Shown here: one piece after another, positions 1-32,642 of the stretch
How the letters are laid out: each line of letters begins with the position of its first letter
Position numbering within the stretch: position 1 is the first letter of the stretch
Virus record (IMG/VR): IMGVR_UViG_3300046058_000002
Coordinates: 1 to 32,642 of that record
Reading direction: 5' to 3' (one strand)
Length of the DNA: 32,642 nucleotides
DNA from: a virus
Taxonomy: Duplodnaviria; Caudoviricetes
Notes under the pieces: model-generated
Database searches by the model: none
Seen by the model: only the letters and a program-made list of their open reading frames with translations
Told to the model about the DNA's origin: nothing
Program-made: the position numbers and the translations under genes

Positions 1-1473
1 TCCGTCCGGCGTAAGTGCGACGAACACGACCTCGCCATGGTCACGGCCTACGACAACCCGTTCGTCGCCAACTCCAGTAACGGTGTGAACTACGAAGGAG
101 CCTACGTCTTCCCGTCGTTCTCCGGAGTCAAGAAGAACGTCTGCGGCGTGGACCTTGCGTCCCTCTACCCCATGACCCAGTGGATGCTCAACGCCTCACC
201 GGACACCCGGATTGAGGCAGAGCCGGGGACCGACGAGTGGGACGAGATGATGGAGGAAGTCGGCTACGACGCCGAGAACGGGGGGTTCAACTACGTCGAA
301 GCCGCGAACGAACAGCGGTTCCGAACCGACCACGACGGCATCATTCGTGAATTGGTGGACGAGTACCACGAGATTAAGCGAGAGTTCAAGGCGGAACGAA
401 ATGCCGCCGAGTATGGCACCGAAGAGTGGGAAGAGGCCGCCGAGGCTTACGCCGTCACGAAGACTATCTACAACAGTTTCTACGGATATTCGGGGTGGGA
501 CCGCTCGCCGCTCTACAATCCGCACGACGCGGCGGCTATCACCCTGACCGGCCAGCGGGTCATCAAGAAGACCGCACAGTACATTTCCGATGAAGCTGTT
601 GACGGCGTAGAAGTCGTCTACGGGGACACCGACTCAAATTACGTCGAGTTCCCGAGTGAATGGAAACAGCAGAAGACGCTGGAGTACGCGATGGAACTGT
701 GCGGTGAGCTGACAGAAGAAGTGTACCCCGAACTCTGCGACGAGTTCTACATCCCCTGCGAGGACAACCGCTGGGAAATCGAGGTCGAGATGCGGGCTGA
801 ACGCTTCTTCCAGAGTGGTTCCAAGAAGCGGTACGCCTACCTGAAGATGTGGGACGAGGGCGACGACCTCGACGCCAAGGTGAAAGACGGCGAGGGGAAG
901 TTCTCGGTCACGGGCTACGACTGCGTGAAGTCGAACTTCTCCCTGATGACGAAGGAGACGCAGGAAGAAGTGCTGGAGCAAATCGTTCGGGGCCGCGATA
1001 AGGCCGCCGTGGTGGAGACGGTCCACGACGCCGCTTCGTCCATCGACGCCGCCGACCCGGACTGGGAGTACCTCGGCATCCCGCAGGGCCTCGGCAAGAA
1101 GACCGACCCGGAGCGGGCCGACGAAGATGCGTTCTACTCGTGGTCCACGACCGGCGACCATCCCCGTGACGAAGCTCCCCGAGCGGCGTGGTTCTCGAAC
1201 CACCTTCTCGATGTGAAATTCGACAAGGGCGACAAGCCGATGCGGGCGAAGGTCAAGCCCGGTCAGACGGTCAACGGCGAAGAGGTCGATGTCATCGCCT
1301 ACGAGTCGGAGCGCGACCTCGAAGACATCGACATCGCCATGGACGTTGCGGAGATGCAACGGAAGTGCCTGAAGAACCCGATGGACGACATCCTCGAAGC
1401 GTTCGGAGTCGAAACTGAAGCCGCGCTGGCCGGGAAGACGCAGAGTCAAAGTGGCCTATCTGCCTTCATGTAA
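1..1473 (+). CDS. polB: Family B DNA polymerase, 5'-truncated by the window edge
   Basis: Motifs DLASLYP, KTIYNSFYG, YGDTDS and KKRYAY; C-terminal PIP-box-like QSGLSAFM. The frame is open from position 1, so the true start is upstream. Confidence 0.96.
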   Translation, partial: SVRRKCDEHDLAMVTAYDNPFVANSSNGVNYEGAYVFPSFSGVKKNVCGVDLASLYPMTQWMLNASPDTRIEAEPGTDEWDEMMEEVGYDAENGGFNYVEAANEQRFRTDHDGIIRELVDEYHEIKREFKAERNAAEYGTEEWEEAAEAYAVTKTIYNSFYGYSGWDRSPLYNPHDAAAITLTGQRVIKKTAQYISDEAVDGVEVVYGDTDSNYVEFPSEWKQQKTLEYAMELCGELTEEVYPELCDEFYIPCEDNRWEIEVEMRAERFFQSGSKKRYAYLKMWDEGDDLDAKVKDGEGKFSVTGYDCVKSNFSLMTKETQEEVLEQIVRGRDKAAVVETVHDAASSIDAADPDWEYLGIPQGLGKKTDPERADEDAFYSWSTTGDHPRDEAPRAAWFSNHLLDVKFDKGDKPMRAKVKPGQTVNGEEVDVIAYESERDLEDIDIAMDVAEMQRKCLKNPMDDILEAFGVETEAALAGKTQSQSGLSAFM

Positions 1474-1475
1474 TT

Positions 1476-1631
1476 ATGGACGATTCTATTGCTCTAACTG
1501 ACCAAGCCCGCCTTATCGCTGACGAACATGGACTTGAAACAGTTGAATCAGAAAAATCAAACCGTCAAGAAGCAATTATCCGTTCTATCGAAGTGTTCGG
1601 TACGTCAGAATATTGGGAGGTGTTCATCTGA
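1476..1631 (+). CDS. Small hypothetical protein (51 aa, MDDSIALTDQ...WEVFI)
   Basis: Translated by hand; ATG 2 nt after the polB stop; TGATG overlap with the next ORF; acidic. Confidence 0.7.
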   Translation: MDDSIALTDQARLIADEHGLETVESEKSNRQEAIIRSIEVFGTSEYWEVFI

Positions 1632-1996
1632 TGTCGGAGTACGATGACTTCCCCGGCGTCGTTGTGAACACTGATGACGATGCCCTAACTCCGACCGCAC
1701 CGGAACACATCTTCGCTCACCTCGATGAGTACGAAGAGGTTAGCATCAGCCCACCTGACGCAAAGACTCTCCACATCTACGCCTTCGAGCGTGAAGGCCG
1801 GAGAGATGAACTTCTCCGCGTTCAGGAAGAACTGGAGCAAGACTACATCTTTTCAACTATCTTGGTCTGGCCTGATTGGGTAGAAGACCGGGCGGATGGC
1901 TTCAGCACAGAAATGTTCAAGGCTCTGGAGTGGGTCATCGCCCTCGGCCACCGACCACACCCCGACGACGTGGAAGTCATCAGGGAGTTCCTATGA
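1631..1996 (+). CDS. Hypothetical acidic protein (MSEYDD...)
   Basis: Track ORF 1613..1996 restarted at ATG 1631 (TGATG coupling); ATGA overlap with the next ORF. Confidence 0.75.
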   Translation: MSEYDDFPGVVVNTDDDALTPTAPEHIFAHLDEYEEVSISPPDAKTLHIYAFEREGRRDELLRVQEELEQDYIFSTILVWPDWVEDRADGFSTEMFKALEWVIALGHRPHPDDVEVIREFL

Positions 1997-2268
1997 CAGA
2001 CCACATCTACGGCAAAGACAGTTACGTGGAGTGCGACCGCTTCTACGTTGTTTCCGTCGTCACCTACGAAGAACACGACTCCAATCTTCCCGAGAAGTAC
2101 CACCTCGACCACAACTGCTACTGCAGGGCTGACGCCACTCACTACGCACGAGTCGGCTTCACTACCTACGAGAACCCACCAGAAGAGCGTGAACCGTGGC
2201 CGAAGTACCGAAAGCAGACGTTCAAAGCGCACCGTTGCGACGAACACGGCTTTGAAGTTGACGACTAA
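1993..2268 (+). CDS. Hypothetical Cys/His-containing protein (MTDHIYG...)
   Basis: ATGA overlap at 1993 and TAATG overlap at 2268; HxCxC and HxCxxH clusters may bind metal. Confidence 0.7.
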   Translation: MTDHIYGKDSYVECDRFYVVSVVTYEEHDSNLPEKYHLDHNCYCRADATHYARVGFTTYENPPEEREPWPKYRKQTFKAHRCDEHGFEVDD

Positions 2269-3689
2269 TGCTGTTCTGCTCCCGTTGCGGAAATCCAGTA
2301 CCGTTCAGTAAAAACTGTTCACGAAAACCAATCATGCAAACTAACACTCACATCAGCGGAGATAGTACCGACGCGGAAGTAATGCTCCCCGAATCCGAAC
2401 TGGAAGAAGGGGTAGTTGAACAGATTCAGACGATGATAGACCACGAAGCGTTCAAGAACGATGTGGCTATCATGCCGGACACGCACGTTGGCTCCGGTGC
2501 AGTTATCGGCTTCACGATGCCACTCGGCGACCGAGTAGTCCCCAACACGATTGGGGTAGACATCGGCTGTGGGATGTACGCCGCGAGCTTCGGAGCCGTG
2601 AATTTCGACCAAGAAACCTTGCAACAGTGGGACGAGGAAATCCGCGAGAAGGTCCCGATGGGCTTCGAGGTCTACGACGACACGGACTACCACGTCGGCG
2701 AGGACTTCCCGTGGGAGAAAGCGACCGAGAAGCTGGAGCGGTTCTCCGACGAGCGGAACTTCCTCGTTCAGGGCGATTATGACCTCAACTACTTCAAAAA
2801 CCTCTGTGACCGCGTTGGCTACGACATGACGCGGGCCATCGACTCGGTGGGGACGCTCGGCGGCGGCAACCACTTCATCGAGCTTGGGTACAGCAGTACG
2901 ACCGGCCTGTGGGCCATCATCCATAGCGGGAGCCGGGGCCTCGGCCTGAACGTCGCCCAGCACCATCAGAAACGAGCGACCGAACTTCGGAGCGCCGAGA
3001 AGTTCCAGAAGGACAACCTCCCCGACGGCTACCAGAAGTACGCGACGGAGAACCTGAAGCCAAAGGCGGAGAAAATCCGCGAGAACTTCGACGGCAAAGA
3101 AATTGGGCAGGTCTTCGACATTATCAGCCACGCCCGTCAGGAAGCGACTGAAGCGTTCGATGACGACCTCGCGTACCTCGAAGGCGAAGAAGCCCACCAG
3201 TATTACGTGGACATGATTTTCGCTCAGATGTACGCCTCGGAGAGTCGGAAAATGATGATGCAGAAAGTCGCCGACGTGGTGGACCACATCCCACGGTCGC
3301 CCATCGAGAGCGTTCACAACTTCATCGACTTCGAGGACATGACCATCCGCAAGGGGGCGACCCGAGCGTCCGAGGATGAACTGGCCGTCGTTCCCTTCAA
3401 TATGCGTGACGGCACGCTCCTCATCAAGGGGAAGGGCAACGACGACTGGAACCAGTCGGCCCCTCACGGTGCAGGTCGGGTGATGTCCCGAAGCCAAGCG
3501 TTCGATGAACTGTCCGTCGAAAACTTCGAGGAAACGATGTCGGACGTGGAGTCGTCCTCGGTGAACGGCGAGACGCTGGACGAAGCTCCGATGGCGTACA
3601 AGTCCGCCGACCTTATCGAGGCCGCCATCACCCCGACCGCCGAGGTCGTGGACCAGATTCGGCCCGTGCTGAACCTGAAAGCCGAGTGA
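2268..3689 (+). CDS. rtcB: RtcB family RNA ligase (start 2268 or 2334)
   Basis: Motifs MPDTH, GVDIGCGM, GTLGGGNHFIE, HSGSRG, HNF, RKGAT, HGAGR and DEAPMAYK. Confidence 0.96.
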   Translation: MLFCSRCGNPVPFSKNCSRKPIMQTNTHISGDSTDAEVMLPESELEEGVVEQIQTMIDHEAFKNDVAIMPDTHVGSGAVIGFTMPLGDRVVPNTIGVDIGCGMYAASFGAVNFDQETLQQWDEEIREKVPMGFEVYDDTDYHVGEDFPWEKATEKLERFSDERNFLVQGDYDLNYFKNLCDRVGYDMTRAIDSVGTLGGGNHFIELGYSSTTGLWAIIHSGSRGLGLNVAQHHQKRATELRSAEKFQKDNLPDGYQKYATENLKPKAEKIRENFDGKEIGQVFDIISHARQEATEAFDDDLAYLEGEEAHQYYVDMIFAQMYASESRKMMMQKVADVVDHIPRSPIESVHNFIDFEDMTIRKGATRASEDELAVVPFNMRDGTLLIKGKGNDDWNQSAPHGAGRVMSRSQAFDELSVENFEETMSDVESSSVNGETLDEAPMAYKSADLIEAAITPTAEVVDQIRPVLNLKAE

Positions 3690-3850
3690 TGACGGAAACA
3701 TTTGAAGAACTCCACATAATGCTATCCACCGATGAGGATAGTGTCATCACGAAAGAAGACCACGACGAACTAATCAAGTTCCTACAAGACGAGTGGGAGC
3801 CGACAGGTGACTACGAATCCCACCTTTTTGAGGATGAGTACGATGTATAA
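3689..3850 (+). CDS. Small acidic hypothetical protein (53 aa, MTETFEELH...)
   Basis: TGATG coupling to the rtcB stop; D/E-rich; translated by hand. Confidence 0.7.
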   Translation: MTETFEELHIMLSTDEDSVITKEDHDELIKFLQDEWEPTGDYESHLFEDEYDV

Positions 3851-4067
3851 CCAGTACATCCAGTACATTGTCAACTTCTGCTTTTACCGGTACACTGCCG
3901 AGCGGATATAAGAGGGACGACGAGTAGATGCCCTGACCGAAGAAGAGTTCCTTCAGTTCGCGGCGGCATGGGAAAACGACCGCGTGGAACCAGTGAAACC
4001 GCTGGTCGAAAAGTACGGGTGGGATGGGTTGGTCGAACGTCTGAAAGCATCAACTGCCGATGAGTGA
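3843..4067 (+). pseudogene. About 74-codon ORF with an in-frame TAA at 3909-3911 (pseudogene or sequence error)
   Basis: MYNQYIQYIVNFCFYRYTAERI*EGRRVDALTEEEFLQFAAAWENDRVEPVKPLVEKYGWDGLVERLKASTADE; overlaps both neighbours by 8 nt. Confidence 0.55.
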
Positions 4068-4278
4068 CCGCCGCGCCTATCAGTTCGCCTTCCGCGTCGG
4101 CATCGTCGGAACGCTCCTGCTCGCCATCTACACGGTTTTCGGTAATACCCTCGCAGGCTTATCGGCGTTGGCCGTGTGGACTCTCGCAATCCTGTTCGTC
4201 TTGCCATGGTTCTATCTTTTCTACGAGGACAGAGTAGGCGATATACCCGACTGGGCCATCCGGGGTCCACACCAGTAA
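4060..4278 (+). CDS. Small membrane protein, two predicted TM helices
   Basis: Hydrophobic runs VGIVGTLLLAIYTVF and LSALAVWTLAILFVLPWFYLF. Confidence 0.75.
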   Translation: MSDRRAYQFAFRVGIVGTLLLAIYTVFGNTLAGLSALAVWTLAILFVLPWFYLFYEDRVGDIPDWAIRGPHQ

Positions 4279-4320
4279 CGTAAGACTTAACATTCCGCGC
4301 TTCTTCTTTGTAGCAAGTAC

Positions 4321-4417
4321 GTCCCATCAACGGAAGCGACCATCTTCGGGTGGTTGCGTGCCGAACCTGACTTAGGCGATGGAAGTCAGGATAGGAGCCG
4401 GGGAGGGTAATGGCCGT
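4321..4417 (+). ncRNA. Candidate structured small RNA
   Basis: 9-bp stem with G-U pairs and a cUUCGg loop (4336-4357); perfect 8-bp stem 4366-4373/4383-4390; possible pseudoknot 4324-4328 with 4378-4382. Confidence 0.4.
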
Positions 4418-4443
4418 ATCTGCTGTTGTACTACTGCTTGTTA

Positions 4444-4457
4444 ACAGCGATAAGGTC
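4444..4457. repeat. 14-mer ACAGCGATAAGGTC, copy 1
   Basis: Exact match to copies at 15451, 27356, 29746 and 31015. Confidence 0.85.
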
Positions 4458-4487
4458 GCGGTGTAGTAGTGGTTTTTACTACCGTAT

Positions 4488-4560
4488 AAAAAGCAAAAAG
4501 CCCCCAGTAGGGAGAAAGGTGTAATACCTCTCTTCCCGCTGGGGGGGATTTTTGTGTTTG
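4488..4560. terminator. Long stem-loop flanked by A-tracts and T-tracts (possible bidirectional terminator)
   Basis: CCCCCAG..GGGAGA.AGGT / ACCT..TCTTCCC.CTGGGGG with AAAAAGCAAAAA upstream and ATTTTTGTGTTT downstream. Confidence 0.5.
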
Positions 4561-4577
4561 TAGCGTGAAGGTAAACC

Positions 4578-4715
4578 ATGGAGTTGAGTCCACGGCAAGT
4601 AGCCTTCGTGAAGTCGGAAATGAAGTCCATAGAAACAGATGAAACGCGCCAGCCGACCGCGAGGGTCGAGGCCGAACGCATCCGAGAACAAGCAGAATCT
4701 GCGCTCACCGAGTAA
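4578..4715 (+). CDS. Small hypothetical protein (45 aa, MELSPRQVAF...)
   Basis: Translated by hand; GAAGGT upstream may be an RBS; last + strand ORF before the convergence point. Confidence 0.55.
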   Translation: MELSPRQVAFVKSEMKSIETDETRQPTARVEAERIREQAESALTE

Positions 4716-4767
4716 CCATTGCTGTTAGGCCAAACTCCCCGCCCCGAACCCACCCGTTGGATCTATT

Positions 4768-4869
4768 CTAAAACGGCGACCAGCCGCAGTCCATAAAGGT
4801 GCAACAGCCACCGCCGGGTTTCATGTTCGAAGAACCACACTCCTTACACTCATCGAAGTAACTGCCCAT
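4768..4869 (-). CDS. Zinc-ribbon-like microprotein (33 aa)
   Basis: MGSYFDECKECGSSNMKPGGGCCTFMDCGWSPF; CxxCG motif; TGATG-coupled to the upstream ORF. Confidence 0.6.
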   Translation of the reverse strand: MGSYFDECKECGSSNMKPGGGCCTFMDCGWSPF

Positions 4870-5033
4870 CAGTTACCTTCAGGCGGCCGGCGTCGGTTTT
4901 TCCGCTCCTGACGATAGTCAGAAGCCCTACGGACGATTCGCTTGAACGTTTCAGAGAACAGTGCGCCATAAGCCAGACCGAGATGGAGCGCCCCCTCGGG
5001 CGGCATCTCAGCTACGAAGTCAAGACCGAACAT
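4869..5033 (-). CDS. Small hypothetical protein (54 aa, MFGLDFVAEM...)
   Basis: Track ORF 4869..5195 restarted at ATG 5033; hydrophobic segment followed by an Arg-rich tail. Confidence 0.55.
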   Translation of the reverse strand: MFGLDFVAEMPPEGALHLGLAYGALFSETFKRIVRRASDYRQERKNRRRPPEGN

Positions 5034-5520
5034 CGAGGAATGTGTCATTGTCGAGAAGTTGTTTCGTGTACACGGCAGCCTTCTCGGTTTCCCAAGTGAC
5101 GCCGGGATACTTGCCCGGATACAGATGCTTGAACGGCGTCTGTCGCCAGTCGGGTTCGTGATGGGCGTAGATTTCACGGCCATCCTCACCGTCACGACGC
5201 TCGAACATCGTGATGTGAAGTTGATAGCCCGGTTCTATGAAGTCGCCGGGGTCATCGCCTTCGAGTAAAACCCACGACCCTTCGGACTCCCGCTCGTCTC
5301 CGGTGGACTTGTAGCAGGCGATGGGGTTGCGGATGAAGCCGATGTCGCAGATTTCCTCTTCGAGAGCTTCCTCGTCGGTACTGACCTTTCCAACGTACTG
5401 GTTCTCGCCGACGTGACCAACGCCGTAGCCACCGACCCTGTTCAGAAGCGGATGAATCTTCGGGTAGTAGAAGGAGCGGAAGTCTTCAATCCAGTCGTCG
5501 TCAGAATTGAGAGAATTCAT
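5020..5520 (-). CDS. Hypothetical protein (166 aa)
   Basis: Acidic ORF directly downstream of the tail fibre; QLHITMF and IYAHHEPDW look like conserved motifs; function not recognised. Confidence 0.75.
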   Translation of the reverse strand: MNSLNSDDDWIEDFRSFYYPKIHPLLNRVGGYGVGHVGENQYVGKVSTDEEALEEEICDIGFIRNPIACYKSTGDERESEGSWVLLEGDDPGDFIEPGYQLHITMFERRDGEDGREIYAHHEPDWRQTPFKHLYPGKYPGVTWETEKAAVYTKQLLDNDTFLDVRS

Positions 5521-5559
5521 AGATTCTAATAAGTGATGGTATTTGACGTAGTGGTACTA

Positions 5560-7161
5560 TTATGGTAGTTCGTCTTCTCTCATTTCGGAGTAGAACTCCT
5601 GTCGATAACTTGTGAAGTCGTCTCCCAACTCGGTTTCAATCCAGAACTCGAACTCCCCACTTCTATCGGAGTTCTTTATATCAATCTTGATTTCTTTCAC
5701 ATTATTGTATCCGGGGTGGCTCATTTCATAGATGAGGTCGCCAGAAGATACGTGCCGGAGCTGAAGACCTGCCTGAGAGCCTCCTGTGTCGATTTTACTC
5801 AACCACTTCAGGAATTGCTTCTTACTGAAGTCCATGTTGAGCGACCCGAACACGTGCCATTCGTTGTCTCGGTCCCTACCAGTGGTCCCACTGTAGTTGT
5901 TATTATACGAACTGTGGTAGTTGTCTCTATACACCACGTCGTTAGGTGTTAAATCGTAGACAATTGCGGGTTTAGAACCGATTTCGCTCGCGTGCTGCCC
6001 GTCAACCGTGTCTGCGTCAAAATTGTTACCTGACCCCTCTCCTGACGCCGAAACGTCGTCAAGGTCGCCGAGGTTAATTCCGCTGATACCGTTGTGGATG
6101 TTAACAGGACCGTAGAATCGCGTTTCTTCACCCTGATTTTTATAATTCATCAGGATTCCTTTTCCGTTTCCGTCAATCTCTATCCAGTCAGAGTTTGACT
6201 GAATACCTTCACGGTCGAAGTAGACTGTGGACGAAGGAGCATCCCAATCGTCCAGACTACGATTCTGCGTGTTCAGGTTTGTGACGTGGCCGTTCCCATC
6301 AACGTAGATGTCATCGACCACCGTCGCGCCGCCGGTCGTCACGTCACCCTGAGAACTGGTGCTGGCGTGAGAGATGGTCGGTTGCGACTCGTCGCCCTTC
6401 CCACCGTTGACGTTGATGTGAGTCCCAGCGGAGACGTTGTAGGAGTCCCACAGGACAGCCATTCCGTTGCCGCCCCAGTTGCCGATGAACCCCATCGAGT
6501 CGTCCATGCCGAGTTCGGCATCTGCAACAGTCTCGATATTGTTGAACTGCGTTCTGTCGAGGCCAGTGGCCTGATTACCACCGAAGTCGAGATTGCCACC
6601 CATCCTGTCGCCCGACTCCAGAACGTAGCGGGAGTCGTCAACATCCACGTTGACCGTCCCGCCGAGGGCAACAGAGCCGCCACCGTTCAGACCAGTACCG
6701 GCGCTGACAGTGATGTTGTCGTTCTGAAGACGACCCTGCGGGATGTGACCAGCAGAGTAGTCCCATACGACATTGCCGTTGTTGTCAACGAGGTCGGTGT
6801 GGTTCTGGACAGGGTAGTTCCCCATATCCAGCGCCCCGGTCATCGTATCGCCGTCGCGGAACATGATGTCCCGCCACGTATTCGCCGTTGCGTCGTACAG
6901 TTCCAGACGCTCGTTGTCTTGGTCGTGGTAGAAGTGCGACGTTTCCGGGCTTTCCGGTTCACCACCAGCCGCGCCATACTCGCTTTCGACCCGCGAGTTA
7001 GTGAGCGGAATCAGATGGTCTTTGATGTCGTTGACGATTTGATTCGTAAGGAAGTTGTCCCACTCGTCAACCGGCTGTTCACCCTCGACGTAGTTGTAGC
7101 CGTCCGGGTATTCCGCACCGTTGGCTCCCCACGTCTTGAGATTTGTAGTGTAACTTGCCAT
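5560..7161 (-). CDS. Tail fibre / adhesin
   Basis: Follows the baseplate genes; fibre-type repeats GDTMTGALDM and GDRMGGNLDF, also AGTGLNGGG and DADTVDGQHAS; G/N/D/S-rich. Confidence 0.85.
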   Translation of the reverse strand: MASYTTNLKTWGANGAEYPDGYNYVEGEQPVDEWDNFLTNQIVNDIKDHLIPLTNSRVESEYGAAGGEPESPETSHFYHDQDNERLELYDATANTWRDIMFRDGDTMTGALDMGNYPVQNHTDLVDNNGNVVWDYSAGHIPQGRLQNDNITVSAGTGLNGGGSVALGGTVNVDVDDSRYVLESGDRMGGNLDFGGNQATGLDRTQFNNIETVADAELGMDDSMGFIGNWGGNGMAVLWDSYNVSAGTHINVNGGKGDESQPTISHASTSSQGDVTTGGATVVDDIYVDGNGHVTNLNTQNRSLDDWDAPSSTVYFDREGIQSNSDWIEIDGNGKGILMNYKNQGEETRFYGPVNIHNGISGINLGDLDDVSASGEGSGNNFDADTVDGQHASEIGSKPAIVYDLTPNDVVYRDNYHSSYNNNYSGTTGRDRDNEWHVFGSLNMDFSKKQFLKWLSKIDTGGSQAGLQLRHVSSGDLIYEMSHPGYNNVKEIKIDIKNSDRSGEFEFWIETELGDDFTSYRQEFYSEMREDELP

Positions 7162-7164
7162 GAT

Positions 7165-7812
7165 TTACTCGATAAGGCCCGCGTAAGTGCCGCCGTTGTC
7201 CTTCGGGTTTCCATCAGAATCGAGGCCGTCGTAACCTTTGCTGGCCTCGTAGTTCGCGTTCTCGTACTCTGTCGGAGTGATGTAAGTGAAGGTTCCACGC
7301 CGGACTGCGCTGAAGTTGAATCCGGCGGCGATGAGGCTCGTTGCGATTTCAACGAACTCGTCGTTTGTGATGGAAAGTGAATCCAGAGCGTTACCCGGAA
7401 CGGCCAGCGTTACGGAGCCGTGACCGTCCTTCCGATAGTCGATTTTTTCGATTTCAACGTCGAGGATGGTCGCAACGTTGCTGACCAGTTCGTTGATGCT
7501 CCCCTCGTTGGTGACTTGCTGAAATTCGACCAGAACATGCGACCGATACTTCTCCGTCCCTTCGTCCTGCTTCGATGGGAGGGACACCATCTTCGCCAGT
7601 TCCTCAAGCTGAGGAACCGTCTCCGCGTCCTGAACTGAAGTCGCTCTATCTAACTCCTCGATGTCGTCTTCCAGTCGGTCAACTGCATGGCCGACCGTAT
7701 CGAGGAGCTTGAAGTTACCCGTGGACTCGTCGGTCGGCATCCAAGCGGGCAACCGGCGGAGAATGTAACTGCCGGAATCCGACTTCTCGGACTCTTTAAT
7801 TTCTGCTCCCAT
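7165..7812 (-). CDS. Baseplate wedge protein (P2 gpI / Mu gp48-like)
   Basis: Between baseplate J and the fibre; LPAW...LEELAKMV...EKYR pattern. Confidence 0.7.
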   Translation of the reverse strand: MGAEIKESEKSDSGSYILRRLPAWMPTDESTGNFKLLDTVGHAVDRLEDDIEELDRATSVQDAETVPQLEELAKMVSLPSKQDEGTEKYRSHVLVEFQQVTNEGSINELVSNVATILDVEIEKIDYRKDGHGSVTLAVPGNALDSLSITNDEFVEIATSLIAAGFNFSAVRRGTFTYITPTEYENANYEASKGYDGLDSDGNPKDNGGTYAGLIE

Positions 7813-7819
7813 CAGTCAA

Positions 7820-9553
7820 TCACTTCGGATTCGTTTCGAAGGTGAGAGAGCTGTCCACGCCGTCTGACGTTGAGACTTGATTGTCGTTGATGGCGATGTT
7901 CGAGGTTCCGTCAGGCTCAGAGTGGGTGTCAACCGTCAGGTTAGACACGTCGTAGACCCCTTCCACGTCCCGAATCTGGTACTCTATCTCGCCGAAGATA
8001 ACGTCCTCTCCAGCGCCGAGTCCCTGCGATTCGTTCCCTGAAGTGAAGATTCCGCCGATGTGGTCGATGATGGAGTCGCGAACTGCGTCCTTCCCATCGA
8101 AGCTGTCGGCGACCGTGAGGTCAGCATCCACGTAAATCTGGATGCTCTCCGGTCGGGAGAACTCGATAGTGAACGTCTGCCCGTTATCGAGTGTAGACGC
8201 GGCGGAGTCCTGCGTCCCGTTGATGCCGCCGTGGGGCGTATCACCAGCGGCCATCGTCTCGAAGATGGCGTCGGCGATGTCTTGCGTATCGCCGCCCTCT
8301 GCGACGACCTCGAAGCCGTCGTCAGTCTCGTCAGCGTCAACTTGAATCTTGAACAGGCTGACCGACGTGACGCCCTCGACCGCGCTGACAGAGCCGTAGA
8401 GTGCAGGCATCGAGGCGCGGGACCCGTTCGAAAGCTCCGTCTTCGCCCGCTGGCGAAGCTCGTTGTCGTTTTCCCGTTCGTTCCCGCCGTCAACCGGGTC
8501 CTTGTTCGTAACGTACTCGACACCAGTTGGCGGGTCTGGCATCGTCTGGATGGTGTTCGGAGCGGTGTTCGAGTTAAGACCACTCTCGACCGCGACCACT
8601 TCAGCGTCAATCGCCGTTGCGGTGAAGTAGTCCCAATACTTCGCGGCGTTCGCGTCACCGCTTTTGAAGCCGATTCCACCAGACGTGTGCGTCGTATCGT
8701 CGCCTGAGAGAGATGCGAACTGGTCATCGGCTCCGTCGAAGAAGTACAGCGAGAAGGCCCCGCCGCGACTCCATTGAACTTTGACCTTCACTCGTTTTTT
8801 GGCCGGGACAGACGCGGAGGTGTCTTCGGCGACAACAGTTTTTGTGGCACCTTCGAGAACTTCGAGCGCAACGCGCCCGGAGTCGTTATCCACGACCACC
8901 TGATAGGTGTTCGCGTCATCACGATACGAGAACTCCGTGATGGAGATGCCGCCGGTTCCGACTTGCGTGTAGAACCTAAAGTCAGTCCCGTGGCGAACCG
9001 TCCAGTTCTTGTTGTGGACTTCTACACCCGAGGTAGCCGAGACTTCGAGAGAGTTAGACCCTTCAAGAACGGTGTCAGACTGAACATTGAAGTCCGTCTT
9101 GTCGCCGTCGTACTCGGCGATGTCTCCGTCGCTGAAGTTGTCGTACAAGCGAAGCGTAGCCGATTGAATCGTCTCGTATCTGGTCGAAGCGGAGTCGTCA
9201 GTCTGGACTTCAGTCCCCTTCCCAGCAATATAGACCGACTCTGCTGGCGTGTCTCGGCTGAACGTCACATAGCCGCTCGCACTCCCGGCCTTCTGGCGGC
9301 TAACTCCGATAAGGGCGCAGAGCAAGTCAAGAGCTTTGCCGCTCGCGTAGTCGATTTGGGTCGAATCGAGGACCAGACCGATGTTAGACTGGGCTTCAGC
9401 AAGCTGTTCAGCGATAGGCCGGTAAAACCGCTTGATGATGTTGAGCGAGGTGTCGTTCAGTTCCTCGTCCCAGTAGTCCTTCGCGTCTGCCACCATCGCG
9501 TCGAGGATGGCATCGGCTGTCTCTTCCTCAAAACGTCCGTCTGTAATTGTCAT
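7820..9553 (-). CDS. Baseplate J-like wedge protein with an internal domain insertion
   Basis: ASGKALDLLCALIGVSR, ASGYVTFS, GGNERENDNELRQR and SAVEGVTSV are typical baseplate J motifs. Confidence 0.9.
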   Translation of the reverse strand: MTITDGRFEEETADAILDAMVADAKDYWDEELNDTSLNIIKRFYRPIAEQLAEAQSNIGLVLDSTQIDYASGKALDLLCALIGVSRQKAGSASGYVTFSRDTPAESVYIAGKGTEVQTDDSASTRYETIQSATLRLYDNFSDGDIAEYDGDKTDFNVQSDTVLEGSNSLEVSATSGVEVHNKNWTVRHGTDFRFYTQVGTGGISITEFSYRDDANTYQVVVDNDSGRVALEVLEGATKTVVAEDTSASVPAKKRVKVKVQWSRGGAFSLYFFDGADDQFASLSGDDTTHTSGGIGFKSGDANAAKYWDYFTATAIDAEVVAVESGLNSNTAPNTIQTMPDPPTGVEYVTNKDPVDGGNERENDNELRQRAKTELSNGSRASMPALYGSVSAVEGVTSVSLFKIQVDADETDDGFEVVAEGGDTQDIADAIFETMAAGDTPHGGINGTQDSAASTLDNGQTFTIEFSRPESIQIYVDADLTVADSFDGKDAVRDSIIDHIGGIFTSGNESQGLGAGEDVIFGEIEYQIRDVEGVYDVSNLTVDTHSEPDGTSNIAINDNQVSTSDGVDSSLTFETNPK

Positions 9554-9560
9554 TTATTAG

Positions 9561-9896
9561 TTAACTACTGGTGACTTCAGTGGAGAGCAGATTGATGTCT
9601 CCAGAATCGTAGTGAATCTCCACCTGATACGTATCAGGAACGCCTTCTTTCTCGACAACGCTGATTTGGCTAATACTATCGAGGCTGTCGTGTTCTCGCG
9701 CCACCCGCGTTACCTGAAGCGTGATTTTTTCCTTGATGTTCTCGCCCTTCTTCAGGCCGGGGAGCGTGTCGTGCATGAACTCCGTCAGTGCGACACTGAC
9801 GGATTGTTCGAACGCATCCCGACCCTCGACGGTAGCGAGGTCGTTTCGGTCGTTGAGATGAACCGAGAAGTTACTGTTCAGTGAAAGGTCTTGCAT
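9561..9896 (-). CDS. gp25/gpW-like baseplate protein
   Basis: Size and position before baseplate J; DLATVEGRDAFEQSV pattern. Confidence 0.65.
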   Translation of the reverse strand: MQDLSLNSNFSVHLNDRNDLATVEGRDAFEQSVSVALTEFMHDTLPGLKKGENIKEKITLQVTRVAREHDSLDSISQISVVEKEGVPDTYQVEIHYDSGDINLLSTEVTSS

Positions 9897-9921
9897 CGTG
9901 AAGTCCGGTGAGCCGCGTTAG

Positions 9922-10281
9922 TTACTGCTTTGTACCGTTGATGAAAACGTCGCCAGAAGCGTCGAGATGAAGGTTATAGTCGCCGTTCTGCTTTTCCTCG
10001 AAGTAAATGCGAGTGTCACTATCCAGTTGGATAGCAAGCTCGCCCTCTTCCATATCATCGGGAGTGTCGGACTCCCGACTGAGAACGTTAGAGATGAAGC
10101 GAGTGCCGTCGTTCAGCTTCTCCATGGTCACGGTTTCGCCCTGTTTCGGTATCTGAATGAAACCAGAGTGGGACTTCATCACCGGAACAGACCGATATTC
10201 GTTGTTGACACGAATAGCACGGACGTTACAGTACACTACTCCGTCCCGGTAGTTTACCGTAGTTACAGTTCCGTGTTCCAT
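9922..10281 (-). CDS. Baseplate spike (gpV/gp45-like)
   Basis: OB-fold-like N-terminus with IPKQGETV; beta-rich C-terminus ending GDVFING. Confidence 0.7.
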   Translation of the reverse strand: MEHGTVTTVNYRDGVVYCNVRAIRVNNEYRSVPVMKSHSGFIQIPKQGETVTMEKLNDGTRFISNVLSRESDTPDDMEEGELAIQLDSDTRIYFEEKQNGDYNLHLDASGDVFINGTKQ

Positions 10282-10283
10282 GA

Positions 10284-11678
10284 TTAGATAGACTCGAATC
10301 CTAACCAGCCGCCTGACAGGCTACCATCGTCGGAGATTTCATTGTCGTCTACCCACGAGTTGTCGTCAGGCTCGAAGTAGCTCATCGAGCCGTCAATCGG
10401 AACGTCGGGGTACATCCCAACGTCGGCGAAGACCTGCCACTCGCCCGTGTCGGTGACGCTGTGTTCGACTTCGCTAACGAGGTACGCTTCGTTGTTTACG
10501 AAACCACCACAGACTTCATCCATGTCTTCCGGCTTGTCGCCGACTTTTCCAGACGAAGCCGTGGGGTTATCGAAGTAATCATCCTCGGGAACAAGGTGGA
10601 GAAAATCGCCGGGGTCGAGGTCGAGTACGTTACTGACCTCCGTGCCAGATAGTTCGGGGTCAATTTCGACTGTCCCGGCGTTCTGTTGCTTCATCCGTTC
10701 CTTCAACGCGAGAATAGCGATTTCGGGGAGTGCGTCCCGCTTCGCGTTCGAGGACTTCACAGCGAACTCGGTCCCGTAGTCGATGTCGGTTCGCTCGGCA
10801 ATCCCCATGGCCTTCACGTCCGCTCCGCCTTGGTCGTCGCCGTTGAACCACGAGGCTACTTCATCTATTCCGTCGTCGATGCCACCGAGGCCGGGTTCGT
10901 CCACCCAAGCACCCTCGACAATAGCTCGCTTAATCGGCTCTCGTCCGTGGCTGATGTTCGGGTCTTTGTACCGCCAGACTCGTTCATCGTCCGAAGCGGC
11001 GATGTGACGGATGCTATTCGCCTCGGGAAGGCCGACGACTAACTCTCCTTCGCGGTTCACCCACGTCTTCAACCGGAACTTCTTGTTGAGGCGACGGAGA
11101 GCGTTCTCGGGGCTGATGTTTTCGAAGTCAACCGCGTAGTCAGACTTCACGGCCTTCTTCGTGTTGTCCTGCTCTATCTGTTGGCGACGATGAGCGCCAG
11201 CGCGGCCAGCCGTAGTTATCTCACCGTAAAGCGACCGAACCTGCTCATCTGGAACCGTGAAGTTGATGGTGTCAATGAGCCGGTTGGATGCCGCTTCAAC
11301 GACGGTCTGGTAGATGTCCTCAAGTTGGACTGTCTGACGTTGCTCGTCTATTGTCCCGTTGGACAGCGCCTTGTGGAGGTCATGGAACTGAAGGTGAGTG
11401 TTCTCGCTACTGTAGTCAGCCCAGTCCGGCCTGAACATCAGGCGTTGGATGGCTGTCCCGTTGTAGCACACATCGACGGGCGTGATGCCGTAGAGTGCGC
11501 CGTCCTCGTACCGCGTGTGCGGCTTCATCTCCTCGCCGACCTCCCACGAGAACTTCGCCCGGCAGAAGTCGTACTCGTGCCGAGACATTTTCAGGCTCAT
11601 CTCGATTGGACGAACCTCGAACGGTTCGCCGTAGTTCACGTCACGGAACTTTATCGTCCAGACGTGGTCACAGGTCAT
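10284..11678 (-). CDS. Baseplate hub (gp27/gpD-like)
   Basis: Position between tape measure and spike; LDPGDFLHL and YLVSEVEHSV pattern. Confidence 0.65.
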   Translation of the reverse strand: MTCDHVWTIKFRDVNYGEPFEVRPIEMSLKMSRHEYDFCRAKFSWEVGEEMKPHTRYEDGALYGITPVDVCYNGTAIQRLMFRPDWADYSSENTHLQFHDLHKALSNGTIDEQRQTVQLEDIYQTVVEAASNRLIDTINFTVPDEQVRSLYGEITTAGRAGAHRRQQIEQDNTKKAVKSDYAVDFENISPENALRRLNKKFRLKTWVNREGELVVGLPEANSIRHIAASDDERVWRYKDPNISHGREPIKRAIVEGAWVDEPGLGGIDDGIDEVASWFNGDDQGGADVKAMGIAERTDIDYGTEFAVKSSNAKRDALPEIAILALKERMKQQNAGTVEIDPELSGTEVSNVLDLDPGDFLHLVPEDDYFDNPTASSGKVGDKPEDMDEVCGGFVNNEAYLVSEVEHSVTDTGEWQVFADVGMYPDVPIDGSMSYFEPDDNSWVDDNEISDDGSLSGGWLGFESI

Positions 11679-12223
11679 AGACTTCCCCGTTGGGCGGCCT
11701 CTTCAAGGTCCGAATCATCTATAATAGCGGTTACAATCTCGTTGTTCCCGGTATCGTGTTCGTCGCGTCCCGTCGAAACAAGGTCAAGCGTGAACTTGAA
11801 CATCCACTGACGGGTGTGGGGGTCCCAGCCATTCTGGTTCCCAAGTTCGCCCTGCTTTACGTAGCACTCCATCCCACCGGCAGGTGTCAGCGGGGAGAGT
11901 AGGTCTACCTCCTTATCGTAGTCGAGCAATCCTTGGAAGATGTTGATTTCTCCCTGAAGGAGAACTCCCGTAACGTGGAACTCCCGGTTCTTGATGGCCT
12001 TGATGGAGACGGATTCTCCACCGCAGTTACCACCGTAGCGGGAGAGTTCCTTCTTCTTCATTTGCGTGAAGTCGTCGGGGTAGAACTCTGGTGCAAACGA
12101 CCATGAAGTCGTAGCGGGAGAAATCTCGAACCCAAGCTGTTGATTCGGGTCTGAGGAAATGTAGTCAACTTCTTCCGTGGGTTCGCCGGGGGAATATCCC
12201 GAGTGAGTAAGTGAGTGAGGCAT
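11675..12223 (-). CDS. Putative tail tube initiator / baseplate protein
   Basis: Directly after the tape measure and overlapping the hub gene by ATGA; synteny only. Confidence 0.55.
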   Translation of the reverse strand: MPHSLTHSGYSPGEPTEEVDYISSDPNQQLGFEISPATTSWSFAPEFYPDDFTQMKKKELSRYGGNCGGESVSIKAIKNREFHVTGVLLQGEINIFQGLLDYDKEVDLLSPLTPAGGMECYVKQGELGNQNGWDPHTRQWMFKFTLDLVSTGRDEHDTGNNEIVTAIIDDSDLEEAAQRGSL

Positions 12224-14604
12224 TAGCTACTGTTCTCGTCGTCGGAGTTGCTGGAGTTGGTTTCAACAACCGGGAGGCTCTGCGCCTCGTTCGTCTCGTT
12301 GACTCGACTGATTGTATCTTCCATTGCTTTCTGAGAGGCGTAGTCGTCGCCACCGCCGCTGTTGATGGTGTACGAGCGATTGTCGTTGTAGACGGTCTGT
12401 TGACCACCACCACCGCCCGGCCCACCGGGGCCACCGCCGCCACTGGGGCCGGTCGGAACGTCTTGAGCGCCCATTGCACCGGAAGTGACCGCACCGCCGA
12501 TGACCGTGGCCGCACCAAGAGTAAGTAGACCGATAGCGGCCACGAGGGCGAGGGTCGCGGCGACCGCGCCCCACGTACTCATCTCGTAGCTGAACATCAA
12601 CATTGTCGCAAATTTGATGCCAGCGGCGAGAGCCATGAAGCTCTGATATACACCCCAAATAACTAACGCGGCCTTCCCGAGGACGAACAGCCAACCAATC
12701 ATCGTAACGAGTCCGACGATGATTTCTGAGTTCAGAACCTCGCTGATGAAGACCAAGAGGTCGAACAGCGGACTAAACGCTGTCAGTACCTTCGAAATTG
12801 CCATCGAGACGTTGTACGCCGCGACGGCGAGCTTGAGCATATCCTGTCCAAGCTCAACCAGAAGTTGCTGGTTCTTCGAAGCCGCTTGAATAAGCCACTC
12901 GAAGAAATTCAGCAGGCCAGAACCGATAAGGCCGCCGAAGCGCGTTGTCAGTTGGCTAATAGCTTGTTCGTTCTCGACTATGATGTTGATGGCCTTTTCG
13001 AAGCCACCGGAAAGCGACGAACCGAGTTCATAGAGAGTGTCCTCGTAGACTGTCAGCCCCTCCATGGATTCAGCAATGCCGCCCATGCCTTCCGGCATGG
13101 CGTCGAACATCTGCGATTGAATCGGCGCGAACTGTTGCATCGTCGGCTGGAAGACCTCGAACATCTCCTGCTTGAGGTCTTGGACCTGCTGTTTCGCCTG
13201 CTCAACAGACCCTTCCAGCGACTCTGCGTGACCGAGAAGTCCAAGTCCCATTACCGCACCGCCAGCGGCGGCCACCGCGCCCATCGCGGCGGCAACGCCG
13301 AGAAGCTGGGTCCCGAGGGCAACTGCGACCGGGATGATGGCCGCCAGCAGTTGCATATACTGACCCATCGTCGGGCGAAGGCTACGGAACTTCTTCCCGA
13401 GCTTGGACTGAGCGTCCCCAACCTCGTCCATGACGTTCCCGAGGGAAGTCATGTTGTCAACCCGGCTGAGGATGCTGTTGTTGTCGATGATGTCGCGGTT
13501 TGAGCGACTGCTACGACCACCACTGCCGATACTGAAGTCTATTCCACCGCCGCCCGGCTGAGCCTGCCGGTGGATGTCGTACATCTCCGAGCCGGAGAGT
13601 TCGCTGTTACGTAGCTCGGTGTTGACTCCCCCGAAGGGTTCGTCGTCAGCACCGCCGAAAGCGTCGTACTGCGCTTCGGCCATCGACTCCGCCATCTCGT
13701 TCACGAAGTCGCTGTTCCCTTCTCCCATGAAGCCATCTTCACCCTGTGCGGGGTTCTCCATGAGGTCGTTCAGCTCAGAAGTGGTCAACTCCGACATCCG
13801 CCTGTCGAAGTTCAGACCGTTGTCGCCGAACGGAGTATCAATTGGGCTGGCCGCTTCGTCCCGCTTCTCCATCGCTTCCTTGAACCCGTCAACCATGTTG
13901 ACGGAGTGCTGTTTGAACTCGCGGATTCGGTCTTCGAGTGTATCGACTCGCCCTGGACCACTTCCATGAGACGGGTCTGCGCCCCGACGAAAAGCTTCCA
14001 TGCTTTCAGAACCAGCCTGTCGCCGCCAGTCCATACTCACCGGGTCATTGCCAAAGCCGGTTCGCGTGCCAATACGGCCCGCGAAGCCGGACGTGAAGTC
14101 CGGGTCGTCTGCACCGAGGTTAGAAGTCTGACTCGATTTGGGCTTCTGAAGCCAGTTGCCTAAGAAGTCCTCACTTGCTAAGGTATGTTCGCCGTAAGTA
14201 CGTTCGAAAAGGTTCGCCCGGCTTCCACCGTCGGTTGTAGTGCTTACGTCCTTTGCCTTTTGTTGTGCATCGAGGAAACCGCCCGTTTTGATGACTGGTT
14301 TGCCTTGGCTATCGCCGCTATTCGTTTCACCATCGGGAGTATTAACATTTGCCTCAATCTCAATATCATCGAGGTTTTCGATACGGTCAAGGTCCTCCTC
14401 AAGTCCCGACAGGTCGAGTTCGAGGCTTTCCAGCATATCGACCATGTTGCCGATTTCGCCGGATATTTCGTCTACATCCAACTCATCGAAATCGAGGTCA
14501 ACGTCACCAGCGGCGGCTTCAAGGGTTTCAAGAGCGGTGGCAATACCGGTAATCTCAGTAGCGACATCACCGGCCTTCAGTTCAAGGTCAATAGTAACTG
14601 CCAT
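12223..14604 (-). CDS. Tape measure protein
   Basis: 793 aa, Ala/Gly/Leu-rich helical sequence with hydrophobic segments; follows the chaperone pair. Confidence 0.88.
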   Translation of the reverse strand: MAVTIDLELKAGDVATEITGIATALETLEAAAGDVDLDFDELDVDEISGEIGNMVDMLESLELDLSGLEEDLDRIENLDDIEIEANVNTPDGETNSGDSQGKPVIKTGGFLDAQQKAKDVSTTTDGGSRANLFERTYGEHTLASEDFLGNWLQKPKSSQTSNLGADDPDFTSGFAGRIGTRTGFGNDPVSMDWRRQAGSESMEAFRRGADPSHGSGPGRVDTLEDRIREFKQHSVNMVDGFKEAMEKRDEAASPIDTPFGDNGLNFDRRMSELTTSELNDLMENPAQGEDGFMGEGNSDFVNEMAESMAEAQYDAFGGADDEPFGGVNTELRNSELSGSEMYDIHRQAQPGGGGIDFSIGSGGRSSRSNRDIIDNNSILSRVDNMTSLGNVMDEVGDAQSKLGKKFRSLRPTMGQYMQLLAAIIPVAVALGTQLLGVAAAMGAVAAAGGAVMGLGLLGHAESLEGSVEQAKQQVQDLKQEMFEVFQPTMQQFAPIQSQMFDAMPEGMGGIAESMEGLTVYEDTLYELGSSLSGGFEKAINIIVENEQAISQLTTRFGGLIGSGLLNFFEWLIQAASKNQQLLVELGQDMLKLAVAAYNVSMAISKVLTAFSPLFDLLVFISEVLNSEIIVGLVTMIGWLFVLGKAALVIWGVYQSFMALAAGIKFATMLMFSYEMSTWGAVAATLALVAAIGLLTLGAATVIGGAVTSGAMGAQDVPTGPSGGGGPGGPGGGGGQQTVYNDNRSYTINSGGGDDYASQKAMEDTISRVNETNEAQSLPVVETNSSNSDDENSS

Positions 14605-14937
14605 TAGTCAGATTTGTGGACTTCGTGGTCGGGGTTCAGGTCTTTGTTCACATAACGCACTGTCTCCTCCTGCTCCATCGAGGACGCGGGGGAGCCGCCA
14701 TTCCCACCACTGGAGCGGGCGTTACGGGGACGGCCACCGTCGCCGCCCTGCTGATTCCGCATCTCCTCGCGCTTCCGCTTCTGCTCTTCTGCTTCCTTCT
14801 TCTCCGCCGCGTCGAGGACCTGATTTTGGAATGGGGTCAGGTCCCCCATATGGTCTACTCCGGGAAGGTCGCAGATTCCGTTCGAGTGGTTCTCTACCCG
14901 GTTCTTGAAACTACTCGCCGCCCCCGTCTCGGCGAAA
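14604..14937 (-). CDS. Tail assembly chaperone C-terminal extension (gpT-like), reached by +1 frameshift
   Basis: The +1 frame after TTT-CGC (14937-14932) reads AETGAASSFKNRVENHSNGICDLPGVDH and runs without a stop into track ORF MGDLTPF (14849..14604). Confidence 0.8.
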
Positions 14938-15399
14938 GGTTTCGGCCTTATCGGCGTCGGACGAGATTTCCAGCACCCGTTCGGCGATGATAAGGGACTT
15001 CCCGCCCTGAAGCATCGAGACGATTTCCTTCACGCCTTCCTCGTCTTCGCCCTCGGCGAGGCCCTGCGTGGTGTCGATGCCCATGACAGCAGCCTCGTGC
15101 ATAATTTCCACGAAGGCTTCATCGAACTGACCGGGGTCGATGGTGTCACTGGCTTCGTCCTTTCCCTTTTCGAGGGCTTCCTGTGCCTCTTCGGGGTCGA
15201 GGTCGAGACGATTTTCGAGAAACGCCGCGATTGGCAGGAACTCCTCGTCGGTCAGCGGACGAACGTAGAGTTCGCCCTCCATGTCGTAATACGTGAAGTC
15301 GATAGCGGAGCGGAACTGGTCCCCGCGAAGAGCCATCTCACGCAGACGGCTAATGTTAGCGTCGGTACTCTCGGCTTCGTCTTCGGTGTTCTCGGACAT
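14911..15399 (-). CDS. Tail assembly chaperone (gpG-like)
   Basis: Between tube and tape measure; LYVRPLT motif; slippery site 7 codons before the stop. Confidence 0.85.
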   Translation of the reverse strand: MSENTEDEAESTDANISRLREMALRGDQFRSAIDFTYYDMEGELYVRPLTDEEFLPIAAFLENRLDLDPEEAQEALEKGKDEASDTIDPGQFDEAFVEIMHEAAVMGIDTTQGLAEGEDEEGVKEIVSMLQGGKSLIIAERVLEISSDADKAETFRRDGGGE

Positions 15400-15450
15400 T
15401 GTGAGTTTGAGTCGGTGAAAGAAGTCGGCTAACTGCGCGCCAAGAGAAAA

Positions 15451-15464
15451 ACAGCGATAAGGTC
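15451..15464. repeat. 14-mer ACAGCGATAAGGTC, copy 2
   Basis: Intergenic between tube and chaperone, about 52 nt upstream of the chaperone ATG. Confidence 0.85.
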
Positions 15465-15478
15465 AGCCAGTTAGAACG

Positions 15479-16021
15479 TCAGTTCTGGTCAGGTTGGTCG
15501 GAATCACGGTCCATCGCCACCCAGTCGAACGCCGTCTCGGTGGCTTCCTCGGAGCGGACCTCGTAGGACTCGGACGACGCGAGGACGTGCTTGTAAAGCT
15601 CGGCCTCGTCGTTCAGCCCGTGGTTGATGTTGATGGTTACGGGCATCGGAACGCCGTGGTCATCGTAGAGGAAATCGGTGACAGCCTTCGAACCGGGGTC
15701 GGTGTCGCTGTCGGACTGCGCTTCGTCGGGGATGGTCTTCGTGACCCGCGACCCCTTGAACATCATCGTACCGGAGTACGAGATAGAGGTGATGGCGTAG
15801 CCGCTGGCCTTTAGCGAGGACTCCCGAATCTCGGAAATCTCGACCTCCTTGGTGGTGTCGAGACGCGAGATGGGAATCTCGATGTAGCCCTGCGGGATAT
15901 TCTCGTCAGTGCCATCATAGCTACCATCGTAATTGGAGACGCCGACTTCTGCTCCCCGCGACACAACAAGAGTGATGTTCGCGGCGGATTCGATACGGTC
16001 AACAGTGCCATTTCGTGACAT
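15479..16021 (-). CDS. Tail tube protein
   Basis: 180 aa directly after the sheath; beta-strand pattern (SISYSGTMMF). Confidence 0.75.
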   Translation of the reverse strand: MSRNGTVDRIESAANITLVVSRGAEVGVSNYDGSYDGTDENIPQGYIEIPISRLDTTKEVEISEIRESSLKASGYAITSISYSGTMMFKGSRVTKTIPDEAQSDSDTDPGSKAVTDFLYDDHGVPMPVTININHGLNDEAELYKHVLASSESYEVRSEEATETAFDWVAMDRDSDQPDQN

Positions 16022-16049
16022 TATGAATTAAAGTGGGTAGAGTTGAGTC

Positions 16050-17357
16050 TTATCCGCCGTTCCCAATGGTGACGGTGTTCTCGATGAACCGGAGCGGTTC
16101 CACGAGGTCCACGCTCATCTCCAGCCCCGCCGTCACGGCGTCTTCCTTCTGGATGTTGACGGTGTAGCTGAGGACGGTGTTCGACTCCTGAAGTTGGGTC
16201 AGTTGCTCACTGACCATCCCTTCCAGCGTGTTCCGAACCGTCGCGCTGTTCAGCTTGCCGATGAACGGCTTCTGATTGGCGCGGGTCGTCTCGATGATGT
16301 AGTCAGCCACCAGTCGGTTGAAGCCGTACTGGAGGTTCTGCTCGTCCGTATTCGAGTCCGACACCGTAGTCGGGTCGTCCACGATACGAACGCCACGGGC
16401 TTCGTCGGCCAACGGAACTACGTCCTTGTCAATCAGACTCCCCCGCTCGGCGCGGTTGAGGGTGACTGCGAGCCGCTTGTTCGTGCTGAGGCGCTTGTTG
16501 ATGGGCGTTGTGTTCAGACCGAGTTGGGCTTTGAAGCCAGCGTAGGCCGCGATGGCCGACGTGTTGTCCTCGAACCGAGTGGGGTAGAGAACTTGCGTTC
16601 GGCTGTCGTCGTACTGCTGCTCGAAGTTCGCCGGGTCCAGACGGATGTCTGCCCCGCCGACGCCCAGCGCGAGATTGTACTCGTTCTCCATGTTGCCAAC
16701 CGTGAAGTTAGCGTCGTCCACAACCGAGCCGTTTTCTGAGAGGGGGACGAGGAAGTCGATAGTCTCGGGGACCGTATCGACCATCACGTCGATGCCACCA
16801 GCGTAGTCGAACGTCTCGTAGTCCACGGTGTCGTTGGTGTCGTCGGAGTCGCCGGGAGTACCAGGAAGTTCGACGACCCCACGAACCGGGTTGTAGACAC
16901 AGTTGCCCGCGTCGGGCGAGTACGTGCTGACATCATCGTAGACCTTCTCGGGGGTGAGGTCACTGCCGTCAAGGGTGACGGTGATGGAGTCGGGGTCCTC
17001 TCTGATGGGGGCGTTTGCGAGGTCAATCGTAGTGGACGAGACGCCCGAGATGTCCTCGCCATCGACCTGAGTCTCCTCGGTCGCAACCGCGTAGACCGGG
17101 TAGGCTCCCTCGTTCAGCGCGTCGATGACGCCCTGCGTCAAGAGGCTGGACTCCTTCGGGCCGAACCATTCGACCGCTTTCGAAGCTCGCGTTACCTGAT
17201 AGACCTTAGTGATGTCAGCCGGGTCCGTCGCGTTTGCGAGGTCCGCCTGACCAACGATTCCGAGGTTACTCGGAGCATCACCCGAGGTCGGCACAGCCGC
17301 CGAAGAGGTGAGGTCCGTGATAATGCCGGGTTCTTGCTTATCGCCGTAAGTAGTCAT
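16050..17357 (-). CDS. Tail sheath protein
   Basis: N-terminal PGI motif and a sheath-type C-terminus (RLVADYI...FIGKLNSATVR...VEPLRFIENTVTI). Confidence 0.9.
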   Translation of the reverse strand: MTTYGDKQEPGIITDLTSSAAVPTSGDAPSNLGIVGQADLANATDPADITKVYQVTRASKAVEWFGPKESSLLTQGVIDALNEGAYPVYAVATEETQVDGEDISGVSSTTIDLANAPIREDPDSITVTLDGSDLTPEKVYDDVSTYSPDAGNCVYNPVRGVVELPGTPGDSDDTNDTVDYETFDYAGGIDVMVDTVPETIDFLVPLSENGSVVDDANFTVGNMENEYNLALGVGGADIRLDPANFEQQYDDSRTQVLYPTRFEDNTSAIAAYAGFKAQLGLNTTPINKRLSTNKRLAVTLNRAERGSLIDKDVVPLADEARGVRIVDDPTTVSDSNTDEQNLQYGFNRLVADYIIETTRANQKPFIGKLNSATVRNTLEGMVSEQLTQLQESNTVLSYTVNIQKEDAVTAGLEMSVDLVEPLRFIENTVTIGNGG

Positions 17358-17373
17358 GTTGAATTATCGAAAA

Positions 17374-17904
17374 TTACAGATTGAACGTGAAGTCGTTCTT
17401 CATCTGTTCAAGCGCATCTTCCTGCGTGTCACTCGGCGTTCGAGTGACGGTGTGGTCGCCGTGGAACCTCGCGGAAAGCATCAGTTCGGCTTCTTTCGGC
17501 TCCGTGAACTGAAAAGTCGGATTTCCGCCAGCGCCCAGTCTGCACTGCTTCAAATCCTCGTGGAAAGACTGAGGGTTCTCACGAATCAGCCGAAGTTCCT
17601 GTTTGACCCTCTCCTTCAAGCGGCTGACATCAACTTCATCAGAGTGACGAACGAGTAGTTCAACGCGGGTCCTGAAGCTGAAGTTCAAGTACCACTCATA
17701 CTCCTTCGTCCCGTCACCGTCGAAGTCCCCGTAGGCTTCACCGGCTTTCGCGGAGTTGTTGAAGTTGAAATCGTTCGTGTCCCAATCGTCAATGACGACG
17801 ACCGGAACGGGGCGCTCGTCTTCCATCGCAGAAGTACGGATTGGCTCCGATAAGGCCGACGCCAGATGAGACTGAAGGGTGCTGATTAGCTCAGTTTCGT
17901 CCAT
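17374..17904 (-). CDS. Putative tail terminator / completion protein
   Basis: Position before the sheath; acidic 176 aa. Confidence 0.55.
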   Translation of the reverse strand: MDETELISTLQSHLASALSEPIRTSAMEDERPVPVVVIDDWDTNDFNFNNSAKAGEAYGDFDGDGTKEYEWYLNFSFRTRVELLVRHSDEVDVSRLKERVKQELRLIRENPQSFHEDLKQCRLGAGGNPTFQFTEPKEAELMLSARFHGDHTVTRTPSDTQEDALEQMKNDFTFNL

Positions 17905-17912
17905 CAGAGAAT

Positions 17913-18530
17913 TTACTTTAGTCCAGCGGCGCGGAGTTCACGCCTCATGTGCTTCTCGACCTTCTGCTTCACGAGGCGGGGTCCGACCTGATTCAGGTAC
18001 GACTCCGTGGTGTCCATGAAGTCGATACCCGGATACCCCTCCTCCTCGATGGACTCCCGCACAACGAACGCAGTAATAACGATGCCGGGACTGTACTCCT
18101 TCGCAAGGTTCGCTATCTCGGGGTCCCAGTTGTCCACGTTCGCTGCGTCTGCTGACGCCTGTGCCTTCGCGTTCGGCGTCAGTTCACTGCTCACCCACGG
18201 GATGATGTCCTGAACTGAAGGCGTTGAGCCGGTGATTTCACCAGCCGGGGCGAGGCCCTTCTCCACAATCTTCGCGTGCGGAGCATCGTTCCGAATCTCA
18301 CCCTTCCAGTGGGCCGTCCGACTGAACTGGTTTTCCTCTGTACTGAAGCCCCGCTTGACGGTCTTCCGCCAAACGCGGTCAGTGGTCATCACGATGTCGC
18401 GGGCCTTGTCTTCGCCTTCGTCCATCATCCACTCACCAGCGTTCTTCAGCCCTTCTCGCAGTCCACGTCGGAGGGCGGGGGCAACGTGGCTGGCCTTATC
18501 GACTTCGATGTCGATGTCAATGTCGCCCAT
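17913..18530 (-). CDS. Putative neck / tail completion protein (HK97 gp10-like)
   Basis: NDAPHAKIVEKG and GYPGIDFM resemble this family's motifs; synteny. Confidence 0.6.
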   Translation of the reverse strand: MGDIDIDIEVDKASHVAPALRRGLREGLKNAGEWMMDEGEDKARDIVMTTDRVWRKTVKRGFSTEENQFSRTAHWKGEIRNDAPHAKIVEKGLAPAGEITGSTPSVQDIIPWVSSELTPNAKAQASADAANVDNWDPEIANLAKEYSPGIVITAFVVRESIEEEGYPGIDFMDTTESYLNQVGPRLVKQKVEKHMRRELRAAGLK

Positions 18531-18531
18531 G

Positions 18532-18900
18532 TTACTCGCCCGCCTCGTCGTGGATTATCGGTTCACCGAAGAACTCAACGTGAGTGTCGTAGCGGGTGTG
18601 TGACTTCACTTCGTAGTCCTGACCGTTGTAGACCAGAACGTCCTCTTCAGCCGGAGGGTCCGGCTGGTCGTCCGTGTTCGGGACCAGAAAGACAGGACGG
18701 TCCTGACCCCGGTTGCCGACGTTGGATTCGACCTGGGTGTTCCGGTTAGGGTAGGTCTGGAACGCGATGACGTACCTGTCAGGAACGTATTCGTCCGTCA
18801 TGTTCCCGAACTCGTTCTGTCCTGTCTCAGACCGAATCTTCACCTCAGCCTTCCGACCGAGCCGGTGAATCTGAGCGACGACCTGCCGATGGTACGTCAT
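18532..18900 (-). CDS. Head closure / head-tail joining protein
   Basis: 122 aa with NEFGN and DVLVYNGQDYEV patterns typical of SPP1 gp16-like stoppers. Confidence 0.65.
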   Translation of the reverse strand: MTYHRQVVAQIHRLGRKAEVKIRSETGQNEFGNMTDEYVPDRYVIAFQTYPNRNTQVESNVGNRGQDRPVFLVPNTDDQPDPPAEEDVLVYNGQDYEVKSHTRYDTHVEFFGEPIIHDEAGE

Positions 18901-19361
18901 AGGTCAGAACTACCAATTTCACTCCCACCGCCACCGTCTTCGCGCTCGAAGCTACCGAGAGCGTACTCTCGTTCGCTCCGAGAGGGAGACAAAGACATGA
19001 TGATGTTCGTCGCCTTCAGGGAGTTGAGGGCCTTGTGCGCGTTACGATACCACGTCGTAACGTCGTCATCCTCTTTCGCAAGGAGGGTGTCTTGGTCAAC
19101 AGCCCCCGCCTGAATCCCCTGCGAGTCCAGTTCACCCGTCTCGACCTTCGAGAACAGGCAGGTGAACCAGAATAGTGCCTCCTCGCTTGCCGGGTTATCG
19201 CTGTTGAACCAGTCGTAGTCAGCGGAGAGGGACTTCTGAACGCGAATATGCCGTTTCGCAGTCCGATACGCCGTATCGAGGCCGTCCTCAGAGAGGACTT
19301 TCGGAGACGTGTAGCCAGTAAATTGGCGCACGTCGTCTTTGAGTTCTGTTTCAGTTGTCAT
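18897..19361 (-). CDS. Head-tail adaptor
   Basis: Directly after the capsid gene; helical 154 aa; synteny. Confidence 0.6.
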   Translation of the reverse strand: MTTETELKDDVRQFTGYTSPKVLSEDGLDTAYRTAKRHIRVQKSLSADYDWFNSDNPASEEALFWFTCLFSKVETGELDSQGIQAGAVDQDTLLAKEDDDVTTWYRNAHKALNSLKATNIIMSLSPSRSEREYALGSFEREDGGGGSEIGSSDL

Positions 19362-19391
19362 GAATCAGTCAGACGGCCTCAAGAGGCCGGT

Positions 19392-20357
19392 TTACTTGAC
19401 GTTCGTCGCCGTGACTTCAGTGGCGGCGAGCGGGTCGGCCATACGGCAACCGTAGTCAGCCTCGGCGTTCGCACCGAGCAGGTCGCCCGGCGAGCGAACG
19501 AGCGCACCGTTGGGTCGCGTGACCTGAACGGGACGCTCTTCGAGGAACTTGATGGGCGAGCCGTTGGCGGCCTGCGTGAGGTAGAACTTGTCACCAGCCA
19601 TCCACGGCGACTCCACGAGGGACACGCCGTCGATAACGATGTCGAGGTCCTGCACGTCAGCAGACCGCATCCCGTTCGCCATGGGGACGTGGTACTGCGC
19701 GTCCCACGAAATCTCGTCGCGGAGGTCGCGCTTGAACTGGTTCGAGACGAGGGCCACGAAGGGACCATCCATGCCGTGATGGGTCAGCTCTCGCTTCGCC
19801 TCTTCGATGTGTTCGTGAGCCTCGTAGGCCGTGTCGTCGTTGCCGTCATCATCGAAGAGCGAGTCGGTGTCTTCGAAAACGTGGTCGTGGCTGTTGTCGA
19901 AGGAGTATTCACCGTAGTCCTTCACGTCGTACCACGCGCCCGAACCGTCGATGATGCCGTTCTGGAGCGTGTTGTAGATGAGTTGCTCCTCGGTGTTCTT
20001 CGCACCCTTCAGGAGCGTCTGGAGCTTGCCGACGATTTCCTCCGAGGAGGTCCGGCGGATGTACTTCTGACTGAAGCCGAGGGACTTCGAGTAGGTCGTC
20101 CCACGGATGGTCATCCACTTGCCTTCGTTCTCGTCGGTACGCATCGCACGAGGCTGTTCGCCCTCGGCGATTTCGTCCCAGTAAACGTCGTCCTGCTCAG
20201 CCTCCTGATAGAAGGTCTGCTCGGAGACAGTCTCCGCGAACATCTCGCGGAAGGGGCGCTCGCCCGCGTTGTAGCCGTCGATGAGCGTGCGGGCCTTCTC
20301 CAGCATATCATCGAGCGACTTGCCGTCAGCCGTGTAGAGTTCGTGTCGAGTTGCCAT
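19392..20357 (-). CDS. Major capsid protein (HK97 fold presumed)
   Basis: 321 aa at the canonical position; WDEIAEGE motif; strongly biased codon usage. Confidence 0.8.
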   Translation of the reverse strand: MATRHELYTADGKSLDDMLEKARTLIDGYNAGERPFREMFAETVSEQTFYQEAEQDDVYWDEIAEGEQPRAMRTDENEGKWMTIRGTTYSKSLGFSQKYIRRTSSEEIVGKLQTLLKGAKNTEEQLIYNTLQNGIIDGSGAWYDVKDYGEYSFDNSHDHVFEDTDSLFDDDGNDDTAYEAHEHIEEAKRELTHHGMDGPFVALVSNQFKRDLRDEISWDAQYHVPMANGMRSADVQDLDIVIDGVSLVESPWMAGDKFYLTQAANGSPIKFLEERPVQVTRPNGALVRSPGDLLGANAEADYGCRMADPLAATEVTATNVK

Positions 20358-20398
20358 GTTGAATTAGGTTAAGAGTTAAGTTAGGCGCGTTGAGTCTT

Positions 20399-20953
20399 TT
20401 AGGCCAGAACCTCGTATTCGGCGTCAATCTCAAGGAACACGCGGTCCTTCGAGACATCGTTCGGGTTCACGCCATCGTCCATCGTGGTACAGGCCAGACC
20501 GAGGACCTGCACCGCCTCACCGGAGGTCGAGGGCTTCGTCTGCGTGAAGCCGCCACCAACGTCGAGATACACCGGCTCACTCGGCGTGAAGTCGGTGTCA
20601 TCGTCGTCGTTGACCATCTCGATGCCCGACCGGACGGCGGTCGCCCGCTCGCCCTGAAGGGCACGCTCCTCGCGGTAAATCTGCTCCTCCACGTCATCCC
20701 ACGGATGCTGAGTGACGTTCGAGAGGTCAGCAGGCAGAATCTCACGCGGGAAGAGAACGCCGACAGCGTGAACCGGGCCGGTCCCCGCTTCGTTCGCGTC
20801 AGCGGCGGCGTCGGCTCGGACGAGCTTGGGTTCTGCACCCGAGTTGTCGATGCCGACCGGGACGCCGTGATTCTCACCAGTAAGCTGAACGTTGTCGAAG
20901 CCGGTTCGGTTGAGAGGCTGTTCCTCGCCAGTCGCAATGTTGAAATCCGTCAT
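20399..20953 (-). CDS. Capsid decoration / cement-like protein
   Basis: ADA...AVGV...PVYLDVGGGFTQTKP...QVLGLA pattern; lies between scaffold and MCP. Confidence 0.6.
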   Translation of the reverse strand: MTDFNIATGEEQPLNRTGFDNVQLTGENHGVPVGIDNSGAEPKLVRADAAADANEAGTGPVHAVGVLFPREILPADLSNVTQHPWDDVEEQIYREERALQGERATAVRSGIEMVNDDDDTDFTPSEPVYLDVGGGFTQTKPSTSGEAVQVLGLACTTMDDGVNPNDVSKDRVFLEIDAEYEVLA

Positions 20954-20978
20954 TAGTTAGTTGAAGGAAGAATGACCG

Positions 20979-21425
20979 TTACAGACTGAAGCCCGGCATT
21001 TCGCCAAGCTGGTCCTCCACGAAGTCCTCCGAGTCCTCGTCGGGGTTGGTCGGGGCTTCCTGCCCCATGTCATCGAAGTCGCCCTCACCGTCGCCTTCGT
21101 CGGCCTCGTCGGTGTCCGTCTCCGCGACGAACGCCTTCCAGTCCTGAAGGTCGCTGAAGTCTTCGTCCTCCAGCTTGTCCTCGGTGAGCGGGACCTCATC
21201 GAAGGCTTCCGCCTCGGTGATGTCCTCGATAAGGTCCTCGCGGGCGTCCTCGAAGTCCTCGATGGTGCTTTCGTCCACACCGTCCGTTGCCTCTGCCGCC
21301 TTTTCGAACTCGGCGACGTTGGATTCCTGTGCCGTCTCGAACTCTCGGATAGTCTCTCGAAGTTCGTCCTCCGAGAAATCCGACAGTTCGCCGTCGTAAG
21401 TGACCTTGTTGAAGTTGAGGTCCAT
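20979..21425 (-). CDS. Putative scaffold protein
   Basis: Extremely acidic, coiled-coil-like; follows the protease. Confidence 0.55.
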   Translation of the reverse strand: MDLNFNKVTYDGELSDFSEDELRETIREFETAQESNVAEFEKAAEATDGVDESTIEDFEDAREDLIEDITEAEAFDEVPLTEDKLEDEDFSDLQDWKAFVAETDTDEADEGDGEGDFDDMGQEAPTNPDEDSEDFVEDQLGEMPGFSL

Positions 21426-21427
21426 GA

Positions 21428-22148
21428 TTAGAATTGAAGTGTTTCCGTTTCTACCGCAAAGTCATCCGTCGCCGAGTTCTCGCCGGACTTACTCGTCTCG
21501 TCCGCCGGGTCATCAAACTCGATGTCCGCCTCTTCGATGGCTTCAGCGAAGGCGGCGTTCACGCCACCATCGTCATAGCCACCGGGGAAGTTCACCGTCG
21601 AGAACTCGCGAAACTTGCCGTCGCGCATCTCCGGCTCACCGTCTTCGTTCCGAACGGCTTCGTAGTTCTGTCCGAACCCAAGTGACCCGGATGGCGGGCG
21701 GGTCGTGAGTGTACCGTGCAACCGCCTCCTGATGGTTCCGCGACCCCTCGATGTTCGGGGTTCGCGTCATCAGGAAAAACTTGCCAAGGCGCTCCGAGAA
21801 CCACTTCTCTCGAACGTCGCCGATTCGCGCCCAACTATTCTTGTCTTCGTGGTCCTTCAGGTGCGGGGGCGGAGACGCATACTCCTTCCCCCCGACCTTA
21901 TCGAGGAAGACCTCGGTGATTCGGACGCCGTTACGGTCCTCGGGTGGACCCGGCTCCATCGCACCGAAGATTACGTCAACGCTTTCCAGCGTCTCGCCGT
22001 CCTCGGCGTAGTTCTCACGGACGCCGTGTTCGTTGAAGCCAGTCCCAACGCGCTCTGCGAACTCCGAATGACTAAAGTCGATGTCATCATCCGGGGTCGA
22101 AGCGGTGAAGACCAGATTCTCGTTGATGTTTAGCTCAGTATCGCTCAT
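21428..22148 (-). CDS. Putative prohead protease split over two reading frames
   Basis: N-half (DRNG, HLKDH, RIG) and C-half (GSLGF, REFSTVNFPG) have the layout of HK97-type maturation proteases; the frames switch near 21690. Confidence 0.7.
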
Positions 22149-22149
22149 G

Positions 22150-22404
22150 TTAGACTACTCGGCTAATCTTGTCTGCACCCCACATCAGAACCGCCATCAG
22201 GCCCGCCGAATAACCTGCCAAAACGGTGGTGTTCCGGTTTGCCTTCGCGCGATTCGTGGCAATCTTTTCGGCGTTGTCTTCGGTCTTCTCGACTACATCG
22301 TCTATCTTCGAGTCCATGCGCTCGGTGCGCTCATCGACTCGGGAGAGAAGCCGAACTTCATCAGTAGAAAGGGTACAGTCGTCGAGGTCAGGTATGTCGG
22401 TCAT
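22150..22404 (-). CDS. Small coiled-coil protein with a C-terminal TM helix
   Basis: LLSRVDERTERMDSKID coil followed by VLAGYSAGLMAVLMW. Confidence 0.7.
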   Translation of the reverse strand: MTDIPDLDDCTLSTDEVRLLSRVDERTERMDSKIDDVVEKTEDNAEKIATNRAKANRNTTVLAGYSAGLMAVLMWGADKISRVV

Positions 22405-23918
22405 GATTCATCTTCAGTGATAGATTTCGAATTTCGACCAGAAGATGAATCCTCACCGGGGTCCTGTCTTGAAGTCACCTCACCGCCCGCCGATTCAGAC
22501 CCACCTTCTGTATCTGTGGGACTGCCTCCATCGGGGTTCTGGATGTCGTCACCCTTTTGCGCGAGAGCGCGGAGGTTGTCCAGATGGTCGCCCTCGCTCC
22601 AGAACGCAGGAACTTCATTGGGGTCGATACCAGCACGTTCGGCGAACGCTTCCGGCGTCAGCAGTCCGTTATTGAACAGATTGAGGAGTTTGTCCAACTC
22701 TAGCCGCTTCTCGGCGGAACTGTGTTCCCCAAACTGGAACTCGGGGACAATCCCCGAGAACTCTTCAAGATTCGCGCTCTCGTTGAGCAGGCTCTTGAGA
22801 ATCTGCTGTTCAACCGCAGACTTCACGCGGTTTTGGAGCCGGTCGATACGACGCTTGAACGAGGGCATCGTCGCGGTCATCTCGCCCTGTCCGCCCACGT
22901 CCATGTTCATCAGGCCACGAGGGACGCCCAGTCCGGTCACAATGCGGTTTTCGAAGTGTTCGAAAGTATCCTCCAACCGCATCGCTCCGGCGGTGCTGGA
23001 CGTGCTTGTCGTGCCTACGATGTCCGTCTCTACGTCGTGGGGTGCGGCGAGCATTGTGTCCGGTTCGATGCTCTCCACGTTGTCCATCCACGCCTGAACT
23101 TGGTCCTCCGTCCAGTTGTGGTCTTCATCGCCGAGCTTCCACAGAATCGGGGGGTAAGCCTTCGTAGCGATGAATCGCGCGTAGTCGATTTCCATGTCGC
23201 GGAGCATATCCGCCTGCTCGGCGACAGGCTCCACGAGCGACCGACCAAAGTCGTCAGTTGGATGTTTGAAAAAGGTAAGCTCGGCGACCTCGTGCGGGGC
23301 GTACTGGATGTCGCTATCACCGCCAGCGCCACCACCGCCACCACCACCGCCGCCCTGCGGCGTCTCCAGTTTATAGAACTCAAGATTACCGTATTCGTCC
23401 TCCTTCCGCTTCATCTTCGTCGTCGGAAGAAGCTTAGGTTTGAACTGCTCGTCCTCGACGACCAGTTCCATGAAAGCGTGACCGTCAATGGCCGCGTAGC
23501 GCACCCAGTCGTTGAACACCGGCCAGAAGTTCGAGTTTTTGAGTAGACGCCGAAGTTTCTGCACTTCGGATGCCTGCCCCTCGCTCGAAACGGACTCGCC
23601 TTGCGCCGTCTGAGCGGCCTGTCCGGCCACGCCAGATTCCATCGCCGACTCGAACGTTCGAGGGGCAACGTTGAACCCGTCACCGACAACCCAGTCGGTG
23701 AGGGTCATCATCGCCTCTTTGACGTGTGAGTCAGTATAGGCGATGTCACGGTGTTCCTGAATCGTCTCGCTGGGGGCCGAAGCCGCCCGGTCGCCGCCTA
23801 CCGACGACCCGCCACCTTGGTCGCTCCGAATAACACCCTTCGGGGATTCAGTATAGAAATCTGCATCCTCCCCCTCGGGTGTTTCTGGAGCTACGAAGTT
23901 CTGTGGAGTATCAGCCAT
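22401..23918 (-). CDS. Portal protein
   Basis: 505 aa directly after the terminase; DGHAFMELV, DDFGRSLVEP and GLGVP patterns. Confidence 0.88.
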   Translation of the reverse strand: MADTPQNFVAPETPEGEDADFYTESPKGVIRSDQGGGSSVGGDRAASAPSETIQEHRDIAYTDSHVKEAMMTLTDWVVGDGFNVAPRTFESAMESGVAGQAAQTAQGESVSSEGQASEVQKLRRLLKNSNFWPVFNDWVRYAAIDGHAFMELVVEDEQFKPKLLPTTKMKRKEDEYGNLEFYKLETPQGGGGGGGGGAGGDSDIQYAPHEVAELTFFKHPTDDFGRSLVEPVAEQADMLRDMEIDYARFIATKAYPPILWKLGDEDHNWTEDQVQAWMDNVESIEPDTMLAAPHDVETDIVGTTSTSSTAGAMRLEDTFEHFENRIVTGLGVPRGLMNMDVGGQGEMTATMPSFKRRIDRLQNRVKSAVEQQILKSLLNESANLEEFSGIVPEFQFGEHSSAEKRLELDKLLNLFNNGLLTPEAFAERAGIDPNEVPAFWSEGDHLDNLRALAQKGDDIQNPDGGSPTDTEGGSESAGGEVTSRQDPGEDSSSGRNSKSITEDES

Positions 23919-25648
23919 TATCGAGAGTGTCGTCGGTCGTACCGCCTGTCAACGCCAGTATCAGGTTGAGCAAACGCGCCAACTACGTCACTTCCGCCGG
24001 ACGTGTTCTGCGTGCTTGTACTGCCGCGTCCGTCGCTGTTCGCCGCCATCATCGCATCAACCTCGCTCCGTGACCCCTCGGTTTGGTCAAGTCCCGGCTC
24101 GTCATCATAGCCGGAGACGTTCTTCCGTTGAACAGGAGTCGTCGTGCGGTCGGCGTCGAAGTTCGGAGGGTACGCCCCCAGCACGAGCGCCATTGCAAGG
24201 TCGTCTCGGTTGTTCGGAGCGTTGTCCTTCCCTGAGAACTTGGGTTTCGAGGTCCGGTGGTTCTTCTCCTTGACGATGGCCTTCAGTTGCGCGTCGATAA
24301 GGCCGTCGTCGTTCGGAACCAGCGTCAGCAGGTCGTTGTGAAGGGCGTAGTTGAAGTCGCCCATCATCTCCTCGATGGTTTCCTTGTCATCGAAGTCGAA
24401 GCCCTCGGCTCGCCTGCCGAGAACCTTGTTGACTTCGTTGTTGAAACCCTCGCCGACCCCGGTCTTGTCCAAGTAGACCTTATCAACACCCATGTTGTCC
24501 GCGAGGATGTTGATGTAGGACGCCATGTCGGACGGGTTCTTCGGCTTCCCGTTGATTCCGACAGCGTTGAGGTCCCGTTCGGACAGATTCGTATGGAATC
24601 GAAGTAGCCGCTCGGGACCGTCGTGTTCGAACACCGAGATGGCGGTCTTGTCGTTGCCGCCTGCGGCGATGTCCACGCCCATAATCATCTTGCCGCCACG
24701 CCGAGCGTGAGTGGCCGGATGATGAACGTAGTCGTCGCGTGCGCCGCGCTGAATCGCGCGTTCGATGCCTTCCTCGGTGAAGAACCGATAGCGGTCGGAG
24801 ACGGTTTTACACAAGTACTCTTGTTTGAACCCCTCCGGGTCCCGCTGGCGGTCCTTCTCCGCCTCCTCCATATTCTGATATGGATTGGCGGGTTCGACGC
24901 CCTGCTCGATGAGACTCCGCTCTACGTCAATCTCATCGGCGTTTTTGAAGGACGGCTGTTCGATGGCGATGATGCCGTTGTCTCCATCCGGCGACCCTCG
25001 CTCCATGTCCTGCATGAAGAGGTCGTTCGACGTGTTCGGCGTCGAAATCTGGATGGTGTTGGCGTCACCGAGCGCCACGAACGGGCTGAACGCCCGCATT
25101 GACTCCTTTTCATCTTCGAGGAACGCCATCTCGTCAATGAAGAGGATGTCGGCGCTGTCTGCGCCCCGAGAGGTGTCGGGGTTGCCCGCGAAGGCCATGA
25201 TGGTCGCGCCGTTCGGAAGCTCAATCTCGTCACGGTTATTTTTCGGTAGGTCGTCTTCTTCCAGTGGGAGCTTCCACCACTCGATGAGGTCGTAAATGTC
25301 GTCAATCCGGTCCTTCGCCTGCGATTTGGAAGGCCCGGTTATCGCATGGAAACTGTGAGGCTGAAGAAGCGCCTTCGCCAGTATCGTCAGGCACGCAACG
25401 AACGAATACCCCGTCCGTCGTCCCTTCAGTACGGAAACAGTCGATGCCTCACCGTACCAGAGGGCATGAATGAACTGACGTTGGTAGCCAGTCAGGTCGA
25501 GGTCGCCGACCTTTTTCGTCTCAAGGTCACGAACTCGGAAAATGTCCTCGATGAAGAGGTCAGGTCGCCCATCCCACCGTTCGAGGAGTGCTTCCTCGTT
25601 ATCGAGGCCGTAGTCCTCTTCGGCGACGGTATTTGCGAGGTCTTCCAT
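23918..25648 (-). CDS. terL: Terminase large subunit
   Basis: Walker A KGRRTGYS, Walker B ILFIDEMAF, coupling ISTP, FKQEYLC, nuclease motifs GVDIA, DKTGVG and DDLAMA. Confidence 0.95.
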   Translation of the reverse strand: MEDLANTVAEEDYGLDNEEALLERWDGRPDLFIEDIFRVRDLETKKVGDLDLTGYQRQFIHALWYGEASTVSVLKGRRTGYSFVACLTILAKALLQPHSFHAITGPSKSQAKDRIDDIYDLIEWWKLPLEEDDLPKNNRDEIELPNGATIMAFAGNPDTSRGADSADILFIDEMAFLEDEKESMRAFSPFVALGDANTIQISTPNTSNDLFMQDMERGSPDGDNGIIAIEQPSFKNADEIDVERSLIEQGVEPANPYQNMEEAEKDRQRDPEGFKQEYLCKTVSDRYRFFTEEGIERAIQRGARDDYVHHPATHARRGGKMIMGVDIAAGGNDKTAISVFEHDGPERLLRFHTNLSERDLNAVGINGKPKNPSDMASYINILADNMGVDKVYLDKTGVGEGFNNEVNKVLGRRAEGFDFDDKETIEEMMGDFNYALHNDLLTLVPNDDGLIDAQLKAIVKEKNHRTSKPKFSGKDNAPNNRDDLAMALVLGAYPPNFDADRTTTPVQRKNVSGYDDEPGLDQTEGSRSEVDAMMAANSDGRGSTSTQNTSGGSDVVGAFAQPDTGVDRRYDRRHSR

Positions 25649-25833
25649 CAGTCGAGTTCTTGAAGGGCGTCTGCGTCAGCGTAAATCCAAGCCGCGTCAC
25701 TCCACTTCTCCAGAACTCCGGCGGGGTTGTCATCGCGGTCGCTTACAACGACCGCCGTCACCTCTTCGGGTTCCGTCTGGACCTCCCCGGCCAGCGCAGT
25801 GGAGACTGCGGCGGGCTTATCGGGGTGGTCCAC
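25648..25833 (-). CDS. Small hypothetical protein (61 aa)
   Basis: GTG start, acidic, TGATG-coupled to terL. Confidence 0.65.
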   Translation of the reverse strand: MDHPDKPAAVSTALAGEVQTEPEEVTAVVVSDRDDNPAGVLEKWSDAAWIYADADALQELD

Positions 25834-25842
25834 GAGTAGTCC

Positions 25843-26148
25843 TTACTCGCTCCCCCGAGGGCAGTCGTTGCGGTCGCACGGGCCACAGTTACCAGCCATA
25901 AGGCCAGCAGTCAGACCCAACGCGAAGCCCGCGCCGAGGTCAGTGTCAGGTTCGTCTTCGAGAGCTTTAAGCGGGCGAGTCATCTCACCGACTGAGAGAG
26001 TAGCTTCGACTGTGAAAATGCAGTCGGCAACGTCTTCAACGTTCACATCGGCATCGTGAACGCCAAATCCAGCCTTTTCCAGAAGCCGAACCGCCTCTGC
26101 TCCGGCTTGGAAGCGCCGAACCAAGTCCGTTTCGTAACGCTCAACCAT
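25843..26148 (-). CDS. Hypothetical protein with a C-terminal Cys cluster
   Basis: Co-oriented in the operon; ends CGPCDRNDCP. Confidence 0.65.
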   Translation of the reverse strand: MVERYETDLVRRFQAGAEAVRLLEKAGFGVHDADVNVEDVADCIFTVEATLSVGEMTRPLKALEDEPDTDLGAGFALGLTAGLMAGNCGPCDRNDCPRGSE

Positions 26149-26251
26149 CGAAAGTTAGGTCTTCCTCGAAGTCAGCGTCCTGCTCGTCGTTCTTGACGAG
26201 CTTGCCATCGTCCGTTACCTCGAACTGCTTGTCTTCGGTAGTGTCACTCAT
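26141..26251 (-). CDS. Acidic microprotein (36 aa, MSDTTEDKQF...)
   Basis: Translated by hand; fills the gap and overlaps both neighbours. Confidence 0.6.
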   Translation of the reverse strand: MSDTTEDKQFEVTDDGKLVKNDEQDADFEEDLTFDG

Positions 26252-26520
26252 TTTCGAACTAAGAACGAGGACGGTCTGTCGTGGTTGTCCTTGGGGACCG
26301 CGACCGACGCCGGAGGAATCGACCGTTCCGGCTTGAACTGGTAGTGAAGACCGCCGATGAAACCCACCAGCGGCCGCCCGAAGCGTTCTTCCAACGCTTC
26401 AAGCATATCGTAGTCCATGATGGCTTCTTCGTCGTCGTAGGTGATTACCTCGGCGTTGTGAACCATGTCGTAGCCTGCCGAGAACGATTCCGTAACTGGA
26501 TTGAAGTCGGTTTCAGCCAT
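26248..26520 (-). CDS. Hypothetical protein (MAETDFNP..., 90 aa)
   Basis: Track ORF 26248..26592 restarted at ATG 26520, overlapping the upstream stop. Confidence 0.7.
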   Translation of the reverse strand: MAETDFNPVTESFSAGYDMVHNAEVITYDDEEAIMDYDMLEALEERFGRPLVGFIGGLHYQFKPERSIPPASVAVPKDNHDRPSSFLVRK

Positions 26521-27319
26521 CGTTGTCTTTGAATCTGTCGGGGTCGTAGTCCTCGTCGGACTCCTCAACCGCCTCAGTGGCGATTTCCGCAACGGCTTCG
26601 TTGGCGGACGCCTCGCTTTCGAGGGTGTCCATCTTCTGCCGCTCCTTGGGAGTCAGTCCCAACTCTTTCATTTGGTTGGTGACTTCCGACATCAGCAGTC
26701 GGTACTCTCGCGAGAGCGGGTTCTCGGCGTCCTTATAGCCGACTTCGACGCCCTGCTCGTCAAAGACAGGCTCGTCGTGAACCTCATGGTTGTCGAGGTA
26801 GTCCTCCTCGCGGAGAGCGCGTACCTCGTTGACGGCGACACGGCGGAGAATCCGGTATCGCGCCGGGTCCTCCGACCTGTCGGGCCAGTTATAGATGTCC
26901 GGCCAGTCCTCCATGATTTCATCATAAAGGTCTTGCTCGTGTTCGTCAAAATCCATGATTAAGTGTTCGTCGTCAGCGTAAGCGCCGTGCTTGATACCCG
27001 CCGTGAGCGGGTTCTCCAGCTTATCCTTGTGCTTGTGACCCTGCTTCTCTACGTCGCCGCCGTGGAAGGGACAGCAGACCGCGTAGGCGGCCTTATCGGT
27101 TCCCTCACCCTCGTAGTCATCCTCATCCTTCTTCGCGGCGCGTCTCTTACAAAAACGCTGAGGTCCGTCGTACTCGTCAGGTTGTTTTCCGATAGGGTTC
27201 AGGCAGTACGCAACCTCGAACGGAATGTCATGTTCGAGATACCGGGGAGTGTTGTAATATTCTCCCTCAAGCTCGCGCAATTCCGACGGGGAAGCCCCAG
27301 TAAGTTCTCCAGCGGCCAT
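26513..27319 (-). CDS. Putative terminase small subunit
   Basis: First gene of the morphogenesis operon; C..FC...CPFHGG zinc-like motif, GIKHGAYA, and ENPL...ELGLTPKER (P27-like TerS C-terminus). Confidence 0.75.
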   Translation of the reverse strand: MAAGELTGASPSELRELEGEYYNTPRYLEHDIPFEVAYCLNPIGKQPDEYDGPQRFCKRRAAKKDEDDYEGEGTDKAAYAVCCPFHGGDVEKQGHKHKDKLENPLTAGIKHGAYADDEHLIMDFDEHEQDLYDEIMEDWPDIYNWPDRSEDPARYRILRRVAVNEVRALREEDYLDNHEVHDEPVFDEQGVEVGYKDAENPLSREYRLLMSEVTNQMKELGLTPKERQKMDTLESEASANEAVAEIATEAVEESDEDYDPDRFKDNDG

Positions 27320-27355
27320 CTGTCGGTCTAATAGTATAGTTAACGTCGCTTGTTT

Positions 27356-27369
27356 ACAGCGATAAGGTC
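27356..27369. repeat. 14-mer ACAGCGATAAGGTC, copy 3 (candidate late promoter element)
   Basis: About 37 nt upstream of the terS ATG; part of the hairpin ACAGCGA-TAAGG-TCGCTGT. Confidence 0.85.
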
Positions 27370-28605
27370 GCTGTTGGTGTACTGCTGTATAGTCTAAGGT
27401 ACTGTCCTACTGTAAAGCTCCCAAAGTAGGACTATAACAATGTCCCCATACAGGGGCGCACGTCAACTGACTTCATCAGTGAAGCCAGCTTCCTCACTAC
27501 AATGAAAGGACAATAGTTTATATACCGTGGGGGGTGGTGAAGTCAGCCCCGTCAGGCTATTCAGCAACGCCGGTCATGAAGCGGAGAAGGTCGGCAGTTT
27601 TGTCACTATGCGCGCTTTCCAACTGTTCGACTTCGGCGATGGTTTCCGCGATAACGTCGCGGTCGTGTTCTTCACGAAGCTCTATGCCTGCGTCACGGAG
27701 TTGTTCGGGCAGTGATTGCTCCACAGGTGATATACGCGCTCTGATGACTTAAAAATGGGGCAAAAATCGGGGTGTTGTCATATCCAGTTGGGCATGAAAT
27801 GACCCCCCACCCCGTCGAAATCTGACTGAGAGCCGTCTGCAATGTACGTCGGGTTACTAAACTCGCGCGCGCCTCCCCGGTCTGATGTAATAACCCCCTG
27901 ATTTCCCTGACTTCACGCCCGTATGCCCCCATATCACGTCACATACACTTGACTTCATGCCACACTATCGCATGACGTGAAATATGGGGCACGCCCCCGG
28001 TTTCGGCGTATCTGTCCATATCGGCACGTTCACACTCCCAATGAGTCCATATTCAGCGTGTCCCCGGTCACTTCACCCTCGTTTTCCTGTCAGCATCCCG
28101 AATTTGCCGGATATTCCCGGCCTTATCGGTGTCAAAAGAGGTATTAGCAGGTTATTTGACCCTGAAATGAAGTCTATATCAGCCATATTCACCGGAAAAC
28201 ACCCCCCTGATTTCACCATCCAAGGCCCCCGGTTCACGAGGGGGGTGTGACTTCAGAATTTTGGAAGCTCAGCTACCTTAGCTCCGGGTTCTGTCCTCAA
28301 CTGTTGGCCCGCAGATTTCAGCAGTTCTGGCAGTAGCGTCTCTCTCCTCGGTCTAATCCTCTGCTTTTGGCTCACCTAACTCTCAAATCGGGGGGTTTGC
28401 CTCGATAAGCCCCGTTTTCTCCGGTTTCTGGACATCTCAGTATGCTCTACTCCCTGCTTAGGACGTTTGAGTATGGATTGTTACGTCATGTTCTACCTGC
28501 AAATATACCCCGTCTACCCTTATGGATAATCGGCTTTCATACCGCGCCACGGGGTTCCCGCCCGCATAATGCGCCGCGAACCCCGGCCGCGACGGTATCG
28601 GTAGA

Positions 28606-28612
28606 TTTATAT
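28606..28612 (+). promoter_or_regulatory. Archaeal TATA box for a leaderless transcript
   Basis: TTTATAT about 27-33 nt upstream of ATG 28639. Confidence 0.65.
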
Positions 28613-28638
28613 GATACCTCGGTCAATGGTCAGTTGCA

Positions 28639-29403
28639 ATGTCGAACCAAACCGAAGTTGCGACGAAGGTCGAAGAGCTTTCAACTACGTTGAACGTTGA
28701 TGTCGAAGACATCACCATCTCCATCGAAGATGGAGGACTCAGAGAGACTGTCATCAGCGGAGCTGATGTGGCAGAGTACCTCACCGAAGGTGAGGACGAA
28801 TCTGAGGACACCAGCGAAGCTGGTGAGGAGGACGAGGACATCAGCGAAGCTGATGAGGACACCACCGAAGGTGGTGAGGTGCATCTCGAAGAGATGGAGT
28901 ACAACGACCTGTTGGCTCTCATCAGCGAAGCTGATGTGGACTACCCCGAAGATTCCAGCAAAGCTGGACTCCTCGAAGCGGCAGAAGACATCGAAGATGT
29001 CAGCACCGTCATCGAAGATGACGAGGACATCAGCGAAGCTGATGAGGATGTCACCGAAGGTGACGATGACGAAGACACCATCGAAGATGGTGAGAACGAA
29101 GAAGACAGCATCTCCGATGCTGAACTGGTCGAAGCCGGAGTGAAGGAGTCTAACATCGAAGATGTTAGGAAGTACCGTTCGAAGAACGGTGTCTGCTCCG
29201 AGGAAAACTGCCCCTACGGGGCAAATAACGGCGAGGAGTTCTGTGCTTCCCATCAAGGAAGCAGTTCGAAGTCGAAGACTTCGACGGATTCCCCGAAGGG
29301 GAACCGGGAACTCTCCGACCTCAGCGAAGCTGAGCAGAACCTCGTTTCCTCCCTCATCGGAGATGAGGGGAAGAGCCTCGAAGAGGCTATCAGCATGGTG
29401 TGA
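28639..29403 (+). CDS. Very acidic protein with a HeH/Rho-N-like segment and a C3H zinc-finger-like motif
   Basis: LEEMEYNDLLALISEADVDYPEDSSKAGLLEA; CSEENCPYGANNGEEFCASH; EDISEADED duplicated; TATA box upstream. Confidence 0.75.
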   Translation: MSNQTEVATKVEELSTTLNVDVEDITISIEDGGLRETVISGADVAEYLTEGEDESEDTSEAGEEDEDISEADEDTTEGGEVHLEEMEYNDLLALISEADVDYPEDSSKAGLLEAAEDIEDVSTVIEDDEDISEADEDVTEGDDDEDTIEDGENEEDSISDAELVEAGVKESNIEDVRKYRSKNGVCSEENCPYGANNGEEFCASHQGSSSKSKTSTDSPKGNRELSDLSEAEQNLVSSLIGDEGKSLEEAISMV

Positions 29404-29531
29404 AGTCGTAGACTTCAAACACTCAAAGTCATAGACTTTGAATCTTATCACAAAGTGATACCGATGCCAATGACCACCTTCGGTGGTGACGGTCAGGCTT
29501 CGGCTTCGAAGAAGCCGGGACACAACTGACA

Positions 29532-29927
29532 ATGACCGACGAAGCCAACATCGAAGATGTTGCATCGACAGCAAATGACTTTAGCGAAGCTACCTCCGAA
29601 GAGGTTCAAAGGGCCGCTTTCGAAGAAAGCGATACCCCAACCAGCCTAATGGCTGGTGTCGAAGACCACGGCATCGGAGATGCCGATACCGTCAAAGGCC
29701 AAGCAAGGAGAGCCGAAGAGGTTCATCTCGAAGAGATGAGGGAAGACAGCGATAAGGTCGAAGGGTGGGATACCCCGGAGGTCGAAGACCTCGAACCCCT
29801 CCCGACTCCCAGCGAAGCTGAACTCGGGGAACTCTGCCGAGTTCCCGAAACCCAGTTCGAAGAACTGGAGCTTGTCGATAACGACACTCCGGCCCTTATC
29901 GGAGTCCTCGAAGAGGAGGGTCGGTAA
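29532..29927 (+). CDS. Acidic hypothetical protein (131 aa)
   Basis: ORF track; D/E-rich; the next ATG lies 1 nt after its stop. Confidence 0.7.
   Translation: MTDEANIEDVASTANDFSEATSEEVQRAAFEESDTPTSLMAGVEDHGIGDADTVKGQARRAEEVHLEEMREDSDKVEGWDTPEVEDLEPLPTPSEAELGELCRVPETQFEELELVDNDTPALIGVLEEEGR
29746..29759. repeat. 14-mer ACAGCGATAAGGTC, copy 4 (inside a CDS)
   Basis: Exact match. Confidence 0.8.
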
Positions 29928-29928
29928 G

Positions 29929-30174
29929 ATGTCCGACTCCGAAGGAGTCGAGAGCTACCCCCCGAAGGGGAACGGTCCCTTCGATTCAAGAGCCGAAGAG
30001 GCTATCGACTGGTATCAGCATTATATGGCTGTCGAGGTCGAAGACCTCGCTCTGGAGTACATCTCGAAGAAGGGGTCCGAAGGACCCGACCCATCTCCGA
30101 TGATGGAGAAGGCCGTCGAAGCTCGCTTCGAAGAAGCGGGGGAAGCCCTCCTCGGAGAAGAGGTGAACCGATGA
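29929..30174 (+). CDS. Acidic hypothetical protein (81 aa, MSDSEGVE...)
   Basis: Restarted at ATG 29929 with GGAGG upstream; ATGA overlap with the next ORF. Confidence 0.7.
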   Translation: MSDSEGVESYPPKGNGPFDSRAEEAIDWYQHYMAVEVEDLALEYISKKGSEGPDPSPMMEKAVEARFEEAGEALLGEEVNR

Positions 30175-30338
30175 ACGACTCCGAAGGAGTTGAGATGCCC
30201 TTCAGGGACTTCAGCGAAGCTGAAGATGACGAAGACCACGAGGACTGGAAGTCCTCACAGAGTCCCGAAGGGACTGTCGAAGTCTCTTCAGGACTGAAGG
30301 CTTCGAGAGACAGTCCCTCGAAGAAGGGAGAACGATGA
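30171..30338 (+). CDS. Small acidic protein (55 aa, MNDSEGVE...)
   Basis: Translated by hand; GAGGTGA RBS; ATGA overlaps at both ends. Confidence 0.65.
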   Translation: MNDSEGVEMPFRDFSEAEDDEDHEDWKSSQSPEGTVEVSSGLKASRDSPSKKGER

Positions 30339-30607
30339 AGCTCGAAAAGAGCTTCGACCTCTGTCGGAAGGCAGAGGAATACGAGGCTTCGACTCACCTC
30401 ATCCAAAGGATGAGGGAGCGACCCCTCCTCGAAGCAGATGTCGTTATCGACATTATCGAAGATGGCGACATCGTAGATGTCGATAGCAACGAAGGGGGTT
30501 CCGACCGATGTGTCACCCTTCGGGGTGACTGGTGCTTATCGACCTTCGAGGTCAAGCTCTGTCCGAAAGACAGGGTGGTCCAAACGGCCTATGAGGTCGA
30601 AGAATGA
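30335..30607 (+). CDS. DUF4258-like (RelE/BrnT-related) putative ribonuclease
   Basis: STHLIQRMRER...IIEDGDIV...VVQTAY matches the family pattern as I recall it. Confidence 0.65.
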   Translation: MKLEKSFDLCRKAEEYEASTHLIQRMRERPLLEADVVIDIIEDGDIVDVDSNEGGSDRCVTLRGDWCLSTFEVKLCPKDRVVQTAYEVEE

Positions 30608-30678
30608 TAGAAGCGATTTGGGTCCTCATCTTAACCCCCCTTGGGGTCTTCTGGACCTTTTCGGTGGTGCGATTCTGA
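30604..30678 (+). CDS. 24-aa hydrophobic membrane peptide
   Basis: MIEAIWVLILTPLGVFWTFSVVRF; GAGGT upstream; ATGA overlap. Confidence 0.45.
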   Translation: MIEAIWVLILTPLGVFWTFSVVRF

Positions 30679-30728
30679 CCCTTCGGCAGCAAAGACTCGA
30701 AGTGAGGCGCTTCGAATCCTAACCAGCT

Positions 30729-30771
30729 TTCTTCACCTCATAAGAGGTGAAGAAGGTCGGTTTTTTTTTTT
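30729..30771 (+). terminator. Hairpin plus T11 terminator
   Basis: TTCTTCACCTC-ATAA-GAGGTGAAGAA (11 bp), then a T run at 30761-30771, at the end of the operon. Confidence 0.75.
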
Positions 30772-31014
30772 CGCGCCCGCGCGGCAATTAATCGCGGGGG
30801 AATTAATAATGCGCTTTAAAAGCCGAAGGCTTTTCGCGCGAGCGAATTGGAATTGCCGCGCGAATTGCAATTGGCGAGCGTTAAGTGAATTAAGACGCGC
30901 GAGCCACCCCTTACGGGGTTCTAATGGGTTATGATTACCCTCCGGGGAAGGGAACCGCGAGGGACCCCGAAGGGAGGTCGCGCGGCTTCTTTCTTCGAAC
31001 GAAATTACTGTTAA

Positions 31015-31028
31015 ACAGCGATAAGGTC
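31015..31028. repeat. 14-mer ACAGCGATAAGGTC, copy 5
   Basis: Exact match in noncoding DNA, preceded by CTGTTAA. Confidence 0.85.
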
Positions 31029-32642
31029 GGCGGGGTTTTACTTAGAAGGAGGGAGGGTCCCTTAGTTAATTATTAGAAGGACCCCCTCCAGTCTTAATCG
31101 CGGGCGCGAAGGGTCGAGATTGGCTTTCTTCAATGCTCAAATCTCTGGAATTTGGCGATATTGAGAGATTTCCATGGATAAAGGCAAATCCCTCAGACTG
31201 TCGATTTCCCTACTCAGCGTCGGCCTCGCCGTCGATTTCTATTTTCCTCAAGATTTGCTTTTGGTTGTCGCAAAGATTGCCTGTATCAAACCCTACTGGA
31301 TAATCTCCTTGACAGATGGCTCATCGTCGGCTTTCGGCAGTATCAGCATAGCTAGCGTCGATTTCTCTACTCCCACCTGACTCCGACAGATATATATGGT
31401 ACCTCGGTCTATGGTGATACAGGTCGCTCGCACACAAGTTCTCCTCGTCCACACACACACGCGATGTGTTGTGCTGGACGGGGGGACCCCTCATCCCGCG
31501 TTTATTAAAGGGGTGAGAGGGGGCCTTTGGGGGCTTTAAGCCCTCGCACGATGACACCTTCGCCCCCTAAGGGAGTTCCCTTTAAGGGCGAAGCCCAAAT
31601 GGTTGCCTTCGGTTGTCCTGACCCCTTACGGGTCGAAGACGTTTTCAAGGGGCGTAAGAAGGCTTCGCGGGACGGTTAAAGTGCGCCTCCCTTAAGGGAG
31701 GACGTGTCAGTAGCCGCCGAATATCCAAAGGCGTTCGAAGGGGAGTTCCCCCGAAGGTTAAACGCCGAGTTCGACCCGACACCCTTCGTGTTTGTAAATT
31801 CATGTCGCGGTCTTCGGAAGAAGCCGCACCGAGGCGAGTTCACTCCTTAAGGGGTGAACATCGACCCGATGACGGAAGGTTCGGACCCTCGAAGAATTCC
31901 TTCGAGCTACGTTAACGGCATAGAGGGATTACAGCCCGGTAGGGCTGAACGCCCCATTAAGGACCTCACGAGGTCTAAGACTCGAAGCTCAACGCTAAGA
32001 TTCTTAGGCTTCTTAAGGGCATCGCCAGCCACACTTCCACCGAAAAGTGAGGCGGTAGAAACCTTCGAAGGGATTTATTAGAACCCTCGAAGGGGACCCG
32101 AAGTAGTGATTCAGGAGGTTCACACCCTTCGACCTCTTGAAAGCTCACGAAGACCGACCGACTTAGGAGGGTCACGATGACACCGTGACAGAGCCAAAGA
32201 CAGCCACGGAAAACCGGACGAAGAAGCTTTGAGCAAAGGCTCCGAGAGGGGTTCCGGCTCGAAGTGGAGTTACGGGGCAAATGCGACTCGAAGAGTGTTC
32301 CTCGAAGAGTTCTAAGACGACTGGCGTAACGGGGTTTCACCCCTCGAAGAGTTCCTTCGGGGTGGAGCGTTGTAAGGAACGGCCTTCGCTTCGGACTACA
32401 AAAGAAGCAAACGAGGAAGCCGAGAGACAGCTTCCAGCCCTTAAGGCGATGAAGTCACGCAACTGGCGAAGCCAAGAGACAGCCGACCCGGTTAGGGTCG
32501 AAGGTGGATTTATACGGCCTTCGACCCCCGGACCCGACCCTTCTCTTCGGGAAACAACAGGGAACGAGAAGTCACTCTGCGAAGTGAGTGACACAACCTT
32601 CCGACAAATGTCTGGATTCGACCTTAGCGACTCGATAGCGGC

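Follow-up and report, generated by a model that had tools for sequence, protein, structure and literature searches.

Why should the first operon of an archaeal tailed virus be tiled with miniature hairpins whose stems mostly differ, and do these hairpins act as DNA, as RNA or not at all? The question arises near one genome end of a Hafunaviridae-like halovirus, for which we analysed a window of 32,642 nucleotides (the whole stretch of DNA under study). The original prediction listed 43 hairpin starts, and an exhaustive scan for perfect inverted repeats (arm of at least 6 bp, loop of 3 nt) recovered all 43. The scan added an overlapping hairpin at 29271, a T-A-closed one at 30240 and two others at 30397 and 30818; hairpins with 5-bp arms also occur at 29905 and 30178. 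The resulting mini-hairpin lattice (28680..30834, unstranded) comprises 45 perfect inverted repeats, each with a C-G-closed triloop and arms of 6–8 bp, thinning from 7–9 per 250 nt in the first kilobase to 1–2 per 250 nt by +2 kb. The reported lack of anything comparable in the first 28 kb holds as well: kilobase bins 28–30 contain 47 hairpins, compared to 16 scattered ones in the first 28 kb, or 45 versus 5 when only C-G-closed hairpins are counted.

This excess holds against four null models. Between 28680 and 30482 there are 46 hairpins, compared to a dinucleotide-shuffle mean of 0.65 (maximum 5, n = 1000). Gene 1 (28639..29403, plus strand) has 26, while 1000 within-gene synonymous shuffles yield 2.41 ± 1.40 (maximum 8) and resampling with the codon usage of the 28 other window ORFs yields 0.61; the four downstream ORFs carry 6, 4, 3 and 2 hairpins, where 0.3–0.7 are expected in each. 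Codon shuffling thus does not reproduce the count (2.4 versus 26), and density is uneven across the window, with no excess in the late structural genes, so two ways in which the original prediction might have failed fall away. We consider the mini-hairpin array confirmed. Its description as a set of mostly unrelated stems needs one qualification: 203 hairpins from six arrays contain 116 distinct inner 6-mers, but gene 1 contains the stem CATCAGC four times, and other stems are also reused. Many reused stems correspond to recurring peptide words (TEG, IED, SEA); for common words, of the 96 to 576 possible synonymous encodings only 2 retain the hairpin.

Gene 1 encodes an acidic protein of 254 aa, and 22 of its hairpins present the loop as an in-frame codon; hairpins cover approximately 55% of the gene, which also has internal repeats. 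The protein is predicted to contain small helical domains and a conserved C-x4-C-x10/11-C-x2-H motif, with disordered linkers between, in which hairpin density peaks. It matched no Pfam or PHROG family, and its predicted structure (pTM 0.24) gave no fold match at Z ≥ 5 and no solved relative; residues 80–123 are weakly SAP/HeH-like (Z 3.3–4.4). A TATA-like box (28606..28613, plus strand) has similar counterparts in relatives and, because it lies 26–33 nt upstream of the gene-1 ATG, is probably a leaderless promoter for the host polymerase, an assignment based on sequence; the sigma-70 promoter scan is ill-suited to archaea. The array begins just downstream of this box, sharply at the ATG, approximately 345 bp to the inside of a likely terminal direct repeat (27928..28293, unstranded) that would form the genome end. 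The 1250 nt that precede the ATG, this repeat included, contain no triloop hairpin. A 340-bp repeat occupies the equivalent position in HSTV-2, and roughly double read depth at the presumed repeat in a related strain's contig (runs X2 and X3) is a weak hint in the same direction.

Three further hairpins occupy the gene-1 stop and the spacer behind it (29401..29460, unstranded). The following plus-strand genes are ORF 2 (29532..29927; 131 aa, 6 hairpins, no assigned function), ORF 3 (29929..30174; 81 aa, 4 hairpins), ORF 4 (30171..30338; 55 aa, 3 hairpins) and ORF 5 (30335..30607; 90 aa, 2 hairpins), which is DUF4258-like (E 7e-5, below the curated cut-off). A terminator-like stem-loop with a T run (30726..30767, plus strand) probably ends this first operon, judging from its letters. 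On the other side, the terminase small subunit (26513..27319, minus strand; phrog_9231, E 2.6e-65) is the first gene of the divergent packaging/structural operon and marks the junction. ORF 5 is present in all five IMG/VR relatives and was undetected in HF2, HSTV-2, HRTV-5 and HRTV-7. We rejected the idea that the array affords self-protection from the DUF4258 nuclease, presumably of RelE-like fold: HSTV-2 has the array without a detected gene, and relative G003 has the gene without the array.

The predicted C(GNA)G design, as in the phage N4 promoters, is borne out in closing pair, loop and stem length. Among the 203 hairpins, the loop is GNA on one strand in 153, ANA in 26, TNA in 8 and something else in 16; 180 are C-G closed, and 186 have arms of 6–8 bp. 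Only 12 single-mismatch intermediates were found in the halovirus arrays, with G-T as the internal mismatch in one, and the 41 mismatches in other phages include 7 G-T/T-G versus 8 A-C/C-A. The GNA loop lies on the plus strand at 12 and on the minus strand at 11 non-coding halovirus sites, at 101 and 11 in-frame halovirus loops, and at 230 and 196 sites in 15 other arrays; outside Glu codons, neither strand is favoured. In windows chosen by eye, the hairpins of 7 of 17 arrays are spaced more evenly than chance placement would give; the other 10, including that of phage G007, for which the window was mis-set, show no such regularity. Helical phasing was considered and rejected: spacing peaks at 21–24 and 30–34 nt mark five halovirus arrays, of which four are homologous, and are absent in 11 others.

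The claim that structure is conserved rather than sequence also stands, as relatives retain pairing while the stem letters change. Six pairwise comparisons, which are not independent of one another, covered 132 alignable hairpins (41 more could not be aligned). Retention is all-or-none, with 86 hairpins at 6/6 and only 4 at 5/6, and 110 base pairs are altered on both sides yet still pair. Exact loop inversions (GAA/TTC, GTA/TAC, AAA/TTT) separate some homologues. The three hairpins at 29401..29460 are found in the same place in 5/5 aligned genomes, with differing stems and flipped loops (the third has 5 bp in G001). In this clean block, all 76 cells are paired, with four two-sided and no one-sided changes, and 1 of 500 shuffles scored as high. 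Two single changes in HRTV-11 produce G-U. Because stem changes are paired, loops invert, G-U is not favoured and strand bias is absent outside Glu codons, the structure probably folds at the DNA level. Of the DNA or RNA device originally proposed, the DNA half is therefore kept; the RNA half loses ground, with no G-U excess, inverting loops and four loci (L001, L003, L007, L038) that matched no Rfam family at E ≤ 0.5.

Synonymous differences at conserved residues number 110/421 in stems and 143/482 outside, with p < 0.05 in only one of seven pairs. Such similar rates suggest little purifying selection on stem sequence and, as stems are no better conserved at these sites, leave template-switch mutagenesis a live rival. 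Divergence at all sites, in two close pairs, is 0.07 in stems versus 0.18 elsewhere and 0.03 versus 0.13.

The array is confined to the genome end in the near-complete relatives G001, G002 and G005 and in cultured HSTV-2, where it lies 280 bp to the inside of the terminal repeat; together with its start at the ATG of the first early gene, this agrees with the early and terminal position originally proposed. The equivalent genome end of HF2 is transcribed first (PMC7230728). Cultured mincapviruses with the array are HSTV-2, which has some GTAA tetraloops as well, HRTV-7, HRTV-11 and HCTV-6. The trait is graded among relatives, and homologues that keep the protein without the stems do exist: 4 of 10 gene-1 homologues have only 0–2 triloop hairpins (L005 0, L008 1, L010 1, G003 2). 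First genes of the HF2 group have only 2–5, so the family as a whole can do without a dense array. Upstream of terS, the array is missing from two distant hafunavirus-like loci (L471 and L478). A single-sequence search of viral contigs with gene 1 gave no match, an alignment search returned six loci, all already known, and metagenome scans yielded no relative, none of their 147 candidates being confirmed; two scans of genome contigs gave no match either.

The array extends beyond this virus and beyond haloviruses. A pattern search identified comparable arrays, often adjoining the terminase, in phages with unrelated terminases; array-bearing viruses span at least eight of these, and the layout is also found in phages of non-halophiles. 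In these other phages, arrays run across conserved AAA-ATPase genes and the primase and polymerase types differ; in one (G024), the array is approximately 27 kb from terL. Cultured Zobellviridae kin of G007 (ICBM2, ICP2 and MEP401) have no array, and no close cultured relative was found for three other array phages. The 120 metagenome motif loci, apparently all due to chance (at most 2 hairpins per kb), served as a control; the triple CCGAAGG pattern is too loose, with 7 or more hairpins per kb at 3 of 121 loci in the 4 of 64 parts scanned. A shared CobS-like ATPase was discarded as a hairpin reader, being present in five phage records and absent in 5/5 halovirus genomes.

The array may be non-adaptive, the first transcription unit being a hot zone of template-switch (quasi-palindrome) mutagenesis in which C-GNA-G cores would fold back during DNA synthesis, one arm would be copied onto the other, and hairpins would accumulate wherever the protein tolerates changes. 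Stems that diverge at near-background synonymous rates yet remain paired, several pairs changing at once, point this way, as do the all-or-none retention and the exact loop inversions, which are a further signature of quasi-palindrome template switching. The start of the array at the transcription start, its decay with distance, its density in predicted disordered linkers and its graded occurrence are consistent with this, and transcription-dependent quasi-palindrome mutation is established in yeast (PMC3820800). We nevertheless consider a purely mutational origin rather unlikely, given arms held tightly to 6–8 bp with few intermediates, no excess in late structural genes, under-dispersed spacing in 7/17 arrays, the lower all-site stem divergence in the two close pairs, and arrays that pass through conserved ATPase genes. 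A replication or end-processing zone is less likely still. Here the hairpins would keep a displaced strand free of SSB/RPA and provide redundant landing sites for a primase, helicase or resolvase, the strand being displaced by transcription from the first promoter or by a nick at the terminal-repeat border. Mini-hairpins at the G4, St-1 and alpha3 origins and at RSF1010 ssiA bind SSB poorly (PMC13037366), the HF2 record places a putative replication nick at the repeat's inner border, and gene 1 may, on weak resemblance, carry nucleic-acid-binding modules. However, the known signals number one to three hairpins between fixed flanks, whereas the arrays have 25–60 with variable stems, the strand bias expected of a displaced strand is absent, and array-bearing phages differ in primase and polymerase types.

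It is quite improbable that the hairpins act in mRNA, against backtracking, R-loops, termination factors or RNases, with the DNA-type loops reflecting only their origin. The array is restricted to transcribed DNA, covers about half of gene 1 and appears in the RNA minimum-energy fold, and the tetraloops of HSTV-2 and the G-U-yielding changes of HRTV-11 would suit RNA; G-U excess is absent, bulges are almost absent, the loops are triloops instead of GNRA or UUCG tetraloops and invert between homologues, and Rfam matches are lacking in the four loci searched. N4-like promoters for a virion RNA polymerase would fit the stem length, closing pair, loop and equivalent genome end, but are largely refuted: no tblastn match to the N4 virion polymerase (E ≤ 0.01) occurs in the window and 21 records, the longest ORF is 914–940 aa in G001, G002, G005 and HSTV-2, and the hairpins are intragenic, downstream of the TATA box and have the GNA loop mostly on the non-template strand. 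Nor was a T7-type polymerase (PF00940) found in G001, G002, G007 and HSTV-2, with a profile that detects N4 RNAPII and misses the virion polymerase. Finally, an artefact of a low-complexity acidic protein rich in GAA/GAY codons might be suspected from the in-frame, mostly GAA loops and internal repeats of gene 1, yet is refuted by the synonymous shuffles; moreover, non-coding hairpins covary, equally acidic homologues and neighbours have no array, and phages of non-halophiles have one.

We tentatively favour transcription-linked DNA mini-cruciforms that would fold in the viral DNA and protect expression of the first early operon; that the array has an adaptive role of some kind is fairly probable. 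A C-G closing pair and a triloop with 5'G and 3'A are determinants of N4 hairpin extrusion (PMC4496689), and GNA triloops are the sole extra-stable ones among 64 tested, with mini-hairpins of this design being poor SSB substrates (PMC13037366). The array-bearing genome end may enter the cell first, whereupon host RNA polymerase would open and under-wind the DNA and hairpins could extrude on either strand. With approximately 12 unpaired bases between hairpins, R-loops, SSB and the proteins of recombination, nuclease attack and spacer capture would find no foothold, and the first genes would be guarded before the virus possesses counter-defence. While the DNA is folded, template switching or repair may copy one arm onto the other, which would account for the paired stem changes. 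Dispensability across the family, weak purifying selection on stem sequence, irregular spacing in 10/17 arrays and the distance from terL in G024 count against such protection. A free linear DNA end should also let negative supercoils escape, which counts against cruciform extrusion. Hairpins in displaced single strands may feed, rather than block, type III spacer capture (PMC13575424). That the hairpins shield the genome end as such is disfavoured because the likely terminal repeat carries no triloop hairpin.

It is conceivable, though far from assured, that a structure-only code hiding fresh DNA from host sensors has evolved repeatedly at the leading genome end of archaeal and bacterial tailed viruses. 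If so, their early genes are tiled with extrusion-competent mini-hairpins, unreadable to single-strand sensors, nucleases and guide-acquisition systems, and protein sequence has been bent to accommodate the structure code. We found no published description of such arrays; supplements of halovirus papers could mention terminal inverted repeats. A January 2026 review names only three natural roles for mini-hairpins: G4-type origins, RSF1010 ssiA and N4 promoters (PMC13037366). Here the motif extends over entire early operons, both in a family of archaeal viruses and in viruses that between them carry at least eight unrelated terminases. If the array is adaptive, the first minutes of infection involve a layer of DNA structure that has gone unrecognised, and the virus has a counter-defence that needs no protein; if it is not, a mutational process specific to this region is powerful enough to rewrite protein linkers. 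Either outcome is new. The array's presence in cultured HSTV-2, which plates well on Haloferax gibbonsii LR2-5 (PMC9229481), makes the reading directly testable.

Among known systems, the N4 early promoter hairpins share the short stem, C-G closing pair and G-N-A loop and likewise lie at a linear genome's early end; they extrude at a superhelical density of −0.035 and are read by the virion RNA polymerase (PMC4496689). As described there, N4 has few hairpins, on the template strand upstream of start sites, with conserved contact bases and a 3500-aa polymerase, whereas the present arrays place 25–60 hairpins inside genes on either strand, with variable stems and no such polymerase found; the N4 genome ends have no array. 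The single-stranded priming sites of G4, St-1, alpha3 and RSF1010 ssiA use the same extra-stable GNA/GNNA design, including CCGAAGG (PMC13037366), but are single signals in known single-stranded intermediates rather than a kilobase-scale lattice in coding double-stranded DNA. In place of one cluster with a fixed flanking priming sequence, the window has 45 hairpins with variable stems and flanks. Quasi-palindrome mutagenesis likewise perfects inverted repeats through paired multi-base changes and depends on transcription (PMC3820800). It is, however, a process at isolated sites, while a defined viral region is tiled here. We know of no report of it tiling such a region with uniform 6–8 bp stems. 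PeSL-like promoter stem-loops of T4-type phages and HGTV-1 also link inverted repeats to early viral genes, as one conserved motif before each gene and with one halovirus case (PMC3950731). HGTV-1 itself has no triloop array. REP/BIME elements and IS200/IS605 ends resemble the arrays as clustered short DNA hairpins. They are intergenic sequence families tied to a Y1 transposase, and a Y1 HUH transposase (PF01797) was found in none of five array genomes, with 6 of 14 controls positive. The arrays described here, by comparison, combine 116 distinct inner stems among 203 hairpins, and these lie mostly in coding sequence and in frame.

An exhaustive scan of the whole window found 63 perfect inverted repeats with arms of at least 6 bp and a 3-nt loop, and recovered all 43 hairpins located in the original prediction. 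Kilobases 28-30 hold 47 of these, versus 16 dispersed through the first 28 kb; for the C-G-closed subset the numbers are 45 and 5, which bears out the claim that nothing comparable lies in the first 28 kb. Between 28680 and 30482 we observed 46 hairpins (1000 dinucleotide shuffles: mean 0.65, maximum 5). Gene 1 (28639-29403) contains 26, a count not reproduced by synonymous-codon shuffling (2.41±1.40, maximum 8). The stems, described as unrelated, are indeed diverse, with 116 distinct inner 6-mers among the 203 hairpins of six arrays, but less unrelated than claimed, as CATCAGC is used four times in the window array. Across positions 1-28000, palindromic restriction-like sites are strongly avoided (GATC and CTAG occur once each, and many 6-mers are missing); TTCGAA occurs 18 times, though reported to be missing from HF1-group isolates.

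Among the genes of the window are those for a DNA polymerase, RtcB, a myovirus tail, the capsid, the portal, and both subunits of the terminase. TerL shares 47% identity with proteins of the HF1/HF2 group, and the capsid protein 56% with that of the cultured halovirus HSTV-2, similarities by which we take the virus to be a Hafunaviridae-like halovirus. The array begins immediately beyond terS, where a divergent operon starts; the accessible text on HF2 describes the equivalent genome end as the first transcribed (PMC7230728). At 27928-28293, the contig of a related strain has about twice its neighbours' depth in two public runs (12.4 versus 4.7-6.7 and 10.9 versus 3.3-6.5), a weak hint of a terminal repeat; in HSTV-2, a repeat of 340 bp lies 280 bp from the last gene. 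Short GACTTCA/ATTTCA and CCCCTGA repeats at 27880-28260 resemble HSTV-2 terminal-repeat motifs and are possible terminase sites. A TATA-like box lies 26-33 nt upstream of the gene 1 ATG. In both the window and the near-complete relative G002, the 1250 nt before this ATG contain no C-G-closed triloop hairpins, and 7-9 per 250 nt follow it, tailing off by about +2 kb. The proposed shield is unlikely to be plain armour of the DNA end, because neither the probable terminal repeat nor the 345 bp that follow it contain hairpins.

Other features were noted downstream. A possible 21-codon micro-ORF at 29464-29529 starts MPMTTFGGDG, as do longer ORFs in L005, L009, and G005. A copy of the gene 1 promoter motif at ~31390-31420 precedes more than 1.2 kb lacking any plus-strand ORF above 75 aa, and 32144-32273 is 72% like HSTV-2 65466-65595. 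The region 31390-32642 is possibly a conserved non-coding RNA or origin; Rfam gave no match in the loci scanned.

Three near-complete relatives (G001, G002, and G005) and HSTV-2 restrict the array to the same genome end, and the cultured haloviruses HRTV-7, HRTV-11, and HCTV-6 also carry it. Gene 1 contains 20 hairpins in G001, 23 in G002, 23 in G005, 17 in HSTV-2, and 14 in HRTV-11; 200 synonymous shuffles of each of these copies and that of the window give 1.1-2.6. Four of ten homologues keep the protein with 0-2 triloop hairpins (L008, 1; G003, 2; L005, 0; L010, 1), an outcome that the original prediction had named as evidence against it. HSTV-2 gene 104 shows only weak similarity to gene 1 (9-protein search, E 4.5e-4), and HF2-group first genes have a small excess (HF2 5, HRTV-8 4, Serpecor1 3, and HRTV-5 2, versus 0.3-0.5). 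The trait is graded among relatives and tracks position more than gene. Gene 1 has 27 database homologues and matched no Pfam family; a low-confidence model depicts small domains linked by disordered stretches, one variable domain being weakly SAP/HeH-like. The hairpins dictate the peptide words of which these linkers are built: among the 96 to 576 synonymous ways of encoding such a word, just 2 preserve the stem. In the homologue at L008:722-1312 (minus strand), triloops give way to a fixed motif (peptide SNSSAV, also repeated in P0021) that is present seven times in the same orientation, each copy capping a longer, imperfect stem with arms that vary in concert. Array-poor homologues at L009:5659-6699 and L005:978-1808 have hairpins of the CCCG-GATG-CGGG type, two to four of them, with loops of 4-5 nt; in G003 they occur in both orientations.

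A search pattern of two array hairpins matched 88 viral loci, of which 22 reach at least seven C-G-closed hairpins within a single kb, and 20 of these 22 are non-haloviral (duplicates included); because the pattern itself selects such arrays, these counts do not measure prevalence. Chance metagenome loci (120) never exceeded two hairpins per kb, and thirteen named controls never exceeded three (N4, T5, and MEP401 in part; ICBM2 minus its last 0.9 kb). Each of the 17 of 19 array records profiled (two in part) shows a single main block spanning 1-9 kb, which in 13 records lies within about 3 kb of TerL (8), 5-9 kb away (4), or about 27 kb away (G024). The carriers' terminases form at least eight groups with below 30% mutual identity or no match, and no protein common to all carriers was found. 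Non-halovirus loops are strand-balanced (230 versus 196 in 15 arrays), and these hairpins covary in close pairs. In several unrelated phages (G007, G009, G012, G013, and G016), the array contains or is directly followed by a gene for a CobS-like AAA ATPase, accompanied in four of them by a vWA-like partner. In HGTV-1 (L451-L452), a fixed-sequence CTCCTCGT-GCC hairpin is repeated in five copies across the last 14 kb.

Six non-independent pairwise alignments of four genomes made 132 hairpins alignable and 41 not. All six pairs are kept in 86 of the 132 and five in 4, the remainder being lost or misaligned; pairing is retained at 110 base pairs in which both partners have changed. A cleanly aligned three-hairpin block is paired in 76 of 76 cells, with four two-sided changes and no one-sided ones. 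At the gene 1 stop, five genomes have five different stems, and loops exchange within a small set, exact inversions included. The prediction that structure is conserved rather than sequence thus holds.

Of the 203 hairpins, 180 have a C-G closing pair and 186 have 6-8 bp arms; loops are GNA on one strand in 153, ANA in 26, TNA in 8, and other in 16. PMC13037366 singles out GNA as the sole extra-stable type among 64 triloops examined in DNA and describes hairpins of this type as exonuclease-resistant and poorly bound by SSB. In-frame loops appear biased to the coding strand (101 plus versus 11 minus) because of Glu codons; non-coding loops are balanced (12 versus 11). Internal mismatches show no enrichment of G-T pairs (1 of 12), and Rfam has no match for the array loci. 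From this combination we conclude that the structure probably exists at the DNA level, strand-indifferent and cruciform-like; the same observations make an mRNA role quite unlikely.

Synonymous differences are similar in stems (110/421) and outside them (143/482; significant in one of seven pairs), so stems diverge about as fast as normal, yet their changes are paired, an indication of some copying step, for instance template switching. This process depends on transcription in yeast, according to PMC3820800. Paired change of this kind suggests that the hairpins do form in DNA, but it also leaves room for a non-adaptive origin in a template-switch hot zone, which is possible but doubtful. Selection is favoured by the narrow arm length, the small number of mismatched intermediates, the absence of an excess in late genes, lower all-site divergence in the stems of two close pairs, and the course of arrays through conserved ATPase genes; 7 of 17 arrays also space their hairpins more evenly than random placement would, with array windows delimited by eye and that of G007 set wrongly. 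Between hairpins, the median unpaired stretch measures 10-16 nt in haloviruses and 15-37 nt in the other arrays. The best reading, which we hold tentatively, is that transcription-driven extrusion would keep R-loops and host single-strand proteins off the first operon. When this operon, presumably at the end that has just entered the cell, is transcribed, the palindromes would extrude from either strand, so that no extended unpaired or under-wound DNA would be available to R-loops or to host proteins for single-strand binding, recombination, nuclease cleavage, or spacer capture. A priming or end-processing zone is unlikely. No Y1 transposase was found in the five array genomes searched. Given the gene 1 shuffles, a composition artefact is scarcely credible.

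In the literature within reach, we found no description of such arrays; papers on halovirus genomes and one on host range refer, in their accessible parts, to the avoidance of palindromes or to terminal repeats, not to a hairpin array. The single mini-hairpin is known, whereas the lattice does not pass as a member of any of the families considered. N4-like promoters are highly improbable, as tblastn detected no N4 virion polymerase in the window or 21 further records and no T7-type polymerase was found in G001, G002, G007, or HSTV-2, although the array shares with N4 promoter hairpins the C-G closing pair and loop bases that, in the available text of PMC4496689, are needed for extrusion from supercoiled DNA.

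Follow-up and report, generated by a model that had tools for sequence, protein, structure and literature searches.

A dense array of triloop mini-hairpins laid over the predicted first early transcription unit of a haloarchaeal tailed virus

Short DNA hairpins have a precedent at the early end of a tailed virus genome, namely in the early promoters of phage N4, where a short stem, a 3-nt loop, a C-G closing pair and a G..A loop make up single hairpins that lie upstream on the template strand and are read by the phage's own polymerase; their extrusion from supercoiled DNA needs both the C-G closure and the G..A loop (PMC4496689). Perfect inverted repeats inside translated genes are described from the mitochondria of Nematomorpha, where they are either perfect or absent, are gained and lost, show a bias against the costly codon phase and have been proposed to arise by template switching; these palindromes are long (to 284 bp) and scattered, with no stated loop rule (PMC6649704). 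Tightly packed DNA hairpins with GNA loops, thought to resist single-strand nucleases, occur near the linear end in Streptomyces telomeres, whose palindromes take up about 170-180 nt, are non-coding, sit at the very end and go with terminal proteins (PMC5449611). Among the 64 triloops, GNA alone forms a DNA mini-hairpin, GAA being the most stable; the DNA mini-hairpin melts at 76.5 C and its RNA counterpart at 39 C, and GNA DNA hairpins are nuclease-resistant and poorly bound by single-strand binding protein (PMC13037366).

Here, I show that hairpins of this kind are packed into coding DNA at the predicted early end of an uncultured haloarchaeal virus, forming an array of coding palindromes built from N4-type elements, the function of which is predicted from sequence. 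The window (the whole stretch of DNA that was analysed, 32,642 nt) holds about 45 of them inside one unit, on either strand (mostly the coding strand within genes) and with free stems. Stem and loop agree with those of N4 (5-7 bp stem, C-G closing, G-x-A loop), for in five array genes 103 of 109 triloops are closed by C-G and 94 are GNA on one strand or the other, whereas the N4 placement, on the template strand just upstream of the start, is not found. With the Nematomorpha palindromes the array shares an excess over shuffles (26 versus 2.7) in a conserved ORF and avoidance of the phase in which wobble bases pair with each other; it differs in its 6-10 bp arms, its C-GNA-G loops and its confinement to one early viral unit. 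Unlike in Streptomyces, the array is coding and the end region itself is without it, no such palindromes lying in the terminal 180 nt of the cultured halovirus HSTV-2. No description of such an array was found in the literature searched, the original HF2 and HSTV-2 genome papers and their supplements being outside its scope; the main text of a survey of archaeal Caudoviricetes (PMC8651126) uses neither 'palindrom' nor 'hairpin', and the HF1-group paper treats palindromes as avoided restriction sites (PMC7230728).

The window is one partial contig of 32.6 kb, about half a genome, in which PolB, RtcB, tail, capsid, portal and terminase genes were recognised. By TerL, TerS, portal, capsid, sheath, PolB and RtcB in the order of HF1 and HSTV-2, the virus is a haloarchaeal myovirus of the Hafunaviridae kind, from an uncultured lineage; TerS and TerL matched HF1-like and HSTV-2-like viruses only (52 and 53 records), the identities to the HF1/HF2 and HSTV-2/HRTV-7 groups being 44-46% for TerS and 39-48% for TerL. 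A TerS tree, meant to order the gains and losses of the array, gave support for none of its 7 branches. The ORF at 28639-29403 is the first gene in the arm directed away from terS, and its positional counterpart in HSTV-2, gp104 (253 aa), begins 621 bp away from a genome end bearing a 340-bp terminal repeat. By analogy with the HSTV-2 layout, the genome end of the window virus probably lies between terS and 28639; the terminal repeat was not located in this partial contig. Early transcripts of HF2, a virus without an encoded RNA polymerase, come from the corresponding arm (PMC8707807). The arm with the hairpin-tiled gene may be the one that goes into the cell first. No virus-encoded RNA polymerase was found among the 32 ORFs scanned in this half genome.

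The initial annotation had equated the feature with that single gene. Its hairpins are there, but the limit is wrong: the array exceeds the gene, continues past the stop codon to about 30760, and has the bounds of a predicted transcription unit, laid out as follows.

26513-27319, minus strand: terminase small subunit gene, divergent neighbour of the first early gene, assigned by family and similarity searches.
28606-28613, plus strand: predicted first early promoter, TTTATATG, about 26-33 nt before the ATG, a box which I take to be TATA-like by the archaeal consensus.
28639-29403, plus strand: first gene of the early arm, an open ORF for a modular acidic protein of 254 aa, with 26 perfect triloop hairpins (28680-29388).
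29401-29531, no strand assigned: non-coding spacer with five more hairpins, the first of which takes in the stop codon.
29532-29927, plus strand: second ORF, 131 aa, 8 hairpins.
29929-30174, plus strand: third ORF, 81 aa, 5 hairpins.
30171-30338, plus strand: fourth ORF, 55 aa, 3 hairpins.
30335-30607, plus strand: fifth ORF, 90 aa, DUF4258-like (under the Pfam cut-off), 4 hairpins.
30726-30771, plus strand: predicted terminator, an 11-bp hairpin followed by T11, and end of the array.

When G-N-A or A-N-A loops on either strand are counted, about 45 mini-hairpins fall in the 2122 nt of the unit, from the TATA-like box (28606) to the T-run (30761), 25 of them in the gene and 20 in the 1357 nt that follow it (the spacer and the four small ORFs); the 1300 nt upstream have 0, and the 1800 nt after the unit have 1. 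The corresponding series for upstream, gene, rest of the unit and after are 0/19/7/1 in the relative L011, 0/22/17/0 in L012 and 0/22/11/0 in L013, the upstream count of the last resting on just 46 nt. The edges are less sharp in HSTV-2 (2/16/2/5), where 2 mini-hairpins lie in the 620 nt preceding the gene and 5 past the T-run, the array starting about 0.7 kb from the end. Since the counts go from zero to dense to near zero across promoter-like and terminator-like sites, the array matches the predicted first transcription unit. In each of five sequences (window, L011, L012, L013 and L001) an AT-rich box precedes the ATG by about 30 nt, and the first transcript is likely leaderless; in the array genes the first loop comes 46-76 nt in, the initial ~40 nt being hairpin-free. 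Spacer stems differ among relatives, and spacer loops occur in both orientations. A small DUF4258-like protein ends the unit in the window, L011, L012, L013 and L008.

Within the first gene, the estimate that more than half of the nucleotides lie in hairpins is borne out, as 414 of its 765 nt (54%; among array genes coverage reaches 58%) belong to 26 perfect triloop inverted repeats, whose arms measure 6-8 bp. The loops are mostly in frame and mostly Glu, as had been read from the sequence: 21 of the 26 are whole codons (16 GAA, 2 GGA, 1 AAA, 1 TCC, 1 TAC) and the remaining 5 begin at codon position 3. The recurring tripeptides IED, SEA, TEG, VED, LEE, SGA and IGD are all found in the ORF, and even its ordered-looking parts are encoded through hairpins, with loops at aa 84, 97 and 108 in a helix pair and at aa 193 in the motif C186-x4-C191-x10-C202-x2-H205. 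Synonymous shuffles within the gene (n = 500) give a mean of 2.7 hairpins and a maximum of 8, recoding by genome codon usage a mean of 0.9 and a maximum of 5, and 12 other genes of the window hold 19 hairpins in 16,950 nt. Contigs from run X1, possibly the source sample, show 0 differences from the gene. The hairpin observation is therefore real and far beyond chance.

The loops were tallied in five array genes, picked because they have arrays, and comprise 109 triloops against 9 tetraloops, on arms of 6-10 bp with a peak at 7 bp. The triloops are GNA on the coding strand in 77 cases and on the template strand in 17, ANA in 10 and other in 5, so that 104 of the 109 are G-N-A or A-N-A on one strand or the other; ANA loops, too, are stable in DNA. 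Around the stop codon (70 nt, eight viruses), the loops are split 8 to 7 between the two orientations, with 3 in neither. No stem has an internal G-T pair, and the first pair beyond the stem is G-T in 32 cases versus A-C in 44. DNA-stable C-GNA-G loops on either strand and stems without internal G-T, together with the compensated stems and inverted loops described below, make it likely that the structure folds as DNA rather than RNA. The coding-strand excess of GNA (77:17) may come from Glu codons, and an RNA effect fits it too; as ViennaRNA gives equal DNA energies for both strands, the GNA effect cannot be weighed by them. A search of 27000-32642 against Rfam yielded no structured RNA family and one chance-level match (E 0.52). 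Hairpin spacings are bimodal, with clusters at 21-24 and 30-34 nt; between 60 and 71% of 35-nt intervals contain a full hairpin (29-40% do not), and in 2 of the 5 genes the gaps are spaced more evenly than at random. Helical phasing is not claimed, the statistic being as high at periods of 12-13 as at 10.5, and three unrelated arrays show no phasing (R 0.04-0.16).

What relatives conserve is the hairpin structure more than its sequence. In a five-gene alignment that includes the array-less relative L007, 69 of 180 pairs change on both sides, against 29.5 in shuffles and 12-25 in slid controls, the structure having been taken from the window, which favours the window's structure. The stem of the stop-codon hairpin has a different sequence in each virus. 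Two loops are inverted between the same arms, GAA in the window versus TTC in L013 at 29274, and GTA in L012 versus TAC in L013 at 29431; spacer inversion is held to be a mark of template switching (PMC8604942). Among the 469 cores possible in five arrays there are 154 perfect ones, another 21 that fail at the outer pair alone and 7 with one internal mismatch, none of these being G-T; the remainder of the window has 1 perfect core out of 528. Compensated stems and inverted loops in homologs make it likely that template switching keeps the array perfect.

The gene has 29 homologs at 33-73% identity and 43 profile matches. Among ten genes tested, six hold 19-26 hairpins (window, L011, L012, L013, HSTV-2 and HRTV-11) and four hold 0-5 (L004, L007, L008 and the weak homolog L009). 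HSTV-2 gp104 has 22, a pattern repeated in HRTV-7 and HCTV-6, and is tied to the window gene by its place in the genome, a C-terminus that is similar and a low-scoring profile match (E 1e-4, uncorrected for composition), tblastn giving no match. The array is kept between proteins about 24% identical. At the protein level, 25 of the 30 close homologs have more hairpin-compatible X-E-Y triads than any of 300 shuffles, as do just 4 of 35 distant proteins (one 1638-aa match excluded). The first genes of HF2, Serpecor1 and VOLN27B have 6, 4 and 6 hairpins, none with a GNA loop. By these three distributions the array is dispensable. Scans of related loci in metagenome and genome collections gave no confirmed homolog, and a motif scan of metagenomes gave 120 loci with 0 homologs by profile. 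In L007 the gene (L014:6848-7627) has, in place of mini-hairpins, a repeat of conserved sequence and 12-nt loop that occurs six times and looks like a repeated binding site inside the gene; the repeat spells PSNSSAVEEG and recurs in the proteins P0026, P0027, P0034, P0036 and P0045 of this lineage.

The protein itself looks real, judging by the close homologs, the invariant cysteines and the reading frame. Triloops in the five array genes start 79 times at codon position 1, 3 times at position 2 and 27 times at position 3; with a start at position 2, wobble bases face wobble bases in the stem and silent changes are of least help, and avoidance of this costly position points to a translated frame. 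The proposal of dual coding in the initial annotation is supported, in that G184, C186, C191, G194 and C202 are invariant in 30 of 30 close homologs while the hairpins are kept as structures. The dN/dS comparison that it had called for bears on translation indirectly (0.49, 0.57 and 0.60 for the whole gene, 0.16-0.26 for the best segments), although these ratios are not clean, several segments being saturated and the silent sites themselves constrained, and two segments exceed 1 (CCCH versus L011, 1.25; N-terminus versus L013, 1.19). A structure model (pTM 0.24) has four ordered islands among disordered acidic linkers, which the hairpins spell out.

28639-28794, plus strand: N-terminal helix-strand-strand-helix domain, aa 1-52, of low confidence (pLDDT 58-67) and no family.
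28882-28992, plus strand: HeH/SAP/Rho-N-like helix pair, aa 82-118, in a swappable slot, with matches under significance.
29194-29253, plus strand: C-x4-C-x10-C-x2-H, a predicted zinc knuckle, the motif being present in 30/30 close homologs.
29308-29400, plus strand: small C-terminal helical domain, aa 224-254 (pLDDT 69-87; dN/dS 0.19 versus L011).

Families in Pfam, PHROGs, NCBIfam and PADLOC gave no match to the protein, nor did a PDB sequence search, nor Foldseek at E<=0.001. The His of the knuckle is replaced by Cys in 2 of the 30 close homologs, and the three Cys are invariant in 45/45 rows. The earlier HeH/Rho-N reading of aa 82-118 is consistent with the two helices, the extended linker and repeated weak structural matches, yet it falls short of significance: residues 75-125 reach Z 3.1-4.3 to SAP, Rho-N and EndoVII, the best VIA match being SAP 1zrj (Z 4.3, rmsd 3.2, 46 aligned) where the typical chance best is Z 7-8, and Atlas rows of the HeH type have a TM of 0.78, below the Atlas bar. 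The module also differs from the fold in having no Pfam match and almost no basic residues (12 D/E, 1 K/R). In the 30 close homologs the slot is filled by the helix pair (12), a C2HC finger (13; best Pfam E 1e-4) or an HCCH motif (5), independently of the array, for L012 has 25 hairpins and no HeH, and L008 combines 5 hairpins with two repeats that resemble HeH by eye. With the module swappable and untied to the hairpins, the suggestion that the product binds its own hairpins is weak at best. Acidic DNA mimicry, the other suggested role, found no positive evidence: the acidic parts are predicted to be disordered (pLDDT <50), array-less homologs are acidic too (23-27% D/E versus 33% in the window protein), and comparison with mimics of the Ocr/ArdA kind gave one Atlas row to ArdA (TM 0.31) and no PDB sequence match. 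The protein is probably a modular early factor in its own right, with a predicted zinc knuckle, and not a reader of the hairpins. The first protein of the HF2 group (L002:11872-12753, L003:11317-12219) has EVNGIGNKYGERLL, presumably a helix-hairpin-helix-like motif, and a C-terminal helix like that of the window family; it seems to follow the same modular plan with a different module.

Three two-hairpin patterns matched 17 viral loci, namely 2 haloviruses, one duplicate contig and 14 other contigs, and 19 cellular loci; the patterns were built from the window gene, and the match counts therefore give no frequency. Dense arrays (16-30 hairpins per 750 nt) occur in 4 of the 14 other contigs, at L142:39-5573, L143:55-3962, L145:3667-4545 and L161:about 4950-9500; a further contig, L141, has a weaker array (9), nine have none, and so do all 19 cellular loci. 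Three of the four unrelated arrays adjoin a terminase large subunit gene. In L142 the array spans genes for a glutamine amidotransferase and an amidoligase-like protein (12 versus 1.6 and 14 versus 1.0 hairpins), in L143 and L145 it also covers DNA upstream of the first ORF, in L145 an ArdC-like gene lies downstream of it, and in L161 the first ORF, of 891 nt, holds 32 hairpins. No cultured relatives were found for L142 and L145; relatives of the L141 gene stand at the beginning of two Roseobacter phages. The first 500 nt of CRP-1 contain 8 hairpins of mixed loop type, and the first 4 kb of T7 and N4 hold 2 and 12, respectively.

The preferred explanation, with a probability of roughly 0.4, is that the array acts as a structural shield on the first-transcribed DNA. 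The operon would be transcribed soon after entry and the hairpins would fold then, negative supercoiling or strand opening by RNA polymerase extruding them as DNA, as at the N4 promoters; template switching by a polymerase would keep the arms perfect and flip the loops, and the array would be retained by selection for the resistance of folded GNA hairpins to nucleases and single-strand binding protein, so that little open single strand would be left for host defence nucleases or guide-RNA complexes. The unit-bounded array, the C-GNA-G loops, the strand symmetry in the spacer, the many perfect cores against few with an internal mismatch, the paired changes, the loop inversions and the arrays running through enzyme-like genes count for such a shield. 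Its dispensability in relatives, the incomplete coverage, the HSTV-2 hairpins outside the unit and the coding-strand GNA bias, which fits an RNA or codon effect as well, count against it, and palindromes can set off the Lamassu defence instead of evading defence (PMC11707656).

The chief rival is that the same marks of template switching arise without any function, a strongly transcribed first unit being a hotspot that makes and perfects short inverted repeats and the weakly constrained linkers tolerating them. The perfect-or-absent spectrum and the loop inversions are signatures of such events (PMC8604942), which need high transcription in yeast (PMC3820800), and the same argument has been made for the coding palindromes of Nematomorpha (PMC6649704); the distribution of the array among homologs is patchy besides. 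A functionless origin is nevertheless unlikely: late genes, presumably strongly transcribed too, lack the array (the capsid gene has 1 hairpin in 966 nt), a second promoter copy at about 31390 is followed by 1 hairpin in 1.8 kb, stems peak at 7 bp rather than growing, and arrays persist at the low protein identity noted above and cross enzyme-like genes. The match between array and transcription unit, with its free first ~40 nt, would equally suit hairpins that fold in the first transcript and guard it against RNases or premature termination; the predicted RNA hairpins average -7.6 kcal/mol, and three cUUCGg loops lie downstream. Such an armour of the mRNA is improbable given the preponderance of triloops over tetraloops, the rarity of GNRA/UUCG loops, the want of internal G-U pairs, the 32 G-T versus 44 A-C just beyond the stems and the strand-symmetric spacer loops. 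No better chance is given to a torsional role, in which mini-cruciforms would absorb negative supercoils (about 1.6 turns each, an arithmetic estimate) or ratchet the DNA as host RNA polymerase pulls the genome in: the N4-type extrusion rule is satisfied, the HSTV-2 array lies ~0.7 kb from the end and three of the four unrelated arrays adjoin terminase genes, but T7, whose genome enters by transcription, has just the 2 hairpins in its first 4 kb, close relatives do without the array, and a free end should relax supercoils. Very improbable is a docking array, to which the gene product or another protein would bind through the HeH or zinc modules, the hairpins serving autoregulation or acting as a decoy; although all three modules found in the slot, and the CCCH motif, look like nucleic-acid-binding folds and spacings cluster at 21-24 and 30-34 nt, module type is untied to the array, the HeH module is strongly acidic, stems vary freely, and the three unrelated arrays show no helical phasing.

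Going back to the shield, a wider proposal, tentative and with the odds against it, is that unrelated archaeal and bacterial tailed viruses converged on overlaying their first early operon with a second, structural code, a promoter-to-terminator array of extrudable DNA mini-hairpins, which would protect the incoming genome before anti-defence proteins are made. If true, this would be a protein-free, cis-acting class of counter-defence. It would bear on how tailed viruses survive from the entry of their DNA until anti-defence proteins first appear minutes later, and a DNA structure that spans an operon on top of its coding sequence would answer this in a new way. The proposal is directly testable, as the cultured HSTV-2, HRTV-7, HCTV-6 and HRTV-11 carry the array and relatives lack it. 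Were the array a functionless product of template switching instead, it would be a dense natural case of that process rewriting a protein, over half a gene, and would show the DNA of one viral operon to be in a special state inside the cell.

Two further candidates were set aside. The unit (28639-30770) has 18 AGCT and 7 TTCGAA sites, with 28 TTCGAA in the whole contig; palindromic sites are not depleted, and restriction avoidance was rejected. TTC is a haloarchaeal PAM, and PAM sequestration was rejected in that 13 of the 29 GAA Glu codons fall outside loops. TTCGAA is almost absent from HF1-group genomes (PMC7230728), which suggests a different host restriction background for the window virus.

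The promoter-like sequence found before 28639 recurs at 31381-31432, as an AT-rich box with a GATACCTCGGTC-like tract. The next 1.2 kb or so contain GC-rich hairpins of longer loop and no convincing ORF; a short part of this region matches the HSTV-2 gene 103 region, and it is possibly a non-coding RNA or control region. A motif, CGATAAGGTCG/CCGATAAGG, recurs in the terminal and early regions (27380-27400 and 27648-27660; e.g. 27361, 28125, 29895 and 31020) and in the L012 and L007 equivalents, sometimes forming a hairpin loop. In the HF2 group (L020:250-1850 and the L002 and L003 equivalents), a non-coding end of 1.6-1.8 kb lies upstream of the first gene, which has no array within it, and carries 11-14 GC-rich inverted repeats, several with TTAG loops.
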